Shown piece by piece: positions 1 to 64,000 of a stretch of 64,000 bases of DNA. A model generated the notes under the pieces. It ran no database searches and had not been told where the DNA came from. It was given only the letters and a program-made list of their open reading frames with translations. The stretch is from an uncultured Gammaproteobacteria bacterium (GTDB taxonomy: Bacteria > Patescibacteriota > Microgenomatia > Levybacterales > UBA12049). The stretch spans positions 23,740 through 87,739 of the forward strand of contig CAZCYO010000003.1 of NCBI GenBank assembly GCA_964503265.1. Direction: 5' to 3'. The translations under genes and the position numbers were made by a program. Each line of letters starts with the position of its first letter. Position 1 is the first letter of the stretch.

Positions 1-163
1 GAGGAAGTTTTTTTCCTCTCTATATACTGAACTATATTTGGAGTTTTGTGTCAAGGTAGGGTGTCCTTGATTTCGATAATGATAAGAAGTAGAATTGTAC
101 ACCTAATTTAAATTAGAAGAGTGTGAGGGTGTAAGAAAAGTTTGTACGCTTTATATAGATATG

Positions 164-253
164 TGGCGGAGAGGGCGAGATTCGAACTCGCGGTGAGCGT
201 GAACCCACAGATGTTTTCAAGACAACCGCACTAGACCACTATGCGACCTCTCC
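164..253 (-). tRNA. tRNA-Ser (anticodon UGA), long variable arm, CCA encoded
   Basis: Reverse complement reads GGAGAGGTCGCATAGTGGTCTAGTGCGG..CTTGAAA..GTTCGAATCTCGCCCTCTCCGCCA. Acceptor GGAGAGG/CCTCTCC pairs, anticodon loop CUUGAAA, T-loop GTTCGAATC, about 90 nt. Confidence 0.8.
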
Positions 254-414
254 ATGATTATTTTTTAAATCTAAATTCAGATCGTCCTGGTGAGGGCGAC
301 CTCTCCATATTGGCATATAGCGCTTGGCTAATAGCGAATAGTTGGAGTATTATAACAAATTTTTCTATGGTATGTTGCCTTGACTGACACTTCTTCCTCA
401 AGTACACTAATAGT

Positions 415-1083
415 ATGGCTGCCCCAGGTGAACATGATATAACATATCTTCCAAAAGTTGCTCTTGATCTTCCTCGTCCTGAACTCATGTTTCCAGAACC
501 TGAAGAAGAAATTCCAGCGCACGCATCATCGCTTAATCAGCATACACAGCGAGATGAAGAACATGAATATCAGAATCAATCTTCAAATGACGTAAAGACA
601 TTACTCTCATGGCATGCTCCCGGTCGGCCATTTCAGAGAAAAGGGAAAGAGTATTACGTGAATATTCTGCTTATCATGCTGCTTCTTCAGGTAGTGCTTT
701 TCCTCTTTCATGAATATTTGGCGATGTTCGTCGTGCTTTCATTTGTATTTGTCGCATTTGCTCTCGCTACTGTTCCACCGAAGGACTTTTTTTACCGAAT
801 CTCAACTGAAGGGATTATGATTGAAGACCATTTCTTTCTCTGGCAGGAGTTATATGATTTTTACTTTCGAAGGCTTCCAAATGGAGAAGACATACTACTC
901 GTTCGAACGAAAGCATATATCCCAGGGGAGTTAACGATAGTACTCGGACAACTCCATAAAGAACAGGTGAGACAGATACTTATCCCATATCTACCATTTA
1001 GAGAATACGTCAAACCCACCTTTGTCGAAAAATCAGGAGACTGGTTATCCCACAATTTTCCACTTGAGAAAACGAAACAATAG
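415..1083 (+). CDS. hypothetical membrane protein (acidic N-terminus, two TM helices)
   Basis: 222-aa ORF. Hydrophobic stretch ILLIMLLLQVVLFLF..FVVLSFVFVAFALA. No recognisable catalytic motif. Confidence 0.4.
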   Translation: MAAPGEHDITYLPKVALDLPRPELMFPEPEEEIPAHASSLNQHTQRDEEHEYQNQSSNDVKTLLSWHAPGRPFQRKGKEYYVNILLIMLLLQVVLFLFHEYLAMFVVLSFVFVAFALATVPPKDFFYRISTEGIMIEDHFFLWQELYDFYFRRLPNGEDILLVRTKAYIPGELTIVLGQLHKEQVRQILIPYLPFREYVKPTFVEKSGDWLSHNFPLEKTKQ

Positions 1084-1143
1084 TCCTCGATAGGGTTCAT
1101 TTGCTTCAAAACTCAGAATCAGTTAAAATTACAAGCGTAATAT

Positions 1144-1217
1144 GCTCTCGTAGCTCAGCTGGATAGAGCGCAACTTTGCGGAAGTTGAGGCCGTTGGTCC
1201 GAATCCAATCGAGAGCA
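1144..1217 (+). tRNA. tRNA-Arg (anticodon GCG by hand folding)
   Basis: GCTCTCG-TA-GCTC-AGCTGGATA-GAGC-G-CAACT-TTGCGGA-AGTTG-AGGCC-GTTGG-TCCGAAT-CCAAT-CGAGAGC-A. All four stems pair. Anticodon loop TTGCGGA. Confidence 0.7.
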
Positions 1218-1304
1218 CACTGTCAAACGCGGTCTCGCGTGAAGCTATATTTGTAAGTATATCGGAGGTGGGACGATCTGAGACTAGATTTAAGAAATAA
1301 TCAG

Positions 1305-1393
1305 GGAGGGATCGCATAGTGGTCTAGTGCGGCGGTTTCGAAAACCGCTGTCTCGAGTAATCGGGACCGGGAGTTCAAATCTCCCTCCCTCCG
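1305..1393 (+). tRNA. tRNA-Ser (anticodon CGA)
   Basis: GGAGGGATCGCATAGTGGTCTAGTGCG-GCGGT-TTCGAAA-ACCGC-long variable arm-GGGAG-TTCAAAT-CTCCC-TCCCTCC-G. Acceptor and T arm pair. Long extra arm as in class II tRNAs. Confidence 0.8.
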
Positions 1394-1424
1394 CAGTATT
1401 TAATCTCTTATGAAGTGAAAATTG

Positions 1425-3563
1425 TTAGTGTAGATCGAATGTTGATCCAAATGCTCCGGCAGCTCCCGTCGCTCCCATTGCTCCAGCTCCGATTGCAGCA
1501 GCTCCGGCTCCTGACGCGACAGCCAATCCGATTGGTGCTGCAACTACCATTCCTAATGCCGCAAGAATTGCTAAGATCCATTTCGCTTTTGGCGAATCTG
1601 GAACAATACCTTGTTCACGAAGTGCATTCATAACTTCAGATGATGAACCAGATTGTGCGGAAGCAAAAATTTTACTTAGATTCTCAACTCCACCAAAATT
1701 GTCATGGAGTTTTTTCCATTCATGTTCTTTAAGCGCAAGCTTTCCCATTGCTATTTCAGCTCCGAATACTCCAACAGTTCTATCTGCAGAGCCTCGTGCC
1801 ATAAAGAAGTCTGTCATTAATTTCTTTGTATAGTCTTTCCCAAATTTATCATACGCTGCTGTTAATTGATTTTGTTGTTCTTCAGTTAGTTTATCCATAA
1901 AATCTGCTCCTTCCCAATCTTTGCTATTAGTAGGGAGGATATCAAGGTCTCGAAGAATAAGTTGTTTTACTCCGTCTTCACCATTATAAATAAGATAACT
2001 CATATCGTCTTTCATTTGATCTCTATTTTTCTTTCTATTCTCTCTTCTGGTTGTTCGATCGTAGGTGATCCAATTATTCTTCATTTTATCGGCTAATTTT
2101 TTAGCATCATCTGAACCTTCCTGTTCCATTCTGGCGAGGTCAGCTTCTAAGATATCATCATACTGTTCTTCCATAATCTCGGTAATTGATAATCCCATAA
2201 TTTCTTGCATTTCTTGAATAAGCTTATTTTCCTCTCGAAGACGTGTTTGTCTTGCTTGCTCTTGAGCAGTTCCTGCTTTTGTTCCGTTTGCCGCAATCTC
2301 TCCTTCAGCAGTAGCTATCTTTCCATTACTTTCTGAGATAGCTGCTAGTGATTGTGCCATGCGACTTGTATATTTCCCGTCCACATTGGGAACTGTCATT
2401 GCATTAATTCTATCGGAAAGTGATTTTGCACTGGTAAATCGAGCAGTATCTGCTTGCATTGTTGCATAGTCAGTAAGTGTTGTAGCATGTGCTGCTTCGA
2501 GGTTAGTAATTTCGGCTGTTAAAGCTACTGCTTCGGGGGTGGTTTTATCAGTCATCGCATCAAGCTCAGCTTTTGCCCCTTCGATGTCACCTGAGGCTGT
2601 CATATAATTGTTATACAACTTCACATCAGGATTGCTATTTATAACTACGGTTCTTAGAGTATCAGAGAAGTTTTTAATATCAGCATCAGTCCCTGATGCC
2701 ATATGATCTTTGACCATCTTTTTGAGTTCGTTTTCTTTCTTTTTAATTTCTCCTTTATCAGTAAGAGGAACACCTGCTCCATCAACCATAAAACCAAGTA
2801 GTTTGGCAGATTCGATAACTTGTTTTGTTGACTGGTCAATTCTCGCTTGTTCCTGGTCAATTGTTGCACGTGCTCCTTCTGTGGCTGGATCTTCTTTAAT
2901 TTTAGGTAGTCCGTCTTTTTTCTGTGATACTTCAGAAAGTTTTTGTGAGATTTTTTTAGCCAGATCTGGTTTTGATAGAAGGGTTTGTTCAACGAATGCT
3001 CTTTTACTTTCAGCATCAGGAAACGCATTTAATGTATCACCGAATGTCTCTTGAAAATACGAAGAATTTATAAGTGAATCAAGTGTCGTTTGGCGAAATG
3101 TCGCTAGCGCTTTTCTATCGGGGATACCATGCTTGGTTAAAATATCTGGTATTTTTGCTCCAGGCTCATTTAATTCACTACGAATCTGAGAGTAACTAAG
3201 AAAACCTGTAAGCTCTGTAACAACTTTTCCTGCTTCATCTCGAGCGTCTTTAAACTCACCTCGAGGATTTTTTTCTCCATTTCCAAAAGCTTGTACGAGT
3301 GCATCTTTATTATCAGGGTCAAATTCAGGTACCTTTTTCCCTCTTTCTAAATTTTTACGAAATATTTCTCTTCCAGAAGCTTGAGGAGCGGTTTCTCGTA
3401 TATCTTTTGCACGACGTTGACCAAAATCTATCCTTCGTGCTTGTTCGGGGTTTGTTGTATCATCAATTTTGTCACGCAAATTAGACTTTACTTCACCCAT
3501 TGAAGAAAGTACTTCTCCTGCTTTATATTCTCGTGGTGCTGCTGATGGTGTTCCGTCTGCCAT
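1425..3563 (-). CDS. large (712 aa) charged coiled-coil protein with C-terminal Gly/Ala-rich (glycine-zipper) hydrophobic tail; unknown function
   Basis: Long ORF rich in K/E/D/Q heptad-like segments. The C-terminal 60 aa are WILAILAALGMVVAAPIGLAVASGAGAAAIGAGAMGATGAAGAFG. No enzymatic motif recognised. Confidence 0.5.
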   Translation of the reverse strand: MADGTPSAAPREYKAGEVLSSMGEVKSNLRDKIDDTTNPEQARRIDFGQRRAKDIRETAPQASGREIFRKNLERGKKVPEFDPDNKDALVQAFGNGEKNPRGEFKDARDEAGKVVTELTGFLSYSQIRSELNEPGAKIPDILTKHGIPDRKALATFRQTTLDSLINSSYFQETFGDTLNAFPDAESKRAFVEQTLLSKPDLAKKISQKLSEVSQKKDGLPKIKEDPATEGARATIDQEQARIDQSTKQVIESAKLLGFMVDGAGVPLTDKGEIKKKENELKKMVKDHMASGTDADIKNFSDTLRTVVINSNPDVKLYNNYMTASGDIEGAKAELDAMTDKTTPEAVALTAEITNLEAAHATTLTDYATMQADTARFTSAKSLSDRINAMTVPNVDGKYTSRMAQSLAAISESNGKIATAEGEIAANGTKAGTAQEQARQTRLREENKLIQEMQEIMGLSITEIMEEQYDDILEADLARMEQEGSDDAKKLADKMKNNWITYDRTTRRENRKKNRDQMKDDMSYLIYNGEDGVKQLILRDLDILPTNSKDWEGADFMDKLTEEQQNQLTAAYDKFGKDYTKKLMTDFFMARGSADRTVGVFGAEIAMGKLALKEHEWKKLHDNFGGVENLSKIFASAQSGSSSEVMNALREQGIVPDSPKAKWILAILAALGMVVAAPIGLAVASGAGAAAIGAGAMGATGAAGAFGSTFDLH

Positions 3564-3564
3564 A

Positions 3565-4239
3565 TTAGTTAGTTATATTAGTTAACTGATCTTGAATAGA
3601 ATCAATTTTATTTTGGTCAGCATCTGTTGTAATGTATTTCATTCCGATAGTGTTATAGATAGGCCAGCGTTCGCCAAGTTCTTTTAGGAAATTGACGAGG
3701 TCGGCTTTCGTTTGGACGGAATCTAAATGATCGAGGACGAATTGGGAAGAAGCTTCTGAATCTTCAACCTCTATCTCTCCTTTATCGAGAGCTTCCATCA
3801 TCGCATCAGCTAAGTCTTTATAGAGACTTTCTCTATCTTCCGAAGGTATCTCTCCTAGAACTGAAGCTGGGGCAGGGGAAGTGGTTGCCTGTTCAGTTGG
3901 AGCTGTCGTCACTGCAGGTTCAGGGGCTGGAGAGGTGGAAACGGGGTCGGAAACAGGAGATGGTTGCATAGGAGATGGTATATCTGTCTGGACTGGAGGA
4001 GCGAATGTGTCAGACACAGCAGGTGTCATCGGGTCTGGGATAGCTGGGATGACACTTGGAGCAGGTGGGGTGACTGGATCAGGAGACGTCTCAGGGATCG
4101 TCGGCATAGGAGATGGAACAGTTGGAGTAGGAGTAGACCATGATGATGTCGGAACGACAGGAGTGTCTGTCTGAGGTACAGGTGGAGTAGGTGTGATTGA
4201 CGAATCAACAGAAACATCTGGAGCAGCATTAGAATCCAT
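3565..4239 (-). CDS. Pro/Thr/Ser-rich low-complexity protein with small C-terminal globular domain; unknown function
   Basis: 224-aa ORF 2 nt upstream of the large coiled-coil gene, so likely co-transcribed. The first ~130 aa are PT(S)-rich linker-like sequence. Confidence 0.45.
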   Translation of the reverse strand: MDSNAAPDVSVDSSITPTPPVPQTDTPVVPTSSWSTPTPTVPSPMPTIPETSPDPVTPPAPSVIPAIPDPMTPAVSDTFAPPVQTDIPSPMQPSPVSDPVSTSPAPEPAVTTAPTEQATTSPAPASVLGEIPSEDRESLYKDLADAMMEALDKGEIEVEDSEASSQFVLDHLDSVQTKADLVNFLKELGERWPIYNTIGMKYITTDADQNKIDSIQDQLTNITN

Positions 4240-4287
4240 ATATTAACAGTATGGGAAATCTGAAATGTTGTCAATACACGAGTCTTT

Positions 4288-4698
4288 TTAGCTTTGTTTT
4301 GCGACAGAAATCGCGCCTTCGACATTACCTGCTTTAATATGTGTCGCCATGGCTGATATTTTCCGTTGTCGTTCTTCTTCTTCTATCGGTCCGGCAAATT
4401 TTACGTACAGCGCTTTCGCCTCATCGTATCTAACACTCAGTGAATTAAGTTTTTGTACCAAATCATGTTTGTCCTTGAAGGGAAGGAGGGCAAGAAATTC
4501 TTGGGAAAGTTTTTGGGCTTCTTCAACGGTTAGCTTACTTGATTCTAAATTATCGATGATATGTGCTACCAAGTCTTTCTCAACCTCCTGAGTGAGTGGA
4601 TCTGTGTATGTAGAATCGTCCTGTCCAGACGGTGGCGTTGATGAGTTTTGTGGATCCATAATCGATTCTATCATTGCCAAAAAAGCGAGAAAAGTCAA
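4288..4698 (-). CDS. hypothetical protein (first gene of a 3-gene minus-strand islet)
   Basis: 136-aa ORF co-oriented with the two downstream genes. Start codon uncertain (alternative Met at MIESIMD). Confidence 0.4.
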   Translation of the reverse strand: MTFLAFLAMIESIMDPQNSSTPPSGQDDSTYTDPLTQEVEKDLVAHIIDNLESSKLTVEEAQKLSQEFLALLPFKDKHDLVQKLNSLSVRYDEAKALYVKFAGPIEEEERQRKISAMATHIKAGNVEGAISVAKQS

Positions 4699-4785
4699 GA
4701 AAAAGGAAAGAGGGGAATGGTATAATCGTGAATGGTTATTAGTTATTGGTGATTAGTTATTAGACATTTTTTGTGAAGTGACTGT

Positions 4786-4927
4786 TACCTAATCGCTCAG
4801 GACTAATAAGGTGGGAAGGATTTGCCCTGCTTAGGCAGGACGATCCTACTATCTATAATCAAGAAATTAATCAAGGAAGGATCGCCCTCGACAGGACGAG
4901 TCCTAATTATAATTAAATAATTAATCA
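4786..4927 (+). repeat. two decayed tandem copies of a tRNA-Ser 5'-half-like unit (~55-65 bp) immediately upstream of tRNA-Ser(GGA)
   Basis: GGTGGGAAGGATTTGCCCTGCTTAGGCAGGACGATCC...AATCAAGGAAGGATCGCCCTCGACAGGACGAGTCC...AATCAAGGAAGGATCGC then the true tRNA. The motif AATCAAGGAAGGATCGC occurs twice. A shortened relative, GGTGGGACGATC...AATCAGGGAGGGATCGC, precedes tRNA-Ser(CGA) at 1268-1304. Confidence 0.6.
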
Positions 4928-5014
4928 AGGAAGGATCGCATAGTGGTCTAGTGCGCACGCTTGGAAAGCGTGTGTCGCCGCAAGGTGACCGGGGGTTCGA
5001 ATCCCCCTCCTTCC
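4928..5014 (+). tRNA. tRNA-Ser (anticodon GGA)
   Basis: GGAAGGATCGCATAGTGGTCTAGTGCG-CACGC-TTGGAAA-GCGTG-variable arm-CGGGGG-TTCGAAT-CCCCC-TCCTTCC-G. All arms pair. Confidence 0.8.
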
Positions 5015-5138
5015 GCCGCGTCGGAGCTCAGCTTAACCGTTTCGTCAGCCTGTTGGCTGATTGCACTTTTCAGTTGGTTCCTCCTCTTTAACTTAGCGTA
5101 GCAAAGTTAGAAAGAACAACTAAAACAACAAAAAGACT

Positions 5139-5166
5139 CCATATTTCAGGAGTCTTTTTTATTTGA
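5139..5166. terminator. bidirectional rho-independent terminator (AAAAAGACTCC-loop-GGAGTCTTTTTT)
   Basis: An 8-bp stem AGACTCCT/AGGAGTCT flanked by an A-run on one side and a T-run on the other. It lies between the 3' end of tRNA-Ser(GGA) (+) and the 3' end of the hsp20 gene (-). Confidence 0.7.
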
Positions 5167-5178
5167 AAGCAGTCAGAC

Positions 5179-5583
5179 TTATTTCGTCTTTACTGTGATC
5201 TTCTTGGGTTGTGTCACTGGAGATTTCGTGAAGGTTATTCGCATTACTCCATGGACACTTTCTGCCTCTGGTTCGCGGGTTAGATCTAACTCTCCGGGAA
5301 CTGCAACACGGTATGAGAAAGAACTCGTTGCCTTGCGGTAGAATTTTTTTTCTTTTTCTTCCTCAGCTATTTCACCTTTAATCCAGAGTACGCCTTTATC
5401 AAATGTTATCTCAACATGTTTCGGATCGACTCCGGGAAGCGCTGCTTCAACATATACGTGTTCGTTATCTTCTGAAACAGTAAGCCCTGTCGGTGAGGTG
5501 AAACTCATCGTATCATCCTCATCAAGAAGGGTACGAAACTGTGGAAATGTGAAGAAAGATCGTGGAAGTATATCATTGTTCAT
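5179..5583 (-). CDS. Hsp20/alpha-crystallin family small heat-shock protein
   Basis: 134 aa. Alpha-crystallin domain signature ...YVEAALPGVDPKHVEITFDKGVLWIKGE...SFSYRVAVPGELD...VHGVMRITF. Confidence 0.85.
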   Translation of the reverse strand: MNNDILPRSFFTFPQFRTLLDEDDTMSFTSPTGLTVSEDNEHVYVEAALPGVDPKHVEITFDKGVLWIKGEIAEEEKEKKFYRKATSSFSYRVAVPGELDLTREPEAESVHGVMRITFTKSPVTQPKKITVKTK

Positions 5584-5788
5584 CTATGTATCACCTCCTT
5601 TCCTAGATTAAATATCTACAATTTGTGATGTCACGATGGTAATCGGGACGCCGTTGTAACAATAATTAGCAATACTATACAACGACTGCTAATTTTTGTC
5701 AAGAGGGTGTGTCTTGAGGAGGGAGAATCAATTTCGCTATTATAACAATTGACGGGATACTATTTCTTTACTACTATCTATACAACAT

Positions 5789-6739
5789 ATGTCCGATCAA
5801 TCAGGAAAAGAGGGAGAGCAAGGAGCACATAACTTAGCTAAACAGCCAGATAGTAAGATTCCAGAAGCGTCGCAACCAGGAGAAAAGCAAGTAGATAATC
5901 TTCATGGCAGTCAAGAAGGCGAGAGTACTAATGAAGCAAGTATCTTAGCTCATGCACTTGATCCACTTGAAGTACTCGCATCTCCATTAGAAAGAGAAAA
6001 ATTACTGTATGTACTCTCAACTATTGGTCGTGCACAAGATGCTATAACAGCTGCCTTTCCACAGTTAGGAGGAGATTATCCGTATAAAGCCTTTATGAAG
6101 GTTGATCCAACTCTTAAAAAGCCTCACGCTAGTTTTCTAAATTACAGAGGAGTAAAAGTAATTGTTTTAGAAAGTCCTACAGATTACACATCGGATGGTT
6201 TTGGAGATGAGGTAGTAGCATCACCTTTTTCAGAAGAGACTCAGTATAAAAGGGATATAGTATCTCTTTATGCGATGCTTCACGAAGTGGGAGGACATCT
6301 GACGTATGACCATATCACAAATCCTGATAATCTTCCTACAACTCCAGACTATTACAATACTATTGATGCAGCAGTGAGTGAAGGATTTGCTGTTATGACA
6401 GAATTAGCAGTAGTAGATAAAATTATAAATGGAACAGTTCCAGGATTTACTGCAGAAGAAAGAGCTGCTTTGTCTCAACTACGAGCAGAAAGACTTAACA
6501 GTTCTTATCTAACCGGTCTTCATGCAAACGAAAACGCGTATGGAGAAGGGCATACTATCATGCAAAACGTGTATGAGAAAGGTGGTATGGATGGAGCGCT
6601 AGATTTTATAGGACAGTTAGATTCATACAAAACCAGAGGTGTTTCTCGTGGAGTACCTCACTATCGTCAATCACTTATTACTGGAGATTCAGAAGAATTT
6701 CTTGGCTTCTTTCAAAAACCTTCAGATGAAGAAGTATAA
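5789..6739 (+). CDS. hypothetical protein (contains HEVGGH, a non-canonical HExxxH motif)
   Basis: 316-aa ORF with an acidic, low-complexity N-terminus and no TM segment. MLHEVGGHLTYDH resembles a zincin motif but with the wrong spacing. Confidence 0.4.
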   Translation: MSDQSGKEGEQGAHNLAKQPDSKIPEASQPGEKQVDNLHGSQEGESTNEASILAHALDPLEVLASPLEREKLLYVLSTIGRAQDAITAAFPQLGGDYPYKAFMKVDPTLKKPHASFLNYRGVKVIVLESPTDYTSDGFGDEVVASPFSEETQYKRDIVSLYAMLHEVGGHLTYDHITNPDNLPTTPDYYNTIDAAVSEGFAVMTELAVVDKIINGTVPGFTAEERAALSQLRAERLNSSYLTGLHANENAYGEGHTIMQNVYEKGGMDGALDFIGQLDSYKTRGVSRGVPHYRQSLITGDSEEFLGFFQKPSDEEV

Positions 6740-6744
6740 ATACA

Positions 6745-6772
6745 AAGTGGCGGAGGAGACAGGATTTGAACC
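6745..6772 (-). repeat. orphan duplicated 3' fragment of a tRNA-Ser-like gene (T-arm plus acceptor plus CCA), candidate att-site scar
   Basis: Minus strand reads ACAGG-TTCAAAT-CCTGT-CTCCTCC-G-CCA. There is no matching 5' half (GGAGGAG...) in the flanking 100 nt. It closely resembles the 3' end of tRNA-Ser(GCT) ~670 bp away (GCAGG-TCCGAAT-CCTGT-ACCCTCC-G). Confidence 0.55.
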
Positions 6773-6800
6773 TGTGTGAGTCTTGCGACTTGGACGTATG

Positions 6801-7439
6801 TTAATCGAAGAATGATTCACTTTTTTTTAATAATTCTTCATACAATCCAATTAACTTTAACTGTAATTTAAAGTCATAATATCGTAAGCTGCATGTTCCC
6901 AGGTATGTTTTCCTGTGTTTTCCTCCTCTAATTTCTGTAATGGTAGGTTTGATAAATCTCTCGGGGGGAATAGAGAGAAGGTTACTCCAGTACTCTCTAA
7001 TCTCAGAAAAATTATGTATATTGTGAATCTGCAAATGAACTCGTAACTTTGTTTCATTAATGGAAAATGCATTTCTTAACAATGTAAGAAATAACCTAAT
7101 AAGATTGGGATCACTATTCGTAAAAATCATTTTATTGCTTGCCGGATATTTAGTTCCTTCGCACCAGTAGAGTATTGAAAGATAAATTTTTGCTTGTGTA
7201 GAAGATAAAGTAGTAATTGAATCTAGAGAAGATATTTCAGATTGTTTTATTTCAATGCGTTTTCTATCATTACTTAATAATAATGTGTCTTGTCTTGAGG
7301 TTATTGTTTCACCTTTACACCAATTGCGGATAGTAGTTGCTGGAATGCCAGTTATTTTTTGTAATTCGGCAAAAGAATATCCCTTCGCTTTTCGTAGGTC
7401 AACTGCTGAGATAATATCTGCATCTTGGTACTTCCTCAT
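6801..7439 (-). CDS. HTH-domain protein, possible LAGLIDADG-type homing endonuclease (weak call)
   Basis: N-terminal HTH GYSFAELQKITGIPATTIRNWCKG. Downstream YLSILYWCEGTKYP...LIRLFLTLLRNAF fits the LAGLIDADG helix pattern (hydrophobic-x-G-hydrophobic-hydrophobic-D/W-x-E-G). I trimmed the start to MRKYQ so the gene begins immediately after tRNA-Ser(GCT). It sits between the tRNA and its duplicated 3' fragment. Confidence 0.35.
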   Translation of the reverse strand: MRKYQDADIISAVDLRKAKGYSFAELQKITGIPATTIRNWCKGETITSRQDTLLLSNDRKRIEIKQSEISSLDSITTLSSTQAKIYLSILYWCEGTKYPASNKMIFTNSDPNLIRLFLTLLRNAFSINETKLRVHLQIHNIHNFSEIREYWSNLLSIPPERFIKPTITEIRGGKHRKTYLGTCSLRYYDFKLQLKLIGLYEELLKKSESFFD

Positions 7440-7442
7440 AAG

Positions 7443-7527
7443 CGGAGGGTACAGGATTCGGACCTGCGGACAGTTATTCACCGTCACGGCTTAGCAAGCC
7501 GCTCCATTACCACTCTGGCAACCCTCC
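7443..7527 (-). tRNA. tRNA-Ser (anticodon GCU)
   Basis: Reverse complement GGAGGGT-TG-CCAGAGTGGTAATGG...GCGGC-TTGCTAA-GCCGT-long variable arm-GCAGG-TCCGAAT-CCTGT-ACCCTCC-G. Acceptor and anticodon stems pair. The D-arm fold is less clear. Confidence 0.65.
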
Positions 7528-7587
7528 GTAAACCTATTATATTTTAAACCCTCCTGTCGAGCAATAAGGATTTGCTACACTATCTCT

Positions 7588-8280
7588 ATGCATCTTTTCG
7601 ATTTGCTGTTTCCGAAAAAGTGTGTGAGTTGTGGTTCGTTTGGGTCATATATTTGTAGCAATTGCTTTGCCAAAATATCGTTTGAAGTGGAGTCTATTTG
7701 TGTAGAGTGTAACAGAGCTGCAATCGATGGGATAACCCATCCTGGATGTAAAAAACGATATTCACTTAACGGCGTATTATCGAGCGTGAAATATAATGGT
7801 GTGATGAAAAAAGCACTGTATAGATTTAAATACGCACCATATATAAAACAAATCGAGACAGTGTTAATTGAACTTTTTTATGAAGGACTCATCCAAAAAG
7901 AATTGTTTCATACGTTGCGCCTGAAGAACGCTGTATTTGTCCCTATTCCGCTTCATCCAGAAAAACTAAAAAGTCGAGGATATAACCAGGCAGAAATTTT
8001 AGCAAATGGTATCGCAAAAGAGATGGGAATGGAGAGTAAAAACGTATTATATCGACAGAAGAAAACGCAGTCGTCATTTACGTTGACCCGCGAACAAAGG
8101 CAGAAGAATATCGATGAGGCATTTGTTATAAAAACAGATGTGGTGCTGACTCCCGATATGACGATACTGTTAGTTGATGATATCGTGACGACAGGTGCGA
8201 CGCTTAGTGAAGCGGCAAAACTACTTAAAAAGAATGGCGTAAAAAGTGTGTGGGGAGTGACGCTGGCTCATGGGAAGTAA
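7588..8280 (+). CDS. comFC: ComF family protein (ComFC-type double zinc ribbon plus phosphoribosyltransferase domain)
   Basis: N-terminal CVSCGS...CSNC...CVECN..GCKK zinc ribbons. C-terminal PRTase signature ILLVDDIVTTGATLSEA. Confidence 0.8.
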   Translation: MHLFDLLFPKKCVSCGSFGSYICSNCFAKISFEVESICVECNRAAIDGITHPGCKKRYSLNGVLSSVKYNGVMKKALYRFKYAPYIKQIETVLIELFYEGLIQKELFHTLRLKNAVFVPIPLHPEKLKSRGYNQAEILANGIAKEMGMESKNVLYRQKKTQSSFTLTREQRQKNIDEAFVIKTDVVLTPDMTILLVDDIVTTGATLSEAAKLLKKNGVKSVWGVTLAHGK

Positions 8281-9726
8281 TTATTTCCCCTGGCATTCTG
8301 TTCTCACAACAGGAATAGTATCTTTGTGTATGGCTTTGGCTAGCTTGCATGTTTTTATGATATTTATTCGTACATCGGTATTTGATGGATTTAATTTTTT
8401 GGCTTTTTGGAACTCTGTGAGTGCTTTTTCTGGCTCAAAATATACGAAGTGAATAAGACCTAATTGATTATGTTTTTCTGCACTTTCGGGAAGAAGATGA
8501 AGCTCTGTCCAGAGGGTAGGAATGTAGTTTTTCCAACTCATAAGTGCTTTAGGTGTTATAAAGGCGTAGTAGCCAAGTAAGCAAACTATACAAGATAGTC
8601 CGAGTACCTGGAAGTACCGGGCAATATATCTTCGGGGAGTACTCTTTACTAGGTGGGAAAACACTGTAGAGATCGTCAGGCTTGCTCCAAAAGATGCGAT
8701 AACTCCGTATCTTCCCCATAGCGGTTGGTTTTGGAATGCAATGCCCACAAGTGGCATGAGGCTTAGGAAAAACCAGATAATTCCAAATCCGATAAATGAT
8801 CGCCTGCGATATAGCCATACGCCAATCACAAAAAACAACAGAATAATTAGACTGTAGACAATCATATCTGGCTGAAATGGCGAAAGAGTAGGGTTTTGTG
8901 ATGTGGCAAGGGTTAGCTTTTTTTGAATAGCTTGAGCTGTGGGTTCTGAGGGGGGAAGGGGGAAAAAAGACGTCGTAATATATGATCCAGCGCCTTCAAT
9001 AATGATTGCGAACTTCTCTAAGATATGACTAAAAAAATCTCCACGATTACTCATATGCACAATTCCTTCGCGAACGATTAAATAGAAAAATGGGATAGAA
9101 ATAATAGAAGCGCCAACTCGTTTCGATATTTTTTCACTATGAAAATGAATATAGATGAAAAAAAGAAGAGGAAGACACAGTGTTATTTCGTACGTAAAGT
9201 ATGCAAGGGAAGAAAAAAAAAGTGTAAGAGAGAGAAATACTTGTGTCTTTTTTTCAAGTAATAGTTGAAAACAAAAAAATGATATAAATGCGAAAAGAAC
9301 ACCCAGTGTGTCAAAGCTAGCAGTGAGATTGGCGACATTATCGACATGCAGAGGCAGAAGTCCGTATATGAGTGCAGTCATGGCTGCTAAGAGATACGTA
9401 TCTGTAAGTTTTTTGGTGATGAAATAAACCAGAATAATACACAGAATATAGATGGATAAGGCTTGCATGTGATAAAGAAATAAATTGGTATGGAAGAGTT
9501 GGTAGCTTATAACGTATGCCAGTGCCCGCACCGGACGATACACGCCCTCATGAGTGTATGGCGCGTCACCCATGAGAAGTTGCGGAATATGGTGAACATC
9601 ATGAATCGCGTCCCACGTAAACAGAAAATCAATTTCATCATACAGAAAGGGAGTGTTAAAAAGAGGGAGGAATATAACGATCACAAAAGCACAAATCGCA
9701 ATAAGCGTGAGGATATCTTTCTTCAT
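8281..9726 (-). CDS. GT-C-type membrane glycosyltransferase-like protein (PMT/TMTC-like) with C-terminal TPR
   Basis: 481 aa, polytopic. N-terminal loop with a DE motif (FLYDEIDFLF) typical of family 39/83-like GT-C enzymes. C-terminal TPR-like LTEFQKAKKLNPSNTDVRINI. One of three paralogous GT-C/TPR proteins in the window. Confidence 0.55.
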   Translation of the reverse strand: MKKDILTLIAICAFVIVIFLPLFNTPFLYDEIDFLFTWDAIHDVHHIPQLLMGDAPYTHEGVYRPVRALAYVISYQLFHTNLFLYHMQALSIYILCIILVYFITKKLTDTYLLAAMTALIYGLLPLHVDNVANLTASFDTLGVLFAFISFFCFQLLLEKKTQVFLSLTLFFSSLAYFTYEITLCLPLLFFIYIHFHSEKISKRVGASIISIPFFYLIVREGIVHMSNRGDFFSHILEKFAIIIEGAGSYITTSFFPLPPSEPTAQAIQKKLTLATSQNPTLSPFQPDMIVYSLIILLFFVIGVWLYRRRSFIGFGIIWFFLSLMPLVGIAFQNQPLWGRYGVIASFGASLTISTVFSHLVKSTPRRYIARYFQVLGLSCIVCLLGYYAFITPKALMSWKNYIPTLWTELHLLPESAEKHNQLGLIHFVYFEPEKALTEFQKAKKLNPSNTDVRINIIKTCKLAKAIHKDTIPVVRTECQGK

Positions 9727-9785
9727 TCTACTATATTACTAGGAAAATGATTGTGGTGAGAAGGGAGACATACTTCGTCATAAAA

Positions 9786-9813
9786 AAGCCGCCGGGGTTA
9801 GCCGGCGGCGGGG
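9786..9813 (-). terminator. GC-rich rho-independent terminator for the minus-strand GC-rich cassette
   Basis: Plus strand AAAAAAGCCGCCGG-GGTTAG-CCGGCGGC. On the minus strand an 8-bp GC stem is followed by TTTTTT. Confidence 0.7.
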
Positions 9814-9845
9814 TAGACACATGTGAGGCTGTGTCTCGTGCCTTT

Positions 9846-10169
9846 TTACGGTTGTGAAGGTGGTGGTTGGACCCATGAGACTCGTACGATTTCGTCGAGT
9901 GGGAACTCGCTCGTGTACGAGACGAAGGGAGACAACCGACCTTCTAGAGACGAGATGACGAGTAATCCTGTTTCTGCTTCAATGACTTTTCCGACGTGGA
10001 TCACGTCGTCTTCGAGATTGAAGTAGAGAGCGATCGCTCCTGGAGCTGGTGTTTCCAGTTCTTCAAGTTCGCCACGTAAGAATAACCCCATGACGTGGTT
10101 ATAGTAGTATGTGGATCCGAGAGCGTAGGAAGCAGCGTCTTTATCTGCTGATGCAGATCCGTCAGTCAT
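9846..10169 (-). CDS. hypothetical protein (GC-rich cassette A, gene 3)
   Basis: 107-aa ORF. Local GC is clearly higher than the ~40% background. Confidence 0.4.
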   Translation of the reverse strand: MTDGSASADKDAASYALGSTYYYNHVMGLFLRGELEELETPAPGAIALYFNLEDDVIHVGKVIEAETGLLVISSLEGRLSPFVSYTSEFPLDEIVRVSWVQPPPSQP

Positions 10170-10294
10170 CTTGAACCTCCTGGTGTTATGAGCGCTTCGG
10201 GAACGGGATATCGCGAAGATCAGCGACCTCGCCCTTTAGGGCAGACTGCGTGATGCGGCGAACCACACTGTAGTGGTAGCCCTTCATCTGCTCT

Positions 10295-10549
10295 TCAACG
10301 ACTCCCACGCATTGTCAGGCGATACTGCCTGGAGGGCGCAGGGTTTGAAGACGTGGGGTAGTCATTGAATGGGAGTTCTTGTTGCCATGACTGCAGGTAG
10401 CCTTTCCGAACCAAACTCTCAAGCTCACTAGTCGCAAAGCGGCCGCGAATCTTCCAGTTAATGGTTCCTTCGGTGAAAGTGCCGCTATTGAAAGCAGCGT
10501 CTTGACATGCTCGGAGGACTTCTTGTTCGCCTGGTGTAAGATCATCCAT
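10295..10549 (-). CDS. hypothetical small protein with LuxR/sigma-70-region-4-like N-terminal helix-turn-helix (cassette A, gene 2)
   Basis: 84 aa. LTPGEQEVLRACQDAA resembles the LTxRExEVL HTH start of LuxR/FixJ and sigma region 4. GC-rich. Confidence 0.35.
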   Translation of the reverse strand: MDDLTPGEQEVLRACQDAAFNSGTFTEGTINWKIRGRFATSELESLVRKGYLQSWQQELPFNDYPTSSNPAPSRQYRLTMRGSR

Positions 10550-10565
10550 CGACGCCTCCTTCGTA

Positions 10566-10910
10566 CTATTGTTCGAGCAGCTTCACGGTGGAGTCTGCCC
10601 GAGCCATGATTTCTGCGTGGAAGGCTTTCGCCTCCTGCGCCGCATCGTGTTCGAGAAGAGCATCCAGCCAGAGGGGGACTGTAGCGTAGAGAATCTCACT
10701 CACTGAGAAGGGCATACGAAGTGTGGTTACATGATCGTCAATTGATTGCATCATGTGCAAGACGAAGCCGCCCACAATTCGTCCCTGTCCGGCGAGCTCT
10801 GCGAAGCGTGGGTAGAGATCATCTACCAGTTTCGTAGCAGAGATGACGCTGGTTAAGCGCCTGATCATCTCCTCCCGATCCGGAAGGATTACACGAATGT
10901 CACTTGGCAT
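10566..10910 (-). CDS. hypothetical protein (cassette A, gene 1)
   Basis: I chose the start at MPSDIRV because a GAAGGAGA Shine-Dalgarno lies 7 nt upstream. GC-rich. Confidence 0.4.
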   Translation of the reverse strand: MPSDIRVILPDREEMIRRLTSVISATKLVDDLYPRFAELAGQGRIVGGFVLHMMQSIDDHVTTLRMPFSVSEILYATVPLWLDALLEHDAAQEAKAFHAEIMARADSTVKLLEQ

Positions 10911-10957
10911 AGGGTATTTCTCCTTCTCTGATTCAGGCTTATGCGTATCCAAATGGA

Positions 10958-11046
10958 TAGCATCTTAGGTAAGAATGAATTCCTGCCCAAAATGCTATCC
11001 ACAAAGGATTTAATTATTTCCGCAAACTGTAAAAGTGCAAAAAAAA
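10958..11046 (-). promoter_or_regulatory. upstream control module of cassette A: 10-bp inverted repeat TGGATAGCAT...ATGCTATCCA plus conserved TTTGCGGAAAT and TTTTGCAC-TTTACA motifs
   Basis: Same architecture and near-identical motifs as the region upstream of cassette B (13533-13625). Confidence 0.5.
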
Positions 11047-11154
11047 GATCTATAGTACAACAAATACGCATATGTATTGAAGTACTCTAGTTATAGCGGG
11101 ATTATAGCATTATGAAAGACGCACGGTCAAACTATAGGGCTAAAGATTGCATGT

Positions 11155-11391
11155 TTATATGAAATGTTTATTTCTGAAGGCGAAGCCTGAGTTAGTTTTT
11201 AAGTAATCTTCAAATAAAACTGCTTTTTCTTTGGACTGAAAAGCAGCATAGAAAATTAAAATGAAAGGTCGTAAATTTTTTGTTGAAGCTACAGAACCTT
11301 CTGTATGAGCTTTTATGCGGTTCTTGAGATTAGAAGAATATCCATGATAAAACGTTTTATCTTTAAGTTGGAGTATGTATACATAATACAT
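11155..11391 (-). CDS. GIY-YIG nuclease family small protein
   Basis: 78 aa. MYYVYILQLKDKTFYHGYSSNLKNRIKAH is a canonical GIY-YIG module (YVYIL..YhG.T.NL..R...H). Confidence 0.8.
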   Translation of the reverse strand: MYYVYILQLKDKTFYHGYSSNLKNRIKAHTEGSVASTKNLRPFILIFYAAFQSKEKAVLFEDYLKTNSGFAFRNKHFI

Positions 11392-11399
11392 ATTCTCAG

Positions 11400-11442
11400 T
11401 GTATCAAAATGAAAAATGCCCCACTTCGTCCGCCAGTTGGCG
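11400..11442 (-). terminator. rho-independent terminator downstream of ssrA (nested hairpin plus U-run)
   Basis: Minus strand: GCCCC-UAACGUA-GUCCGCC-AACU-GGCGGAC-GAAGU-GGGGC-AUUUUUCAUUUU. Confidence 0.6.
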
Positions 11443-11540
11443 GACTACGTTAGGGGCACCCTTCGCTACTATTTTCAAGCCATTTTTTTAGGAGTGTGGC
11501 CTGCCACTCCGTAGCTCATCCCGTTAGGGTATGAGCGAAG

Positions 11541-11970
11541 GGTGGAGATGTCCGGGAGCGATCCGGAGTCCGAAATATATTTTTAAAAACATCTACAAGC
11601 GTAGTCACAATTTATAGTGTCGTCTGAAACGTGTTCGAGTGACGGAATTTTTCAGACCTAGATCTCTTAATACCACGAAAGTCGAAATCAGTCTCTCTCG
11701 CTGTTTTCCTAACTGTTTTTAGGTCGTTACTTCCACGTTAGGGAGGAAGTAGGACTGTTCAAAGAGCTCGGGTCTTAAGCAGCAAGTGCGAAAGATTGAG
11801 GTGCGAATGCACCGTCAAAAGCGGATTGAACTCCGTCAGCTGCCTTGAGGGCGAATTGACGGACGCTGCGCATTGAGTCAGCATTTATTTTTTGATAATG
11901 TTTTACGACAACTTATCAATGTCGGCTTGCAGTTTTTAAAGAACGTAAATCGTCGAATCAAATCATCCCC
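11541..11970 (-). ncRNA. ssrA: tmRNA (SsrA), ~430 nt
   Basis: The 5' end, GGGGATGATTTGATTCGACGATTTACG, is near-identical to the canonical tmRNA 5' end GGGGCUGAUUCUGGAUUCGACGGGAUUUGCG. The 3' end reads GGAC-TCCGG-ATCGCTC-CCGGA-CATCTCC-A-CC, and the acceptor GGGGATG/CATCTCC includes the G3:U70 alanine identity pair. An internal reading frame ends ...GCA CTT GCT GCT TAA (…FALAA*), the typical tag terminus. The gene lies immediately downstream of smpB. Confidence 0.8.
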
Positions 11971-12146
11971 AAGCAAAAATCAACTATGATTGTTATTTGC
12001 GAACATTGATTTTTCAAATTCGAATATCGAAATCCTAAACTCGAAACTCCACTTCGTTCAAGAACTTCGCGGAGCAGGCTTTTTTGCTTGCCACTCCGTA
12101 GCTTTAGCGAAGGGTGGTTTCGTATTTCGTGCTTTGGTATTCGGAT

Positions 12147-12590
12147 TTAATATTTTCCCTCAGTATATGCATCTTCTATCTCGCGTGCGATATCTCTATT
12201 TTTTATGGCTTCTTTCTTTTCAAAGGCTTTTTTCGATTTCGCGATACCGAGTTCTGCTTTAATGAGGAGACGTGTAGTATACACCGATATAGGCACGATT
12301 GTCAAGTTTGACCCGTCCATTTTAGCCTTGAGAGAGAGAATTTGTTTCTTATGAAGTAGCAGTTTTCGAGTCCGTTTCGGGTCGTAATTTTCCTGTCTGG
12401 AATTAACATACGGAAAGATACTCGCATTCATTAAATACGCTTCATTTCCACGAATTCTCGCAAAGCTTCCCGTCAAATCTGCATGACCATTACGGATAGA
12501 TTTTACCTCAGCCCCTGTGAGCATAATCCCAGCCTCAAAGGTTTCAAGGATTTGATAGTCGTAGGTTGCCTTTTTATTCACAATTTTCAT
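12147..12590 (-). CDS. smpB: SsrA-binding protein SmpB
   Basis: KKATYDYQILETFEAGIMLTGAEVKSIRNG...LLLHKKQI matches the SmpB signature. Confidence 0.9.
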   Translation of the reverse strand: MKIVNKKATYDYQILETFEAGIMLTGAEVKSIRNGHADLTGSFARIRGNEAYLMNASIFPYVNSRQENYDPKRTRKLLLHKKQILSLKAKMDGSNLTIVPISVYTTRLLIKAELGIAKSKKAFEKKEAIKNRDIAREIEDAYTEGKY

Positions 12591-12684
12591 GAGAGTATGA
12601 TACCTGAAAAAAGGCTAAGAGCAAAGAGGACAGCTAATGGCATAAGGCTCGCTTCTCTTTATGGCTTATGGGTATACATGAGAA

Positions 12685-12720
12685 GACCCCGCTCCGGCGA
12701 ATGCCGAGGCGGGGTCTAGG
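12685..12720 (-). terminator. GC-rich hairpin at the 3' end of cassette B (weak terminator)
   Basis: GACCCCGCTCCGG-CGAATG-CCGAGGCGGGGTC. There is no clean U-run, so the call is weak. Confidence 0.4.
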
Positions 12721-12751
12721 GTGCGCGTTACTTGCGGAAAGTATTTAGCGA

Positions 12752-12910
12752 CTTAGGAAGAAACAAACGAGCCCTGCGAGCTCGAATGGGATGGATAACA
12801 CTACGAATGTTGATCCTCCAACGAGGAGGAAAAGAAACGAGAAGAGAATGCCTGCACAGACGCACATTGCGCCGGCAGCGGTCATGCTAGATTTCCAGGC
12901 CTTCATCGAT
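12752..12910 (-). CDS. possible small membrane protein (53 aa), cassette B
   Basis: GC-rich short ORF MKAWKSSMTAAGAMCVCAGILFSFLF... This is my own translation of the minus strand. It is below the 60-aa cutoff of the ORF track. Confidence 0.25.
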
Positions 12911-12981
12911 GATCTCCTTGCCGCTTGAAAGCGGTGTTATCTATGATCTGTCGAGGATCGTCAGATGTACTCCTTCTCCCG

Positions 12982-13494
12982 CTATGCGGGCCAGTTAATG
13001 AAGTCATCGGTCCAGAGAGGGATTTTGTGTGTGAAGACCCTCCAGAAGTCCTCTTTGGTAGAATTCTCCATTTCCCTTTCCCTAGGCGTTCGAAGATCGA
13101 TCCGCCTGATCAACATAGCGTTGCTACCCCAATTGATGAACTCGCCCTGCTTTGCGATATCGTCCAGCGCGTTTAGCGCATTATGACGGGTGATCTCAAA
13201 GAAGGTTCGGCCCTCGGTTGTGCCTGAGGATGTAGCCCAAGCAATCATGGTAGCAGGGTTGTGTAGTCGCAACATACCGTAGATCGAGATGTTGTTTACA
13301 GCTTCGCACTCCTGTGCAGTGATATATGATGTTGCCACGAGCAGAGATTTCCGCTCACGGTGGGCCGCGATCACGCTGCTGGGAAACGAAATGTATCGTG
13401 CTTCTTGGCGCATGTAGCGCTGATAGGTGAGGATATCGAATCCTCGATTCACCAGGTCTGCGATGAACTCATTCCAAGGAGTTGTCGACATCTT
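12982..13494 (-). CDS. hypothetical protein (cassette B main gene)
   Basis: I chose the start at MSTTPWNEF because a GGAAGGAG Shine-Dalgarno lies upstream. GC-rich. No recognisable motif. Confidence 0.4.
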   Translation of the reverse strand, partial: KMSTTPWNEFIADLVNRGFDILTYQRYMRQEARYISFPSSVIAAHRERKSLLVATSYITAQECEAVNNISIYGMLRLHNPATMIAWATSSGTTEGRTFFEITRHNALNALDDIAKQGEFINWGSNAMLIRRIDLRTPREREMENSTKEDFWRVFTHKIPLWTDDFINWPA

Positions 13495-13532
13495 TGTGCT
13501 CCTTCCGTGATATAGGGGTTTAATAGACGACT

Positions 13533-13625
13533 TTCTAGCTTGAGTGATTATCAAGCCACAAAGTCGTCTATTAAACAATTAATTTCCGCAAATCCCGATT
13601 ACATCGGGAAAAATTGTAAACGTGC
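13533..13625 (-). promoter_or_regulatory. upstream control module of cassette B: 16-bp perfect inverted repeat TTTAATAGACGACTTT...AAAGTCGTCTATTAAA plus TTTGCGGAAAT and TTTTGCAC-G-TTTACA motifs
   Basis: Perfect 16-bp inverted-repeat arms separated by ~27 nt (which contains a smaller inverted repeat). The flanking motifs are shared with cassette A. Confidence 0.5.
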
Positions 13626-13739
13626 AAAATACAAATGTGGCTTGGGGTAGGCAGTAAATGAGCCTATCCAGGCTGCAAATGTAGAAGGGAATTGTAGCAA
13701 AAAAGAAGAGAAAAGTCAAATGCTATAGGACTATTTAAA

Positions 13740-13935
13740 TGATGGTTTTTTTACCAGATGATCTGGTGCATCTGGTGGCTTCTGGGTGTTTTGAGGCTAA
13801 ACTGGGCTTTTTCACCAGTTCATCTGGGCATCTGGATTGATCTGGTGATTTAGCCTCGGGATCTGGTGGAGTTGTGGTCATAAAAAGGGTACCAGATGGG
13901 GTTTCTGGGTGTGATTTGGTGACTGGCTATGCATG
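13740..13935. repeat. cluster of short CATCTGGTG / CACCAGATG iteron-like repeats in a ~450-bp non-coding stretch
   Basis: accagatgatctggtgcatctggtgg...caccagttcatctgggcatctggattgatctggtgatt...gggatctggtggag...accagatggggtttctgggtgtgatttggtgactgg. At least 8 copies in both orientations, including the palindrome CACCAGAT-GATCTGGTG. Confidence 0.6.
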
Positions 13936-14052
13936 TATGCGAGGATTCTTGGGAGGCTTGTCTGCTGAATCTTTGCGAAGAGGTGGAGTGGTAAAGGAGT
14001 AATCGTATAGATTCCCGATCAGGTCGGGAATGACAGTAAGTAAAGCATGAAA

Positions 14053-15966
14053 CTAGAGGGCGATTTGATAGATTTTTTTATTGATGAGGAGGTAGATTTT
14101 TTTGTCTTTCTCAGAGACGATGAAGTCTGAGGCGGATTTGATTTGGTCGGCGGTGTAGGAGGAAATATATGCGCCGGTTTTATCGAGTTTTACAACTCTG
14201 CTATTTCCATTATCGAGGACATACAGATTTTCTGTGTCAGTTGAGGTAAAGAGTTTTTTGGGATTTGAGAGGTTCGATGGGAGACCTGAGAGCGTAAATG
14301 TTTCAGATTCGCCTTTTGAGAATTTGCGAATGGTTCCGTCACTGTCGAGTAAGTACACTGAACTGTCGATACTCATGGAGATTGTGCTTTTAAGGGACGG
14401 GACAGTGTCTTTAAAATAGGTGCTTTTGCCGTAGCCGTCACTGCCAGCGACGAATTTAAGGATATTTACTCCTTTATCTAAGACATAGATGTTACTCAGA
14501 TATACAGATATCGCTTGCGGAGAAGTCCAATCAGAATCATTCGTGACGAGTATTTTCGCTTTATCATTTCCTTTATCGATTTGGCTAATTGTTTTATTCG
14601 TTATCGTATAGACATACGATGTATCTTCACTAACAGCAAGGGCATTTTCAGATAGTTCTTTTTGGAGAGCTGGTGCACTATCACTGCCTGCTTCTGTAAT
14701 CTCAACTTTCTTGGTTGCTTCAGTAGGTGCGATTCCTTGTGAATCAATTTTTTCAGCTAATTCAGAATATTTCTTTTCATCATCAGTGCCAGATTTTACA
14801 TATTGTTTGGCTTTATCAAGTGTTTCTTTGGCTTTCTTAAAGTCATCCATGGCGAGTGATTTATTGAGACTTACTAGGCCTTCTCCCTCAGCATATATTT
14901 TAGATGCTTCATCATACAGTTCCACAAAAGCAGAATGCGCTTTTGTGTCGCCTTGGTTTTGTTTGGTAGTGACGATCGTGAAGATGAGAATTGCTGCAAT
15001 GCCAATCGCAATAGTTAAGAAAAAGAGATTTTTTTTGGGGAAGGAGAAAGAAAAAGAGGGAAGAGCGAAGCGACTTTTTTTAATGACTGCCTCCGCATCA
15101 TCATCACGCTCAATAATGACGGGTTCTTGGATTCGATCTGCAAGTGTTTCTCCTTCTTCTTCCTCGACTGGAAGTGGTGTGCTCTTAAGGGGTTCTGATA
15201 CTGGAAGTACTTCTTTCTCTTCCTCTAGTGCGTCATCAGAGGCCACCTCAGGAGAGTCCTGGTTAAGTGATGGGTGAATCTCGTGCGTTTGTTTTTCTGG
15301 AAGTTGTTTTTTTTCTTTTGGTAGTTCTTCTGTCTCATCCTCAGGCTCTGCAGGTTTTGGTGCCACACTTTCTGAGCTGGCGAAGGTGATAATCGTAGCA
15401 GCGGGTGTACCGTCTTCACTTTTGTGAAGCGTAGGAGTAAGAAGTTCTGCCATATCACTTGGAAGTTGGAGCGTGAAGCTTTCAGTTAAGAGAGTTTTTG
15501 GCACAGATGTGATAAACGATGCTGTGGCAAGAAGAATAATATCACCACTTTGAAGATATCCTGAAACAGTTGCCAGCTCTGGCGAGTCTTTTCCTTCTTT
15601 GAACAGTGTTGCGGTTGTTCCACCACGAGTTAGAAGTGCTTGACCACCACCAAAGGCATAGAGATAAATAATGGAATCTTTGAGAAAAGCTATACATCCG
15701 GATAATGTGACAGTTTCTGGAACTGATTCGAGACTTTTTTTAATGGCTTGTTCAATCGTACTGAGTGTTTTTTCCTCAAGGGTAAAGAATTCTGACTGAA
15801 GGACGTTGGTTATTTGTTTTCCTTGTGCGCTTAAGGTTTCTTCAGATTCCTCAGTTCTTTTTAACGAAAATGCAGCAAAGAGATTCCCAGCATTATATGA
15901 AAGCGACCATGTAGTCGGTGTTGGAGTTGCGGCAAGCTTGGCAAACGTGATGTGTGTCGTGGGCAT
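14053..15966 (-). CDS. single-pass membrane protein with cytoplasmic N-terminal domain, acidic linker, TM helix and extracellular beta-propeller-like repeats; unknown function
   Basis: 637 aa. TM segment LFFLTIAIGIAAILIFTIVTT. C-terminal repeated YVLD/YLLDSDG/YVLDNGNSRVVKLD motifs suggest propeller blades. Confidence 0.4.
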   Translation of the reverse strand: MPTTHITFAKLAATPTPTTWSLSYNAGNLFAAFSLKRTEESEETLSAQGKQITNVLQSEFFTLEEKTLSTIEQAIKKSLESVPETVTLSGCIAFLKDSIIYLYAFGGGQALLTRGGTTATLFKEGKDSPELATVSGYLQSGDIILLATASFITSVPKTLLTESFTLQLPSDMAELLTPTLHKSEDGTPAATIITFASSESVAPKPAEPEDETEELPKEKKQLPEKQTHEIHPSLNQDSPEVASDDALEEEKEVLPVSEPLKSTPLPVEEEEGETLADRIQEPVIIERDDDAEAVIKKSRFALPSFSFSFPKKNLFFLTIAIGIAAILIFTIVTTKQNQGDTKAHSAFVELYDEASKIYAEGEGLVSLNKSLAMDDFKKAKETLDKAKQYVKSGTDDEKKYSELAEKIDSQGIAPTEATKKVEITEAGSDSAPALQKELSENALAVSEDTSYVYTITNKTISQIDKGNDKAKILVTNDSDWTSPQAISVYLSNIYVLDKGVNILKFVAGSDGYGKSTYFKDTVPSLKSTISMSIDSSVYLLDSDGTIRKFSKGESETFTLSGLPSNLSNPKKLFTSTDTENLYVLDNGNSRVVKLDKTGAYISSYTADQIKSASDFIVSEKDKKIYLLINKKIYQIAL

Positions 15967-15969
15967 TAA

Positions 15970-16206
15970 CTATAGTATAGCAAGAGCAAGGAGAAAAAGT
16001 GAAATACTTATTAGTAAATGAAAGATAGTCAAAAATTGAATCAAAGAAGAACCAAATGAATCTCCTACATAAATAATTCGGTTAAATGCTCGAGCTTGTA
16101 CAGAGATGATAATACTAAAAATAACGTATAAACCAAGCAGAATAAGCAGGCAAAATTTTAAAATGATAAGTGGAGAAATTGATAATAGTGTTGTTAAATC
16201 AAGCAT
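15970..16206 (-). CDS. small hydrophobic membrane protein
   Basis: 78 aa, two predicted TM helices. Overlaps the upstream gene's end by 8 nt, suggesting coupling. Confidence 0.35.
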   Translation of the reverse strand: MLDLTTLLSISPLIILKFCLLILLGLYVIFSIIISVQARAFNRIIYVGDSFGSSLIQFLTIFHLLISISLFLLALAIL

Positions 16207-16822
16207 TTGTTCTCCTTCCGGCTTTCGCGTCGAGAATAATATCAGTTAATAGTGCTGGTTGAGGAACTAAGAAAAATTCGAACACTTCTTTCTGACCTTC
16301 TGTCTGTGCCCGAATATTTCCGAAGTTATATAAACTTTGGAAAAACCCGTTTTGAGAGTATTTGACATCAACGATATCACGAAGATACGCAGACGCGACG
16401 TTTTGGCTAAGTACGTTTGGAGCTTCTACTTCAATAATGCGAAGATTGGTTACAATACCGATATTATAAAACCACGAGAAGAAATTTAAGAACGCATAGC
16501 CGAATACAATCTGATAATAAAAAAGGAGAAGCACAAGCACATAGAAGCTTGGAAAAGGGAAAAGAATCGTAAACTGTTGTGAGAGTGCTGTTATAAATGG
16601 CGGAATAAGCAGAAGGAGTGCGGAGATAATGACCCAGGTCAAATTAGTTGAAAAATGACGGCGAAATAAAACAAGAATTACCTCATCTGTTTCTTGATTT
16701 TCAATATGAACATTAAGAGGATTATGGATAAATGCTGAAAACAATCCCATTCCCGAATGAGAATGTGGCTTCATTGGAGGAGATGAAACAGACGAGGTCG
16801 GTGGTATAAATTCTTCAGGCAT
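16199..16822 (-). CDS. membrane protein with bacterial PH (bPH_2/YdbS-like) domain
   Basis: Two TM helices followed by ...IGIVTNLRIIEVE...YLRDIVDVKYSQNGFFQSLYNFGNIRAQTEG, typical of YdbS/YdbT-type bPH domains. Confidence 0.5.
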   Translation of the reverse strand: MPEEFIPPTSSVSSPPMKPHSHSGMGLFSAFIHNPLNVHIENQETDEVILVLFRRHFSTNLTWVIISALLLLIPPFITALSQQFTILFPFPSFYVLVLLLFYYQIVFGYAFLNFFSWFYNIGIVTNLRIIEVEAPNVLSQNVASAYLRDIVDVKYSQNGFFQSLYNFGNIRAQTEGQKEVFEFFLVPQPALLTDIILDAKAGRRTNA

Positions 16823-16865
16823 AAGCTAGCTTGATTATAGCAGAGACAAGAAAGTTTCAAAGAAA

Positions 16866-18575
16866 CTATTTGTGTTCGATATTAAAAAAAGCAAAGCCGT
16901 TTTGAGGAATTGAAAGATATCCTGGTGCTCGGAGATTATACGCAGTTTTAAAGTTACTGCCACTTAGGCGTTTTTCACCTTTATCAGTTTGGAAGATGAC
17001 TTCGTTGGTTGACCCATTTCCTTGGGAAACAGTCACACCACTGACACTTGAAATACCTCCACCGTATTTGCTCGAAACACTTCGTAAGTCATCACTACTA
17101 TATGGGTTTCCTCCCCAACATGATGGTGGTGTGACTCTGCCTGTTTCATCACCTGAGCCGCCGTTATAGAGAATGTAATAGCCGTTAATAATATCTGCCA
17201 TATCAGTACTTGTTAGCCATGGATTAGTGCGTCCACATTTCTCACTTGAGATGCTGTAGCCTTTTGTGAACCAGGCTTTATAAAACCACGGAGAACCAGC
17301 CATTTTTTCATATGCTCGATCTGAAAAATTAGATCCTCCTTGGCCATCTGTGGTATCCCAGCCAGAGGTCGATAAATAACCTCCAGAAGTTGATGAGAAA
17401 TAGGTAACGACATCTTCAAGTACCTGGCCTTTTGTGTCATCAACTGCTTGCTTCCAAGCTGCTGGAGGGTTATCTGCTTTTGATGAGGAGTAGACTTGGC
17501 ACGCTTCAGTGTTACAAATCTCCTTGCCATCTACTTTATATCGATACGCATATGTGCGAGCGGCGACTGCTTGTGCTTTTAGCGCTTCAGGATGCCAGGA
17601 TGATGGCATCTCAGCAATGCCGTAGAGATATCTTCCTTCAAAATCGATATCACCAGCACCAGTTACTTTAATCGTTCCTCCAGTATCTTTCCCAACTGGT
17701 TCTTTACCATAGTATGCTTTCAGAATCGCTTTAAAGTCTTGGCCTGCTTTGGCTCTGGCATATGCACCATACTGGCTCATGCCTTTGCGATGTGTATAGG
17801 CGCCAAATGAGAATGCTGCAAACGATCCACTTGGTGCATTATCACGAAATCCTTTAATCGAGGCATTAATATCATCTGCTTCATCACTATCTCCAATAGA
17901 TGCTGTAAAGCTTCCTGAACGAGCATTTAAAATTTCGTTTTGTTTGGCTGTTAGTGATGCGAGCTGGGTGGAGACATCTTTTTGATATGCTTTTGCACCA
18001 GTAATCACTGTTGCGAGCTTGTTTGATTGGGTGTCGAGATTTGCTCGAGCAGTAATCAGGCTGGCTTCTTCTTGTTTTAAAGCTTCACTTTTCGCCTCTA
18101 AACTAGTAATTGAAAGGGCAATGCTTGTGATAAGTGCTTTGTCTTGATCTGTTTTGGCTTTTTGGTATGCGAGTCCTTGTGTTACTTCAGAAGCGGTATC
18201 TGATGCAAGGAAAATAAGAAGTGGAGAGTTACTATATGAATCCATATAAAATTCGCGGACTGTTTTTTGGAAAAGGAGTTGTTTTTGGGCAAGATTTTTA
18301 TAGCCTGAGTCAATTTCTTTTCTTTTTTTTGTAATGTCGAGTTCGACATTTGTAATGCGATTTTTGATACTCGTTACTTGGTTTTGAAGAGCAGTCAGTT
18401 CAGATTCAAGTGGTTTAGTTGCTGCAATAGATTTATTTAATGCATCAGAAAGTTGGCTAATTTGTTTATTTAAATCTTCTAGCTCATCTGCATGAGTGCT
18501 TGGAATGTGGGTTAGTAGTGGCGTAATTAAGAGAAGCACAGCCACGATAAAAGCAAGAACATATTTGGGCATAGA
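16866..18575 (-). CDS. SpoIID/LytB domain protein with N-terminal signal peptide and coiled-coil
   Basis: C-terminal region contains KGMSQYGAYARA, EALKAQAVAARTYA and TEACQVY, which are SpoIID/LytB hallmarks. I trimmed the start to MPKYVLAFIVAVLLL (signal peptide). Confidence 0.7.
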   Translation of the reverse strand, partial: SMPKYVLAFIVAVLLLITPLLTHIPSTHADELEDLNKQISQLSDALNKSIAATKPLESELTALQNQVTSIKNRITNVELDITKKRKEIDSGYKNLAQKQLLFQKTVREFYMDSYSNSPLLIFLASDTASEVTQGLAYQKAKTDQDKALITSIALSITSLEAKSEALKQEEASLITARANLDTQSNKLATVITGAKAYQKDVSTQLASLTAKQNEILNARSGSFTASIGDSDEADDINASIKGFRDNAPSGSFAAFSFGAYTHRKGMSQYGAYARAKAGQDFKAILKAYYGKEPVGKDTGGTIKVTGAGDIDFEGRYLYGIAEMPSSWHPEALKAQAVAARTYAYRYKVDGKEICNTEACQVYSSSKADNPPAAWKQAVDDTKGQVLEDVVTYFSSTSGGYLSTSGWDTTDGQGGSNFSDRAYEKMAGSPWFYKAWFTKGYSISSEKCGRTNPWLTSTDMADIINGYYILYNGGSGDETGRVTPPSCWGGNPYSSDDLRSVSSKYGGGISSVSGVTVSQGNGSTNEVIFQTDKGEKRLSGSNFKTAYNLRAPGYLSIPQNGFAFFNIEHK

Positions 18576-18672
18576 TTCATTATAGCAAATAGACTGAAAA
18601 GATACGAAAAACGATTCATTCAACTCTTGCAAAACTAAAAACCTATGGTACACTCAATACACCTAAATTCCT

Positions 18673-19299
18673 ATGGCTCTGAAGTTCTATCGTAAAGAAT
18701 CTAATGTCTTCGATTCTGACACCACCATGGTAACTAGATCAGGCACGTCTCGTTCAAAACTTGTACTGCTTTTTCTCGTGTTACTCCTTGGTGCTGGTCT
18801 TATCTTTGCTGGTATCAGGTTTTTAAGTTTAAATAACGGAGCAAACTCATCTTCAACAACTACCGTAGGATTAACACCTACGCCTTTTGCGACGAGTGTG
18901 CCTGAAACACCTACTCCAACAGTAATCACAACCCCAACTCCAACCGGAAAGCCTGGCAAAACAACACCGACACCTACTATTTCTTCAAAAGTAACCCCAA
19001 CTCCAACTGGCTCGACAAAACCGACAACAATGAGTATCGAGATATTAAATGGTAGTGGTCAGTCTGGAGTTGCTGGTACTGCTGCATCAGCTATGAAAAA
19101 ACTTGGGTATAGTATTTCAGGAACAGGGAATGCTGACACTTTTAATTTTGTAGGGTATACTATTAAAATAAAGAAGAGTAAGAGTGCTCAACTGCCTGTA
19201 CTGAAAAAAGACGTAGCAACATTAGGAACGGTAACAGACAGTCTGACTACTCTGCCCGAGTCATCTGACGCTGATGCACAGATCATCGTCGGAAAATAA
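18673..19299 (+). CDS. LytR_C (LytR/CpsA/Psr C-terminal) domain protein, membrane-anchored with PT-rich linker
   Basis: IEILNGSGQSGVAGTAASAMKKLGYSISGTGNADTFNFVGYTIKI matches the LytR_C pattern. Confidence 0.65.
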   Translation: MALKFYRKESNVFDSDTTMVTRSGTSRSKLVLLFLVLLLGAGLIFAGIRFLSLNNGANSSSTTTVGLTPTPFATSVPETPTPTVITTPTPTGKPGKTTPTPTISSKVTPTPTGSTKPTTMSIEILNGSGQSGVAGTAASAMKKLGYSISGTGNADTFNFVGYTIKIKKSKSAQLPVLKKDVATLGTVTDSLTTLPESSDADAQIIVGK

Positions 19300-19303
19300 C
19301 TGT

Positions 19304-20293
19304 ATGTCAGATATTATTACTATTGGTAATGCCCTCATCGATGCATTTTTGCACCTCCAGGATGCAAATTCCCATGTTCATATTAATAAAGAAGAGAAAA
19401 CACTCTCTGTTGACTTCGGACAGAAGATTATGCTTGATTCCTCGGCCTTTTTACTGGGTGGAAATGCAGCTAATGTCGCTGTAGGGTTATCGCGGCTTGG
19501 GTTTGAAACATCTCTCATGGCAGAACTTGGGAATGATGAATTTGCGGATAAAATTATCCATATCTTACATAAAGAAAAAGTAAATACATCATTAATTCTT
19601 CATAGTGATTCTCAAAGTTCATTTGCGATGAACCTTACGTTTAACGGTGAGCGAACGATTTTTGTGCATCATCAGAAGCGTCCTCATCCATTTGATTTAG
19701 ATCGACTTACGACTCCTTGGATATATGTCACATCAATGGGAGAGTCGTGGAAACATGTCTATCAGGGAATCATCGCACATGCCAAACAACATCCAGAACT
19801 CAAGATCGCTTTTAATCCGGGAACGAAGCAATTAGGCCAAGGAAAAGACTTAATATGCGAACTATTACCTTTCGCACACGTATTCATCGCGAATAAAGAA
19901 GAATATATCTCACTTATTCATGGAGAACATGCGAAAAGTGACGCACACACCCCGCGAGATCTTCTTCATAGTCTTCGTAAGATGGGTGGTAAATTACTCC
20001 TATTAACAGACGGCGATCGTGGATCGTATGTACTTGATGAAGAAGGAAAGGAATATCATGGAACGATAATTCCAACAGAAACGATTGGAAAAACAGGGGC
20101 AGGAGATGCCTTCTCGACTGGATTTATCGCGAGTCTTATGAAAAATGGCAGTATTCCTGACGCTCTTCGGCTCGGAACAGCAAACGCTGCTTCAGTCGTG
20201 AGTAGTATTGGAGCACAGACTGGACTACTCCATAAAAATGACGTACACCTCTGGCATGAAAAAATGCAACATGTTATAGTTCATGAATCATAA
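19304..20293 (+). CDS. PfkB-family carbohydrate kinase (ribokinase-like)
   Basis: N-terminal ITIGNALIDAF and C-terminal GAGDAFSTGFIASL (PfkB signature 2). Confidence 0.8.
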   Translation: MSDIITIGNALIDAFLHLQDANSHVHINKEEKTLSVDFGQKIMLDSSAFLLGGNAANVAVGLSRLGFETSLMAELGNDEFADKIIHILHKEKVNTSLILHSDSQSSFAMNLTFNGERTIFVHHQKRPHPFDLDRLTTPWIYVTSMGESWKHVYQGIIAHAKQHPELKIAFNPGTKQLGQGKDLICELLPFAHVFIANKEEYISLIHGEHAKSDAHTPRDLLHSLRKMGGKLLLLTDGDRGSYVLDEEGKEYHGTIIPTETIGKTGAGDAFSTGFIASLMKNGSIPDALRLGTANAASVVSSIGAQTGLLHKNDVHLWHEKMQHVIVHES

Positions 20294-20798
20294 TATGCAA
20301 GAAACTATTTATCTTGGTACAGATCACGCAGGGTTTTCGTTAAAGGAACACATAAAAGAAGTGCTTATTAAAAAAGGATATACCGTTGAAGATTGTGGGG
20401 CATTCTCGTTTAATCCCGAGGATGATTATCCAGACTTTATCGGTCTTGCAGCAGAAAAAGTAGCAGAAGATCCTGAACATCGCCGAGGTATTATTTTTGG
20501 AGGTTCGGGTCAAGCTGAAATGATGGTCGCAAATAAATACACCGGTGTTCGGTGTGCACTTTTTTATACACCAGCTATTCCTGTTAGCCCAGCAGACGTG
20601 ACAGGACGAGAAAGTACTGATCCATTTGAAATTATTAAACTCACTCGTGAGCACAATAATGCAAATATGCTCTCACTGAGTGCACGATTTTTAACAGAAG
20701 AGGACGCAGTTAAAGCGATTTTGCTCTGGCTTGAGACTCCATTTCCTGGAGACGAACGACACATCAGAAGAATTCAGAAAATAGCTGAACTTGAATAA
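20283..20798 (+). CDS. rpiB: ribose-5-phosphate isomerase B (RpiB/LacAB family)
   Basis: IYLGTDHAGFSLKEHI...GIIFGGSGQAEMMVANK...RCAL. Confidence 0.85.
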   Translation: MNHNMQETIYLGTDHAGFSLKEHIKEVLIKKGYTVEDCGAFSFNPEDDYPDFIGLAAEKVAEDPEHRRGIIFGGSGQAEMMVANKYTGVRCALFYTPAIPVSPADVTGRESTDPFEIIKLTREHNNANMLSLSARFLTEEDAVKAILLWLETPFPGDERHIRRIQKIAELE

Positions 20799-20801
20799 CC
20801 T

Positions 20802-21455
20802 ATGGAACATGACCCCTACGAAATCATCCCTGGTATTTTAGAACAATCATGGGAAAATATTGAGAAAAAGATTCTCCAGGTAAAACCCTTTGCCAAGACA
20901 CTCCATATCGATCTTATTGATGGGAAATTTGCCGCCAACACGACATTCAGTGATCCAACTCCATTTAAAACATACAGTGAAGAATTCTTTTTAGAACTGC
21001 ATATGATGGTTGATGAGCCGATCAATTACCTCGAGCAATTTGCAGGGGCAGGGTTTAAACGATTTTTAGGTCACGTAGAACGTATGTCAGATCAGGCAGC
21101 TTTTGTTACAAAAGCCCAAGAACTAGGAGAGGTAGGACTGGTGCTTGATGGACCCACGTCACTTGATGCAGTTCAAATTCCGCTTATTGATCTTGATTGT
21201 ATGCTTTGTTACACCTCTGAAAAAGTGGGTTTCTCCGGACCACCATTTATGGAAAGCCGGCTTGAGAAGGTGTCTCAGATACGAGCGAGAACAGGAGATA
21301 TCTTTCCAATTGAAGTTGATGGTGGAGTTACTGACGAGACGATCGTTATCGCAAGAAATGCAGGAGCTACGAGATTTATTTCAACGAGTTTTCTGTTTAA
21401 CAATGACGATGTACTAGGACAATATAATCGTCTACTTCAAGCGCTTACCGCCTGA
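20802..21455 (+). CDS. rpe: ribulose-phosphate 3-epimerase
   Basis: LHIDLIDGKF...HMMVDEP...IEVDGGV motifs. Confidence 0.85.
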   Translation: MEHDPYEIIPGILEQSWENIEKKILQVKPFAKTLHIDLIDGKFAANTTFSDPTPFKTYSEEFFLELHMMVDEPINYLEQFAGAGFKRFLGHVERMSDQAAFVTKAQELGEVGLVLDGPTSLDAVQIPLIDLDCMLCYTSEKVGFSGPPFMESRLEKVSQIRARTGDIFPIEVDGGVTDETIVIARNAGATRFISTSFLFNNDDVLGQYNRLLQALTA

Positions 21456-23760
21456 AAAAACTCGAGCCTGCACTTGATGGGAAAGATGACTGACATACAG
21501 AGTTTTCAGTCCCAATCACGAAGAATTCTTGCTTCCCGTTACAAAATTTTTGGACAATGTTGCTTGGCGTACTTCTTTTTGTCTCTGGTCTGTTAGCAAC
21601 GAGGAGTTCCATAATCGAGTGCCAGATTGGGGCAGCTCCAGTAATTCCAGACGCCAAGCTTTGACTCATTGGATCGTTATTATTATTGCCAACCCACACT
21701 GCGACGACGAACTCTGGTGTGTATCCAATGGTCCAGTTATCACGTTTATAATCTGAGGTTCCTGTTTTGACTGAGACAAAGTGATTTGGAATAACGAGAG
21801 GGGAATTTGGACCAAATTCCATCATGCGGGCGTTATTATCAGCTAATATGTCAGACATAATATAACTCACGCTTTGATCAAGTACTCGCACTTTTTCAAC
21901 GTCTTTTTTCTCCTCAAGAATCTCCCCATTACTACTTGTGACTTTTAAGATAGGGTTAGGTGTGACTCGTTCACCTTGATTTGCAAGTGTCCCAAAAACC
22001 GTCGCCATATCCATAACTGTTGTCTCAGCTCCTCCAAGGGTGATCGCAAGTCCGTATTCACTTGGATCTCCCCATGATGTTATTCCCATATTCTTTCCAA
22101 GTGTCACCATTGTCGGAATTCCAACTTGTTGGAGTAATTTAACAGCTGGAATATTAAATGAGTTTCCAAGTGCAGTGCGGAGTGTGACTCTTCCATGAAA
22201 GCGACCATCGTAATTCACTGGCACATATGGTGCACTTCCTTGAATCGGAAACGCTGTAGGAGTGTCATCGATAAGTGTAGCAGCTGTCAATCCATGCTCT
22301 AGTGCGGCGCTGTAGGTAACAACCTTAATGGATGAACCAGGTTGACGAAGACTCATTGTGGCATTTACATTACCACCATTTGGATCGGAGTAATCATGAC
22401 CACCAATCATAGCGAAAATATCTCCATTTGCAGGATCTGTGACCAAGGCTGAGCCATTTGTAACATTTAAATATGCTGCATTTGTGATTTCATTTGTCAC
22501 AATTTCTTGCGCTCTTTCCTGAAGCGGAAGATCAAGTGTGGTATAGACACGAAGTCCACCTTTCTCAACGGCAGCGAGTCCATAGTGTTTTATGAGCAAT
22601 TCTTTTACATACATCACAAAATGTGGTGCGTGGAGGGGCGTTGCAGGCTTTGCAAAGTGAAGCTCTTCTTTTAGAGCATGATCTTGCTGTTTTTTCGTAA
22701 TATATCCGAGTGTTACCATATTACGCAGCACTTCCGTCTGTCTTTTTTTCCAGTACACAGATGACTCACCATAGGGTGAATATGCTGATGGTGCTGAGGT
22801 AATTCCTGCTAAGAAAGCACTTTGTGCGAGGGTTAAGTCTTTTGCATGTTTATTAAAATAGACATCAGCCGCTGCCTCAACGCCCCATGCGGTTCCACCA
22901 TAAGGGATTTGATTAAAGTACATGGCAAGAATTTCTTGTTTGGAATAGATACGCTCTGCCCAAAAAGAAAGAATAACTTCTTTGATTTTACGAACAATAC
23001 TTTTCTCTGGACTAAAAAAAGATGACTTAATGAGTTGCTGGGTGATTGTTGATGCACCTTGAGTATCTCCACCATGAATATTTGAGTTAAACGCACGAAT
23101 CATGGCGGGTACATCAAATCCAAGATGATGATAAAAATTCTTATCTTCAATCGCAAGTGTTGCTTCCTGAATGGTTAATGGGATGTCGCTCAGTGGGATA
23201 ACAGTGCGGTTTTGATTCGCATATATTTGGTAGAGAAGTGTCCCATGTCTGTCATAAATATTCGTAGTTTGCGCAATTTCTCGTGTTTTAAGTGTTTCTG
23301 GATTTGGGAGATCTCTGATAAATAGGATGCTTGCAGTTATAAAACAGAGAAAAAGCGTAAGTACTATCCCAGAGCCGAGAACACGTTTTTTATAAAAAAA
23401 TGGAGTTGGTTTTTGTTTTGTTGATTTTCTTTTTTTCTTTTTATGCTTAACAGTAATGAGTCGTTTGAGTAGAGAGCTTATTTTCCCAAAGAAACTACGT
23501 ATATGCTCTTGAGTATTACTACTGATGTTTATTATAAATGCAATGATTACAGAAATAACCGTTGAAAGTCTGGTAATGATTTTTTTATGTTTTTTAGAAA
23601 AACGTTTTAAGCGCTTATTTATGACTTTACCAAGACGATAAAAAAACGCTACCAAACGAACACCCTGCAAAAACAGGTTAACAGGGAGCTGAAGGTAAAA
23701 AGGATATGAACTATACCTCCGCGCCAAACGAGAAACGAAACGACTTTTACTCATGAACAA
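21445..23760 (-). CDS. class A penicillin-binding protein (PBP1A-type transglycosylase/transpeptidase)
   Basis: GT51 motifs EDKNFYHHLGFD, TITQQLIK. Transpeptidase SxxK (GSSIK), SxN and KTGT present. Confidence 0.85.
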   Translation of the reverse strand: MFMSKSRFVSRLARRYSSYPFYLQLPVNLFLQGVRLVAFFYRLGKVINKRLKRFSKKHKKIITRLSTVISVIIAFIINISSNTQEHIRSFFGKISSLLKRLITVKHKKKKRKSTKQKPTPFFYKKRVLGSGIVLTLFLCFITASILFIRDLPNPETLKTREIAQTTNIYDRHGTLLYQIYANQNRTVIPLSDIPLTIQEATLAIEDKNFYHHLGFDVPAMIRAFNSNIHGGDTQGASTITQQLIKSSFFSPEKSIVRKIKEVILSFWAERIYSKQEILAMYFNQIPYGGTAWGVEAAADVYFNKHAKDLTLAQSAFLAGITSAPSAYSPYGESSVYWKKRQTEVLRNMVTLGYITKKQQDHALKEELHFAKPATPLHAPHFVMYVKELLIKHYGLAAVEKGGLRVYTTLDLPLQERAQEIVTNEITNAAYLNVTNGSALVTDPANGDIFAMIGGHDYSDPNGGNVNATMSLRQPGSSIKVVTYSAALEHGLTAATLIDDTPTAFPIQGSAPYVPVNYDGRFHGRVTLRTALGNSFNIPAVKLLQQVGIPTMVTLGKNMGITSWGDPSEYGLAITLGGAETTVMDMATVFGTLANQGERVTPNPILKVTSSNGEILEEKKDVEKVRVLDQSVSYIMSDILADNNARMMEFGPNSPLVIPNHFVSVKTGTSDYKRDNWTIGYTPEFVVAVWVGNNNNDPMSQSLASGITGAAPIWHSIMELLVANRPETKRSTPSNIVQKFCNGKQEFFVIGTENSVCQSSFPSSAGSSFFRR

Positions 23761-23824
23761 AAAAGGGGGACAGACACTTTGGATTATACAAAATGAGCGT
23801 GCGTGAGGGAAGAAGGAAAAAATA

Positions 23825-25975
23825 CTACGGAGTTGGTGCTGGACTTGGATGTGGACAGGTTACGCAATATTTATTTCCAAGTGGATCAGTAATAACTCTT
23901 TCCATTCGCTCTTCAACATTTTCTGTTTGGCCTGGCTTGGCAGGGACATTTGCTGTTTTATCCCAAAATATTTTTTGTTTTCCTGGATCAACTTGTTTTG
24001 GTTCCATGCCTTTAATGAAGTATTCAAATCGGGTTGGACATTTATCAGGCGTGCCATCAGCTTGGGGAATAAGGCCAGAATCTGAACAAATGATTCTACC
24101 CACAACGTTTTGTGGTTGTTTAGGTTGTTGTGCAGTTTTTCCTTCAAGTAAGTGACTCATGAGGTCATGCCAGATTGGTGCAGCACCTGTTATACCTGAA
24201 ACAACACCATTCATCGGGGTCCTGTCATTGTTTCCAACCCAGGTGACTACAAGATATGATGGCCCATGTGTATACCCAATCGTCCAGTTATCTCGATAGT
24301 CATTTGTGGTGCCTGTTTTAACAGAGACTGGCTGATTTCCTAGTTTTAGTTCAGAATTTGGACCAAATGCTTGAAGTCGTGCTCCATTATCCATAAGAAT
24401 TTGCGAAATAATATATGCAACCCCACTTGGAATAACTTTTTTACCAAAAATTGCATTTGGTGGCGGAATATATTCCTCAAGTGTTACTCCCTTTGCGTTA
24501 GTCACTTTTAGAATTGGGTGAAGATCAATGCGATAACCGCTATTTGCAAACACTCCAAATGCCGTTGCCATATCTACCATTTTTACCTCACCACCACCGA
24601 GTGTCAGTGATAGTCCGTATCTGTCAGGCTCAGTAAAGGTCGTAATTCCCATCGCTGATGCTGTTGCGATCATGGCCTCAATACCGTTAAGTTTTAACAT
24701 TTCAACAGCTGGAATATTAAATGAATTTCCTAACGCAAATCGCATTTGGACTGCACCGTGAAATTTATTATCATAGTTTTTGGGGCAGTATGGTGGGTTT
24801 CCGCCAAAACATAATGCCTGATCGATAAATGGCGTCGCTGCTGTGTAGCCTTTAATCAGCCCCGTCGCAAAGTTAATTGGTTTAATCGATGATCCAGGTT
24901 GCAGTTTGGCTAGCGTAATATTTACGTTCCCGTTTTCACTGTCAAAGTAATCTTTACTTCCAACCATCGCTAATATTTCACCGGTACTTGGATTGGTGAT
25001 GAGTGCTGCGCCATTTCCTACATGGTTATATTTAAGACGTTCAATTTCGGCAGCTACTGTTGCTTGTGCATAGTCTTGGAGTGAGAGATCGAGGCTTGTT
25101 TTGACGATTAAGCCACCCGTTTCAACTGTTGCTTGACCGTATTTTTGAGTGAGAAGGTCTTTTACATAAAACACGAAGTGAGGAGCTTTGATCTCGTTAG
25201 TAATTTTTTTGAATTGTAACTCTTCACTCGCTGCTTCTTTTTCTTGTGCTGAGGTAATATAGCCTTGTTTTCTCATTTCACTAAGCACACTTTTTTGCCT
25301 ATCGAGTCCCTGTTCAGGATGGGTTCCGTATGGAGAAAATGAACTTGGAGATTGCGGGAGCCCTGCTAAAAATGCACTCTCGGCAAGTGATAACGCTGAA
25401 ACATCTTTTCCAAAGTATGTCCGAGCAGCAGCCTGGATACCATACGCTGTTCCACCATAGGGAACTTGGTTGAGGTACATTTCTAGAATTGAGCGCTTAC
25501 TATAGAGAACCTCTGTCGCAAAAGAGAGCAGTATCTCTTTAATTTTTCTCTGCCATGTTCGATCCTGAGTTAAAAGACTATTTTTAACGAGTTGTTGGGT
25601 GAGTGTGGAACCTCCTTGGAGTTGTTTGTTAAAAAAGGTTGAGTAAAATGCACGTACAATTCCACGGAAATCTACTGCTCCGTGTCTATAAAAATCTTTA
25701 TCCTCGATCGCAATTGTGGCGTATTGTACTGATTTAGGGACTTTGGTGAGGGGTAGAAATGTTTGATTACGAGATGCATAAATAGTATAAAGGAGAGTAT
25801 CATTCCTATCATAAATTCTGGTTGATTGAGGAAGTGAATTACTTTGTAAACGAGTAGGGGACGGAAGATCTCGAAGAATAAAATAATAAAATGCCCCAAG
25901 GGCAAGTACGAGTGGAATAAGTGCAATGTAATACACCCACTTATATTTTTTGATTCGTTTCCAGAATCGAGACAT
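23825..25975 (-). CDS. second class A penicillin-binding protein (paralog)
   Basis: EDKDFYRHGAVD, TLTQQLVK, PGSSIKP, SVKTGTT. I trimmed the start to MSRFWKRIKKYK, which precedes the TM anchor. Confidence 0.8.
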   Translation of the reverse strand: MSRFWKRIKKYKWVYYIALIPLVLALGAFYYFILRDLPSPTRLQSNSLPQSTRIYDRNDTLLYTIYASRNQTFLPLTKVPKSVQYATIAIEDKDFYRHGAVDFRGIVRAFYSTFFNKQLQGGSTLTQQLVKNSLLTQDRTWQRKIKEILLSFATEVLYSKRSILEMYLNQVPYGGTAYGIQAAARTYFGKDVSALSLAESAFLAGLPQSPSSFSPYGTHPEQGLDRQKSVLSEMRKQGYITSAQEKEAASEELQFKKITNEIKAPHFVFYVKDLLTQKYGQATVETGGLIVKTSLDLSLQDYAQATVAAEIERLKYNHVGNGAALITNPSTGEILAMVGSKDYFDSENGNVNITLAKLQPGSSIKPINFATGLIKGYTAATPFIDQALCFGGNPPYCPKNYDNKFHGAVQMRFALGNSFNIPAVEMLKLNGIEAMIATASAMGITTFTEPDRYGLSLTLGGGEVKMVDMATAFGVFANSGYRIDLHPILKVTNAKGVTLEEYIPPPNAIFGKKVIPSGVAYIISQILMDNGARLQAFGPNSELKLGNQPVSVKTGTTNDYRDNWTIGYTHGPSYLVVTWVGNNDRTPMNGVVSGITGAAPIWHDLMSHLLEGKTAQQPKQPQNVVGRIICSDSGLIPQADGTPDKCPTRFEYFIKGMEPKQVDPGKQKIFWDKTANVPAKPGQTENVEERMERVITDPLGNKYCVTCPHPSPAPTP

Positions 25976-26041
25976 GATGTTATCATAGCAAAGAGATACG
26001 GGGCTTACAAATAAGCGGCACGTATATCGTATAATAACCCT

Positions 26042-27082
26042 ATGGAAATCATTTATACTATTCGTGCTTTTTTCCTTCAATTATTAGCACCTTTTCAAAT
26101 AGGAGTGAACCTTCTGGATATTATTATTGTGGGAATTTTTGGATTTTATGCATATGAAGGATATACGATTGGACTAGCGTTGGCGTTTATGGATTTAGTG
26201 AGTTTTATTCTCTCATTTTTGATTGCACTGAAGTTTTATGGCACTCTCGCAGCTCTTTTTACTCACTTTTTTTCAATGCCGCTTGGATTTGCAAATGCAC
26301 TGGGATTTTTCTTTGCAGCTCTTATTTCAGAGATTATCTTAAACCTTCTGTTACGAAAAATTGTTTCGTTTATCCCTAAAATTCCAAGTGAAAACACATT
26401 TGAAGTGGTACTTAAAAAAACGAATCATATATTAGGTATTTTCCCAGGTATTGCCTCAGCTGCTATCATTCTTTCATTTTTATTAAGTGTCATCATTGCG
26501 CTTCCATCCTCACCAGTCCTTAAAGAATCTGTCTCGACCTCAAAAATTGGCTCGACGTTAATCGCGAATACGGCTTTTGCTGAGAAAAACTTAAATGATA
26601 TTTTTGGTGGTGCGCTGCATGAATCACTGAACTTCTTTACGATTGAGCCCAAAAGTACTGAGTCAGTACAGCTGCATTTTTCGGTAGATAATGGTTCGAT
26701 TGACCCGGTTGCTGAAGAGCAGATGATAACGATGGTAAATAATGAGCGCACCTCTCGTGGTCTCTCACCACTCACCACAGATGATTCTTTACGAAATCTT
26801 GCGAGAAGATATTCGGATGATATGTTTAAACGTGGCTATTTCTCTCACTATAATCCCGAAGGAGAATCACCCTTTGATCGTATGGAACACGCAGGCATAG
26901 CCTACTCATATGCCGGAGAGAATTTAGCACTTGCTCCAAGTACTGAGCTTGCCATGCAGGGACTTATGAACAGTCCAGGACATAAAGCGAACATTTTGAA
27001 GGCAGAATTTAAACAAATCGGGATAGGTGTCATCGATGGTGGGATTTACGGAAAAATGTTTACACAGGAGTTTACTGACTAA
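26042..27082 (+). CDS. CvpA-like membrane domain fused to C-terminal CAP/SCP (PR-1-like) domain
   Basis: N-terminal four TM helices. C-terminal YFSHYNPEGESPFDRM...GENLA...GHKANIL...IGIGV matches CAP-domain motifs. Confidence 0.6.
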   Translation: MEIIYTIRAFFLQLLAPFQIGVNLLDIIIVGIFGFYAYEGYTIGLALAFMDLVSFILSFLIALKFYGTLAALFTHFFSMPLGFANALGFFFAALISEIILNLLLRKIVSFIPKIPSENTFEVVLKKTNHILGIFPGIASAAIILSFLLSVIIALPSSPVLKESVSTSKIGSTLIANTAFAEKNLNDIFGGALHESLNFFTIEPKSTESVQLHFSVDNGSIDPVAEEQMITMVNNERTSRGLSPLTTDDSLRNLARRYSDDMFKRGYFSHYNPEGESPFDRMEHAGIAYSYAGENLALAPSTELAMQGLMNSPGHKANILKAEFKQIGIGVIDGGIYGKMFTQEFTD

Positions 27083-27131
27083 CGTATCTCTTACTTGACT
27101 CTTCAATTTATTCCTCATACTATGGTTATAT

Positions 27132-28175
27132 ATGGTAAAAGTTGCAATCAATGGATATGGAAGAATTGGGCGTGTAGCGCATCGTATCATCACACAGTGG
27201 CATGATAGTGAGATGGAGGTCGTAGCGATTAATGCTGGCTCCTCAACTGATCTGAAGGGCTGGATGTACCTTTTAAAGTACGATACCACCTATGGTCCAC
27301 TCGATATGGAAATGAGTGTGACAGAAAATACTGACGAATCTAAAAAAGATTTTCTGGGAACGATGAGTATTAATGGAAAAACTATTCAAGTCTATTCCCA
27401 AAGAGATCCGTCACTGCTTCCATGGAAAGATTTAGGCGTGGATGTCGTTATTGAATCGACGGGTGCTTTTTTAACCACTGAAAAGCTCCAACTTCATATT
27501 AATGCAGGCGCAAAAGCAGTTGTTCTCTCAGCTCCAGGAAAAGGCGATGAAGTCCCGACCTATGTTCTCTCGATTAACGATAATGAATATAAGGGAGAAA
27601 AAATTATTAGTAACGCGTCATGTACTACGAACTGCATAACTCCAGTCGCAAAGATTATTGATGAAGCATTTGGCATTGAAAAAGCGATGATGACCACAAT
27701 TCACGCGTATACCTCTGATCAAAATATTCATGATGGGGGACATAAAGACTATCGTCGAGCACGTGCTGCGGCTCAGAATATAATCCCGACCTCAAGTGGC
27801 GCGACACATGCAGCAGCCCAAGCATATCCAGCACTGAAAGATAAATTTGATGGATTAGCAATTCGAGTTCCTGTTCCTGTTGGCTCCTTGTCAGACTTCA
27901 CCTTTTTACTTAAGAGAGAGACAACTGTTGATGAGGTAAAGAAAGTGCTTAAAGATGCAGCAGCAACAGATGCATATAAGGGGATTGTTGAGATAAGTGA
28001 AGATCCGCTTGTTTCAAGTGACATCGTTGGTAACCCTCACTCATCCATTGTTGATTTGTCTTTGACACAGATTGTTGGTGGAAATATGCTTAAAGTTATT
28101 GCTTGGTACGATAATGAATACGGCTATGCAAATCGTCTTGTTGAACAGGTCCTCAGTATTTCAACCTCGTTATGA
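27132..28175 (+). CDS. gap: glyceraldehyde-3-phosphate dehydrogenase (type I)
   Basis: VKVAINGYGRIGR, ASCTTNC active-site motif. Confidence 0.9.
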   Translation: MVKVAINGYGRIGRVAHRIITQWHDSEMEVVAINAGSSTDLKGWMYLLKYDTTYGPLDMEMSVTENTDESKKDFLGTMSINGKTIQVYSQRDPSLLPWKDLGVDVVIESTGAFLTTEKLQLHINAGAKAVVLSAPGKGDEVPTYVLSINDNEYKGEKIISNASCTTNCITPVAKIIDEAFGIEKAMMTTIHAYTSDQNIHDGGHKDYRRARAAAQNIIPTSSGATHAAAQAYPALKDKFDGLAIRVPVPVGSLSDFTFLLKRETTVDEVKKVLKDAAATDAYKGIVEISEDPLVSSDIVGNPHSSIVDLSLTQIVGGNMLKVIAWYDNEYGYANRLVEQVLSISTSL

Positions 28176-28831
28176 GCGATAAGGATATCTTCTCAGAGCT
28201 CGATGCTCAAAAATCACATAGCGTATTACTTGTTTTGACAGGTCCAAGTGGGTCTGGAAAAGACACAGTTATTAGTGAACTAACGCATCTTCGTGCTGAT
28301 TTTGTCAAAATTATTACCACTACGAGTCGCCCCATGCGTGAAGGTGAGCAAGAAGGAAAACCATATCATTTTATTTCTCGAGAAGAATTTGAAACGCTTA
28401 TTTCAGAAGATGCTTTTTTTGAATGGGTAGAATTTAGAGGTGAGCTCTATGGTACACAAAATAAAACACTCACTGAAGCATTTTCAAGTGGCAACGATGT
28501 TATTTGGAAAATTGAAGCAAAAGGAATTAAAAATACGAAAGAAAAAGTAAAACGAATGATGCCTCGATCAGTATTTGTCTATTTAGGTGCACCAGATATT
28601 GAGACATTAAAAAAACGTGTATTTATCGCTGAAGGAGAACACGCGAATATCAGGTGGAATGAAGCACTTGTTCTCTGGGAAATGAAACAGTTTGATGATT
28701 GCGAATATTTAGTTATGAATAAAGATGGAGAAATTGAAAAAACAGTTGCAGCAGTTGCATCGATTATAGAAGCAAAACGAGTAGAGATCTCAGTCTCACG
28801 GGAGAAGTCACTAATTGCAAACTCGCTATAG
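28172..28831 (+). CDS. gmk: guanylate kinase
   Basis: LTGPSGSGKDTV P-loop, TTTSRPMREGEQEGKPYHFISREEF...GELYGT. Confidence 0.8.
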   Translation: MSDKDIFSELDAQKSHSVLLVLTGPSGSGKDTVISELTHLRADFVKIITTTSRPMREGEQEGKPYHFISREEFETLISEDAFFEWVEFRGELYGTQNKTLTEAFSSGNDVIWKIEAKGIKNTKEKVKRMMPRSVFVYLGAPDIETLKKRVFIAEGEHANIRWNEALVLWEMKQFDDCEYLVMNKDGEIEKTVAAVASIIEAKRVEISVSREKSLIANSL

Positions 28832-28852
28832 TTGTGCTAGCCTTCACCTAGT

Positions 28853-29410
28853 ATGAAAGCGCTTATATTAGGGTTAGTATTATTACTTCTCCTAGGCCAT
28901 GTCCCTGTTTTTGCTCAAGAAATGAGTTCAGACTCAGCTGGACTAACTACTATCGCCTCAATTGACTACACGCTTCCATATCCGGGTATTTTGCCAGATA
29001 ACCCACTCTATCCACTAAAGGCATTTCGAGATAGAGTTGTAAGCCTCTTAATCGCTGACCCCGTCAAAAAATCTCTTTTTAATTTACTCCAAGCAGACAA
29101 GCGGCTTCAGAGCGCTGTCTACTTGTTATATTCGAACGATGAGAAACATATACAACTTGCTGAAACAACGATCTCAAAAGGACAAAACTACTTTGAAGAA
29201 GCTGTTTCCCAAATAGAAACTGCTCGTAAACGTGGAAGGCATGTATCGACAGAAATTCGAGAATTGACAGTAGCTGCACAAAAACATGAAGAAGTCTTAA
29301 CTGGGCTTATCGGGCAGGTTCCAGAGAAAGAAAAACCAACTTTTATCGCATTTAAACAGCGGATACTACATCTTCAAGATATCCTCTCTCGTCTTCCTAA
29401 GACCAAATAA
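28853..29410 (+). CDS. secreted hypothetical protein (signal peptide, helical)
   Basis: MKALILGLVLLLLLGHVPVFAQ signal peptide. No catalytic motif. Confidence 0.4.
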   Translation: MKALILGLVLLLLLGHVPVFAQEMSSDSAGLTTIASIDYTLPYPGILPDNPLYPLKAFRDRVVSLLIADPVKKSLFNLLQADKRLQSAVYLLYSNDEKHIQLAETTISKGQNYFEEAVSQIETARKRGRHVSTEIRELTVAAQKHEEVLTGLIGQVPEKEKPTFIAFKQRILHLQDILSRLPKTK

Positions 29411-29469
29411 GCTTTTCAGCTAATTGTAAGAAAATTACTATAAGGAAACCCCTCACGCACGTTGATAAT

Positions 29470-29515
29470 CTTTGATATAGATAGTGACAATTGACGCTAG
29501 ACTAGTAGTGTCTTA
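29470..29515 (+). promoter_or_regulatory. candidate tandem NrdR boxes upstream of nrdR-nrdJ
   Basis: TTGATATAGATAGTGACAA and GACTAGTAGTGTC resemble the NrdR-box palindrome acaCwAtATaTwGtgt. Match is partial. Confidence 0.3.
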
Positions 29516-29608
29516 TGATTTTCTTATCACTACATACAGTGACTGCTCAGCAATCTTTGGCAGGAAGATGAGTACGACGGACTAAGAAGAAGGGAAGAGT
29601 TAGTAATC

Positions 29609-30055
29609 ATGCACTGCCCATATTGTGGAAATAGAGAATCTGAAGTAGTTGAGACACGTGATAACGTTGATCTTAACACGATTAGAAGAAGAAGAGCATG
29701 TTTGCAGTGTATTAAACGGTTTACAACGTACGAGCGGGTAGAAAATGTTTACTTGCTAGTGATAAAAAAAGACGGACGACGCGAGCAGTTTAATAGAGAA
29801 AAATTAAAAACTGGACTCTTTAGAGCTTGTGAGAAGACTCGTGTGTCGCACGATATCATTGAAAAAATTGTCAGTGATATTGAACGCGAACTTAGATGTG
29901 CAGAGTCTATTGAAGTGAAAAGTGATGAAATCGGTGAGCGAGTCGCAAGTAAATTAAAACTTGTCGATAAAGTCGCCTATATTCGCTTCTCAAGTGTCTT
30001 TAAACACTTTGTTGCAGTTGAAGATTTTGAAAAAAAAGTAAAGGAATTACAATAA
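29609..30055 (+). CDS. nrdR: transcriptional repressor NrdR
   Basis: MHCPYCG...ETRDN...RRRRAC..C N-terminal zinc ribbon plus ATP-cone. Confidence 0.9.
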   Translation: MHCPYCGNRESEVVETRDNVDLNTIRRRRACLQCIKRFTTYERVENVYLLVIKKDGRREQFNREKLKTGLFRACEKTRVSHDIIEKIVSDIERELRCAESIEVKSDEIGERVASKLKLVDKVAYIRFSSVFKHFVAVEDFEKKVKELQ

Positions 30056-30056
30056 T

Positions 30057-32525
30057 ATGGCACAACAATTAGACGGACTGAGAAAAAAAGTATTTTTAGA
30101 TCGATATGCGCTTAAAGGCGAAGATGGTGGCTTACTTGAAAGTACTCCTGAAGAGATGTGGAGACGCGTCGCGAAAGGAATTGCTGTCACAGAGAAAAAA
30201 GCCGATCGCAAGAAATGGGAAAAAGAATTCTACCGTGTCATGGAAGATTTCAAATTTGTTCCAGCAGGTCGTATCCTCTCTGGTGCGGGAACCGGATACC
30301 AGGTCACCTACTTTAATTGTTTCGTTATCCCATCTCCTCAAGATTCACGTCACGGAATTTTAGAAGCACTTGGTCAACTCGTTGAGATTCAGGCTCGCTC
30401 AGGTGGCGTTGGACTTAATCTTTCATCCCTTCGACCTAAAGGTGCGCGCGTTAAGAAAGTAAATGGTACGTCATCTGGGCCTGTGAACTGGGCGACGCTT
30501 TTCTCAGTTGCTACGCATGATATCGTTCAACAAGGTGGATCACGTCGTGGCGCAACCATGCTTATGCTCTGGGATTGGCATCCAGATATTGAAGAGTTTA
30601 TTACCGTTAAACAGGATCTATCAAAAATTAATGGTGCTAATCTCTCTGTTTGTGTATCTGATGGCTTTATGGAAGCTGTTAAAAATGATCGTGATTGGGA
30701 ACTTGTGTATCCAGATATTACTGATCCACGATACGACGATGAATGGAGAGGAGATCTGCCAAAGTGGAAAGAAATGGGTGGGCAAGTTATAGTCTATAAA
30801 ACTGTTAAAGCTCGATATCTTTGGGATTTGATTTGTGAAGCTGCATGGAGATCTGCAGAACCTGGCCTTCATTTCATGGAGCGATCAAACAAAAGAAGTA
30901 ACACTTGGTATTTTGAACGTCTCGTTGCGACAAATCCATGCGGCGAACAGCCACTTGGGCCATGGGCTGTGTGTAATCTTGGTGCCATGAATTTAAGTGC
31001 GTATGTTAAAGGCGGTGACCTTGCAAGTGAAAAACCAGGAGTGTTTGATTATGAAGAATTTGCAAAAGACACACGAACTGCGCTAAGACTTCTCGATAAT
31101 GTCATTGATCAAACATATTACTTTTTTAAAGAAAATGAAAAATGTGCGAAAGATATTCGACGAACTGGCCTTGGGGTTATGGGCGTAGGTGATGCTTTAA
31201 TAAAAATGAATATTAAATACGGATCTGAAGAATCTCTTCCCGTGCTTGATAAGATTTTTAAAACACTTCGTGATAATGCATACGAAGCATCGACAGAAAT
31301 TGCCGTTGAAAAAGGCGCATTCCCGATGTTTGATAAAGAAAAATACATGCAGGGATATCATATTCAGAATCTCTCAGCTGAAACACGAAAGCATATTGAA
31401 GAGCGTGGTATTCGAAATGCAGTATTGTTAACAATTGCTCCGACAGGGACGACATCACTCGTCTCAGGTGTATCAAGTGGTATTGAGCCAGTCTACGAAT
31501 TCTCCTTCCTTCGTCGCTGGAGAGGTGGAGAAGAGATTGTGTATCATCCATTATTTGAAGAGTGGAAAAAAGCACATCCTGACACAGAAGAACGACCAGA
31601 GTACTTTGTTGGCGCAAATGATTTAACTCCACTTGAGCATGTTAGTGTCCAGGCCGTAGCGCAGCAATACATTGATTCTTCTATCTCAAAAACGGTAAAT
31701 GCTCCTAACGCTCATGCGATTGATGATGTTAAAACACTCTATATGATGGCATATGATATGGGTCTTAAAGGGGTTACGTATATGAGAGATGGTTCACGTG
31801 TGGGAGTACTCGAGCGTGTTGAAGAAAAGAAAGAAGTAAAAGTAGAGGAATCAAAACCAATTATTCCAGTGACGCCTCGCGTTTCACGTCCGATGATGCT
31901 TGAGGGAACGACATATAAATCTGAAAGCCCAAGTGGAAAAATGTATGTAACGATAAATCATGATGAGAACAACCAACCATTTGAAGTCTTTATTAATAAT
32001 GGAAAATCAGGGTCAGACGTTATGGCGATGGCTGATGCGCTTGGCCGTATGATCTCATTTGTGCTTCGTATTCATAGTACTGTCCCACAGAGGGAGCGAA
32101 TTCGAGAAATTGTGTCAGAACTCACAGGTCTTGGTGGCGCGCGAAGTATAGGATTTGGTGAAAACCGTGTTCGGTCACTTCCTGATGCTGTTGCAAAAGT
32201 ACTTTCTCGTCATTTTGACTTTAGAGTAAATGGGAAAGTAGAAGATCGAGTTATTCTTCCAATCACAGCAGACGCTGTAGCTGCAGAAAGTGCTGCTCCG
32301 GTCGTTGAATCTACTACACACATAAATGGTAATGCAAATGGACATAGTAGTACTGCTGTAAATACTCCTGGACAAATGGCAATTTTGCATACAGATGTAC
32401 CAGAAAAGTCAGCTTCCTATGCTTCTACAAGTCTTTTTGATATCTGCCCCGAATGCGGCTCTGCTACGCTTGCGTATGAAGAAGGTTGTCGAAAATGCTA
32501 TAGCTGTGGACACTCAGAGTGCTAG
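30057..32525 (+). CDS. nrdJ: class II (adenosylcobalamin-dependent) ribonucleotide reductase with C-terminal zinc ribbon
   Basis: 822 aa. NPCGEQPL active-site motif. C-terminal CPECGS...CRKCYSCGHSEC. Confidence 0.85.
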   Translation: MAQQLDGLRKKVFLDRYALKGEDGGLLESTPEEMWRRVAKGIAVTEKKADRKKWEKEFYRVMEDFKFVPAGRILSGAGTGYQVTYFNCFVIPSPQDSRHGILEALGQLVEIQARSGGVGLNLSSLRPKGARVKKVNGTSSGPVNWATLFSVATHDIVQQGGSRRGATMLMLWDWHPDIEEFITVKQDLSKINGANLSVCVSDGFMEAVKNDRDWELVYPDITDPRYDDEWRGDLPKWKEMGGQVIVYKTVKARYLWDLICEAAWRSAEPGLHFMERSNKRSNTWYFERLVATNPCGEQPLGPWAVCNLGAMNLSAYVKGGDLASEKPGVFDYEEFAKDTRTALRLLDNVIDQTYYFFKENEKCAKDIRRTGLGVMGVGDALIKMNIKYGSEESLPVLDKIFKTLRDNAYEASTEIAVEKGAFPMFDKEKYMQGYHIQNLSAETRKHIEERGIRNAVLLTIAPTGTTSLVSGVSSGIEPVYEFSFLRRWRGGEEIVYHPLFEEWKKAHPDTEERPEYFVGANDLTPLEHVSVQAVAQQYIDSSISKTVNAPNAHAIDDVKTLYMMAYDMGLKGVTYMRDGSRVGVLERVEEKKEVKVEESKPIIPVTPRVSRPMMLEGTTYKSESPSGKMYVTINHDENNQPFEVFINNGKSGSDVMAMADALGRMISFVLRIHSTVPQRERIREIVSELTGLGGARSIGFGENRVRSLPDAVAKVLSRHFDFRVNGKVEDRVILPITADAVAAESAAPVVESTTHINGNANGHSSTAVNTPGQMAILHTDVPEKSASYASTSLFDICPECGSATLAYEEGCRKCYSCGHSEC

Positions 32526-32624
32526 AGGCATCCGAATTGCTACGAATTATATTCGAATACATTGATGTAATTAGTAGAAATTAGGATATCTTTAGTTATT
32601 CGAAATTATTCGTAGCTAGGTACT

Positions 32625-32800
32625 GTGTTGGAAAAGTATAGGAAATCACGATGAAATTTCGTGACTGTGCCGCAACTGTGAAAGTCAGAAAACTATACTT
32701 AAGTCGTTTCATTCCCGAGCAGGAGTATTCAAGTATAGTAATCTTGTAATCCTTCTTAGGAATTGTTTTTTCTAAAGAAGGATTTTTTGTAAGAATTCTC
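32625..32800 (+). promoter_or_regulatory. cobalamin riboswitch-like leader (compact variant) with intrinsic terminator, upstream of pduO-type gene
   Basis: GGAAATCACGATGAAATTTCGTGACTGTGCCGCAACTGTGAAAGTCAGAAAAC contains the CCGCaACUGU core and an AGUCAG B12-box-like element. Followed by the terminator TCCTTCTTAG...CTAAAGAAGGATTTTTT (32757-32797). Confidence 0.5.
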
Positions 32801-32840
32801 CTTTTCGAAAAAATCTCGTTAGTATACTGCCTCATACGTT

Positions 32841-33410
32841 ATGCCAATTTATACAAAAACAGGAGATCGTGGCCAAACCTCACTTATGGGTGGAGTTCGC
32901 ACGTCAAAATCAAGCTTACGTGTCGAGACATACGGTACTGTCGATGAACTGAATAGTATTGTTGGCGTGGTTATTGCACATTTACCCGCTAAAAACACAC
33001 CATTTGAGGAAGCCCTTGAAGCGATTCAGCATGATTTACTTGAAATCGGTGCAAGCCTGGCAAATCCACAATCAGCTCCATTAACATATTTATTTGATCG
33101 AGTAACAGAGTTTGAAAAAATGATTGATGAATTTACGACAAATCTTCCTGAACTAACTCATTTTATTTTGCCAGGTGGAGGCGTGACAGGTGCATCGCTT
33201 CATCACGCACGTACGATTTGTCGCCGACTTGAACGAGTGCTTGTACGACTTCAAGACAAAGAGCCTATTGATGCAACGATTGTGATGTATGTTAATAGGT
33301 TATCTGACCTCTTTTTCACTATGGCGCGATTTACGAATCATCTGACAGGAGAAAAAGAAACAGTATGGATCTCACGAAAACAATCTATTACTAGTAAAAA
33401 AAGTAAATAA
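32841..33410 (+). CDS. PduO-type ATP:cob(I)alamin adenosyltransferase
   Basis: MPIYTKTGDRGQTSLMGG...RVETYGTVDELNS matches the PduO/MMAB N-terminal signature. Confidence 0.85.
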   Translation: MPIYTKTGDRGQTSLMGGVRTSKSSLRVETYGTVDELNSIVGVVIAHLPAKNTPFEEALEAIQHDLLEIGASLANPQSAPLTYLFDRVTEFEKMIDEFTTNLPELTHFILPGGGVTGASLHHARTICRRLERVLVRLQDKEPIDATIVMYVNRLSDLFFTMARFTNHLTGEKETVWISRKQSITSKKSK

Positions 33411-33414
33411 CCTG

Positions 33415-33550
33415 GTGAATCTGGTGTAATTCCAGAACTGTGCCGCAACTGTGAAGTCCCGATCTCTATCGGGAATAAGTCAGATCCCGATGTGAATCTT
33501 CCGAGCAGAAGTAGATTTTTCTACACTCCTTGGAAGCAAGGAGTTTTTTT
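33415..33550 (+). promoter_or_regulatory. cobalamin riboswitch (core GGUG.AA.UCC...GCCGCAACUGU...AGUCAG) with terminator/SD-sequestering hairpin
   Basis: CTGGTGAATCTGGTGTAATTCCAGAACTGTGCCGCAACTGTGAAGTCCCGATCTCTATCGGGAATAAGTCAGATCCCG. Expression platform CTCCTTG-GAAG-CAAGGAG + TTTTTTT ends 1 nt before the ATG, and the AAGGAG Shine-Dalgarno lies inside the hairpin. Confidence 0.6.
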
Positions 33551-34912
33551 ATGCCTGTAGAAGTATTACAACAATTATCCGAAGCAGAACGAGTAAGTCC
33601 ATCAAAGATAAAAACAGATGAGGCACATGATTTTCTTGGAGAAAAAAAGCAGCAACCATATCTTCAAAAACAAGATATGTATGAATCTGAAGTTATAAAG
33701 GTGCAACCAAAGACACTTAAAGAATATGTTGCGTTTTTTGATAAAGAAATGCGGTCATCGGAGCTACCCTGGTATACGTTAGATAATAAAGTTGGATTTA
33801 GTATGAAATCACAAATGCAATTACTTGATATGAAAGATACGTCTTCTGTGGATAGATGGGCTGTTCAAACCAAACAAGATTTACTTGGGTTTTGTCTCGA
33901 ATATTTATCAGATAAGTTAGTCTATCCGTATAAATATGAAGAGGTAACATTACCAAATGGCGAAGCATCTCTTCGTGATACAAAATATGGTAAAGACATT
34001 CTTGAAACGACATCAGCTAAAGAACGAAATGGAAGTGTACTTGATGCACTTAAAGAAGTAAAAACGTTTTTTGTTAGGGAGGCTGGAGATACAGAAAAGC
34101 CATCAGGGAAAGCTGAGCAATCTATTGCTGTTATGTGTAGTCCTCTTGGACCAAGTGGGCTTGAAACAGATAATGGAGAATCGATTCATTACCCTGATTC
34201 GTATTGGTTTATTTTTGAAAGAAAAGGAAAGGAAATTCGGGGTGTTACGATACGAACGGATTTTACGATAACAGAATGTCGTGAAGCTTTGCGTATGTTA
34301 ACAGGAAAAGTTCTTCCCGAAGGTTCACTTCTTGAAGATTATGCGAGAGCTTTGACATGTATCCCTGGCGAAAAACAAAAAACCGCATTTGATATTGTTG
34401 ATACATTACGACAAGCTCGGGCACATGTGACAGAAAATACGAAAACTGTATTTGGTGATAAAAAATGGGACGAAGTTATATCCGACATGAAACAAGGGCA
34501 ATCACTCTATGAATTTAACGATAAGACTAAAGATGTCATAAAAGAATTTGAAGAGTATGTTACGACGAACCAGCTTTCACAGTTAGACATTCAAAAAGCA
34601 CTTGCTGCCACATTCTTACGACTTTCAAAGCTGTTTATCCTGTCAGAAGAAGATCAGGAATCGCTTACTGAAAATGGCGAGTTATTTGAGGAAATTCTTA
34701 CTCGAGTAGCATCAATTCCTGGATGTGCGGGTGGAGGCGGTGGAGTGACCGCTGTTGAATCTGCGGGTGGAATTCGGTTAGGAATGTTACAAGAAAAAAC
34801 ACTTAAATGTAAAGAATGCCCGTTATGTAAAGAGAAAGATATTGTTGCTACCATTTCAAATGGAAAAATAACCTGCCCAAAATGTGGCAAGTCTGCTCCG
34901 TATGATTGCTAG
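33551..34912 (+). CDS. hypothetical protein with C-terminal CxxC...CxxC zinc ribbon; riboswitch-controlled
   Basis: I chose the start at MPVEVL, after the riboswitch terminator. The C-terminus is GGGGG linker then CKECPLC...CPKCGK. No other motif recognised. Confidence 0.45.
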   Translation: MPVEVLQQLSEAERVSPSKIKTDEAHDFLGEKKQQPYLQKQDMYESEVIKVQPKTLKEYVAFFDKEMRSSELPWYTLDNKVGFSMKSQMQLLDMKDTSSVDRWAVQTKQDLLGFCLEYLSDKLVYPYKYEEVTLPNGEASLRDTKYGKDILETTSAKERNGSVLDALKEVKTFFVREAGDTEKPSGKAEQSIAVMCSPLGPSGLETDNGESIHYPDSYWFIFERKGKEIRGVTIRTDFTITECREALRMLTGKVLPEGSLLEDYARALTCIPGEKQKTAFDIVDTLRQARAHVTENTKTVFGDKKWDEVISDMKQGQSLYEFNDKTKDVIKEFEEYVTTNQLSQLDIQKALAATFLRLSKLFILSEEDQESLTENGELFEEILTRVASIPGCAGGGGGVTAVESAGGIRLGMLQEKTLKCKECPLCKEKDIVATISNGKITCPKCGKSAPYDC

Positions 34913-34961
34913 GAAGGAGGGATTCATTGTTTGAAGGCAGCGGCCGTGATAAGATAACATT

Positions 34962-35480
34962 ATGGATAATACTGCTCAAAACCAAGCTCAAACAGTACCA
35001 GTTGCGTCTCAGCCCTCCCAACCGGTGACGCCTGTTGCTCAGCCACAAGCAGAATCAATTACTCAGCCAGTAGCGCTTGATCAACCCCAGACACAGGTTC
35101 AAGCGACTCCTATAGCTCCTGTTAGTCTTCCGCATCGTGAAGCAGGACCTGGACTTGGACGAATGAATGAACTTATGATGCCGAGTGAGGTTGCGCCTGT
35201 ACTTTCAGCTGAAGTAAAAGCAGCAGGAGTTGAGGTGTCTGCAGACCGTGAGCAACCAGTTGTTCCAGCAGACGTGGCTCAGGCTGGTGTTCAGCCTGCT
35301 AAAGCTGCAGTCCCAATGCACACTGTAACAGGATCAAACGTACAATATATTACGAATGCACCATTTGGTCCTGAAGAAGCAATAAAATTCGAAAAATCGA
35401 CACGAGCTTCTGATAGTATACGGTGGCTCGCAACTTTTTTATTGAGACAAGTAAAAAAAGTAGCGATTTTTGGAAAATAA
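34962..35480 (+). CDS. Pro/Gln/Ala-rich low-complexity protein, unknown function
   Basis: 172 aa. Overlaps the start of the downstream ATPase gene by 11 nt. Confidence 0.35.
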   Translation: MDNTAQNQAQTVPVASQPSQPVTPVAQPQAESITQPVALDQPQTQVQATPIAPVSLPHREAGPGLGRMNELMMPSEVAPVLSAEVKAAGVEVSADREQPVVPADVAQAGVQPAKAAVPMHTVTGSNVQYITNAPFGPEEAIKFEKSTRASDSIRWLATFLLRQVKKVAIFGK

Positions 35481-37857
35481 TATGGAAAGTGTCATTAGCT
35501 CATCTCAAACATTTATGTTGGCTCTTTTTATAGGAGTTATTGTGATTGGGATACTGCTGTTACTAGGGTATGGGTTAGGATATTTCTTGCTGTTATGGTT
35601 TCGTAATAGAAAACGCGAGTCGGACTCTCTTAATTCCACACTGTTACAAGTGGCAGTCTCACGCGATAATGAAGTTAAAATCGATGCCGCAGAGCAACTA
35701 TTTACGAGCCTTGCATCGATTCGGAAAACAAATAAAATGGCATATTTTGGTGCTCAGCCACATATTTCATTTGAAATTGTCGGTACTCCTGGAGACATAC
35801 GATTTTATGTCAATGTTCCAAATAAATTACGTGACTTTGTGGAAAAGCAGATTAATGGAGCCTACCCTGATGCCGATATCATGCCAGTCTCAGATCCAGC
35901 TGCAAAACAGCGAGCAAATAATATTTTAGGGAGTGAATATAATATTTTTTCTGAGAAGGGGAAAGTGGCGTTTGCCTCGCTTTATCTAAAAGGCGCACCG
36001 TATATGCCAATTAAGGTGTTTAAAGATTTTCCTGTTGATCCATTAGCATCTATTACGTCTATTTTGGCGAAAATGAGCGAGGGGGAGGGAGCTGCAATTC
36101 AAATCTTAATACGCCCTGCAGATCCTAAATGGAGAAGTATAGGTAAAAGTTATATTTCAAAAACAAAAAAAGGTGAAGCTAATCCTGAAACAGCTAAATA
36201 CTCAACAGATGCAAAAGAAATGGAAGGGGTGGAAAATAAAACCAATAAAGCTGGGTTTGATTGTACCGTTCGACTTGTTGTCTCAAGTAGTTCTCACGAG
36301 GCAGCAGAAGCACATTTATCAAATATGGTGCAAGCGTACAGTCAATATAACGGAGCAAATTCATTTAAGAAAAATAAACACCGCTTTTTTAAAGGAAGTT
36401 TCATCACTGACTTTATTTATCGTTATTTTCCACTTTTTGGACATACGTCGCTTCTTAATAGTGAAGAGTTGGCGACACTGTTCCATTTTCCAAATAAAAG
36501 TATTACCACTCCTGGTATTTACTGGGTAACATCAAAACGTTCTCCTGCACCTGCGAATATTCCAACTGATGGTTTATATTTAGGAAAAAGTACCTACCGG
36601 GGTATTTCACGTCCAATTCATATTTCAGATGACGATAGACGTCGACACATGTACATCATCGGAAAGACTGGAACTGGTAAGTCAGAATTTCTGAAACAAA
36701 TGATTATGCAGGATATTAAAAATGGAAAAGGACTAGCTGTGATTGATCCTCATGGAGATTTAGTCGAGGATGTTCTTCAGATGATGCCACCAGAACGTGC
36801 CGAAGACGTTATTCTTTTTGATCCAGCAGACACGTCTCGCCCGATGAGTTTAAACATGCTTGAGGCAGAGACAGAGGAACAGAAGCACTATGTTGTATCA
36901 TCTCTGATTGGACTGATGTATAAATTATTTGATCCGAATAAAACTGGTATCATCGGTCCACGATTTGAGCATGCGATTCGAAATGCGATGTTAACAGTTA
37001 TGTACGCAAAAGGCAGTACTCTTATTGAACTTGTCCGCGCCCTCACAGACCAAGCCTTTGTCCAAGAAATTTTGCCACTTGTCGATGATCCAATTATCAG
37101 ACGTTACTGGACTGATCAAATCGCACAAACGTCAGATTTTCATAAATCAGAAGTACTTGATTACATTGTGTCCAAATTTGGCCGTTTTGTTACGAATAAA
37201 ATGATTCGAAATATCATCGGGCAGTCAGATAGTTCATTTAACTTTAGAAAAGTAATGGATGAAGGAAAAATCATTCTCGTTAACTTATCAAAAGGAAAAA
37301 TTGGAGAAGAGAACTCAAGTTTCTTAGGGTTAGTGCTTGTGCCAAAGATTTTAACTGCAGCGATGAGTCGACAGAATATCCCACAGTCAGAACGCCGGGA
37401 TTTTTATCTCTATGTGGATGAGTTTCAGAATTTTGCGACACCTGATTTCGCACAGATTCTATCTGAGGCTCGAAAATATCGCTTGAATCTTATCGTTGCG
37501 AATCAGTTTATTGGACAAATGGATGAAGAAGTGAAAAATGCTATTTTTGGAAATGTAGGAACAATCGCGTCATTTCGTGTCGGCGTTACTGATGCAAATT
37601 ATATTCAGCACGAATTCCAACCGACGTTTAGTGAAGCAGATTTAATTAATGTTGATCGTTTTAATTGCTACATGAAGACACTCGTGAACGGTGAACCAGC
37701 ACCACCATTCTCACTTGATACGACCAAAAACATTGAAGAAGAGAAGAAATTGATGAATCCACGGGTCGCAGAACTCGTTAAAGAGCTTTCAAAATTAAAA
37801 TATGGCCGTGATGTCCATCTCGTTGAAGCAGAGATTACTCAACGTGCGAAGCTCTAA
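35470..37857 (+). CDS. membrane-anchored FtsK/HerA-superfamily ATPase, VirB4/VirD4 (type IV secretion / DNA-uptake)-like
   Basis: N-terminal TM hairpin. Walker A YIIGKTGTGKSEF at about aa 397, Walker B LYVDEFQNFAT, and a conserved C-terminal block ANQFIGQMD. Confidence 0.55.
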   Translation: MENNMESVISSSQTFMLALFIGVIVIGILLLLGYGLGYFLLLWFRNRKRESDSLNSTLLQVAVSRDNEVKIDAAEQLFTSLASIRKTNKMAYFGAQPHISFEIVGTPGDIRFYVNVPNKLRDFVEKQINGAYPDADIMPVSDPAAKQRANNILGSEYNIFSEKGKVAFASLYLKGAPYMPIKVFKDFPVDPLASITSILAKMSEGEGAAIQILIRPADPKWRSIGKSYISKTKKGEANPETAKYSTDAKEMEGVENKTNKAGFDCTVRLVVSSSSHEAAEAHLSNMVQAYSQYNGANSFKKNKHRFFKGSFITDFIYRYFPLFGHTSLLNSEELATLFHFPNKSITTPGIYWVTSKRSPAPANIPTDGLYLGKSTYRGISRPIHISDDDRRRHMYIIGKTGTGKSEFLKQMIMQDIKNGKGLAVIDPHGDLVEDVLQMMPPERAEDVILFDPADTSRPMSLNMLEAETEEQKHYVVSSLIGLMYKLFDPNKTGIIGPRFEHAIRNAMLTVMYAKGSTLIELVRALTDQAFVQEILPLVDDPIIRRYWTDQIAQTSDFHKSEVLDYIVSKFGRFVTNKMIRNIIGQSDSSFNFRKVMDEGKIILVNLSKGKIGEENSSFLGLVLVPKILTAAMSRQNIPQSERRDFYLYVDEFQNFATPDFAQILSEARKYRLNLIVANQFIGQMDEEVKNAIFGNVGTIASFRVGVTDANYIQHEFQPTFSEADLINVDRFNCYMKTLVNGEPAPPFSLDTTKNIEEEKKLMNPRVAELVKELSKLKYGRDVHLVEAEITQRAKL

Positions 37858-37901
37858 TTCCTTCTTTTTCGTTCTTTTTTTTGCTACAATCAAACTCATT
37901 C

Positions 37902-37975
37902 GGGTGTGTAGCTCAGTGGTAGAGCGCGACTCTTATAAAGTCGATGTCCTTGGTCCGATCCCAAGCACACCCACC
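37902..37975 (+). tRNA. tRNA-Ile (anticodon UAU by hand folding)
   Basis: GGGTGTG-TA-GCTC-AGTGGTA-GAGC-G-CGACT-CTTATAA-AGTCG-ATGTC-CTTGG-TCCGATC-CCAAG-CACACCC-A-CC. All stems are Watson-Crick. Positions 34-36 read TAT. Confidence 0.65.
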
Positions 37976-37980
37976 TCATT

Positions 37981-38733
37981 ATGAAAAAATCTTCAGATCA
38001 CGTTTTACTTGCTGTTGGTGCACATCCAGACGATATGGACTTTGGGGCATCTGGGACAATTGCAAAATTTGCTTCAGAAGGATGGGACGTTTACTATGTT
38101 TTGTGCACTGATGGATCGCGAGGTTCTGATGAACCACAGATGACACATGCGAAACTTGCCGAGATTCGACGTCGTGAACAACTCAAAGCCGGAAAAATTC
38201 TTGGCGTGAAAGACATTTTCTTTTTAGATCACCCAGATACACAACTTGAAGCAAATCTTGAGTTAAAAGAGGAGATCGTACGGATTATTCGTCGTATAAA
38301 ACCTAACATCGTGATTACGATGGATCCAACATTTTATTTTTCTAAAGAACCTCTTTTTTCAGGATTTCATTTTATCAATCATACTGATCATCGAGCTGCG
38401 GCTCTTGCGACGATGGATGCAGTTTTCCCACTTTCTCGTGATCGGCTTATTTTCCCAGAACACGAAAAAGAAGGACTTGGACTCCATGCAGTTGAAGAAT
38501 TATGGATGACGTGTTTTGAGGAGAAACGGCATACTGTTGATATAACTGACTTTCTTCCTAAAAAACTTGAAGCAATTGCAGCGCATAAAAGTCAGTATGA
38601 TGATTTCCCTTCAATCAAAGAGAGAATCACTGCTCGTGCCGCAGAATTTGCCAAAGAAGAGCACTATCACTTTGCTGAGAATTTTACTCGACTAGTGTTG
38701 CCTCCGCATAGAAATCGTTTTCAGAAAAAGTAA
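37981..38733 (+). CDS. PIG-L/LmbE family deacetylase
   Basis: LAVGAHPDDMDFGASGT...YVLCTDG...HTDH motifs. Confidence 0.75.
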   Translation: MKKSSDHVLLAVGAHPDDMDFGASGTIAKFASEGWDVYYVLCTDGSRGSDEPQMTHAKLAEIRRREQLKAGKILGVKDIFFLDHPDTQLEANLELKEEIVRIIRRIKPNIVITMDPTFYFSKEPLFSGFHFINHTDHRAAALATMDAVFPLSRDRLIFPEHEKEGLGLHAVEELWMTCFEEKRHTVDITDFLPKKLEAIAAHKSQYDDFPSIKERITARAAEFAKEEHYHFAENFTRLVLPPHRNRFQKK

Positions 38734-38759
38734 TCTTGCAATTATTAGCGATGTAATGC

Positions 38760-40046
38760 ATGATATGTACCATGTCAGATAAAATAAAAAAACTAGCATT
38801 AATCCATCCATTTTCACTTATTGACTTAGCTTGGCAAGATTATCTTAAGAAAACTTCCTTTTTTACGAGACTTGTACTTCCACCAACACTGTTTTATTTG
38901 CTTCTTGATACGCTTTCTTATGTGTCTCTTCATGGTGTATCGGGTCATCCTCTTGTCGTTTTTGCTCAAATAATTGAGCGTACCGTTCCACTGACAATTC
39001 TTTTATATAGCATAGCCCTTATCCTCCAAACTTTCACTACAGCAGCACTTCTCTCGGCGATAACTGATACAAAAATAACCACGGTACATGGTGCATATCA
39101 AGTTGGTTCGAAAAAAATACTATCACTTTGGTGGGTGACTATCCTCTCGTTCTTGATTGTTGGTGGTGGTTTTTTGCTTTTTGTTATTCCAGGGATACTC
39201 TTTAGTGTTTGGTTTACGTTTTCTCAATATGTTCTTTTTACTGAGAAAAAAAAGGGAATGGACGCGCTGCTTACCAGTCGAGAGTATGTGCGAGGATATT
39301 TTTGGCAAATTGCAATTCGAATTATTTTTATCGCATTAATTGCGGCAGCTTTATCCAGCATTGCAGGGTATATTTCACTTCTTTTCCAAAATGGGTTAGT
39401 CTCTCAGATAGCTCAAAGTATCGTTTCGTTAATTACTATTCCACTCGTGATGCTTTTTCAATATAAGCTATATGAAAATGTACGATCAGCCACCCCAGAT
39501 ATAACGATAAAACAGAAAACATGGTGGATGTATCTTATTGGTTCACTTATCCCATTTGTGCTAATTATTTGTGCGATTACTGCAGCTGTATTTATAAAAC
39601 CCATGCGAGTATCAGGCGATGCAATGCTACCAGTCTACAAGAATAATGCGTTTATTCTCTGGGGCACGTTTCCAGTAAGTAATTTTCCATCAAGTGAGCC
39701 GCTTGTCTATAAAAAAAATAATGAACTGACTATTCGGAGAGTTTTTGCAGGCCCTGGGGATACGATTGAGAAAAAAGGAAATACACTTGTTCGTCACGGC
39801 AAGAATTCTCCTGTACCTCCTGCTATGCGCCCAGCTAATCCATTACTTGTAGAATTATCCTTGTCACGATTTTCTCCTCCTTTTTCGATACTGGGTGATA
39901 AAAATACCTATGTTCTTAAAAACGATGAGTATTTAATGGTTGCAGATACTATGCAAAGCGTAACACCCAACTGGGAGATGGTTAAGAAGGAACAGGTAGT
40001 AGGAGAGCCTTATTTTTGTCTGTGGAATTGTACTGGGAAGGAATAA
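38760..40046 (+). CDS. polytopic membrane domain fused to a signal peptidase I (S26)-like domain that lacks the catalytic Ser/Lys
   Basis: VSGDAMLPV aligns to the S26 box B (SGSMxPTL) with Ala at the nucleophile position. RRVFAGPGDTIE aligns to box D (KRVIGLPGDTV) with Arg replacing the catalytic Lys. Confidence 0.45.
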   Translation: MICTMSDKIKKLALIHPFSLIDLAWQDYLKKTSFFTRLVLPPTLFYLLLDTLSYVSLHGVSGHPLVVFAQIIERTVPLTILLYSIALILQTFTTAALLSAITDTKITTVHGAYQVGSKKILSLWWVTILSFLIVGGGFLLFVIPGILFSVWFTFSQYVLFTEKKKGMDALLTSREYVRGYFWQIAIRIIFIALIAAALSSIAGYISLLFQNGLVSQIAQSIVSLITIPLVMLFQYKLYENVRSATPDITIKQKTWWMYLIGSLIPFVLIICAITAAVFIKPMRVSGDAMLPVYKNNAFILWGTFPVSNFPSSEPLVYKKNNELTIRRVFAGPGDTIEKKGNTLVRHGKNSPVPPAMRPANPLLVELSLSRFSPPFSILGDKNTYVLKNDEYLMVADTMQSVTPNWEMVKKEQVVGEPYFCLWNCTGKE

Positions 40047-40067
40047 CGAAGAAAAAAAACGATAAAA

Positions 40068-40970
40068 TTACAGTTCTGACAGGTGACTTGTGTCTTTTGC
40101 TCGGTCTTTTACAAATTCCAGATAGCGTTCAGTTGTTGAAATTCTTTTATGTCCTAAAATCTTTGAAAGAAGGACGAGTGAAACTCCATGTTTTAAATGA
40201 TGTGCGACGAATGTATGTCGAAGATCGTTTACTTTTGCATTTTCGATTTCAGCAAGTCTAAAATATCGTTCAATTGCGGTTCTAATATTTCGAACGAGGA
40301 ACGGTTTGCCTGATTTGGTAACGAAAATATGATTATCTGTTACTTGTGGACGACCTTTGAGATAGCGGCTAAGCGCTTCTTTAGCTGAACGATTAAGTGG
40401 AACGACTCGTTCTTCATGTTTTTCCATTGGGCGAATTCGAAGCGTTTCACCTTCGATATCTGTTAAACGAAGTTCGGCGAGTTCTCCAATTCTAATTCCT
40501 GTTTGAAGAAGTAGTTCGATAATAGCAAACATTCTTGGATCATTTCGTGCAGCGTCTCTAAGTGCTCGATATTCTGTCGGTTTAAGGATTCGTGGAGGAG
40601 CTAGTTCGTATTTTGGATGAGAAACAAGAAGCGATGGATCGTCAGTAATAATTTCATTTACTTTTAGATAACGATAAAAAGTACGTGTTGAGTTCAATTT
40701 ACGAGAAACTGACTTAGGAGTATATCCTTTATCTGCCATTGTTGCTAAAAAGGCTTGAAGATCTTCCGTTTTAACATCATGAACATTATGCTTTTCAAGC
40801 TCAGAAAGAAAAGAACTTAACTGCTCTATATCTTTTCCATATGCTAGAATAGTAGCACTGGAGTGCTTCTTGCTTTTTAAAAAGTCAATAAATTTTGCGT
40901 GCGCGTCTCGAATTTTGATCGGTTCTGACATACTATATCCCATAATATCAATAAATTCATGATTCGTCAA
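40068..40970 (-). CDS. tyrosine recombinase XerC/XerD family
   Basis: N-terminal SAM-like core-binding domain. C-terminal R...HTFVAHHL...GH..ISTTERYL with catalytic Tyr. Confidence 0.8.
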   Translation of the reverse strand: MTNHEFIDIMGYSMSEPIKIRDAHAKFIDFLKSKKHSSATILAYGKDIEQLSSFLSELEKHNVHDVKTEDLQAFLATMADKGYTPKSVSRKLNSTRTFYRYLKVNEIITDDPSLLVSHPKYELAPPRILKPTEYRALRDAARNDPRMFAIIELLLQTGIRIGELAELRLTDIEGETLRIRPMEKHEERVVPLNRSAKEALSRYLKGRPQVTDNHIFVTKSGKPFLVRNIRTAIERYFRLAEIENAKVNDLRHTFVAHHLKHGVSLVLLSKILGHKRISTTERYLEFVKDRAKDTSHLSEL

Positions 40971-41020
40971 CCCTTTTTATTGAGCAAAATAGGGGATAAT
41001 CGGGAGGAAAACGGAAAAAA

Positions 41021-41359
41021 ATGAAGAAAATAGCGTTTTTTATTATACTTATTCTTTCACTATTAATTATAAATAATCTTGTGCGTTCTATTTATAACTT
41101 GTGGCAAAAGCAGGATTTGCTAACAAAAGCAAAGAATGAAGTTGTTCGTGAGAAACGTCAAAATGATGAATTGAAGAAGCAACTCTCAGTCGTCTCAGCG
41201 CCAGAGTATGTCGAAGAGGAAGCAAGAAATAAACTGTTACTCCGTCGAAATGGGGAGAAAATAGTACTTATTCCATCTATTTCACCAACTCAACAAAAAA
41301 ATGAAAATCAGTTCAAAAAAGAACCTAACTGGAAACAGTGGATAGGATTGTTCTTCTAA
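41021..41359 (+). CDS. ftsB: septum formation initiator FtsB/DivIC family protein
   Basis: N-terminal TM, coiled-coil, and YVEEEARNKLLLRRNGEKIVLIP, the DivIC/FtsB C-terminal hallmark. Confidence 0.75.
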   Translation: MKKIAFFIILILSLLIINNLVRSIYNLWQKQDLLTKAKNEVVREKRQNDELKKQLSVVSAPEYVEEEARNKLLLRRNGEKIVLIPSISPTQQKNENQFKKEPNWKQWIGLFF

Positions 41360-41743
41360 TTACATGTCGATTTGGGGAGTATCCCTCCAAGGCCAACCAT
41401 AAGTAGTCTTTTGTATGAGAAAACAGCCATACATTTGTATTACGCTCTCTTTAAAAGACTTTCTCTGAAGAAATTGCACTACTTTTGTCGTAGCTACGAA
41501 AAGTAAGATGTGTGGGTCCGTGTTACAGGTATGATCTTTTTTTCGATGACTTATTTTTCTGAGTTGTAGTCTTCTAGTAGTAAGTCGTATTGATAGACAC
41601 TGAAAAACATAGTCACTGGCAAAACATCTCTATCCTCGAGCTATAGCATATTTTCTTAGACGTGTGTATCTCCATTCAGCTGTATGTTGAGGAGATGCCT
41701 GCTGCCCAATCTAACTATACATGAAGTAAATAAAATCAATATC

Positions 41744-44107
41744 TTATAGTTCTAGATGAAGGAGTGCTCGAAGCTCTGGAATTAAGGTGATAAGGAGTTG
41801 TAGAACAATTGTACTTAAGATCATAAAAAGAAAAAGTGTACTATTCTTTAAGGAAAATTTCCCACGAAGGAGATAGGCAATGAGCATATGAGAGAAAATA
41901 AGGACATTAAAGACAATTGTTCGAGATACATTTTCAGAGAAATAATGCATACTTGTGACAAATGTCAAAAGAAAGACTGAACACAACCCAAATCCAATAC
42001 TAATAATAAGTGTGGCTCTTCCTTTATCTAGAATAGGCGTACGTGGATCACGTGGTGGCTGTTTGATGATACGATGAGAGGTTCCTTCACTTGCAAGTGC
42101 GATAGCTGGCAAGCCATCAGTTATTAAATTTATCCACAAGATTTGAGTTGGGAGAAGGGGAGTTGGGAGATTAAGCATGGCTGCGAAAAAAACGAATAAT
42201 AGCTCTGAAAAATTACTTGCCAGGAGATACGTTATCGCGGTGCGGATGTTATGGTAAATAGTTCTTCCCTCAATAATGGCTGTAATAATAGACGAGAAAT
42301 TATCATCAGAAATGATCATATCACTAGCTTCCTTTGCAACCTCTGTTCCTGATTTACCCATCGCGACACCGACATCTGCTTTCTTAAGTGCTAGCGAATC
42401 ATTTACTCCATCTCCAGTAACTCCTACGACAAATCCTTGATCTTTAAGAAGTGATACTAGTCGCAGTTTATCTTCAGGTTGTGATCTCGCAAAAATACGA
42501 ATCTTTGGCAGGATATCTATGATCTCTTTATCTGTCATTGTTTTGAGTTCGTCACCCGTTATTACGTCTTCTTCTTGTTCAATAAGTCCAATTTCTCGAG
42601 CGATAGCAAGTGCTGTAAGCTCACTATCTCCTGTGACCATGATTGTGCGAATACCTGCATGTTTAGCTATTTGCAGAGAATGGCGCACTTCCATTCGGGG
42701 GGGATCATAAATACCAACAATTCCTAGAAAATGAAGTGCTGTTTCAGCTTCAATTCTACTTAGTTTTTTTACGTGGCCTTCTTTTTTAGCACCGAATGCG
42801 ATAACACGTAATCCTTCTGTTGCATAAGCCTGGATTTCTTTTTCAACTATTTTTTTGTCTTTTTCACTAAGAGTGCATTTTGCAAGTATTGCTTCAGGAG
42901 CACCTCGTACATAGACAACTGTTTGACTGTGCTCGTTAATGACTGTCGTAATTGTTTTAAATTCAGTATCAAAAACATATTCATCGAGAATCTTTCCGCG
43001 GCTAATGTCTGCGTGAATATTCTCATTCTCTTTTTCAGCAAAAAGAAGTAACGATCCATCAGTTTTATCGCCTGCAATGTCGAAGTGATGTGGAGAACCT
43101 TTTCGAATAAGTGAAGCCGTATTACCCAGGACACATGCTTTAAGAAGAGAGGGGAGGTCTCCTTTATCATGTAACCAATGTTTTTTAACTCGCATCGTGT
43201 TTTGGGTGAGCGTTCCTGTTTTATCTACAAGAATGTACTGCATGGCGCCAAGCGTTTCAACTGCAGGCATTTTTCTAATAATCGCACGTTTTCTCGCCAT
43301 TTTCGTGGTCCCAATAGCAAGTGCGATCGTAATAATGACAGGTAAGGATTCTGGAATAGCGGACACACAGATACTCATGACGATTAATAGTAGTGGTGCA
43401 AGCGCTCTCCCATACAAAAGTCCAAAAGGAATAATAAGGAGTGATAAGACAATAACAAACGCTGTGATAATTTTCCCTAAGTCGTTGATTTGTTTTTGTA
43501 GGGGTGCTTGTTCATCTTCTATACTTGAAAGAGTTTGGGCAATCTTTCCAAATTTAGTTTCCATGCCGATCGCTGTTATACTACATCTGCCATTGCCTTT
43601 AGTAATAAGCATCCCCATATATACAGGGTCGTTTTTATCTTTTATGACGGCAACTGACTCACCAGTTAACAGTGACTCATCACTTTCCAAATGGTGTGAC
43701 TCAAGTAATACTCCATCTGCTGGTATCCTATCTCCTTCAGAAAGCACGACGATATCCCCTGGAACCAAATCAACTGAAGAGAGCTCTTGTTCATGATTAT
43801 TACGAATGACTCGAACAACTGGCGAGGTATATGCTTTTAATTTTTCAAGTGATTTTTCTGCTTTATATTCTTGAATAAATCCAATAACTGCATTTAAGAG
43901 AATGACAGCGATAATGAAAACGCTATCGACGATATCACTAATAAAAAACGAAACAGTTGCCGCAGTGAGTAAAATGCCGTTAATGAGGGTTAGAAATTGA
44001 GAAACAAAGAGTGAAACAGCCGAGAAAGAAGATTCTACACTGATAGTGTTTTTTCCATATTTTTTTTGTTGTGCAATAACATCAGCAGTAGAGAGACCGT
44101 ATTCCAT
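41744..44107 (-). CDS. P-type cation-transporting ATPase (type II, Ca2+/Mg2+-like)
   Basis: DKTGTLTQN phosphorylation motif, TGDGVNDSLALKKADVGVAMG hinge motif, ~10 TM helices. Confidence 0.85.
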   Translation of the reverse strand: MEYGLSTADVIAQQKKYGKNTISVESSFSAVSLFVSQFLTLINGILLTAATVSFFISDIVDSVFIIAVILLNAVIGFIQEYKAEKSLEKLKAYTSPVVRVIRNNHEQELSSVDLVPGDIVVLSEGDRIPADGVLLESHHLESDESLLTGESVAVIKDKNDPVYMGMLITKGNGRCSITAIGMETKFGKIAQTLSSIEDEQAPLQKQINDLGKIITAFVIVLSLLIIPFGLLYGRALAPLLLIVMSICVSAIPESLPVIITIALAIGTTKMARKRAIIRKMPAVETLGAMQYILVDKTGTLTQNTMRVKKHWLHDKGDLPSLLKACVLGNTASLIRKGSPHHFDIAGDKTDGSLLLFAEKENENIHADISRGKILDEYVFDTEFKTITTVINEHSQTVVYVRGAPEAILAKCTLSEKDKKIVEKEIQAYATEGLRVIAFGAKKEGHVKKLSRIEAETALHFLGIVGIYDPPRMEVRHSLQIAKHAGIRTIMVTGDSELTALAIAREIGLIEQEEDVITGDELKTMTDKEIIDILPKIRIFARSQPEDKLRLVSLLKDQGFVVGVTGDGVNDSLALKKADVGVAMGKSGTEVAKEASDMIISDDNFSSIITAIIEGRTIYHNIRTAITYLLASNFSELLFVFFAAMLNLPTPLLPTQILWINLITDGLPAIALASEGTSHRIIKQPPRDPRTPILDKGRATLIISIGFGLCSVFLLTFVTSMHYFSENVSRTIVFNVLIFSHMLIAYLLRGKFSLKNSTLFLFMILSTIVLQLLITLIPELRALLHLEL

Positions 44108-44136
44108 GGGCAGAGTTCTATTGTATCAGAATGATT

Positions 44137-45870
44137 TTAACGGCAAAATAGATCGAAGCGTTGCATATAGATAGTTGCTGTTTGATCTTGTTGTTGTGTT
44201 AGTAATGAAATCAAGAACGACAGTACTTGGCAATTGTTTGGATCTTTCTGAAGAATTGCTTGAGCTGTCGATATCTCTTGTGCTGGTAATTGTACTGTTA
44301 TATAAAAATTCATTAGCTGGAGGAGTTCTTGGTGTGAGTATGTTTCCATCTGTGATACAAAAAACGTGTTAGGGCTCATACCAAATTTCTTAATAAGTGA
44401 CTCATGTTCAGGAATATTTTTAACTAAAATAATCACATCATGGTCGAGGTAAATAGGCACCCAGGTTTTGTTTTGTATGATTGATTGTAAGAACGTCTTT
44501 GCCCATGGCGTTTGATCAGTATGTGCAAAAAAAAGTGTTTTAAACTGATATTTCTTATCAATTGAACTAAATACTGCAGGATCTTCTTGCATGGGAATAT
44601 AAGTTTTTTGAATAAATGACGAAGGGTATGCTTCAGGTCTTCCATCGATAAATACACGTTGTGTTGGGAAAATGCGGTATTCGAGATAACTGCCAATATC
44701 AAAATTATTAAATACTGGTCCTGAGAGTTTATTTTTACTATAAAAATCAGCTGCTTTTTCTGCACCTGTTATTTTCCCAAATCCAAATCCTCGTTGTGAA
44801 ACAGTAGAAGGTATTGTCCATAAGAAAAGACATACGAGAAGGTAGGGAGTTATGATAAGTGTCAATTTTGTAAAAGATGAGGTTGGAAGGAGTGGCTTTA
44901 TCCAGTTGAACACTGCAGAAAGCGCAAGAGATGCTGGGATAATAGTCGCAAGAACAAAAAGAGGGAAGTTGCGAACAGCACTTGCACCAAGATACGTAAA
45001 CGTAATTGCGAGTAACCAGTCGATTGGTCTTGTCTTTTTGATGACAGAAAAGAGTGAAATAAACAGTAGCAAAACAGATATTTTGAAATAGGGGATAGTA
45101 GGCTTTGCAAATAAGCTTTCAAGCAAGAAAATAGTTTGATTTTCCTCTACTGTGTATCCATAATTTTGGAAAATATGAAACGGATAGAGTGCACCTATAA
45201 TGCCATTTGGATTTAGTAGTGTAACTAGCGTTGAGAAAACTACAACAAAAAGGAGTAGTAACGTACTCGGATTATATAATTTTTTGCGATTATTCAGTAC
45301 ATTATCAATAAAAAATAAACCAAGTACGACAATTCCAATAATAAATGAAATATGAAGTTGTACCCATAATAGTTCGAGTGGAATTAGCAATAAAATCCAT
45401 TTCGTGTAGTTCTCTCGATAATGATACAAACTAACGAGAAAAATACTCAGTAATAAATAGCCAAACATTTCAGGTCTAATGTCTGTTCGTTCAAACAATA
45501 CTCTCAGATAAAAAAATGAAAGAAGACTTGTTGGAATAATACGTGCTTTTTTAGCACTATAGAAAAAAACGAGGCCAAATGCGATAACCACGATACTCGT
45601 CATCAGTAGCAGTAGTCCGTTTTCACCAGCCAAACCATAAAACAGATAGAAAAGTACTTCAGAGAGATAATGATGGTTAATAAATGGGAACGTCGGATAC
45701 GTATATGAGAGAAGATTTATACTCGGGACGGAGTGATTTATAAGAATCTGTTGTCCCATGAGAAGATGTCTACCCAGATCTTGAGTAAAAGCAGTAATAG
45801 GATGGAAGAACCCTGCAACAAGAAGTGAAAAAACGCTTAGACTGAGTAGCCACCATACAAAAGATTTCAT
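44137..45870 (-). CDS. large polytopic membrane protein, possible GT-C-fold glycosyltransferase
   Basis: 577 aa with more than 10 TM helices and a periplasmic loop. No definitive motif. Confidence 0.35.
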   Translation of the reverse strand: MKSFVWWLLSLSVFSLLVAGFFHPITAFTQDLGRHLLMGQQILINHSVPSINLLSYTYPTFPFINHHYLSEVLFYLFYGLAGENGLLLLMTSIVVIAFGLVFFYSAKKARIIPTSLLSFFYLRVLFERTDIRPEMFGYLLLSIFLVSLYHYRENYTKWILLLIPLELLWVQLHISFIIGIVVLGLFFIDNVLNNRKKLYNPSTLLLLFVVVFSTLVTLLNPNGIIGALYPFHIFQNYGYTVEENQTIFLLESLFAKPTIPYFKISVLLLFISLFSVIKKTRPIDWLLAITFTYLGASAVRNFPLFVLATIIPASLALSAVFNWIKPLLPTSSFTKLTLIITPYLLVCLFLWTIPSTVSQRGFGFGKITGAEKAADFYSKNKLSGPVFNNFDIGSYLEYRIFPTQRVFIDGRPEAYPSSFIQKTYIPMQEDPAVFSSIDKKYQFKTLFFAHTDQTPWAKTFLQSIIQNKTWVPIYLDHDVIILVKNIPEHESLIKKFGMSPNTFFVSQMETYSHQELLQLMNFYITVQLPAQEISTAQAILQKDPNNCQVLSFLISLLTQQQDQTATIYMQRFDLFCR

Positions 45871-45875
45871 TGAGA

Positions 45876-47405
45876 TTATATCGTCTCGTAGCGCGGGCGA
45901 AATTGCAATGCTTCAGCGATATGATTTGGGGCGATCATATGCGTATTTTCTAAATCAGCGATTGTTCGTGCGAGCTTAATGATGCGATGATACGATCTGC
46001 CAGAAAGTTTAAATGTCGTGATTGCTTTACGAAGCAAATCAGTACATTCAGGTGTAAGTTCGCAAAACTCTTTCATGGTTTTGCTACTAATTTCGCTATT
46101 TGATGAAATCGGCGTGTTTGCAAAGCGTTTTGTCTGGATATCACGTGCTTTTTGAACACGAGCTCGAATTATAGCGGATGTTTCGTTTTGAGAAAGGTCT
46201 TCTTCTGTTAACTTACTCACTTCAACTGCTGGAACCTCAAGGTGAATATCTATGCGATCAAGTAGTGGTCCAGAAATTTTTTTCTGATAGCGTGAAATTT
46301 GCATGGGGTTACATGAACATTCGTGCGATTTATCTGTCAAATAGCCACACGGGCAAGGATTTTGTGCGACAACAAGCATACATTTGGCTGGGAACGTAGT
46401 TTTTCCACTCGCTCTTGAAATATGAACCATGCCGTCTTCAATTGGTTGTCGAAGCGCTTCTAAGATTTGTCTTGGGAATTCAGGAAATTCATCGAGAAAC
46501 AGGACACCCCGATGTGCAAGCGTTATTTCTCCTGGACGAGGGTTACTACTTCCACCAATCAATCCGACCAGTGACGTAGTGTGATGCGGGGAACGAAATG
46601 GGCGAGTTGTGATAAATGCTTCTCGATCAAGTAACCCAGAAATACTATAAATCTTCGTGACATCAACCGCTTCGTCAAATGTGAGTCGGGGCAGAATAGA
46701 TGGAAGCGTTCGAGCAAGTAATGTTTTGCCGGCGCCTGGTGGTCCTGAAAAACGCATATTATGTCCGCCCGCTGCTGCTATTTCACATGCACGCTTAGCC
46801 TGGTGCTGCCCTTTAATATCTTTCATATCGAATTCAAATGTTTCAAACTGTTTCTTTTCACTGATATTTGTATGTTCGATTTGTGAAAGGATGTGTTGTT
46901 TTGATAGATGTCTAAAAAGTGATAGTAAGCTATTTACTCCGTACATCGTTACACCTTGTATAATCGATGCTTCTGTCCCGTTATCTTCTGGAATAAAGAC
47001 TTCACTAATCTCGTACTTCTTACTCATGAGAATTTGGGGAAGAATGCCACTCGCTTTTCTCACACGACCATCAAGTGACAGCTCGCCAACGACTAATGTA
47101 TTCGCAAGGTCTGCTTTGACTTGTTCTGAAGCGAGAAGAATTCCGATAGCGATTGGTAAATCATAGTAAGGTCCTTCTTTGGGAAGATCGGCAGGAGCGA
47201 GATTAATCGTAATACGACGAGCGGGAAAATCAGCGCCTGAATTGCGAATTGCAGATCTAACGCGTTCTTTAGCCTCTTCAACGGCTTTATCAGGAAGACC
47301 GACGATCGTGAAGGAGGGAAGACCCTGTGAGGCAATATCGATCTCTACCTCAATTGGTACAGCATCAAGTCCCACTACAGCGGCCGAAAGAACCTTAGCG
47401 AGCAT
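45876..47405 (-). CDS. comM: YifB/ComM family Mg-chelatase-like AAA+ ATPase
   Basis: Lon-like N-domain, IKGQHQAKRACEIAAAGGHNMRFSGPPGAGKT Walker A, ChlI-type C-terminal region. I trimmed the start to MLAKVLSA. Confidence 0.8.
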   Translation of the reverse strand: MLAKVLSAAVVGLDAVPIEVEIDIASQGLPSFTIVGLPDKAVEEAKERVRSAIRNSGADFPARRITINLAPADLPKEGPYYDLPIAIGILLASEQVKADLANTLVVGELSLDGRVRKASGILPQILMSKKYEISEVFIPEDNGTEASIIQGVTMYGVNSLLSLFRHLSKQHILSQIEHTNISEKKQFETFEFDMKDIKGQHQAKRACEIAAAGGHNMRFSGPPGAGKTLLARTLPSILPRLTFDEAVDVTKIYSISGLLDREAFITTRPFRSPHHTTSLVGLIGGSSNPRPGEITLAHRGVLFLDEFPEFPRQILEALRQPIEDGMVHISRASGKTTFPAKCMLVVAQNPCPCGYLTDKSHECSCNPMQISRYQKKISGPLLDRIDIHLEVPAVEVSKLTEEDLSQNETSAIIRARVQKARDIQTKRFANTPISSNSEISSKTMKEFCELTPECTDLLRKAITTFKLSGRSYHRIIKLARTIADLENTHMIAPNHIAEALQFRPRYETI

Positions 47406-47514
47406 ATAAAAATATAGTAGCAAAAGTATCAAGAGTATCAAAGGTATCAGGAGTATTGTAGAAAACACGTCATCCTGGAGCGAAGCAATAAGAGCTCATA
47501 AGGAGAGTTTGGGT

Positions 47515-47548
47515 GTAGGTTTCGGGATCGAACTAAATCGATCCCGAA
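47515..47548. other. perfect 14-bp stem hairpin GGTTTCGGGATCGA-ACTAAA-TCGATCCCGAAACC
   Basis: Lies between the 3' end of the 47573-47983 gene and the comM start. There is no U-run, so it is not a classical terminator. Confidence 0.5.
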
Positions 47549-47572
47549 ACCAGGGAATGTGTCTTGCGAATG

Positions 47573-47983
47573 TCAGCTTAGGACGACCTCCTTTACTAAG
47601 GGGAAAATAATGTCTTTAATCCATTCTAGTGGCTCGCACTCATCATCTCCCGCACAAGTGTGAAGAACCCCATTAAATATGGGATCTTCCCAGCTAGCCG
47701 GAAACGGACGAAGTTCTGATCGTAGAGCATCGAAGACGACTTGGACTCCGATTCGAATGCCGATTAAGATGAAATTCTCGACAGGTGTCTGAATAGATCC
47801 CATAGCGTCAACCCAAGAGTCAGAGTCTTCTCCACGTCCTGTGATGAGCTGTTCGATCTGCCACCCCTCCATCACCATATGGAGAAGTAGGTCCGCATGG
47901 ATTTCTTGGTACCTCTTGATTTCCTTGATGATGATCGCTCGTTCTTCCTCGTTTAGGAGAGGAAGAATTGTTGAGATGGCCAT
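47573..47983 (-). CDS. hypothetical protein
   Basis: I chose the start at MAISTILP. Moderately GC-enriched. No motif. Confidence 0.35.
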   Translation of the reverse strand: MAISTILPLLNEEERAIIIKEIKRYQEIHADLLLHMVMEGWQIEQLITGRGEDSDSWVDAMGSIQTPVENFILIGIRIGVQVVFDALRSELRPFPASWEDPIFNGVLHTCAGDDECEPLEWIKDIIFPLVKEVVLS

Positions 47984-48008
47984 GGATTTATTCCTCTCTG
48001 TCTGAAGC

Positions 48009-48368
48009 TTACTTTTCCGACTGGACTTCAGCCGGAATGTCACTGAGATGGATCGATGTCGCACCAGACTCTTGGGCATCTCGGTAAGTAAGAAGAGACA
48101 TAGATGCCACTCCTTCTTTATTTGAGATAGCCCTGTAGACTACGAGGTCGCCTTTTTTGAGTGTGATACAGAAGTCTTTGACCATAAAACCGTCGCGTGG
48201 GAAAGTTAGATAAAAGTTTAGTACGAAGTCGTTGAGATTAACTTCCCATGTGAGCCTATACTCCTGGCCATGGAAGCTAATGGGTATCGATGTTTTAGGT
48301 GGTTCGTTGCCAAATTCCTCTATTTTCATCCCAACCTCCATGATTTTCATGTGATCCTCCAGAAACAA
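48009..48368 (-). CDS. hypothetical protein
   Basis: 119-aa ORF upstream of and co-oriented with the 47573-47983 gene. Confidence 0.35.
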   Translation of the reverse strand: MFLEDHMKIMEVGMKIEEFGNEPPKTSIPISFHGQEYRLTWEVNLNDFVLNFYLTFPRDGFMVKDFCITLKKGDLVVYRAISNKEGVASMSLLTYRDAQESGATSIHLSDIPAEVQSEK

Positions 48369-48401
48369 TCTCTTTAACCATCCGTAACCACTACGGGGTC
48401 A

Positions 48402-48460
48402 GTAGAGATCGACGAGAAAGAAGGGGAGTGGAACTTCCTTCTCGTCGATCTCTACAGTAT
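48402..48460. other. long near-perfect inverted repeat (at least 17-bp arms) GTAGAGATCGACGAGAA...TTCTCGTCGATCTCTAC
   Basis: Read directly from the sequence. Located ~35 nt upstream of the start of the 48009-48368 minus-strand gene. Confidence 0.6.
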
Positions 48461-48725
48461 TCGCAAGTTATTAACGTGCAAGACACAAAAACTGTGAATG
48501 AAAAAGTTTTCAGAAACGCATATGTTTTTGAAGCTATTTCAATGGAAGTATGATAGCAGATCAATCGAACAAGGTCAAACTATAAGACTTGATAGAGGAG
48601 GGCAGGGGAGAATGGATAGTGTATGACTGTCTCAGATGTATCTATGTAAAGAAAAAAAATAAAATAAAGTATGTAATCTACATATGTATTGTCTATAGAA
48701 AGAAACGTAACTAGGGGAGAGTGGG

Positions 48726-48754
48726 GGAGAAAATTGACACAATTTTAATTACTC
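48726..48754 (+). promoter_or_regulatory. sigma-70-type promoter TTGACA-17 nt-TAGAAT
   Basis: ttgacacaattttaattactcactagaat. Consensus -35 and near-consensus -10 with 17-nt spacing, ~15 nt upstream of the 48770 ORF. Confidence 0.55.
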
Positions 48755-48769
48755 ACTAGAATAGGCCAC

Positions 48770-49375
48770 ATGCAAAAAGGTGAAATCATTCACATGAGTG
48801 AATTTAGAGCGAGACAACACAAAGTACCTGATGAAGGTGAAAGAGCTAACGTAACCGATCTTACAACTGCACGAAGACGCGGAAGACTTGATCTTTATTT
48901 GCCGAGAGAAGAACGAGGTGTGTATAACGGTGTACAGATACCAAGTAGGGATGCATTGTATGACGAAAGCGTTATGCGAATTGGTGAAAAAACAGTCGCA
49001 GATGTAACCACAGAATATCAAGAAAGGGAGTATCCCAATGATTCGATTCGAAATGAAGCGTTATTATCATTACAGGAACGACTTTTTATCGCTCGATCAC
49101 AATATATTGCTGGTAATCTAGGAAGAAGTAGGAGGCAGCCTGCGATGATTGAATTGGCTAACTATACCTGGGGAGTAGGAAGGGAAGATGGTCTACCTGG
49201 TCTGAAAGGTATAGTCGCTACCAAATTAATAGATATGTATGGAGTACAAACTGCTGAACAAATACAAGCAGCGTTGAAGCTGCTCGATACAATATACGAA
49301 AATGAAAAAAAAAGACAAGCACAAATTCCTGCAGCTCCAATAGTATCAAGAAGTGGGTTAACTCGAATAAAATAG
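48770..49375 (+). CDS. hypothetical protein
   Basis: 201-aa ORF. No motif recognised. Confidence 0.4.
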   Translation: MQKGEIIHMSEFRARQHKVPDEGERANVTDLTTARRRGRLDLYLPREERGVYNGVQIPSRDALYDESVMRIGEKTVADVTTEYQEREYPNDSIRNEALLSLQERLFIARSQYIAGNLGRSRRQPAMIELANYTWGVGREDGLPGLKGIVATKLIDMYGVQTAEQIQAALKLLDTIYENEKKRQAQIPAAPIVSRSGLTRIK

Positions 49376-49586
49376 ATTATATAAAGGGGAAGAGGAGAGA
49401 GGGAAATTGATATAGTTTGATATGATACACAATGATATAGTTATAGTAATACGAAAAAAATACGAATGACTTTTCACGACTTTTCACAGGATTACGCATT
49501 TGAGGCTAAATGTGGATAACTTAACAGAATCAACTGATGACTGCTAACTCCTTGACACCTCGCCTGGGACTGCGATACCATATATT

Positions 49587-50735
49587 ATGGAGTCACCAAA
49601 AAAATCTTTTGCACAAGCGCTCACATTTGATGACATCTTATTGCTCCCCTCTTATAGCGATTTTAATAGGGGGGACATTACTCTCAAAACTCGCCTCACC
49701 CGAAAAATTGATCTCACACTCCCCTTTCTCTCCTCTCCTATGGATACGGTTACTGAATGGAAATTAGCTGTCAGTTTAGGAAAGCTTGGCGGTATCGGTT
49801 TTCTTCATCGCAACCTCTCTGTTCCCCAGCAAGCAACGCAAGTAACACGTGTTAAACAAAAAGGAGTGCTCGTGGGAGCTGCAGTTGGTGCCAGTAGTGG
49901 TGTAGAAAAGCGTATAGAGGCTTTGGTGACGTCGGGTGTGGATGTACTTCTTATTGATTCGGCACATGGATATACGAAGAGCGTTATAGAGACACTTTCT
50001 TGGATTAAAAAGAAGTATCCATCGATGCAAGTAATAGCTGGAAGCGTCGCAACATTCGACGGCGCGAAAACACTGATCGCTGCTGGTGCAGATGCGCTGC
50101 GTGTGGGTATGGGGCCAGGTGCGATATGTACGACTCGAATAATCTCAGGGATGGGTGTGCCCCAAGTGACGGCGATTCAGGAAACAGTCAGGGCATCCAT
50201 GTCGCACAATATCCCAGTAATTGCTGATGGGGGCATAAAGTATTCTGGCGATATGGTAAAAGCGTTAGCTCTTGGTGCAAGTAGTGTGATGATGGGAAGT
50301 TTTTTTGCGTCAAGTAAAGAATCTCCAGGAAAAAAAGTGGTTTTAGAACGCTCTCATGTCCCCCATCGGTTTTTAAGTATCTTTGATCCAAAGAAAAAAA
50401 CGATGATGTTTAAAGCATATCGAGGAATGGGATCTGTTGGTGCGATGAAACAAGGAGCGAAAGTAAAATCTGAAGATGAGTTTCATGGGAAAAGTTACTA
50501 TAAGGAAAAAACTTTAGTAGCTGAAGGCGTTGAGGGTCTCGTTCCAATTCGTGGTACCGTTGAGGAGCTCATCGCACAAGCGGTAGGTGGAATTACGTCA
50601 GGGATGTTTTATGTCGGAGCACGAACGATTGAGGAATTACAACAAAAAGCCCAGTTCGTTCAGATCACCCAAGCATCTCTCATCGAATCCCATCCTCACG
50701 ACATTATTGTTACAAATCCTGGTGAAAATTATTAA
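49587..50735 (+). CDS. guaB: IMP dehydrogenase / GMP reductase family protein lacking the CBS subdomain
   Basis: Catalytic loop [11 protein letters not shown], and GGIKYSGD. Only 382 aa, so no CBS pair. GuaB versus GuaC cannot be resolved by eye. Confidence 0.7.
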
Positions 50736-50845
50736 CGTATAAATTCGAATATCGAAGCACGAAATCCGAAAGAGTTCAAAGTTTTCCCTCTGAGCGAAGT
50801 CGAAGTGGCAATCTTATTTCGAGTTTCGAAAATCGGACTTCGAAT

Positions 50846-51886
50846 TTAGAGGTAAGCGTTTAACCCTCCTTTCGGGACAAATGTTGAAGCAAATGCAATC
50901 TTATTGCAGCGTTTTAATTCTTGTTCTGTGAGCATTTTTGTATCAAGCAAATACTGGAACTGAGAGCGTAGATGTGCGTGTTTAATCATCTCTGGCCAGT
51001 CTGTGTTGATTGTAAAAAGTACCTTATTTTCGATAAGTGTTCGTAAGATAAAGCATAACTCGTCTTCATTTTCTATCGCTTTTGTTGCGAGATTAGACAT
51101 TGGACAGACTTCAAGAATTATGTCTCTTTTTACGAGTTCTTTCATAAGCGTCTTGTCATACGCAGCTTGAACACCATGCCCGATTCTTGTTGGATGAATA
51201 AATTCTAATGCATCCCACATATCGTTCACTTCTTTGAGTTCTCCTGAATGGGATGTGACTTTTAGACCTGCTTTTTTCGCTTTTGTCATGAGTTTTGTGT
51301 AATCTTTAAAGTGAAAACCTTTTGATTTGGGTCCGGCAAAATCAATTCCGACTACTCCCCTTCTATGATACTTAATTGCTTTATCGACAATAATTTCATT
51401 GAGTTCATATGGGAATTCACGAGCAAGGCAGAAAATGAGACCGGCAGAGAGGTCCGTATATTCCAGGAGTGCTCGCTCCATCCCCCGAAGCATCGCCATA
51501 ATGATGTGGTCAAGATCGACAATCCCACCATTATTATGTTTCATAGGATTATTTCTAAGCTCGATTAGGGTAATATAATTAGCCCTATAGGCGCCACTCA
51601 TGATTTCATAGGTTGCACGTTCAACTGCATAGGTTCCAGAGCTAAGTGGATCGAGAAGCGGGTGATAAATTTCGGCAAAGTAGTCATTTATTGATTTAGT
51701 TTTTGTCGCTGAGATCGTAATATATTCGATAAACTCATGATACCCTTTTTTGGGTAGTTTAAATCCCTGATCATGTGCTATTTGCCAATAAATAGATGGA
51801 TGAATTGATGCACCTAAATGAGCATGCAAATCTGCTAAAGGAAAAGAAGGAAAATGAGATGAAGGTGAGAAGCGGACAGGCTCCAT
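50846..51886 (-). CDS. adenosine/AMP deaminase family metallohydrolase
   Basis: LADLHAHLGAS N-terminal metal-binding motif, HSGE, and C-terminal INTDWPEM in place of the SxNTDDP motif. Confidence 0.6.
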   Translation of the reverse strand: MEPVRFSPSSHFPSFPLADLHAHLGASIHPSIYWQIAHDQGFKLPKKGYHEFIEYITISATKTKSINDYFAEIYHPLLDPLSSGTYAVERATYEIMSGAYRANYITLIELRNNPMKHNNGGIVDLDHIIMAMLRGMERALLEYTDLSAGLIFCLAREFPYELNEIIVDKAIKYHRRGVVGIDFAGPKSKGFHFKDYTKLMTKAKKAGLKVTSHSGELKEVNDMWDALEFIHPTRIGHGVQAAYDKTLMKELVKRDIILEVCPMSNLATKAIENEDELCFILRTLIENKVLFTINTDWPEMIKHAHLRSQFQYLLDTKMLTEQELKRCNKIAFASTFVPKGGLNAYL

Positions 51887-51916
51887 AATCTAGTGTATCA
51901 CGAAAAAAACGAGTTG

Positions 51917-53560
51917 TTAAGCAGGGTTATTTCCAGGGAATTCGAGAAAGTTATCTCGCTTAGGGCCGGTGGTCGCAGCCACAATCGGTACACCAGTCCG
52001 CGCTTGGATAAATGCAAGGTATTTCTTTGCATTTTCAGGTAAAGAATCAAAGGTTGTAGCGTTTTGAGCTGCTTCACCATCCCAGCCTGGTAACTCTACG
52101 TATTGTGCTGTAAGAGTGTTTAAGTAGCGTAGGTCTGGTCGATAACCAACATCATTTCCATTACTATCTTTGTAATGAGTGGCTACTCTAATTGGTTGAT
52201 CTGCTTTAGCGACATCCAGATGTGTAATCGCTAAGCTATTAACTCCCCCAACTTTAAGATTAAAAGAAAGTGCTGCTAAGTCTAAATGATTCATATCTCT
52301 CCAGCGTCCAGTTGTCGTACCTCGTTCATTTGCTACGTCGCGCACCCAAGCTCCGTATTTTTGTTCCGACGTCGCATCCGGCGGGAGATCATTTGTGTTT
52401 CTCGGGAGGTCTATATGTGTTGGCATATGTCTAGCTCCCACACTTGAAGGGTTATGTTTAATAACTGCCATTCGTTTTTGTGTTTGATCAATGGTCCAGA
52501 ATCCTTGTGTACCCTCTGTAATACCATGTGCTGTGGTATTAGAAGCTGTAACATCAGGATATGTTCCAAGCCATGCATGAAGTCCGACTGCTTGTGCACC
52601 TTCAAAAACTACTCCTTTTTGGACATCTCTGAGTGTTTCTTCATGGATAGTCCATGTTTCTCGTACCATATTACGGCTTTCAAGCCATGATCTTGCATCT
52701 GAGAGACGGTCAATAAATTCATCTTTTGTACCTACTGTTCGTTTCTGGGCTTTTCCTTCTTTCACTGTGGCTGCAAAATCTGGTACTTCGACTGTTGCCA
52801 GGTCGCGACCATGTACTGCAGTGAGCATCCTACTGAGCTGATCATATTTTTTGCCAAGAGTATCTTTCCACGCATCACTCATAAAATCATGAATTTTTAA
52901 GCCTGTACGGTCATAGTGTCCGGCATATGAAGGGCCAATACCTCTACTTGTTCCGCCTGATGCATTATGTGTCAGAAGTGTATTCGCCCATTCCATAACA
53001 CGCTCCAAGTCCGTATTGAGAATTGCATTCTCCGAAACATATAGTTTATCTCTGATATCTCCAATACTTGGTTCAGCTTCAACGTATCCTACTTCTGTTC
53101 TTAAATCTTCTGGATTTACAACGACACCACTATCTATGATTCCAACAGCTTCTGGATACATAACACCAGACGGAACGACGTGAAGTGCTAGTTTTACTTC
53201 TCGTTTGACACCGTCTTCTTCAATTTCTTTTTGGATAGTATGTCCTGCGTTATTCCCTCCCTGGTATCTGATGACATTGACGCGTTTTGCTTTTCTCAGT
53301 TGCAGCATTGAGTCGATTTCGTTGTCGACAAGTCTTCCTTTCCCTTCATCCCCTAATTGCCCACCGATGATAATACTGCGAGATGACTCTGTCGCGAGGC
53401 GTGTAAATAATTGTTGTGCGAGCTCAGGAGATCCTACGATTGTTTCGCCGTGTTTATAAATTTTATCGTAATCTTCAGTAACGTTTTCCCATGGTTGGAG
53501 TGCTCGACTGTTAAGAAGATCTGAATTTGGTGCAGATGACCGAGTCTCAATGTGAGGCAT
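51917..53560 (-). CDS. purA: adenylosuccinate synthetase (long form with insertions)
   Basis: IIGGQLGDEGKGRL and GGNNAGHTI motifs. 547 aa, versus ~430 typical. Confidence 0.75.
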   Translation of the reverse strand: MPHIETRSSAPNSDLLNSRALQPWENVTEDYDKIYKHGETIVGSPELAQQLFTRLATESSRSIIIGGQLGDEGKGRLVDNEIDSMLQLRKAKRVNVIRYQGGNNAGHTIQKEIEEDGVKREVKLALHVVPSGVMYPEAVGIIDSGVVVNPEDLRTEVGYVEAEPSIGDIRDKLYVSENAILNTDLERVMEWANTLLTHNASGGTSRGIGPSYAGHYDRTGLKIHDFMSDAWKDTLGKKYDQLSRMLTAVHGRDLATVEVPDFAATVKEGKAQKRTVGTKDEFIDRLSDARSWLESRNMVRETWTIHEETLRDVQKGVVFEGAQAVGLHAWLGTYPDVTASNTTAHGITEGTQGFWTIDQTQKRMAVIKHNPSSVGARHMPTHIDLPRNTNDLPPDATSEQKYGAWVRDVANERGTTTGRWRDMNHLDLAALSFNLKVGGVNSLAITHLDVAKADQPIRVATHYKDSNGNDVGYRPDLRYLNTLTAQYVELPGWDGEAAQNATTFDSLPENAKKYLAFIQARTGVPIVAATTGPKRDNFLEFPGNNPA

Positions 53561-53631
53561 ATATGAACTGACGGCAGTATAAAGTCTTGAAAAAGAGTAG
53601 TCAAGTGGAGCTTTTTTATATATACTAAGTT

Positions 53632-55206
53632 ATGGTAGTCGTCATCGACTTTGGTTCCCAGACAGCACATCTTATTGAGCGCCGCTTAAAATCTCTTCAT
53701 GTCGAAACTGCTTTTGTAACACCTGATAACGCACTTCCCTACATAAAATCTCACTCCGTTTCTGGAATCGTATTTTCTGGTGGCCCTGCATCTGTATATG
53801 CAAAAAACTCACCGAAAATTGATCCAGAAATTTTAACCCTCGGCACTCCCCTGCTCGCGATTTGTTATGGAGCGCAGTTGACTATGCAGATGCTTGGTGG
53901 AACTGTGGTTGCTGGAAAAAAAGAATATGGACCAGCATCCTTGAAAATAAAACCCGAAGCACGAAATCAGAAATCCGAAAAAGAAGGTTTCGAGATTCGA
54001 GATTCGAAATTCGAGATTACCGAAGGTATGCCTGAAGAATCTGTTGTCTGGATGAGTCATGGGGATGAGATTGAATCACTACCTGTGGGGTTTACTGTAC
54101 TAGGCGAGACACTATATGCGAAAAATGCATTTAGTTTTAATGAAGAAAAGAAGATAGTGGCGGCACTTTTCCATCCAGAAGTAGAGCATAGTGAAATAGG
54201 AATGCAGCTACTTGAAAACTTCGTGAATTATATAGGAGCGGCGAAAAAAGTACATACCATAGATAGTGCGTTACTGGAGAAACAGATAAAAGAGAAAGTG
54301 GGAGATAAAATAGTAATCGGAGCAGTTTCCGGTGGTGTGGATTCGACTGTAGCTGCTGCGTTAACCGCTCGTGCTATCGGGAAACAGTTTATCCCTTTTT
54401 ATGTTGATAATGGCTTAATGCGTGAAGGAACGACAGAATTTGTGACGAGCATTTTTAACAATATAGGTATTCCTGTCACGATTCTTACGGTTGAGAAAGA
54501 GATGCTTAAACGGCTTAAAGGAGTGATTGATCCTGAGAAGAAACGAAAAATTATTGGAGCATATTATATAGAGCTTTTTGAAAAGGAGATGGAGAAGTTA
54601 CTTAAAAAAGGAATAGATGTAGCCTTTCTTCTCCAAGGAACCATCTATTCTGATGTTATTGAAAGTAAAGGAACAAAACACGCCAGTAAAATTAAAAGTC
54701 ATCACAATGTCGGAGGGCTGCCGAAGCATATGAAATTAAAGCTTCTAGAGCCTCTTAGAACGTTTTATAAGGACGAAGTGCGTCATATTGGGGCCACGCT
54801 TGGATTGCCAGAGGAGTTCGTACATAAACAGCCCTTTCCAGGCCCTGGATATGGAATTAGAATCCGCGGGGAAGTGACGAAACAGCGTTTAGAGAAAGAG
54901 CGATTAGCAGATAGCATTGTGCTTGAAGAAATTGAAAAAGCTGGACTGATGCGAGACGTATTCCTCTCTTTTGCTATCATGTCTGGTGCACAGTCAACTG
55001 CGGTTAAAGGAGACGGACGATTTTTTGGAGAAGTCGTAGCAGTACGTGTCGTTAATTCTCAGGATGTGATGACATCGACCTGGACACAACTCCCCTACTC
55101 TGTACTTCAATCAATCTCAAGTCGAATTATTAATGAGGTTCCAGGGATCTCAAGAGTGGTTTATGATATTACGACGAAACCCCCTGCAACGATGGAATGG
55201 GAGTGA
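53632..55206 (+). CDS. guaA: GMP synthase (glutamine-hydrolysing)
   Basis: N-terminal class I GATase (ICYGAQL), PP-loop SGGVDSTVAAAL, and the conserved C-terminal dimerisation domain. Confidence 0.9.
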   Translation: MVVVIDFGSQTAHLIERRLKSLHVETAFVTPDNALPYIKSHSVSGIVFSGGPASVYAKNSPKIDPEILTLGTPLLAICYGAQLTMQMLGGTVVAGKKEYGPASLKIKPEARNQKSEKEGFEIRDSKFEITEGMPEESVVWMSHGDEIESLPVGFTVLGETLYAKNAFSFNEEKKIVAALFHPEVEHSEIGMQLLENFVNYIGAAKKVHTIDSALLEKQIKEKVGDKIVIGAVSGGVDSTVAAALTARAIGKQFIPFYVDNGLMREGTTEFVTSIFNNIGIPVTILTVEKEMLKRLKGVIDPEKKRKIIGAYYIELFEKEMEKLLKKGIDVAFLLQGTIYSDVIESKGTKHASKIKSHHNVGGLPKHMKLKLLEPLRTFYKDEVRHIGATLGLPEEFVHKQPFPGPGYGIRIRGEVTKQRLEKERLADSIVLEEIEKAGLMRDVFLSFAIMSGAQSTAVKGDGRFFGEVVAVRVVNSQDVMTSTWTQLPYSVLQSISSRIINEVPGISRVVYDITTKPPATMEWE

Positions 55207-55212
55207 TAATGA

Positions 55213-55965
55213 CTAAGAGTTAAGAATAAATTTCTCAATCACATGTGATAATCCATCGTCATCTACACTTGGTGCGACGTAGTCTGCAATTGCTTTTAGA
55301 TCGTCAGACGCATTTCCCATCGCAATTTTCAGTCCACACGCCATGAGAAGTGGGAAATCGTTACCACCGTCCCCGACCCCAATTATCTCTGACGGATCGA
55401 TATTCAGGATGTTAGCTACTTCATAAATCCCATATTGTTTGGTCGCTGCTGTGTGAGAAAAAAGTATTTGATGCATGCCGGGTGTCCATGAATGTACTTT
55501 ATGTGTGATGATACTTGGATGTCCTATTAGTCGGTCATGAAATCTATCTGCTTCTTCTTCTGTGATGGGGCCTGAAAAAAGTCCAAGTGCTTTTAGTGAT
55601 AAAGCATCTTTTGTAAATGTTACTTCCTCATCACCTGAGTCAATAATAAGAGGAATATGTTCTTCCTTACTTATCGAAAGTATATATTCACAATCTTCAG
55701 GAAGCATTGCTTGTTCGTGAAGCACTGCTCCATCTGAGAGATTGATTACTCGTGCACCTCCTTGGACGACTGCGGGACCTGTTAAGCCAAGTGAATGAGC
55801 AATTGGGAGAACTAAGTACGGTGGTCTTCCTGTTGCAATACCTACATGAATATAGTCTTTTGCTTTCATGACAGCTTCAGTGACACGAGGCGTTGGAATG
55901 GCTTCACGATCCAGGGGTAAGAGCGTCCCGTCCATATCTGTCATGAGTGCTTTATATTTGATCAT
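55213..55965 (-). CDS. Cof-type HAD-IIB family hydrolase
   Basis: MTDMDGTLL motif I and GDGGNDFPLL motif IV. Confidence 0.8.
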   Translation of the reverse strand: MIKYKALMTDMDGTLLPLDREAIPTPRVTEAVMKAKDYIHVGIATGRPPYLVLPIAHSLGLTGPAVVQGGARVINLSDGAVLHEQAMLPEDCEYILSISKEEHIPLIIDSGDEEVTFTKDALSLKALGLFSGPITEEEADRFHDRLIGHPSIITHKVHSWTPGMHQILFSHTAATKQYGIYEVANILNIDPSEIIGVGDGGNDFPLLMACGLKIAMGNASDDLKAIADYVAPSVDDDGLSHVIEKFILNS

Positions 55966-56035
55966 AACTTCTCATTCTACTGCAAATGCTTATGCGTTGC
56001 AAAGTAAGTACCACATGTTACAATGACTCTGCTCT

Positions 56036-57805
56036 ATGGACCAAGTTTCCCAAATTCGTGATGCAGTTGATATCGTGGCGCTTATCGGTGAATATATTTC
56101 GCTTAAAAAAGCAGGTCGAAATTTTAAGTCGCCTTGTCCCTTTCATAATGAAAAATCTCCTTCTTTTGTCGTATCCCCTGAACGGCAAATTTGGCACTGT
56201 TTTGGGTGTGGAAAAGGTGGAGATTGTTATACATTCCTCATGGAGTATGAGCATTTAGAATTTCCTGAAGCACTTCGAGCACTTGCGAAACGAACAGGAG
56301 TTGAGTTGCATCAAAGTGAGTTTGAATCATCCACAAGTTCAAAAAAAGAGTCTATTTATCATTTAAATAAATTAGCAGCAGAGTTTTATCACTTTATTCT
56401 TATGAACCATAAAGCTGGTGAGAAGGCACGGGAGTATCTAAAGAGTCGAAATGTAAGTGAGAAGGTACTGAATTCATTTCTTATTGGGTATGCTCCAAGT
56501 GGTGCTGCGTTGACGACGTATTTGCTTCAGAAAAAAAAAGTTAATAAAGAGGAGCTCATTGAAAGTGGCCTTGTGACAGATCGTGGATATCAGGTGAAAG
56601 ACTTTTTCTGGGATCGAATTATGTTTCCTCTTTTTGATCATAGGGATAATATCGTTGGATTTTCAGGGAGAATTTTAACTGAGGAAGCCAATGGACCCAA
56701 ATATATTAACACGCGAGAAACCCTCGTATACCACAAAGGTGATATGTTTTTTGGTCTAAATATGACGAAAGAAGCGATTAAAAAGGAAAACCAAGCGCTT
56801 CTCGTTGAAGGAGAGTTTGACGTGTTATCGTGTTTTCAGAACGGTGTACCAAATGTCGTGGCTGTCAAAGGAACTGCGCTTACTGAACGCCAGGTCGCAC
56901 TGCTGGGTCGTTTCGCGCAGAAACTAACTGTTTGTTTTGATGGAGATCGTGCTGGTCAGGACGCGATCAAACGAAGTCTCCCAATCATCGAGAAAAAAGG
57001 ATTAACTACGACAGTTGTCGTTATCCCAGGCGGAAAAGATCCAGATGAATCGATAAAGAATGATCCAACAGCATTTAAAATAGCGGTAAAAAACGATAGT
57101 GGTATTTATGATTATCTTCTTTCAAGTGCGCTTAAAAATTACGACAAGTCATCACTTGATGGGAAGAAAAAAATTTCAGAAGATCTCCTCCCTATTTTTT
57201 CAAGTATCCAGAATGAAATTATTAAAGAGCATTATTTAAAGAAAGTAAGTCAAGAACTTGATACGACGTATGAAAGTATCTTGAGAGAACTTGAGCGAAT
57301 GCAAAAAAGAGAAACTCCTCGGGTTGAAGAAAGTATTATTCCACGAGCGAAAAATTCACCGATTGAAAGTCGCGAAGAATATTTGCTTTCGCTAATCATT
57401 CAATCAGATGTACCGAAAGTGACGCTTGAGAAAGCAGTGAGTATTTTGTCAGAAGCACTGGGAAAAGAGCGTGCGTATCAGAAAATTTTGCACCATCTTC
57501 TCTCTTACTTTGAAACCATACAGGAATTTAATAGTCAGCAATTTGGTAACTCTCTTCCTACAGAGCTTGCACCCGCGTATGATAAATCACTCCTTTTTCC
57601 ACTGTCTTCAGCCTTAACTGGTGAGATGCGAATCAAGGAAGTCATTAAAGTAGCGACACATCTGAAAGAAATGTATCTTAAAGAGCGCATAAAGTATTTA
57701 ACTGACGAGATAAATAAAAAAGAATCTGAAGGGGCAGCAGAAGAAGAAGTTAATTTACTTAAAGGACAATTCTCTCAAACAGCGGCACTTCTTCAGAAAA
57801 TTTAA
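56036..57805 (+). CDS. dnaG: DNA primase DnaG
   Basis: Zinc ribbon CPFHNEKSPSFVVSPERQIWHCFGCGKGGD and TOPRIM EGEFDVLS...DGDRAGQ. Confidence 0.9.
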   Translation: MDQVSQIRDAVDIVALIGEYISLKKAGRNFKSPCPFHNEKSPSFVVSPERQIWHCFGCGKGGDCYTFLMEYEHLEFPEALRALAKRTGVELHQSEFESSTSSKKESIYHLNKLAAEFYHFILMNHKAGEKAREYLKSRNVSEKVLNSFLIGYAPSGAALTTYLLQKKKVNKEELIESGLVTDRGYQVKDFFWDRIMFPLFDHRDNIVGFSGRILTEEANGPKYINTRETLVYHKGDMFFGLNMTKEAIKKENQALLVEGEFDVLSCFQNGVPNVVAVKGTALTERQVALLGRFAQKLTVCFDGDRAGQDAIKRSLPIIEKKGLTTTVVVIPGGKDPDESIKNDPTAFKIAVKNDSGIYDYLLSSALKNYDKSSLDGKKKISEDLLPIFSSIQNEIIKEHYLKKVSQELDTTYESILRELERMQKRETPRVEESIIPRAKNSPIESREEYLLSLIIQSDVPKVTLEKAVSILSEALGKERAYQKILHHLLSYFETIQEFNSQQFGNSLPTELAPAYDKSLLFPLSSALTGEMRIKEVIKVATHLKEMYLKERIKYLTDEINKKESEGAAEEEVNLLKGQFSQTAALLQKI

Positions 57806-57806
57806 T

Positions 57807-59588
57807 TTATGGCGTTACCTCAAGTGGTTGTTTTGTTTCAATAATGGCAGATATTCGTAACGTTTTTTCATCTGATTTGATTGCTATCGCTTTTTTTGCC
57901 GCCACAAGTGCTGCTTCGTGGTGACTAAGCAGATATTCACTCTGGGCAAGCTGTATCCATAAGTCATGATCATTTGGATATTGTTTTAATCCTTCTAAAC
58001 AAATACGTCGTGCATTTTCTGCATCGTGTAGTAATAAATACATAAAACTTAAACGAATATAGGTAAAAGAAAGTCGTTTTTTTGGATTAAGATAAAAACT
58101 TCGAGCATGTAAGGCTTTACGATAGTACATTTCAGCTTCCTTGAAATTTCCTTTCCACTCTGAAAAAAGCCCTAAATTATCGTAATTAGCTTCATTTGGG
58201 GAAAGTGCGACGGATTTTTTGTAGTGGGTAAGGGTTTTATCTAACTCCCCGATGACTCCATAGGCTGAGCCTAAATTTAACTCCAGTTCATAATTGGTTT
58301 CTATTTGAATATCATGTGAATACAGCGAAATTTCATTCACAAAATTTGCATTACGCATCATTGTGCGAACAGAAAAAATGATAAGAAGGAGAACAGCAGT
58401 TGTGACCAGTATCGAATGTGCTTTTTTGCGTATCAGAAACTGGTCTACTAGCACACCTATCATGCCGAGTAATCCGATTATTGGAAAGTAGAACCATCGA
58501 TCAGCGACAGTCATATCAAGAGGTACGATCTGCATATGCATACCAAGTCCGATGAGAAACCACACTCCAAAAAATACGTAGCTCTTAAGAGCAGTACTTT
58601 TTATACGATGTAAATACCAAGCAAAGAAAAAAAGAATTCCAAAAAAGAGAAGTGAACAGAGAAGCGGTAGATAAAATGTTTTGAGTGTTAGCGTTGTTAT
58701 CACCCATGTCTGGTCTACTGCAAGTCTGACTGGATAGAAAAATGTTTTAATATAATACAGTAGAATACTGGGAATCATAGAGAGTCTCTCTATAAAAGAC
58801 AGTTCCATAATCGGAACAAACCTTCCATCTGACACTGTCGTTCCTGACCCTAAAAAACTGGTTTCAAATGATGAAAAAAATACTTTCCCGATACCTACTC
58901 TGAGATACAGATACACAATAAAAACGATAGCTTGTGAAAAAAGCAGTTTTAAAAGAGAAGCTCTCTTATATAAACATGTATAGGCAAGTGTTATAAGAAA
59001 AAAGAGAATCCCCCCCTCTTTGGTTAGTAATGAGAGAAATAGTAAGCATGCAATAGCGAAAGTCGAGATAGTTGAAAGCGTTTTTTTCGTGATACACACT
59101 AGCAAAGCACTGAGTCCAAAGAGGACATATAAAGGGCTTATGGTCGCGCCGATAAATGCCACTGATTCAACATTCATTGGGTGGACTAGAAAAAAAAGTG
59201 CTGCGATGAGAGATACTTCTTTGCGGAAAAAATAGGTAAACAGTCTAAAAATAAGTACAGTATTTATCAAATGAATTGTTATTTGAACGAAGTGATAAAA
59301 AAAAGCCTGATCTTTAAAGAATGCATAGAGCATGGAGAAATAAAAAGCTGGGAATGGTCGATAATACCCATCTTTATTAAAATAGCTGCTCCCAATTATT
59401 TTAGTGAGTGAAAACTGATGGATATCAGGATTATTAAGAATATAGGACTTATCATCCCATACGAATCCATTGTATAGTGCATTAAAAAAAACGACTATTC
59501 CAACCAGAACGATAATACTTAGTGCCTTTTTATTTGTTAGTGGAATGAATAATTGTTTGAAAGAAAAATCGTCTTCGATTTCACGCAT
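57807..59588 (-). CDS. GT-C-type membrane glycosyltransferase-like protein with C-terminal TPR (paralog of 8281-9726)
   Basis: N-terminal loop FVWDDKSYIL (DD/DE motif), ~11 TM helices, C-terminal TPR repeats. Confidence 0.55.
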   Translation of the reverse strand: MREIEDDFSFKQLFIPLTNKKALSIIVLVGIVVFFNALYNGFVWDDKSYILNNPDIHQFSLTKIIGSSYFNKDGYYRPFPAFYFSMLYAFFKDQAFFYHFVQITIHLINTVLIFRLFTYFFRKEVSLIAALFFLVHPMNVESVAFIGATISPLYVLFGLSALLVCITKKTLSTISTFAIACLLFLSLLTKEGGILFFLITLAYTCLYKRASLLKLLFSQAIVFIVYLYLRVGIGKVFFSSFETSFLGSGTTVSDGRFVPIMELSFIERLSMIPSILLYYIKTFFYPVRLAVDQTWVITTLTLKTFYLPLLCSLLFFGILFFFAWYLHRIKSTALKSYVFFGVWFLIGLGMHMQIVPLDMTVADRWFYFPIIGLLGMIGVLVDQFLIRKKAHSILVTTAVLLLIIFSVRTMMRNANFVNEISLYSHDIQIETNYELELNLGSAYGVIGELDKTLTHYKKSVALSPNEANYDNLGLFSEWKGNFKEAEMYYRKALHARSFYLNPKKRLSFTYIRLSFMYLLLHDAENARRICLEGLKQYPNDHDLWIQLAQSEYLLSHHEAALVAAKKAIAIKSDEKTLRISAIIETKQPLEVTP

Positions 59589-59759
59589 AGAGATAGCTTA
59601 GATTACCTCGTGTTGTATTTCAACTGACGCGATACTTTACTTTCTGTTTATGCTTGGCGATCGATGTATAATGTGTTATACTGTTAGTCACACTGACCCA
59701 CTGTTGACTCGTAAAAGAGTATAAATGACAGGAGGGTTTGTGTTTGTTGTATTTATCTT

Positions 59760-60842
59760 ATGAAGCAAAAGCTGCCAACTATTCTTACTGACATTGTTGC
59801 CTCTGCGAAGAAACGCGGATATATTACCCAAGAAGAAATCTTAGGTATTTTCTCCAAACCTGAAGAACACATCGAAGAACTCGATACTCTCTACGACAAG
59901 CTCATGACCTCTGCTATCGACGTATTTGAGAGTGTTGCTAAAGAAACCGAAGACGCAAAACCTATTGAAGACCTCGAGAAAGAACTTGAAGCACTAACCG
60001 TTCTTACTGAAGGAACAGTTTCAGATCCAGTTAGAATGTACTTAAAAGAAATTGGACGTATACCACTTCTCACGTTTGATCAAGAAATTGAACTTGCAAA
60101 ACGAGTTGAAGAAGGTGACATGACTGCCAAACAAACCCTCATTAACTCTAACTTGCGACTTGTGGTATCTATTGCGAAGAAATATATCGGTCGTGGCCTT
60201 TCACTTCTCGATTTAATCCAAGAAGGAAATCAAGGACTCATCCGAGCAGTTGAGAAATATGACTGGCGAAGAGGATATAAATTCTCCACGTATGCGACGT
60301 GGTGGATTCGTCAATCAGTAACTCGTGCTATTGCTGATCAAGCCCGAACCATTCGTATTCCAGTTCACATGGTCGAGAATATTAACAGATTCCTTCGAAC
60401 GAGTCGTAAACTCATGCAGGAATTAGGTCGTGAGCCAACTCCTGAAGAAGTGGCAGCAGTACTTGGAATTGAGCCAGAAAAAGCACTTGAGATCATTAAG
60501 ATTTCACAAAATCCAGCCTCACTGGAATCTCCTGTAGGAGACGAAGAAGATAGTCGTCTTGGAGATTTTATTCATGATACATCAGCACCGACTCTTTTTG
60601 ACTCAGCATCACGAGAGCTTCTTAAAGAACAGGTAGAGGAAGTACTTGCAACACTTTCAGATCGTGAACGAAAAGTGCTTGAAGAGCGATTTGGTCTAAA
60701 AGATGGACGTCCAAAGACACTTGAGGAAGTTGGACGACTGTTCGTCGTAACTCGAGAACGTATCCGACAGATTGAAGCAAAAGCACTTAGAAAACTTCGC
60801 CATCCATCTCGTGGTAATAAACTTCGAGATTATCTCGGATAA
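59760..60842 (+). CDS. rpoD: RNA polymerase sigma factor RpoD (sigma-70)
   Basis: Region 2 [27 protein letters not shown]. Region 4 [15 protein letters not shown]...[25 protein letters not shown]. Confidence 0.9.
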
Positions 60843-60860
60843 CCTCATTTCTTTCTCTTT

Positions 60861-61274
60861 TTGTCATTAGAGTTGCAATTTCATTCATTTTTTCTTATTG
60901 TAGTAAGTATGAAACGAATTATTAGTGAAGCAGTAGTTGCGGCTCTGCTTCTTATCATAGGCATAATTCAAGTGAGTAAGCATATATTCTCTGTGCTTGA
61001 GAACACGAATCCGTGGCCAATTATTATTGGTCTAGCATTTCTAATGCTTGGTTTCGCATTTCTTATCATGACATTCAAATCAATTTTTGTGTACCTAGCT
61101 GCTCAGAAGGAAAAAGAAGAACGTGGTATGACTGATGTGGTAGTCGTATCGGAGAGTAATTTACTAAAGCGAAATAACGAAATGGTAAGTACTTGGGAAA
61201 AAACGAACGAAGCTCGTGAACGATTAAAAATGCTTCAGATGGAAGCATCGAGTAAAGAAGAGCCTGCCGCTTGA
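60861..61274 (+). CDS. small membrane protein, unknown function
   Basis: Two TM helices then a charged C-terminus. Confidence 0.35.
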   Translation: MSLELQFHSFFLIVVSMKRIISEAVVAALLLIIGIIQVSKHIFSVLENTNPWPIIIGLAFLMLGFAFLIMTFKSIFVYLAAQKEKEERGMTDVVVVSESNLLKRNNEMVSTWEKTNEARERLKMLQMEASSKEEPAA

Positions 61275-61368
61275 GATCTCAGTTAGAAAAACCCTAGATT
61301 TCTTCCTCAGTAAATGTTAGAATAATCCAACGTTCGAGATCAGATACAGTATTTGATGCAGAACATAC

Positions 61369-61440
61369 TCCGCGATAGCTCAGCGGTAGAGCAGGTCGCT
61401 GTTAACGACAAGGTCCTAGGTTCAAATCCTAGTCGCGGAG
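61369..61440 (+). tRNA. tRNA-Asn (anticodon GUU)
   Basis: TCCGCGA-TA-GCTC-AGCGGTA-GAGC-A-GGTCG-CTGTTAA-CGACA-AGGTC-CTAGG-TTCAAAT-CCTAG-TCGCGGA-G. Confidence 0.75.
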
Positions 61441-61451
61441 CTCATAAAAAA

Positions 61452-61490
61452 ATACCATCCACTAGGGTGGTTTTTTTATGAGTTTCCAGA
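61452..61490 (+). terminator. rho-independent terminator after tRNA-Asn
   Basis: CCATCCACTAGGGTGG hairpin followed by TTTTTTT. Confidence 0.55.
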
Positions 61491-61619
61491 TAGGTTTTGT
61501 GCTTCAGCTCGAATCTCGCAACGAACGAAGTGTGTGGAGATCCCCGAAGGGAGCTAGTCGCGGAATAACATATTTTCAGCCTCAATTTTCATATACCCCC
61601 GAATAGGACGGTTTAACCT

Positions 61620-61829
61620 TTATTTGTCTTTATGCTCTACTTTTAGAATGATATTTGGTTTAACTTCAGCAACAGCGGGTAGGAGGTGATTTAAAATTTG
61701 TTCAGCTGTCATTCTGAATTCTTTTCCTTTTGCAGATATCTTTACCCAACCCTTTTCATCTTTATAGTATCTTTCGGTAAAGTTTTTGGTTCCCATCAAG
61801 ATTACGTAATTTTCATTTTTCAAATTCAT
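61620..61829 (-). CDS. hypothetical small protein
   Basis: 69-aa ORF. Confidence 0.3.
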   Translation of the reverse strand: MNLKNENYVILMGTKNFTERYYKDEKGWVKISAKGKEFRMTAEQILNHLLPAVAEVKPNIILKVEHKDK

Positions 61830-61926
61830 AACCGAATTCTAGCATAATAGTTTCTGACATTTTCTATTAGGTAGAGCCAAATTAAAGCTCTTTATCAAAT
61901 TAATTTAATTTGCTATCATATAATCT

Positions 61927-62352
61927 ATGAGAACAATACATCCTTGGATTAACTTCAACGGTAATGCAGAAGAAGCATTTACATTTTATAAATCAGTATT
62001 CGGTGGAGAATTTACGAAAGTAGTGCGGTTTAAAGACCTCTCGAGCGCTGAATACCAAGTACCAGAAAAAGAGGAAAATAAAACAATGTATATTGCGTTA
62101 CCTATCGCTCCAGGTACTACGCTGATCGCAAATGATGTTCCAGAAATCCTGGGAAGAGTAAATGAGCGTGAAAATAGAAGCAAGATTTTAGTAAATACGG
62201 AAAGTAAAGAAGAGGCAGAGCGATTATTTACTGGGCTCTCTAGCGGCGGAGAAGTAGAAGGACCTATGGGAGACAGTCCATGGGGCTCATATGCGGGTAT
62301 GTTTCGAGATAAATACGGTATTGAGTGGATAATAGAATTTACATCTGAATAA
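61927..62352 (+). CDS. VOC (glyoxalase/PhnB-like) family protein
   Basis: IHPWINFNGNAEEAFTFYKSVFGG...DKYGIEWII pattern of PhnB-like VOC proteins. Confidence 0.6.
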   Translation: MRTIHPWINFNGNAEEAFTFYKSVFGGEFTKVVRFKDLSSAEYQVPEKEENKTMYIALPIAPGTTLIANDVPEILGRVNERENRSKILVNTESKEEAERLFTGLSSGGEVEGPMGDSPWGSYAGMFRDKYGIEWIIEFTSE

Positions 62353-62357
62353 ATAAC

Positions 62358-62858
62358 ATGAGTAAACTAATTACATGCATCTGGTTTGCGGGCAATGACG
62401 GAGAAGAGGCAATACATTACTACATAGACACGTTTAAATCAGCCCCTGGTAATCATGATGCAAAACTTGGAGATATTACAAAAGCACCTAAGGCATCTGA
62501 AGAAGTTTCTGGTAGACCTGAGGGGTCCGTTCTGACAGTTGAGTGCGACCTTGATGGAATTAGTTTTATGGCTCTTAACGGAGGCCCTGTTGATCAATTC
62601 AAGCTTAATGGGTCTACCTCTTTTATCGTTGAGTGCGAAACACAAGAAGAAATTGATTTCTTCTGGGAAAAACTTTCAGCAGTCCCTGAAGCTGAACAGT
62701 GCGGATGGTGCACAGACAAATTTGGTGTCACATGGCAGATAGTACCAAGGATTTTGGATGAAATGATGCGTGACCCTCAAAAAACGGAGGCAGTAACAAA
62801 AGTCTTCCTGCCAATGAAAAAACTTGATCTTGAAGCAATCCGAAAAGCTGGCGAATAA
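62358..62858 (+). CDS. VOC (PhnB / 3-demethylubiquinone-9 methyltransferase-like) family protein, tandem paralog
   Basis: ITCIWFAGNDGEEAIHYY...CGWCTDKFGVTWQIVP hallmark. Confidence 0.65.
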   Translation: MSKLITCIWFAGNDGEEAIHYYIDTFKSAPGNHDAKLGDITKAPKASEEVSGRPEGSVLTVECDLDGISFMALNGGPVDQFKLNGSTSFIVECETQEEIDFFWEKLSAVPEAEQCGWCTDKFGVTWQIVPRILDEMMRDPQKTEAVTKVFLPMKKLDLEAIRKAGE

Positions 62859-63028
62859 AGATACAGCCAAAAAAACTTTTCCTGTTTTTCCCAAACTCAA
62901 TTAGCTTAATTTCATAAATTAGGATCTCATACTGTCTCATCCTCTGAACATATAGAGTTCTCTACAGATTTCTTCGTTGGTTATCTATTACCACATTCCT
63001 TTTGAAAGTAATTTGCTAGAATAACGAT

Positions 63029-63640
63029 ATGAGTAATATAAAAGTTTCCGCTGGGATGGCTATTTCTCTGGATGGGTTTACGGCTGGGGTGAATCAAAGT
63101 TTTGAAAAACCGTTTGGAGATAATTTCGATACGGATTTATTGGATCGTTGGATGTTTGCTGAGCCTGAGAAACACAAACATAAAAAAGAAATAGACGCTA
63201 TTTTAGATGCTGGTGCATTCATTATGGGGAGTAATATGTTTGGACCGAAAGACAGGAGAGATTCACCGGAATGGAAAGGGTGGTGGGGAGACAATCCTCC
63301 ATATCATGCTCCCGTTTTCGTGCTCTCTCATACAGAGCGGGAACCGATAGAAATGGAGGGCGGGACGACATTTTTCTTCGTAACTGACGGCATTGAGTCA
63401 GCACTTTCAAAGGCGAAAGAAGTAGCAGGAAATCGAGATGTGAAGATTAACGGAGGAGCACATACTCTCAATCAATATTTAGCGGCTGGACTTGTTGACG
63501 AATTGTGGCTACATATAGTTCCTGTAACTATTGGAGAGGGAACACGACTGTTTGAAGGAGTACCACATCTTAATCTCCAACCGATCGAAGTGAGTGGAAC
63601 TAGTTTCGTGACACATATTAGATACACTGTTTTACAATAG
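63029..63640 (+). CDS. dihydrofolate reductase-like / RibD C-terminal domain family protein
   Basis: VSAGMAISLDGFTAGVN...INGGAHTLNQYLAAGLVDELWLHIVPVTIGEGTRLF pattern. Confidence 0.65.
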   Translation: MSNIKVSAGMAISLDGFTAGVNQSFEKPFGDNFDTDLLDRWMFAEPEKHKHKKEIDAILDAGAFIMGSNMFGPKDRRDSPEWKGWWGDNPPYHAPVFVLSHTEREPIEMEGGTTFFFVTDGIESALSKAKEVAGNRDVKINGGAHTLNQYLAAGLVDELWLHIVPVTIGEGTRLFEGVPHLNLQPIEVSGTSFVTHIRYTVLQ

Positions 63641-63766
63641 ATGCTGATTATTTCTACCAGCTGACTTACAATCTCATAGTTTGATACCCCACTTCTTTCT
63701 TGGTATAATCCTTTTCGTAAGATCTCCAGAAACTGATCTGGGGATTACGAGTATAAGGAGGTTCAT

Positions 63767-63967
63767 ATGGCAACCTACCCTCTCTACCGTGTTCGGACGA
63801 TTATCAATCCGAACGATGAAGAACTAACTACTTTGCTCAACACTATGAGTAAAGAAGGATATCACCTTCTTAAAACGGTAGTGTTGCGTGAGCAAGGCGT
63901 TCGCGACCAACCACTGGCCAAAGTACAGTACATCTTTCTGCATAGTGCAGTAGACAGTGGCAGGTAA
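63767..63967 (+). CDS. hypothetical small protein
   Basis: 66-aa ORF preceded by an AAGGAGG Shine-Dalgarno. Confidence 0.35.
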   Translation: MATYPLYRVRTIINPNDEELTTLLNTMSKEGYHLLKTVVLREQGVRDQPLAKVQYIFLHSAVDSGR

Positions 63968-64000
63968 GAACTGACTTCAATGTCAGTCTAAACGACTCGA

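Follow-up and report, generated by a model that had tools for sequence, protein, structure and literature searches.

Cobalamin riboswitches (Rfam clan CL00101: RF00174, RF01482 and RF01689) are recognised by a B12-box core (GCCGCAACUGU...AGUCAG), by covarying P3-P6 junction helices and by a regulatory hairpin that follows the aptamer; they work by an OFF logic of terminator formation and Shine-Dalgarno (SD) sequestration and stand before B12-related genes. All of these features recur in the locus described here. BtuM and human CblC/CblD, which act in B12 trafficking or processing, make use of a cysteine ligand, and Cys-cobalt coordination is a known device of B12 trafficking proteins. The ATPase encoded in the same gene run, in turn, resembles the coupling proteins of T4SS (VirD4/TraD/TraG/TrwB) in its membrane anchor at the N-terminus, its Walker A motif in mid-protein and several domain matches.

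Layout of the locus

The locus lies in a 64-kb stretch of DNA (hereafter, the window) from a Levybacteria-like (Patescibacteria) genome. Its features are listed below, where R1 denotes a covariance model derived from 10 orthologous leaders of other genomes, with the window's own leader left out.

32626..32703, + strand: aptamer of Riboswitch 1, AdoCbl-II type, 5' of pduO (RF01689 52.8 bits, gathering score 36.5; R1 51.8 bits)
32712..32795, + strand: expression platform of Riboswitch 1, terminator-like, with the CCGAGCAGGAG module followed by a long hairpin and a U-run (MFE fold: hairpin AAUCCUUCUUAGGAA...UUUCUAAAGAAGGAUU, then UUUUUUG)
32841..33410, + strand: pduO, PduO-type ATP:cob(I)alamin adenosyltransferase (PF01923, E 9.9e-57; TIGR00636 187.9 bits, cutoff 108.45)
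33405..33511, + strand: predicted aptamer of Riboswitch 2 and conserved CUUCCGAGCAGAAG regulatory module (RF01482; R1; covariation in orthologous leaders)
33498..33536, + strand: predicted antiterminator, CUUCCGAG (33498-33505) pairing with CUUGGAAG (33529-33536), from the fold of 33490-33537
33525..33550, + strand: predicted terminator and SD-sequestering hairpin (33525-33544) with seven U; stem kept in 12 aligned leaders
33551..34912, + strand: geneA, 453-aa putatively soluble protein of an unannotated family (motif alignment, AF2 model, database searches)
34927..34955, + strand: predicted geneB-geneC promoter, -35-like TTGTTT and extended -10 TGATAAGAT, conserved across loci
34962..35480, + strand: geneB, 172-aa protein (alignment across 13 loci)
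35482..37857, + strand: geneC, membrane-anchored VirD4/TraD-like (FtsK/HerA superfamily) ATPase (PF10412, PF01935 and PF12696 matches)
37902..37975, + strand: tRNA-Ile, anticodon UAU (ARAGORN; Rfam tRNA 68.4 bits)

The neighbours nrdJ (TIGR02504 577.6 bits, cutoff 399.95), nrdR, which lies beside it, and pduO are those named in the initial annotation, and no B12 enzyme other than NrdJ was seen here. The DUF4430 and DUF6580 uptake genes seen in sister loci were not found in the window.

A cobalamin riboswitch in front of geneA

The initial annotation had placed an adenosylcobalamin-type riboswitch core (GGUGUAAUUCC...GCCGCAACUGU...AAGUCAG) in the leader of geneA, where it is indeed present, and had described the pduO leader as riboswitch-like. 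The Rfam scan it proposed for both leaders bears this out for pduO, which passes the gathering score, but not for geneA: the scan of the whole window at gathering scores did not report the leader, and its RF01482 alignment (33388-33523) scores 36.7 bits (local E 1.5e-5) against a gathering score of 50, so that it would escape a plain Rfam scan. R1, by contrast, scores it at 88.6 bits (rough E 8.6e-23) at 33405-33511, in the middle of the range of the orthologous leaders (78-117 bits), and has a single further match in the 64 kb, the pduO leader (32632-32725). Across the 10 orthologous leaders, 91% of the pairs in the cobalamin-type structure are canonical, against 38-49% with partners slid, compensatory changes occur at 11 pairs, and the covariation score is reached by none of 500 shuffles. 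Some orthologs pass the Rfam gathering scores themselves (L002, 43.4 bits vs 36.5), and the P6 extension is present in some of these leaders and missing in others. The window's leader retains all nearly invariant positions of the family, and its P3 helix includes one non-canonical pair. Judged by its sequence, the stretch 33405-33550, located at the pduO 3' end, is an AdoCbl-class cobalamin riboswitch, and belongs to an orthologous leader family that precedes geneA in Levybacteria-type Patescibacteria. AdoCbl is its putative ligand, with hydroxo- or methylcobalamin as alternatives.

The proposed expression platform is present as well. The hairpin ACUCCUUG-GAAG-CAAGGAGU (33525-33544), also detected by a terminator scan, carries the SD AAGGAG (33538-33543) within its 3' arm and is followed by seven U (33544-33550) and the ATG of geneA at 33551. 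Two mutually exclusive folds are predicted, an antiterminator, CUUCCGAG:CUUGGAAG, which encloses a small hairpin (33511-33524), and the terminator, which buries AAGGAG. The segment 33490-33537 folds at -16.0 kcal/mol (z -3.67), with 0 of 200 shuffles as good. By eye, the small hairpin seems to covary in alignment A4 (GUAGA/UCUAC, GUAUA/UAUAC, GCAUA/UAUGC, GCAA/UUGC), its pairs being part of neither the predicted consensus pairs nor the covariation count. In L022, the CCGAGCAGGAG module serves as the SD and lies 5 nt upstream of the ATG. Following the established mechanism of cobalamin riboswitches, bound AdoCbl would keep the CUUCCGAGCAGAAG module as its own hairpin, probably P13/L13 docked on the aptamer, and the terminator would form, leaving geneA neither transcribed nor translated; with AdoCbl scarce, the antiterminator would form and geneA would be made. 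The alternative folds and the orthologous cobalamin-type leaders thus support the earlier view of this leader as a B12 OFF switch.

geneA and its association with the riboswitch

From ATG 33551, geneA is identical to the database protein P0001 (453 aa). The initial annotation described a 460-aa zinc-ribbon protein; the reading frame and the ribbon stand, and the start is most likely this ATG, not TTG 33530. The ribbon (CxxC...CxxC) forms the C-terminus, with Cys as the last residue, and the family, with 378 representative clusters covered, has the invariant motifs ERNG, SPxGxxGL and a PGCAGGG loop. Searches found no Pfam or NCBIfam family, no known B12 protein that resembles it and no recognisable B12-binding motif, and the AF2 model (pLDDT 79.8) has no significant fold match in the PDB or among viral folds. 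As neither a membrane segment nor a signal peptide was found, we tentatively regard geneA as a soluble, cytoplasmic protein. Its identity across relatives is 22-43% where that of geneC is 64-77%, and geneA evolves much faster than its neighbours.

The association of geneA homologs with B12 riboswitches, which the initial annotation had suggested should hold elsewhere, was found in all 19 distinct geneA-positive loci, as defined by a geneA HMM (15 with a dedicated riboswitch, four with one shared with pduO). It is kept in loci with neither nrdJ nor pduO nearby, L004 (glycosyltransferase/Replic_Relax context) and L022 (VIT1/EncFtn/Fur context), and in L024, beside a CobA-type, not PduO-type, adenosyltransferase. 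Four loci (L002, L008, L011, L012) have a riboswitch before geneA only and none before pduO, and in three (L001, L014, L015) geneA is co-transcribed with pduO. Remote geneA-like proteins in L020, L021, L025 and L029 also follow dedicated riboswitches. This distribution points to geneA as the specific target of the riboswitch. Because geneA is missing from close relatives that retain nrdJ and pduO, it is an accessory rather than an essential gene; the riboswitch-gated slot of some relatives holds proteins without demonstrable relation to it (L035 and L037/L044, the latter with an hhalign probability of 2.4%).

geneB and geneC as a separate unit

geneB matches its earlier description as a 172-aa Pro/Gln-rich protein, with a disordered Pro/Gln-rich N-terminus and a conserved C-terminal part, and no match in Pfam, NCBIfam or PHROG. 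It is the constant partner of geneC: of 13 loci, 11 have a distance of -1 to +7 nt between the two, while L008 has 36 nt and L015 has 45 nt. The membrane ATPase reported as 795 aa is indeed of the FtsK/HerA type, with an N-terminal transmembrane helix (residues 11-29), and probably starts at ATG 35482, which gives 791 aa (database protein P0193; alternative TTG start at 35470). Its domain matches are TrwB_AAD_bind, DUF87, T4SS-DNA_transf and TraG-D_C (PF10412 39.1 bits vs 20.5, with further matches to PF01935 and PF12696), its N-terminal domain is DUF8128, and PF26449 is annotated on the identical database protein. The promoter comprises TTGTTT (34927-34932), a 17-nt spacer and the extended -10 TGATAAGAT (34947-34955), whose end lies 6 nt upstream of the geneB ATG, implying a leaderless or near-leaderless mRNA. 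The extended -10 motif precedes geneB in 12 of 13 loci, and in 14 of 17 independent loci against 0 of 80 control stretches. The tRNA-Ile(UAU) ends the gene run as annotated, and geneC is likewise followed by a tRNA in L002 (with a visible UAU anticodon), L008, L011, L012, L015 and L016, and also in L039, L050, L051 and L090.

The initial annotation had combined the three genes into one riboswitch-gated operon, an ATPase-energised machine for corrinoid acquisition or remodelling. They do lie on the same strand, with gaps of 49 and 1 nt; no terminator was found between them in the window, including the 49-nt gap, so that read-through from geneA into geneB-geneC may occur there; many loci show the same succession of geneA, a small ORF and geneC; and the missing DUF4430/DUF6580 genes leave room for another importer. 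However, such an operon is already largely refuted by distribution, and we hold it to be very unlikely: a conserved promoter sits right against the geneB ATG, seven nrdJ-pduO loci have geneB-geneC with neither geneA nor any riboswitch, 15 of 30 geneC-seeded loci are without B12-related neighbours (no nrd or pduO gene), no geneB-geneC follows geneA in L004, L014 and L022, the two are separated by other genes in L006, L013 and L016, and the gap in identity between geneC and geneA is at odds with a co-evolving complex. geneB-geneC is best described, from sequence comparison, as an independent unit with its own promoter, and as geneA's conserved neighbour by lineage-wide synteny only. The earlier interpretation as a whole was thus half right.

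What geneA may do

Our joint reading, with a probability of about 60%, is that the leader is an AdoCbl-class riboswitch targeting geneA, that geneB-geneC is independent of it, and that geneA serves to salvage or process corrinoids under AdoCbl shortage. This role is a best guess of low confidence, and makes geneA a candidate for a new protein of B12 handling. Required only when AdoCbl runs short, geneA would most likely help to turn scavenged corrinoids into a form that the adenosyltransferase can use, or pass the cofactor to NrdJ, acting via the invariant cysteine on a flexible glycine-rich loop beside the zinc ribbon.

Alternatively, geneA could be a B12-independent substitute for an AdoCbl-needing function, most obviously deoxyribonucleotide supply, switched on without AdoCbl; metE or nrdAB/nrdDG are found behind B12 riboswitches in other bacteria. 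Loci with a riboswitch on geneA but not on pduO fit a product needed only under scarcity, geneA adjoins nrdR-nrdJ, its many invariant polar residues and invariant Cys suggest an enzyme, and its Cys-ending zinc ribbon bears a superficial likeness to the redox tail of the NrdJ in this genome. Yet no RNR-like barrel is seen in the AF2 model, which matches neither an RNR nor another PDB enzyme, the family profile does not match the NrdJ ORFs of the same loci, neither a radical-SAM activase nor a small subunit lies nearby, and co-transcription with the salvage gene pduO, as well as the lack of a Pfam or NCBIfam match, also makes such a substitute unlikely. That the riboswitch is a conditional terminator of the nrd-pduO transcript, followed by a hypervariable slot whose cargo, geneA included, need not concern B12, would account for the variety of this cargo (geneA type 1, geneA-like type 2, the L037/L044 family, L035, L019) and for the fast evolution and patchy distribution of geneA among close relatives. 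We find this quite unlikely, as geneA keeps its own riboswitch far from nrdJ and pduO and beside another adenosyltransferase type, and riboswitch and slot gene are lost together, which indicates that the switch exists for the cargo and not for terminating pduO. We give almost no credence, finally, to a decayed, non-functional copy whose hairpin and U-run form a constitutive pduO terminator: the score below the Rfam gathering score, the mismatch in the closing helix and the T-run directly against the start codon would fit it, but the near-invariant positions are kept, the R1 score falls within the ortholog range, antiterminator complementarity and platform layout are conserved in 12 aligned loci, and a constitutive SD-burying terminator would silence geneA, which is hard to square with the maintained reading frame of an intact, conserved ORF.

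Comparison with known systems

Unlike T4SS coupling proteins, geneC has a DUF8128 N-terminal domain and no relaxase, VirB4 or other T4SS genes nearby, and its best score (51 bits, against an NCBIfam equivalog cutoff of 366) is far below all cutoffs; very conserved and in a constant place by tRNA-Ile(UAU), a Xer-like recombinase and DivIC, it looks housekeeping rather than part of a conjugative element. With BtuM and CblC/CblD, geneA shares neither sequence nor fold, and BtuM is a membrane protein where geneA is probably soluble; the likeness is a functional analogy, in that the proposed step would likewise fall after uptake and before adenosylation, and the invariant cysteine could likewise ligate cobalt. 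The DUF4430 (transcobalamin-like) and DUF6580 (S-component-like) genes are examples of B12 uptake genes whose discovery was guided by riboswitches. Found behind cobalamin riboswitches in L006, L007, L021, L023 and L024, they belong to the same B12 island, but geneA is unrelated to them in sequence, lacks both a membrane segment and a signal peptide, and is in most cases under a separate riboswitch of its own. Compared with described cobalamin riboswitches, the window's copy scores under the RF01482 gathering score, and its orthologs alternate between P6-extended and P6-less forms while having the almost invariant CUUCCGAGCAGAAG module in common. geneA lies outside the known B12 regulon classes (transport, biosynthesis and B12-independent isozymes), and two switches appear here in series, that of pduO and then that of geneA.

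The leader of geneA

The elements discussed here are listed below by window position; handles of the form L001 denote related loci from other genomes.

32626-32703, AdoCbl-II riboswitch before pduO (RF01689, 52.8 bits against 36.5; the only cobalamin leader in the window scan at gathering thresholds)
32841-33410, pduO, ATP:cob(I)alamin adenosyltransferase
33405-33550, leader of geneA
33551-34912, geneA, 453-aa protein
34947-34955, extended -10 of the geneB promoter, TGATAAGAT, with TTGTTT 17 nt upstream
34962-35480, geneB, Pro/Gln-rich protein of 172 aa
35482-37857, geneC, VirD4-like membrane ATPase

As the initial annotation had described for 33415-33550, the geneA leader combines a cobalamin-type core, a hairpin, a T-run and the ATG. 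The core reads GGUGUAAUUCC...GCCGCAACUGU...AAGUCAG, with GCCGCAACUGU at 33442 and AGUCAG 36 nt further downstream, both invariant across 12 orthologous leaders; the hairpin, ACUCCUUG-GAAG-CAAGGAGU (33525-33544), holds the AAGGAG ribosome-binding site within its 3' arm and is followed by seven U and the ATG at 33551. When both leaders were scanned with the Rfam covariance models, that of pduO came out above the gathering score and that of geneA below it, the latter going unreported in the whole-window scan at gathering thresholds. A sensitive scan of 33380-33600 gives the geneA leader 36.7 bits with RF01482 (AdoCbl; local E 1.5e-5) against a gathering score of 50, so its assignment from Rfam alone is uncertain; with RF01689, the L002 ortholog of this leader exceeds the gathering score (43.4 against 36.5 bits).

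We gathered geneA-homolog loci from related genomes, with a 13-sequence geneA sub-alignment as query, and found a B12-box core upstream of geneA in every locus collected. Judging by relatives that bear the label Levyibacteriota/Levybacteria, the window probably comes from that lineage. Twelve geneA-proximal leaders, from genomes whose geneA proteins are 26-44% identical to that of the window, align well and have in common the aptamer, a near-invariant CUUCCGAGCAGAAG block and the terminator/SD hairpin with its U-run and the ATG; a small hairpin in these leaders seems by eye to covary and lies outside the formally tested pairs. The formal test covered P3, P4, P5, P6, the P6 extension and the regulatory hairpin in ten orthologous leaders, the window being excluded. 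There, a cobalamin-type structure gives 91% canonical pairs, against 38-49% with the partners slid, and includes 11 pairs with compensatory change, its covariation score being equalled by none of 500 shuffles. The P3-P6 junction helices are supported by covariation, and the window aligns to the ten-leader model over its full length. A near-invariant CUUC-CGAGCA-GAAG hairpin occupies the expected P13/L13 place and varies too little for covariation to bear on an L5-L13 kissing loop, for which no convincing loop-loop pairing could be assigned. L006 has the P6-extension hairpin CCCCGAUUCAAUCGGGG in two identical copies (5888-5904 and 5932-5948), the second placed past the aptamer and ahead of the regulatory module, and L007 is similar.

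Searched against the 64-kb window, a covariance model built from the same ten leaders finds exactly two sites, one at 33405-33511 in the geneA leader (88.6 bits, rough E 8.6e-23) and the other at 32632-32725 in the pduO leader (51.8 bits). By this match to a model built without the window, the geneA leader is, judged by its sequence, a bona fide member of a family of orthologous cobalamin riboswitches. The pduO leader is laid out in the same way, and the window thus holds two consecutive switches, the first before pduO and the second before geneA.

The expression platform of the geneA leader has two mutually exclusive computed folds. In the antiterminator, CUUCCGAG (33498-33505) pairs with CUUGGAAG (33529-33536; -16.0 kcal/mol, z -3.7), a stretch that supplies the 5' arm and the loop when the terminator forms; in the alternative fold, the terminator hairpin forms and the SD is hidden. 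The terminator and the complementary strands are kept in the 12 aligned leaders, and in L022 the CCGAGCAGGAG module is the SD itself, 5 nt before the ATG, which marks this module out as the riboswitch's regulatory hairpin. If the switch works as characterised cobalamin riboswitches do, ligand-bound RNA would hold the regulatory module in place, and the held module would block the antiterminator and switch geneA off, such that geneA would be made only under AdoCbl scarcity. The computed folds point to a ligand-responsive platform, operating through terminator versus antiterminator or SD occlusion, and, together with the conservation of the orthologous leaders, they uphold the earlier prediction of a real cobalamin OFF switch.

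The gene served by the switch

A cobalamin riboswitch lies upstream in all 19 distinct loci that encode a geneA-profile protein. It is a dedicated switch immediately before geneA in 15 (the window, L002, L004, L006-L008, L010-L012, L016-L018 and L022-L024) and is shared via an abutting pduO(-transporter)-geneA operon in the other four (L001, L013, L014 and L015). The same link is found amid glycosyltransferases and a Replic_Relax gene in L004, beside VIT1, EncFtn and Fur genes in L022, and with a CobA-type, not PduO-type, adenosyltransferase in L024; in L002, L008, L011 and L012, a switch precedes geneA only and none precedes pduO. geneA is established as the specific target of the cobalamin switch, and the proposed tie between the first downstream gene and B12 riboswitches holds across genomes.

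In sister loci, DUF4430 (transcobalamin-like) and DUF6580 genes stand behind further switches (L006 2087-5283; L007 4348-5289; L021 3247-4187; L023 4365-5278; L024 4557-5779) and are probably a corrinoid uptake system; a tblastn search found no homolog of either anywhere in the 64-kb window. One DUF4430 copy is fused to a prenyltransferase-like barrel. Given the switch-geneA link and these further switched genes, we regard the region as a B12 island beside nrdR and the class II RNR gene nrdJ (TIGR02504 in the window, 577.6 bits against 399.95). The adenosyltransferase of L024 (3802-4335), of the CobA/CobO/BtuR type and adjoining nrdJ, has taken the place of the non-orthologous PduO type in this island, and nrdJ of L008 (1455-5039) carries a LAGLIDADG (intein-type) insertion. 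A consensus search for NrdR boxes gave 4 matches against 4.6 expected, none of them in the geneA-geneB-geneC locus; two imperfect palindromes upstream of nrdR, GACUAGUAGUGUC and UCACUACAUACAGUGA (29498-29545, ∼30 nt apart), are possible NrdR boxes missed by the standard consensus search.

In some relatives, large proteins other than geneA occupy the slot downstream of the orthologous switch. Those of L020, L021, L025 and L029 are remote relatives of geneA (hhalign probability 92.6%, E 4.7e-7 over the core) and have its C-terminal Cys module (E 1e-10 to 1e-13), those of L037 (572-2587) and L044 (6705-8552) form one other family (E 6e-85 to each other), and those of L035 (5541-7337) and L019 (5299-6366) differ again. 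The L037 and L044 proteins, which have hydrophobic C-terminal segments, resemble geneA in motifs by eye, but with an hhalign probability of only 2.4% we make no claim of homology. There is no Pfam annotation on the slot proteins of L020, L021, L025, L029, L035, L037 and L044, nor a Pfam family on record for that of L019. As differing proteins hold this position, what the switch controls is a slot of variable and fast-evolving content, of which the geneA superfamily is the commonest occupant.

The geneA protein family

geneA encodes a soluble protein of 453 aa (maximum 19-residue hydropathy 1.10) with no Pfam, NCBIfam or PHROG family beyond a weak zinc-ribbon signal. From the PDB sequences its profile retrieves nothing but zinc ribbons, and its AlphaFold2 model, which is confident (pLDDT 79.8, pTM 0.74) and in which the N-terminus is disordered and the PGCAGGG loop flexible, gives no Foldseek match at E <= 1e-3 in PDB or BFVD. 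Across Pfam, NCBIfam, PHROG, PDB and BFVD, no sequence or fold homology was found to known B12-regulon classes (for uptake, BtuB/BtuFCD/ECF-CbrT/BtuM; for synthesis, cob/cbi; as isozymes, MetE and NrdAB/NrdDG; and PduO/CobA/EutT). The idea that geneA or geneB came from a phage or a defence system was considered and set aside, there being neither a PHROG match nor a BFVD fold match.

A full-library profile search places the family at 378 representative clusters; among the 150 matches listed, most are full-length (∼400-580 aa) and some are fragments. We define it by a length of ∼450 aa, the motifs ERNG, SPxGxxGL and PGCAGGG, and a C-terminal CxxC...CxxC, to all of which the window protein conforms (profile E 4.0e-139). 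Invariant residues include E117-Y118, E158-R159-x-G161, S197, F238, G391-C392-A393-G394-G395 and the distal zinc-ribbon pair C442/C445; P198, G200, G203, D207, G209, Y214, R244 and the proximal pair C423/C426 are near-invariant (>=90%), and many members have a terminal Cys. Compared with the same genomes, identity is 22-43% for geneA, 58-75% for nrdJ, 48-60% for pduO and 64-77% for geneC. Our literature search turned up no paper that deals with the geneA protein, with DUF6580 or with the cobalamin riboswitches of Patescibacteria/CPR.

A Cys-rich mini-ORF of ∼47-50 aa (CxxC...CxxCGW...CPxCGW) directly follows geneA in L004 (7332-7484), L006 (7402-7545), L023 (7644-7793), L011, L012, L013 and L016; in the homologous database proteins P0039 and P0058 it looks like a C-terminal extension of geneA, and the window lacks it. 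In L013 (4842-6342), geneA is split by a frameshift into two overlapping ORFs, a possible pseudogene or assembly error.

geneB and geneC as a separate unit

geneC encodes a membrane-anchored VirD4/TraD-like ATPase whose Walker A-bearing NTPase domain matches PF10412 (39.1 bits against 20.5) and PF12696 (25.2 against 22). Its gap to geneB is -1 to +7 nt in 11 of 13 loci (36 nt in L008, 45 nt in L015), which makes the two a tightly coupled pair. An extended -10 (TGnTAnnnT) ending 5-9 nt before the geneB ATG is conserved, occurring in 12 of 13 geneA-seeded loci, 14 of 17 independent geneC-seeded loci and none of 80 control stretches; as it abuts the ATG, the pair probably has a separate, leaderless or near-leaderless transcript. 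The leaderless-type start (34927-34964 in the window) has the same position in L002, L006, L010-L013, L015, L016, L019-L021, L025, L027, L029, L030 and others, often with TTGTTT 17 nt upstream.

Other genes stand between geneA and geneB in L006, L013 and L016, and geneC is missing behind geneA in L004, L014 and L022. A geneC-seeded metagenome search yielded 80 loci (41-79% identity), among which the geneA profile matched only L029, and weakly, with positive controls at 1e-31 to 1e-167. In 30 of these loci the upstream sequence extends to 4.5 kb or more: nrdR, nrdJ and pduO are all missing from the flank in 15, and pduO is present in 11, seven of the latter without a cobalamin riboswitch by the ten-leader model or Rfam, and in those seven pduO is followed by geneB-geneC with no geneA-type protein. 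A word-indexed search returned at least 7941 matches for geneC and 61 for geneA, numbers that are not comparable, geneA being far more divergent, and that carry no weight here.

The independence of geneB-geneC from geneA and its switch is established: with a conserved promoter of its own and a distribution independent of geneA, the pair does not fit the single riboswitch-gated three-gene module that the initial annotation had built around the ATPase. The ATPase lies outside the B12 unit, as part of a pair of Patescibacteria genes that is very conserved and apparently leaderless. Its constant neighbours (geneB, tRNA-Ile(UAU), a Xer-like recombinase and DivIC) suggest a housekeeping role for geneC. 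Read-through from geneA into geneB-geneC could occur in the window, as the search for terminators found none in the 49 nt between geneA and geneB.

The tRNA-Ile(UAU), with an anticodon unusual for bacteria, lies at 37902-37975, and at least 10 loci have it at the corresponding position behind geneC; the Xer-like recombinase is at 40068-40970 (minus strand), followed in relatives by the DivIC-type gene. Several relatives have group I introns within a few kb on the downstream side of geneC (L008 12938-13127; L051 18010-18308; L068 15432-15689). Elsewhere in the window, the tmRNA gene (11540-11970, minus strand; 105.8 bits) carries an insertion of ∼70 nt that the Rfam consensus lacks, just past the start of the tag-coding region.

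Interpretation

We tentatively favour a role for geneA in which it would prepare or hand on scavenged corrinoid under AdoCbl scarcity, because the protein is cytoplasmic, is often co-transcribed with the adenosyltransferase and has an invariant Cys on a flexible loop beside the zinc ribbon. On a broader reading, with a probability of about 0.35, geneA and its remote relatives would be an unrecognised cytoplasmic B12-handling class made only under AdoCbl scarcity, e.g., a corrinoid-processing enzyme or cofactor-delivery chaperone acting via the invariant Cys on the Gly-rich loop by the zinc ribbon. We consider it unlikely that geneA supplies a B12-independent substitute function. A B12-independent RNR in particular, considered because geneA has a Gly-rich loop and zinc ribbon like class III RNR and a Cys-rich tail like the NrdJ of this genome, is unsupported, as the AlphaFold2 model has no RNR-like match and the geneA profile gives no match to NrdJ ORFs; the motif order also differs from that of NrdD. 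geneA is absent from close relatives that have nrdJ and pduO, and is therefore accessory, not essential; that it is accessory cargo unrelated to B12 seems rather improbable. The three genes acting together as a B12 machine, as initially proposed, is highly improbable next to the separate promoter and distribution of geneB-geneC.

Riboswitch-adjacent genes have repeatedly been a source of new vitamin transporters and enzymes, and here one unannotated family (no solved-structure match, many invariant polar residues) is consistently marked by a cobalamin riboswitch. Judging by the class II RNR in the same locus, its carriers appear to rely on scavenged B12 to make DNA precursors, and in the Patescibacteria considered here this essential reductase is the sole visible B12 enzyme. 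The B12-handling class proposed for geneA would, if real, fill the step between corrinoid uptake and adenosylation in these ultra-small bacteria, and, should geneA act on corrinoids, it would add a new step, or a new solution, to B12 salvage and shed light on how these reduced-genome bacteria rely on their partners.

Compared with known systems, geneC is a member of a known superfamily: it resembles type IV coupling proteins (VirD4/TraD/TrwB) in its TrwB/TraG-type NTPase domain but differs from them in scoring below every curated T4CP equivalog cutoff (best TIGR03743, 51.2 bits against 366) and in having no relaxase or T4SS channel genes nearby, in the window neighbourhood and ∼20 inspected loci. 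The riboswitch before geneA is a new member of an already known class, and the geneA family is uncharacterised and unmatched in fold; the system as a whole is a regulon under a B12 riboswitch in which the effector is new.

Follow-up and report, generated by a model that had tools for sequence, protein, structure and literature searches.

At positions 37902-37975 of the window, by which we mean the whole 64-kb stretch of DNA analysed here, lies a tRNA gene of 74 bases on the + strand, GGGTGTGTAGCTCAGTGGTAGAGCGCGACTCTTATAAAGTCGATGTCCTTGGTCCGATCCCAAGCACACCCACC, with a gene for a large ATPase just upstream and a gene for a tyrosine recombinase farther downstream. The features needed for what follows, those of the tRNA first and those of its surroundings after, are these.

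37902-37975, + strand: tRNA-Ile(UAU) gene (ARAGORN; Rfam RF00005; cloverleaf MFE; kinship to Levybacteria-like genes; family covariation)
Acceptor stem of the tRNA(UAU): GGGTGTG/CACACCC, 7 bp
D-arm of the tRNA(UAU): GCTC-AGTGGTA-GAGC, 4-bp stem and 7-nt loop, with U12-A23
Anticodon arm of the tRNA(UAU): CGACT-CTTATAA-AGTCG, 5-bp stem, loop CUUAUAA
Variable loop of the tRNA(UAU): ATGTC, 5 nt
T-arm of the tRNA(UAU): CTTGG-TCCGATC-CCAAG, 5-bp stem, with C55
35470-37857, + strand: VirD4/TraG/DUF87-type ATPase gene, 795 aa (Pfam TrwB_AAD_bind, DUF87, T4SS-DNA_transf, TraG-D_C, DUF8128)
37882-37890, + strand: putative extended -10 element TGCTACAAT, 11 nt upstream of the tRNA 5' end in a 44-nt spacer (our own reading of the sequence)
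40068-40970, - strand: Xer-like tyrosine recombinase gene (Pfam Phage_integrase and SAM_1)

ARAGORN calls a tRNA-Ile with anticodon tat at coordinates identical to these, an isotype label that it reads off the anticodon only, and the Rfam tRNA model RF00005 scores the same 37902-37975 interval at 68.4 bits (E = 8e-13), above its gathering score of 29; this is the top Rfam tRNA score among the seven tRNAs of the window. The MFE fold is a complete cloverleaf of -25.8 kcal/mol (z = -2.59 relative to shuffles), and the centroid structure is the same. The 7-nt anticodon loop is uninterrupted, with U33 and A37 in place and no intron, and at the 3' end the A73 discriminator is followed by only the CC of CCA, most of the other window tRNAs likewise being without an encoded CCA. 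The initial annotation had folded the gene by hand into a clean cloverleaf with loop CUUAUAA and anticodon UAU, and ARAGORN, the Rfam score and the MFE fold agree with it; where it had looked ahead to a pseudogene or a shifted anticodon, what was found is the tat anticodon at the exact coordinates within a folded body. The element is thus confirmed as a real tRNA with a genuine UAU anticodon, neither a mis-fold nor a pseudogene. A lysidine-dependent tRNA-Ile2(CAU) identity is ruled out for it, the anticodon in the gene being TAT.

One detail that had gone unremarked is the T-loop TCCGATC, with C at position 55 against a near-universal U. Position 55 is normally U, the site of pseudouridine 55. 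The motif GGTCCGA (T54-C55-C56) occurs in three of the seven window tRNAs, namely the UAU tRNA (37955-37961), a tRNA-Arg(GCG) at 1144-1218 and a tRNA-Ser(GCU) at 7442-7527, and across the compared loci of the Candidate Phyla Radiation (CPR, Patescibacteria) C55 is found in 31 of 118 tRNA(UAU) genes and in seven other tRNAs (Gly-GCC, Val-UAC, Arg-CCU).

The ATPase gene ends 44 nt upstream of the tRNA and is its conserved synteny partner in Microgenomatia and Dojkabacteria: homologs occur in 38 of the compared loci (designated by L numbers) at 47-83% identity, and at least 21 of them lie on the same strand and end less than 400 nt upstream of a tRNA(UAU). The counterpart in L027 is 83% identical to the window ATPase. 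Across Microgenomatia the ATPase keeps 60-83% identity and almost always adjoins the tRNA(UAU), so that it looks like a core CPR gene and not a part of a conjugative element. On the other side, past a PIG-L gene and an S26-peptidase gene, the recombinase is the ortholog of genes of ~288 aa beside the tRNA(UAU) in related Microgenomatia, with 82-85% identity to those of L095, L046 and L033 and 46-74% in nine more loci, so that the block of ATPase, tRNA(UAU) and Xer-like recombinase is conserved across Microgenomatia. A different neighbourhood is seen in 26 other CPR loci, of Paceibacteria type or labelled Saccharibacteria, in which the tRNA(UAU) stands directly 3' of ftsH with ribosomal protein S1 upstream. 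In one of these settings, a MAG labelled Saccharibacteria, the FtsH upstream of the tRNA(UAU) has 1066 aa (L118 3790-6987, - strand), and an insertion resembling an intein seems to break up its AAA domain.

Neighbours that match the TraG/VirD4 and phage-integrase Pfam families might be taken as the coupling protein and integrase of an integrative element that brought along its own AUA decoder, and tRNA(UAU) genes matching the search pattern do occur on 52 IMG/VR contigs, with 5'-half remnants of the tRNA in a few loci suggestive of recombination at the gene. Such an auxiliary tRNA of a mobile element or phage is nevertheless very improbable here. The ATPase and recombinase are conserved, syntenic and chromosomal across Microgenomatia at 47-85% identity; the G+C content of ~40% runs through the whole window, the tRNA region included; none of these viral tRNA(UAU) genes exceeds 69% identity to the window tRNA, whereas its chromosomal relatives reach 92-95%; and in other CPR classes the tRNA(UAU) follows the core gene ftsH. 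A prophage or ICE origin was therefore rejected on synteny, composition and tRNA identity. The gene content of the window is likewise chromosomal (DnaG, RpoD, two class A PBPs, a class II RNR, GAPDH, GuaA, GuaB, PurA and tmRNA), and we take the tRNA(UAU) gene to be a chromosomal one that is vertically inherited. Extension of the flanks beyond the window yielded only short Logan contigs of run SRR12487046.

In the spacer between the ATPase gene and the tRNA, TGCTACAAT is a possible extended -10 promoter of the tRNA(UAU). A generic -35/-10 promoter scan returned no site at the window tRNA, and in other loci TATAAT-like hexamers cluster at -20 to -14 from the tRNA(UAU) start: such a hexamer lies within 60 nt of the tRNA in 72 of 117 loci, and 37 have the TGn-extended form. 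Immediately downstream, the ATG of the PIG-L deacetylase gene (37981) stands 6 nt past the 3' end of the tRNA (37976-37983), which leaves no space for an RBS outside the tRNA; the 5' end of the PIG-L mRNA may therefore be created by tRNA processing.

Elsewhere in the window, four of the seven tRNAs are tRNA-Ser (UGA, CGA, GGA, GCU), grouped with the tRNA-Arg(GCG) in the first 8 kb (164-253, 1144-1394, 4929-5017 and 7442-7527) and followed by the tmRNA (11540-11970, - strand). An AdoCbl-II riboswitch (32626-32703, + strand, 52.8 bits) lies between the gene for the class II, B12-dependent RNR and that for a PduO-type cobalamin adenosyltransferase, and a sub-threshold AdoCbl-like match (33388-33523, + strand, 36.7 bits, E = 0.001) precedes an unannotated ORF of 460 aa at 33530-34912.

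The tRNA(UAU) carries the isoleucine-type elements A73, A37, A38 and U12-A23, and differs from E. coli tRNA-Ile in having U4-A69 and A29-U41 where the latter has C4-G69 and C29-G41; U12-A23, A37 and A38 are also characteristic of the tRNA(UAU) family, and C4-G69 is present in 74 of its 110 distinct sequences among the matches listed, the window tRNA having U4-A69. Counted only over positions free of the search pattern, the identity of the window tRNA to the single CPR tRNA-Ile(GAU) compared, that of L017, is 77.5%, and the two have the same acceptor stem and D-arm. The family as a whole is nearer to Ile2-like CAU tRNAs (GGGCC...) than to Met-like ones in 93 of 110 sequences, with the opposite in 9 and ties in 8, and for the window tRNA, too, CPR Ile(GAU) and Ile2-like tRNAs are nearer than Met tRNAs.

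The codon that such a tRNA would read is in regular use. With 12.7 per 1000 codons, or 16% of those for isoleucine, AUA is common in the window; 27 of its 29 well-supported genes contain it, so a decoder for it is required, and by the scale of PMC12514573 such a frequency counts as 'high usage'. Across 31 orthologs of the ATPase gene, positions with an ATA codon (356 in all) are matched by ATT/ATC-Ile in 56% of cases, Val in 17%, Leu in 10% and Met in 4%, a substitution profile that is that of ATT and ATC and unlike that of ATG. Since ATA codons align as ATT and ATC do, we conclude that AUA is read as isoleucine. The suggestion that the gene bears on how this lineage decodes AUA is thereby strengthened, the codon being common in the window genes and aligning with isoleucine in the orthologs.

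The same profile largely refutes the idea that another amino acid, such as methionine, is loaded onto the tRNA, with AUA reassigned as in many mitochondria, or that the gene is an inactive pseudogene. In favour of such readings, C55 and a CCA that is not fully encoded are a little out of the ordinary, and the ARAGORN isotype comes from the anticodon alone. Against them stand the Ile-, Val- and Leu-like alignment of ATA, with only 4% Met, a tRNA body that resembles Ile(GAU) and Ile2 and not Met tRNAs, the need for an AUA decoder in 27 of 29 genes, the strong covariation and invariant A73 of the tRNA(UAU) family, and the fact that the missing encoded CCA is common to most window tRNAs. We regard either variant as scarcely credible.

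The members of that family were collected by searching one genome per GTDB species for a pattern that joins D-arm, CTTATAA loop and T-arm, and the family extends to at least 120 genomes; the search patterns favour tRNAs whose D-loop is short, whose anticodon loop has C32/A38 and whose T-arm is standard. Of the 120 matches listed nearly all are CPR; among the genome titles, 74 name CPR or Patescibacteria, 12 read 'bacterium', 31 read 'uncultured Gammaproteobacteria/Pseudomonadales' and 3 are non-CPR. The CPR names among them include Levy-, Roizman-, Gottesman-, Woese-, Dojka-, Berkel-, Magasanik-, Jorgensen-, Yanofsky- and Saccharibacteria, and others. The closest tRNA(UAU) sequences among these matches are those of L102 (95% identity) and L027 (92%), the latter like Levybacteria GW2011_GWA1_37_16. 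Together with the 83% identity of the ATPase to that of L027, this places the window in a Levybacteria-like member of Microgenomatia. In the 110 distinct sequences among the matches listed, 17 stem pairs outside the search pattern are canonical in 99.4% of cases, with up to six canonical pair types per stem position and A73 in 110 of 110. As each pair shows several canonical pair types, compensatory changes are frequent in the stems, and the pattern indicates that the family is under selection on structure. The initial annotation had called a UAU isoleucine tRNA rare in bacteria; for bacteria at large this agrees with PMC3575796 and with a 2026 preprint that still terms UAU tRNAs rare cases, but it does not carry over to the CPR lineage, where such a tRNA is the norm, in at least 120 species-level genomes.

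Several other features of the matches deserve mention. Fifteen of the 31 genomes titled 'uncultured Gammaproteobacteria/Pseudomonadales' carry a Microgenomatia-type ATPase beside the tRNA(UAU) (L005, L008, L014, L026, L033, L045, L049, L071, L082, L092, L098, L102, L104, L111 and L121). Because a CPR-type tRNA(UAU) there adjoins a Microgenomatia-type ATPase, the NCBI label 'uncultured Gammaproteobacteria' is almost certainly wrong for these 15 species-representative MAGs, which are binchicken TPA assemblies. The three non-CPR matches (L021, L040 and L100) are a Vicinamibacterales MAG and two Planctomycetes, one a Fimbriiglobus sp. and the other a Planctomycetaceae on a 2.3-Mb contig. Their tRNA(UAU) acceptor stems differ (CCTCCCG, CGGCCCG); UAU decoding may extend to these non-CPR bacteria as well. 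Finally, 5'-half remnants of the tRNA(UAU) that end at the anticodon (..CTTAT[A]) are present 10-40 nt upstream of the intact gene at L014 130-157 (- strand), L022 2356-2383 (+ strand) and L045 2800-2827 (- strand), with probable further examples in L041 and L033; these look like scars left at the anticodon loop by site-specific recombination or by replacement of the gene.

The separation of AUA (Ile) from AUG (Met) is the classic weak point of the genetic code, and TilS is regarded as essential and near-universal in bacteria. TilS (TIGR02432) is one of the GTDB bac120 markers. It has been found in 98.18% of bacterial genomes and called evolutionarily stable (PMC6063277). A different picture comes from the 95 complete Patescibacteria genomes of Table S2 of PMC13011429, which gives counts per amino acid and not anticodons, from ARAGORN, which names tRNAs by anticodon: expressed as (Ile, CAU) tRNA counts, 42 genomes have (1,3) and 32 have (2,2). 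Two or more Ile tRNAs and no more than two CAU tRNAs are counted in each of the 12 Microgenomatia and 7 Dojkabacteria, and Saccharimonadia, JAEDAM01 and Kazan have (1,3) or, in a minority, (2,3) (PMC13011429 Table S2). As the (1,3) and (2,2) counts are complementary, the second Ile tRNA would replace the third CAU tRNA. The (2,3) state occurs in 10 of the 95, 7 of them Saccharimonadia (PMC13011429 Table S2); in these genomes UAU and Ile2(CAU) could coexist, so that replacement would not be obligatory.

The layouts of individual loci fit this complementarity. A metagenome search with the same tRNA pattern and CAT as the anticodon yielded, among the matches listed, loci with three CAU tRNAs directly beside tilS-ftsH (L188, L214 and L259; also L275 and L206) and no UAU tRNA. 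The arrangement is confirmed by two long contigs, on which three CAU tRNAs accompany tilS, ftsH and murJ with no UAU tRNA within 10 kb. The spans of the clusters are as follows.

L188 5576-7493: CAU-tRNA/tilS cluster
L214 960-2863: CAU-tRNA/tilS cluster
L259 1815-4328: CAU-tRNA/tilS cluster
L296-L299 ~7900-12800: CAU-tRNA/tilS cluster

In Kazan-type loci the initiator, elongator Met and Ile2 CAU tRNAs all lie within ~2 kb of a tilS-ftsH(-murJ) operon. TilS in these loci is short, at ~310-330 aa, and the C-terminal Pfam domains usual for the enzyme are missing from it.

The Microgenomatia order is ATPase, tRNA(UAU), recombinase, two CAU tRNAs, a TrpRS-like gene (so labelled from its KMSKS motif alone) and ftsH (L088, L109, L114 and L019), and L003 has the same arrangement with ftsH past the locus end. 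In these loci a TilS HMM, built from the E. coli, G. kaustophilus and A. aeolicus sequences by way of PDB alignments, found no TilS, and none lies upstream of ftsH, the place it has in Kazan-type CPR. The SGGxDS motif and this HMM likewise found none in the window and 0.95 Mb of UAU-bearing loci, where ~1 match would be expected by chance, so that this second result is uninformative alone. ARAGORN and Rfam found no tRNA-Ile2(CAU) within the 64-kb window. Homologs of A. aeolicus TilS among the closest 120 matches are from Aquificota only, and a survey of CPR requires a CPR query. A search for IleRS by its HIGH and KMSK[SR] motifs in the window and 2.2 Mb of compared loci returned only LeuRS-like and TrpRS-like ORFs. 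As a test of positional orthology, the ORFs flanking the Ile2(CAU) gene of the tilS loci were compared with those flanking the UAU gene, and no homology was found between them; the UAU gene may stem from an Ile2(CAU) gene through a C-to-T change, or from an Ile(GAU) gene.

The proposal that a UAU tRNA is tied to loss of TilS therefore gains ground at the level of the lineage, with three CAU tRNAs beside tilS-ftsH in the CPR loci that have tilS, and a UAU tRNA plus two CAU tRNAs without tilS in the neighbourhood in Microgenomatia. As locus layouts and tRNA counts are complementary, the simplest reading is that CPR occupy one of two states, tilS with Ile2(CAU) or else Ile(UAU), and that the lineage of the window would be in the second. 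In that lineage the tRNA(UAU) seems to have replaced the lysidine (TilS) system; from its relatives we infer that the source genome is without tilS and Ile2(CAU) and that the tRNA(UAU) would be its sole AUA decoder.

It could instead be that tilS and a tRNA-Ile2(CAU) are also encoded in the genome, the UAU tRNA serving as an extra reader of AUA. Bacteria with both systems have been described (PMC3575796), two Ile and three CAU tRNAs are counted in 10 of 95 complete Patescibacteria genomes, and our inspection of this genome was confined to the 64-kb window. Yet none of the 12 complete Microgenomatia has more than two CAU tRNAs, and L019, L033 and L046, whose ATPases are 82% identical to that of the window, have exactly two CAU tRNAs near the UAU tRNA, L019 also having ftsH without tilS. 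A weaker point is that the NCBI names of the short-TilS family, among its closest 120 matches, are candidate division Kazan and unspecified Patescibacteria, with no named Microgenomates. We consider such redundancy unlikely, and return to replacement of the lysidine system as the preferred reading.

A side observation concerns the CAU tRNAs of Microgenomatia. Their putative initiators (C1xA72, CGCGGGG...CCCCGCA) are only 69-70 nt long (L008 5873-5942, L019 4752-4821, L024 1792-1861, L033 3382-3450, and others), with an atypical D-arm, TAGTGTACAGTGCAC, and a T-loop such as GGCGCAACTCC that has no TTC. ARAGORN counts only one CAU tRNA in 4 complete Microgenomatia genomes, in which atypical initiator genes were perhaps missed.

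Taken together, the gene is very probably a functional AUA-decoding tRNA-Ile of Levybacteria-like Microgenomatia (Patescibacteria/CPR), standing in for tRNA-Ile2(CAU) and TilS. Its transcription would start at an extended -10 promoter of its own or come from read-through of the ATPase gene, RNase P would process the transcript, and, because the gene encodes CC only, its 3' end would be completed by a CCA-adding enzyme. The t6A37 modification is typical of tRNAs that read ANN codons and is probable here. Charging with isoleucine would depend on an IleRS that accepts U34, and U34 would then pair with the A of AUA. The Microgenomatia isoleucine set would consist of GAU and UAU tRNAs, with the CAU tRNAs restricted to the initiator and elongator Met; if there are only two CAU tRNAs and both are Met, TilS would be without a substrate and is therefore predicted to be absent. 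As to how AUG is avoided, the Mycoplasma mobile precedent suggests an unmodified U34 together with adaptations of the ribosome and IleRS.

With somewhat less confidence, we favour the broader view that TilS and tRNA-Ile2(CAU) have been lost in whole CPR classes, namely Microgenomatia, Dojkabacteria, WWE3, UBA1384, Doudnabacteria and parts of ABY1, Paceibacteria and Gracilibacteria, and that a UAU tRNA of ancient descent, lying in a conserved AUN-tRNA/ftsH neighbourhood, decodes AUA there, with Kazan, Saccharimonadia and JAEDAM01 keeping tilS and three CAU tRNAs. The single locus is an ordinary annotation that any standard pipeline could call; its value lies in the class-level pattern. If that pattern is true, a big part of the bacterial tree systematically lacks TilS, the enzyme cannot be called 'evolutionarily stable across bacteria', and a sizeable share of bacterial diversity, instead of some nine species, relies on UAU decoding. 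In CPR, which have atypical ribosomes to begin with, a separate means of keeping U34 off AUG would be required, and these bacteria would offer many independent natural experiments on the tolerance of IleRS and the ribosome for U34. Ideas for TilS-directed antibacterials or genetic-code engineering would not be applicable to these CPR. This kind of system is already known, and its lineage-wide scale in CPR is not mentioned in the literature searched: our literature search returned no work linking lysidine or tilS with Patescibacteria or the Candidate Phyla Radiation, and a search for TIGR02432 nothing relevant.

The known bacterial cases were assembled by Taniguchi et al. (2013; PMC3575796), who described nine bacterial species in three clades without tilS and with tRNA-Ile(TAT), inferred a 'transition state' with both systems for Lactobacillus casei, Cyanothece and Ferrimonas, and noted 371 unexplained tDNA-Ile(TAT) sequences in metagenomes. 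Many of the latter probably stem from CPR. Closest in kind is the tRNA-Ile2(UAU) of M. mobile, which likewise encodes UAU in the gene for AUA-Ile, in a reduced genome without the lysidine system as is predicted here, and where a U34-accepting IleRS and avoidance of AUG are similarly expected to be needed; there an unmodified UAU, a critical Arg865 of IleRS and a ribosome that rejects AUG have been shown biochemically (PMC3575796). M. mobile is however a single species of Tenericutes for which the biochemistry has been done, whereas the trait seen here in sequences spans whole CPR classes. Bifidobacterium and Neorickettsia parallel what is predicted for the CPR, in that whole clades have lost tilS and have a UAU tRNA; both have tRNA-Ile(UAU) and use a eukaryote-type IleRS, horizontally acquired (PMC3575796).

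With the canonical tRNA-Ile2(CAU) and TilS (lysidine, k2C34) the CPR tRNA shares a related body and the exclusive task of reading AUA as isoleucine, but its UAU is in the gene, modification of C34 is neither possible nor needed, and no tilS was found in the matching neighbourhood; Kazan-type CPR retain the canonical Ile2(CAU) system, with tilS beside ftsH and three CAU tRNAs. A laboratory parallel is the suppressor of a Bacillus subtilis tilS deletion, reportedly found by Fabret in 2011 to be tRNA-Ile1 changed from GAU to UAU. As in that suppressor (Kohrer 2014, PMC3919564), a tRNA-Ile(GAU)-type body with U34 would take over AUA without TilS, in keeping with the acceptor stem and D-arm that the window tRNA shares with a CPR tRNA-Ile(GAU). 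Unlike the suppressor, which arose in the laboratory at a fitness cost, the CPR tRNA(UAU) appears to be naturally fixed and anciently conserved. Outside the bacteria, eukaryotic tRNA-Ile(UAU) has a pseudoU-A-pseudoU anticodon and needs an intron for the pseudouridylation, and UAU tRNAs are also found in the archaea Nanoarchaeum and Korarchaeum, which are without TiaS. In all of these, as predicted for CPR, a U34 tRNA decodes AUA directly in place of a modified cytidine, although the CPR gene, unlike its eukaryotic counterpart, is intron-free and belongs to another domain with other synthetases.
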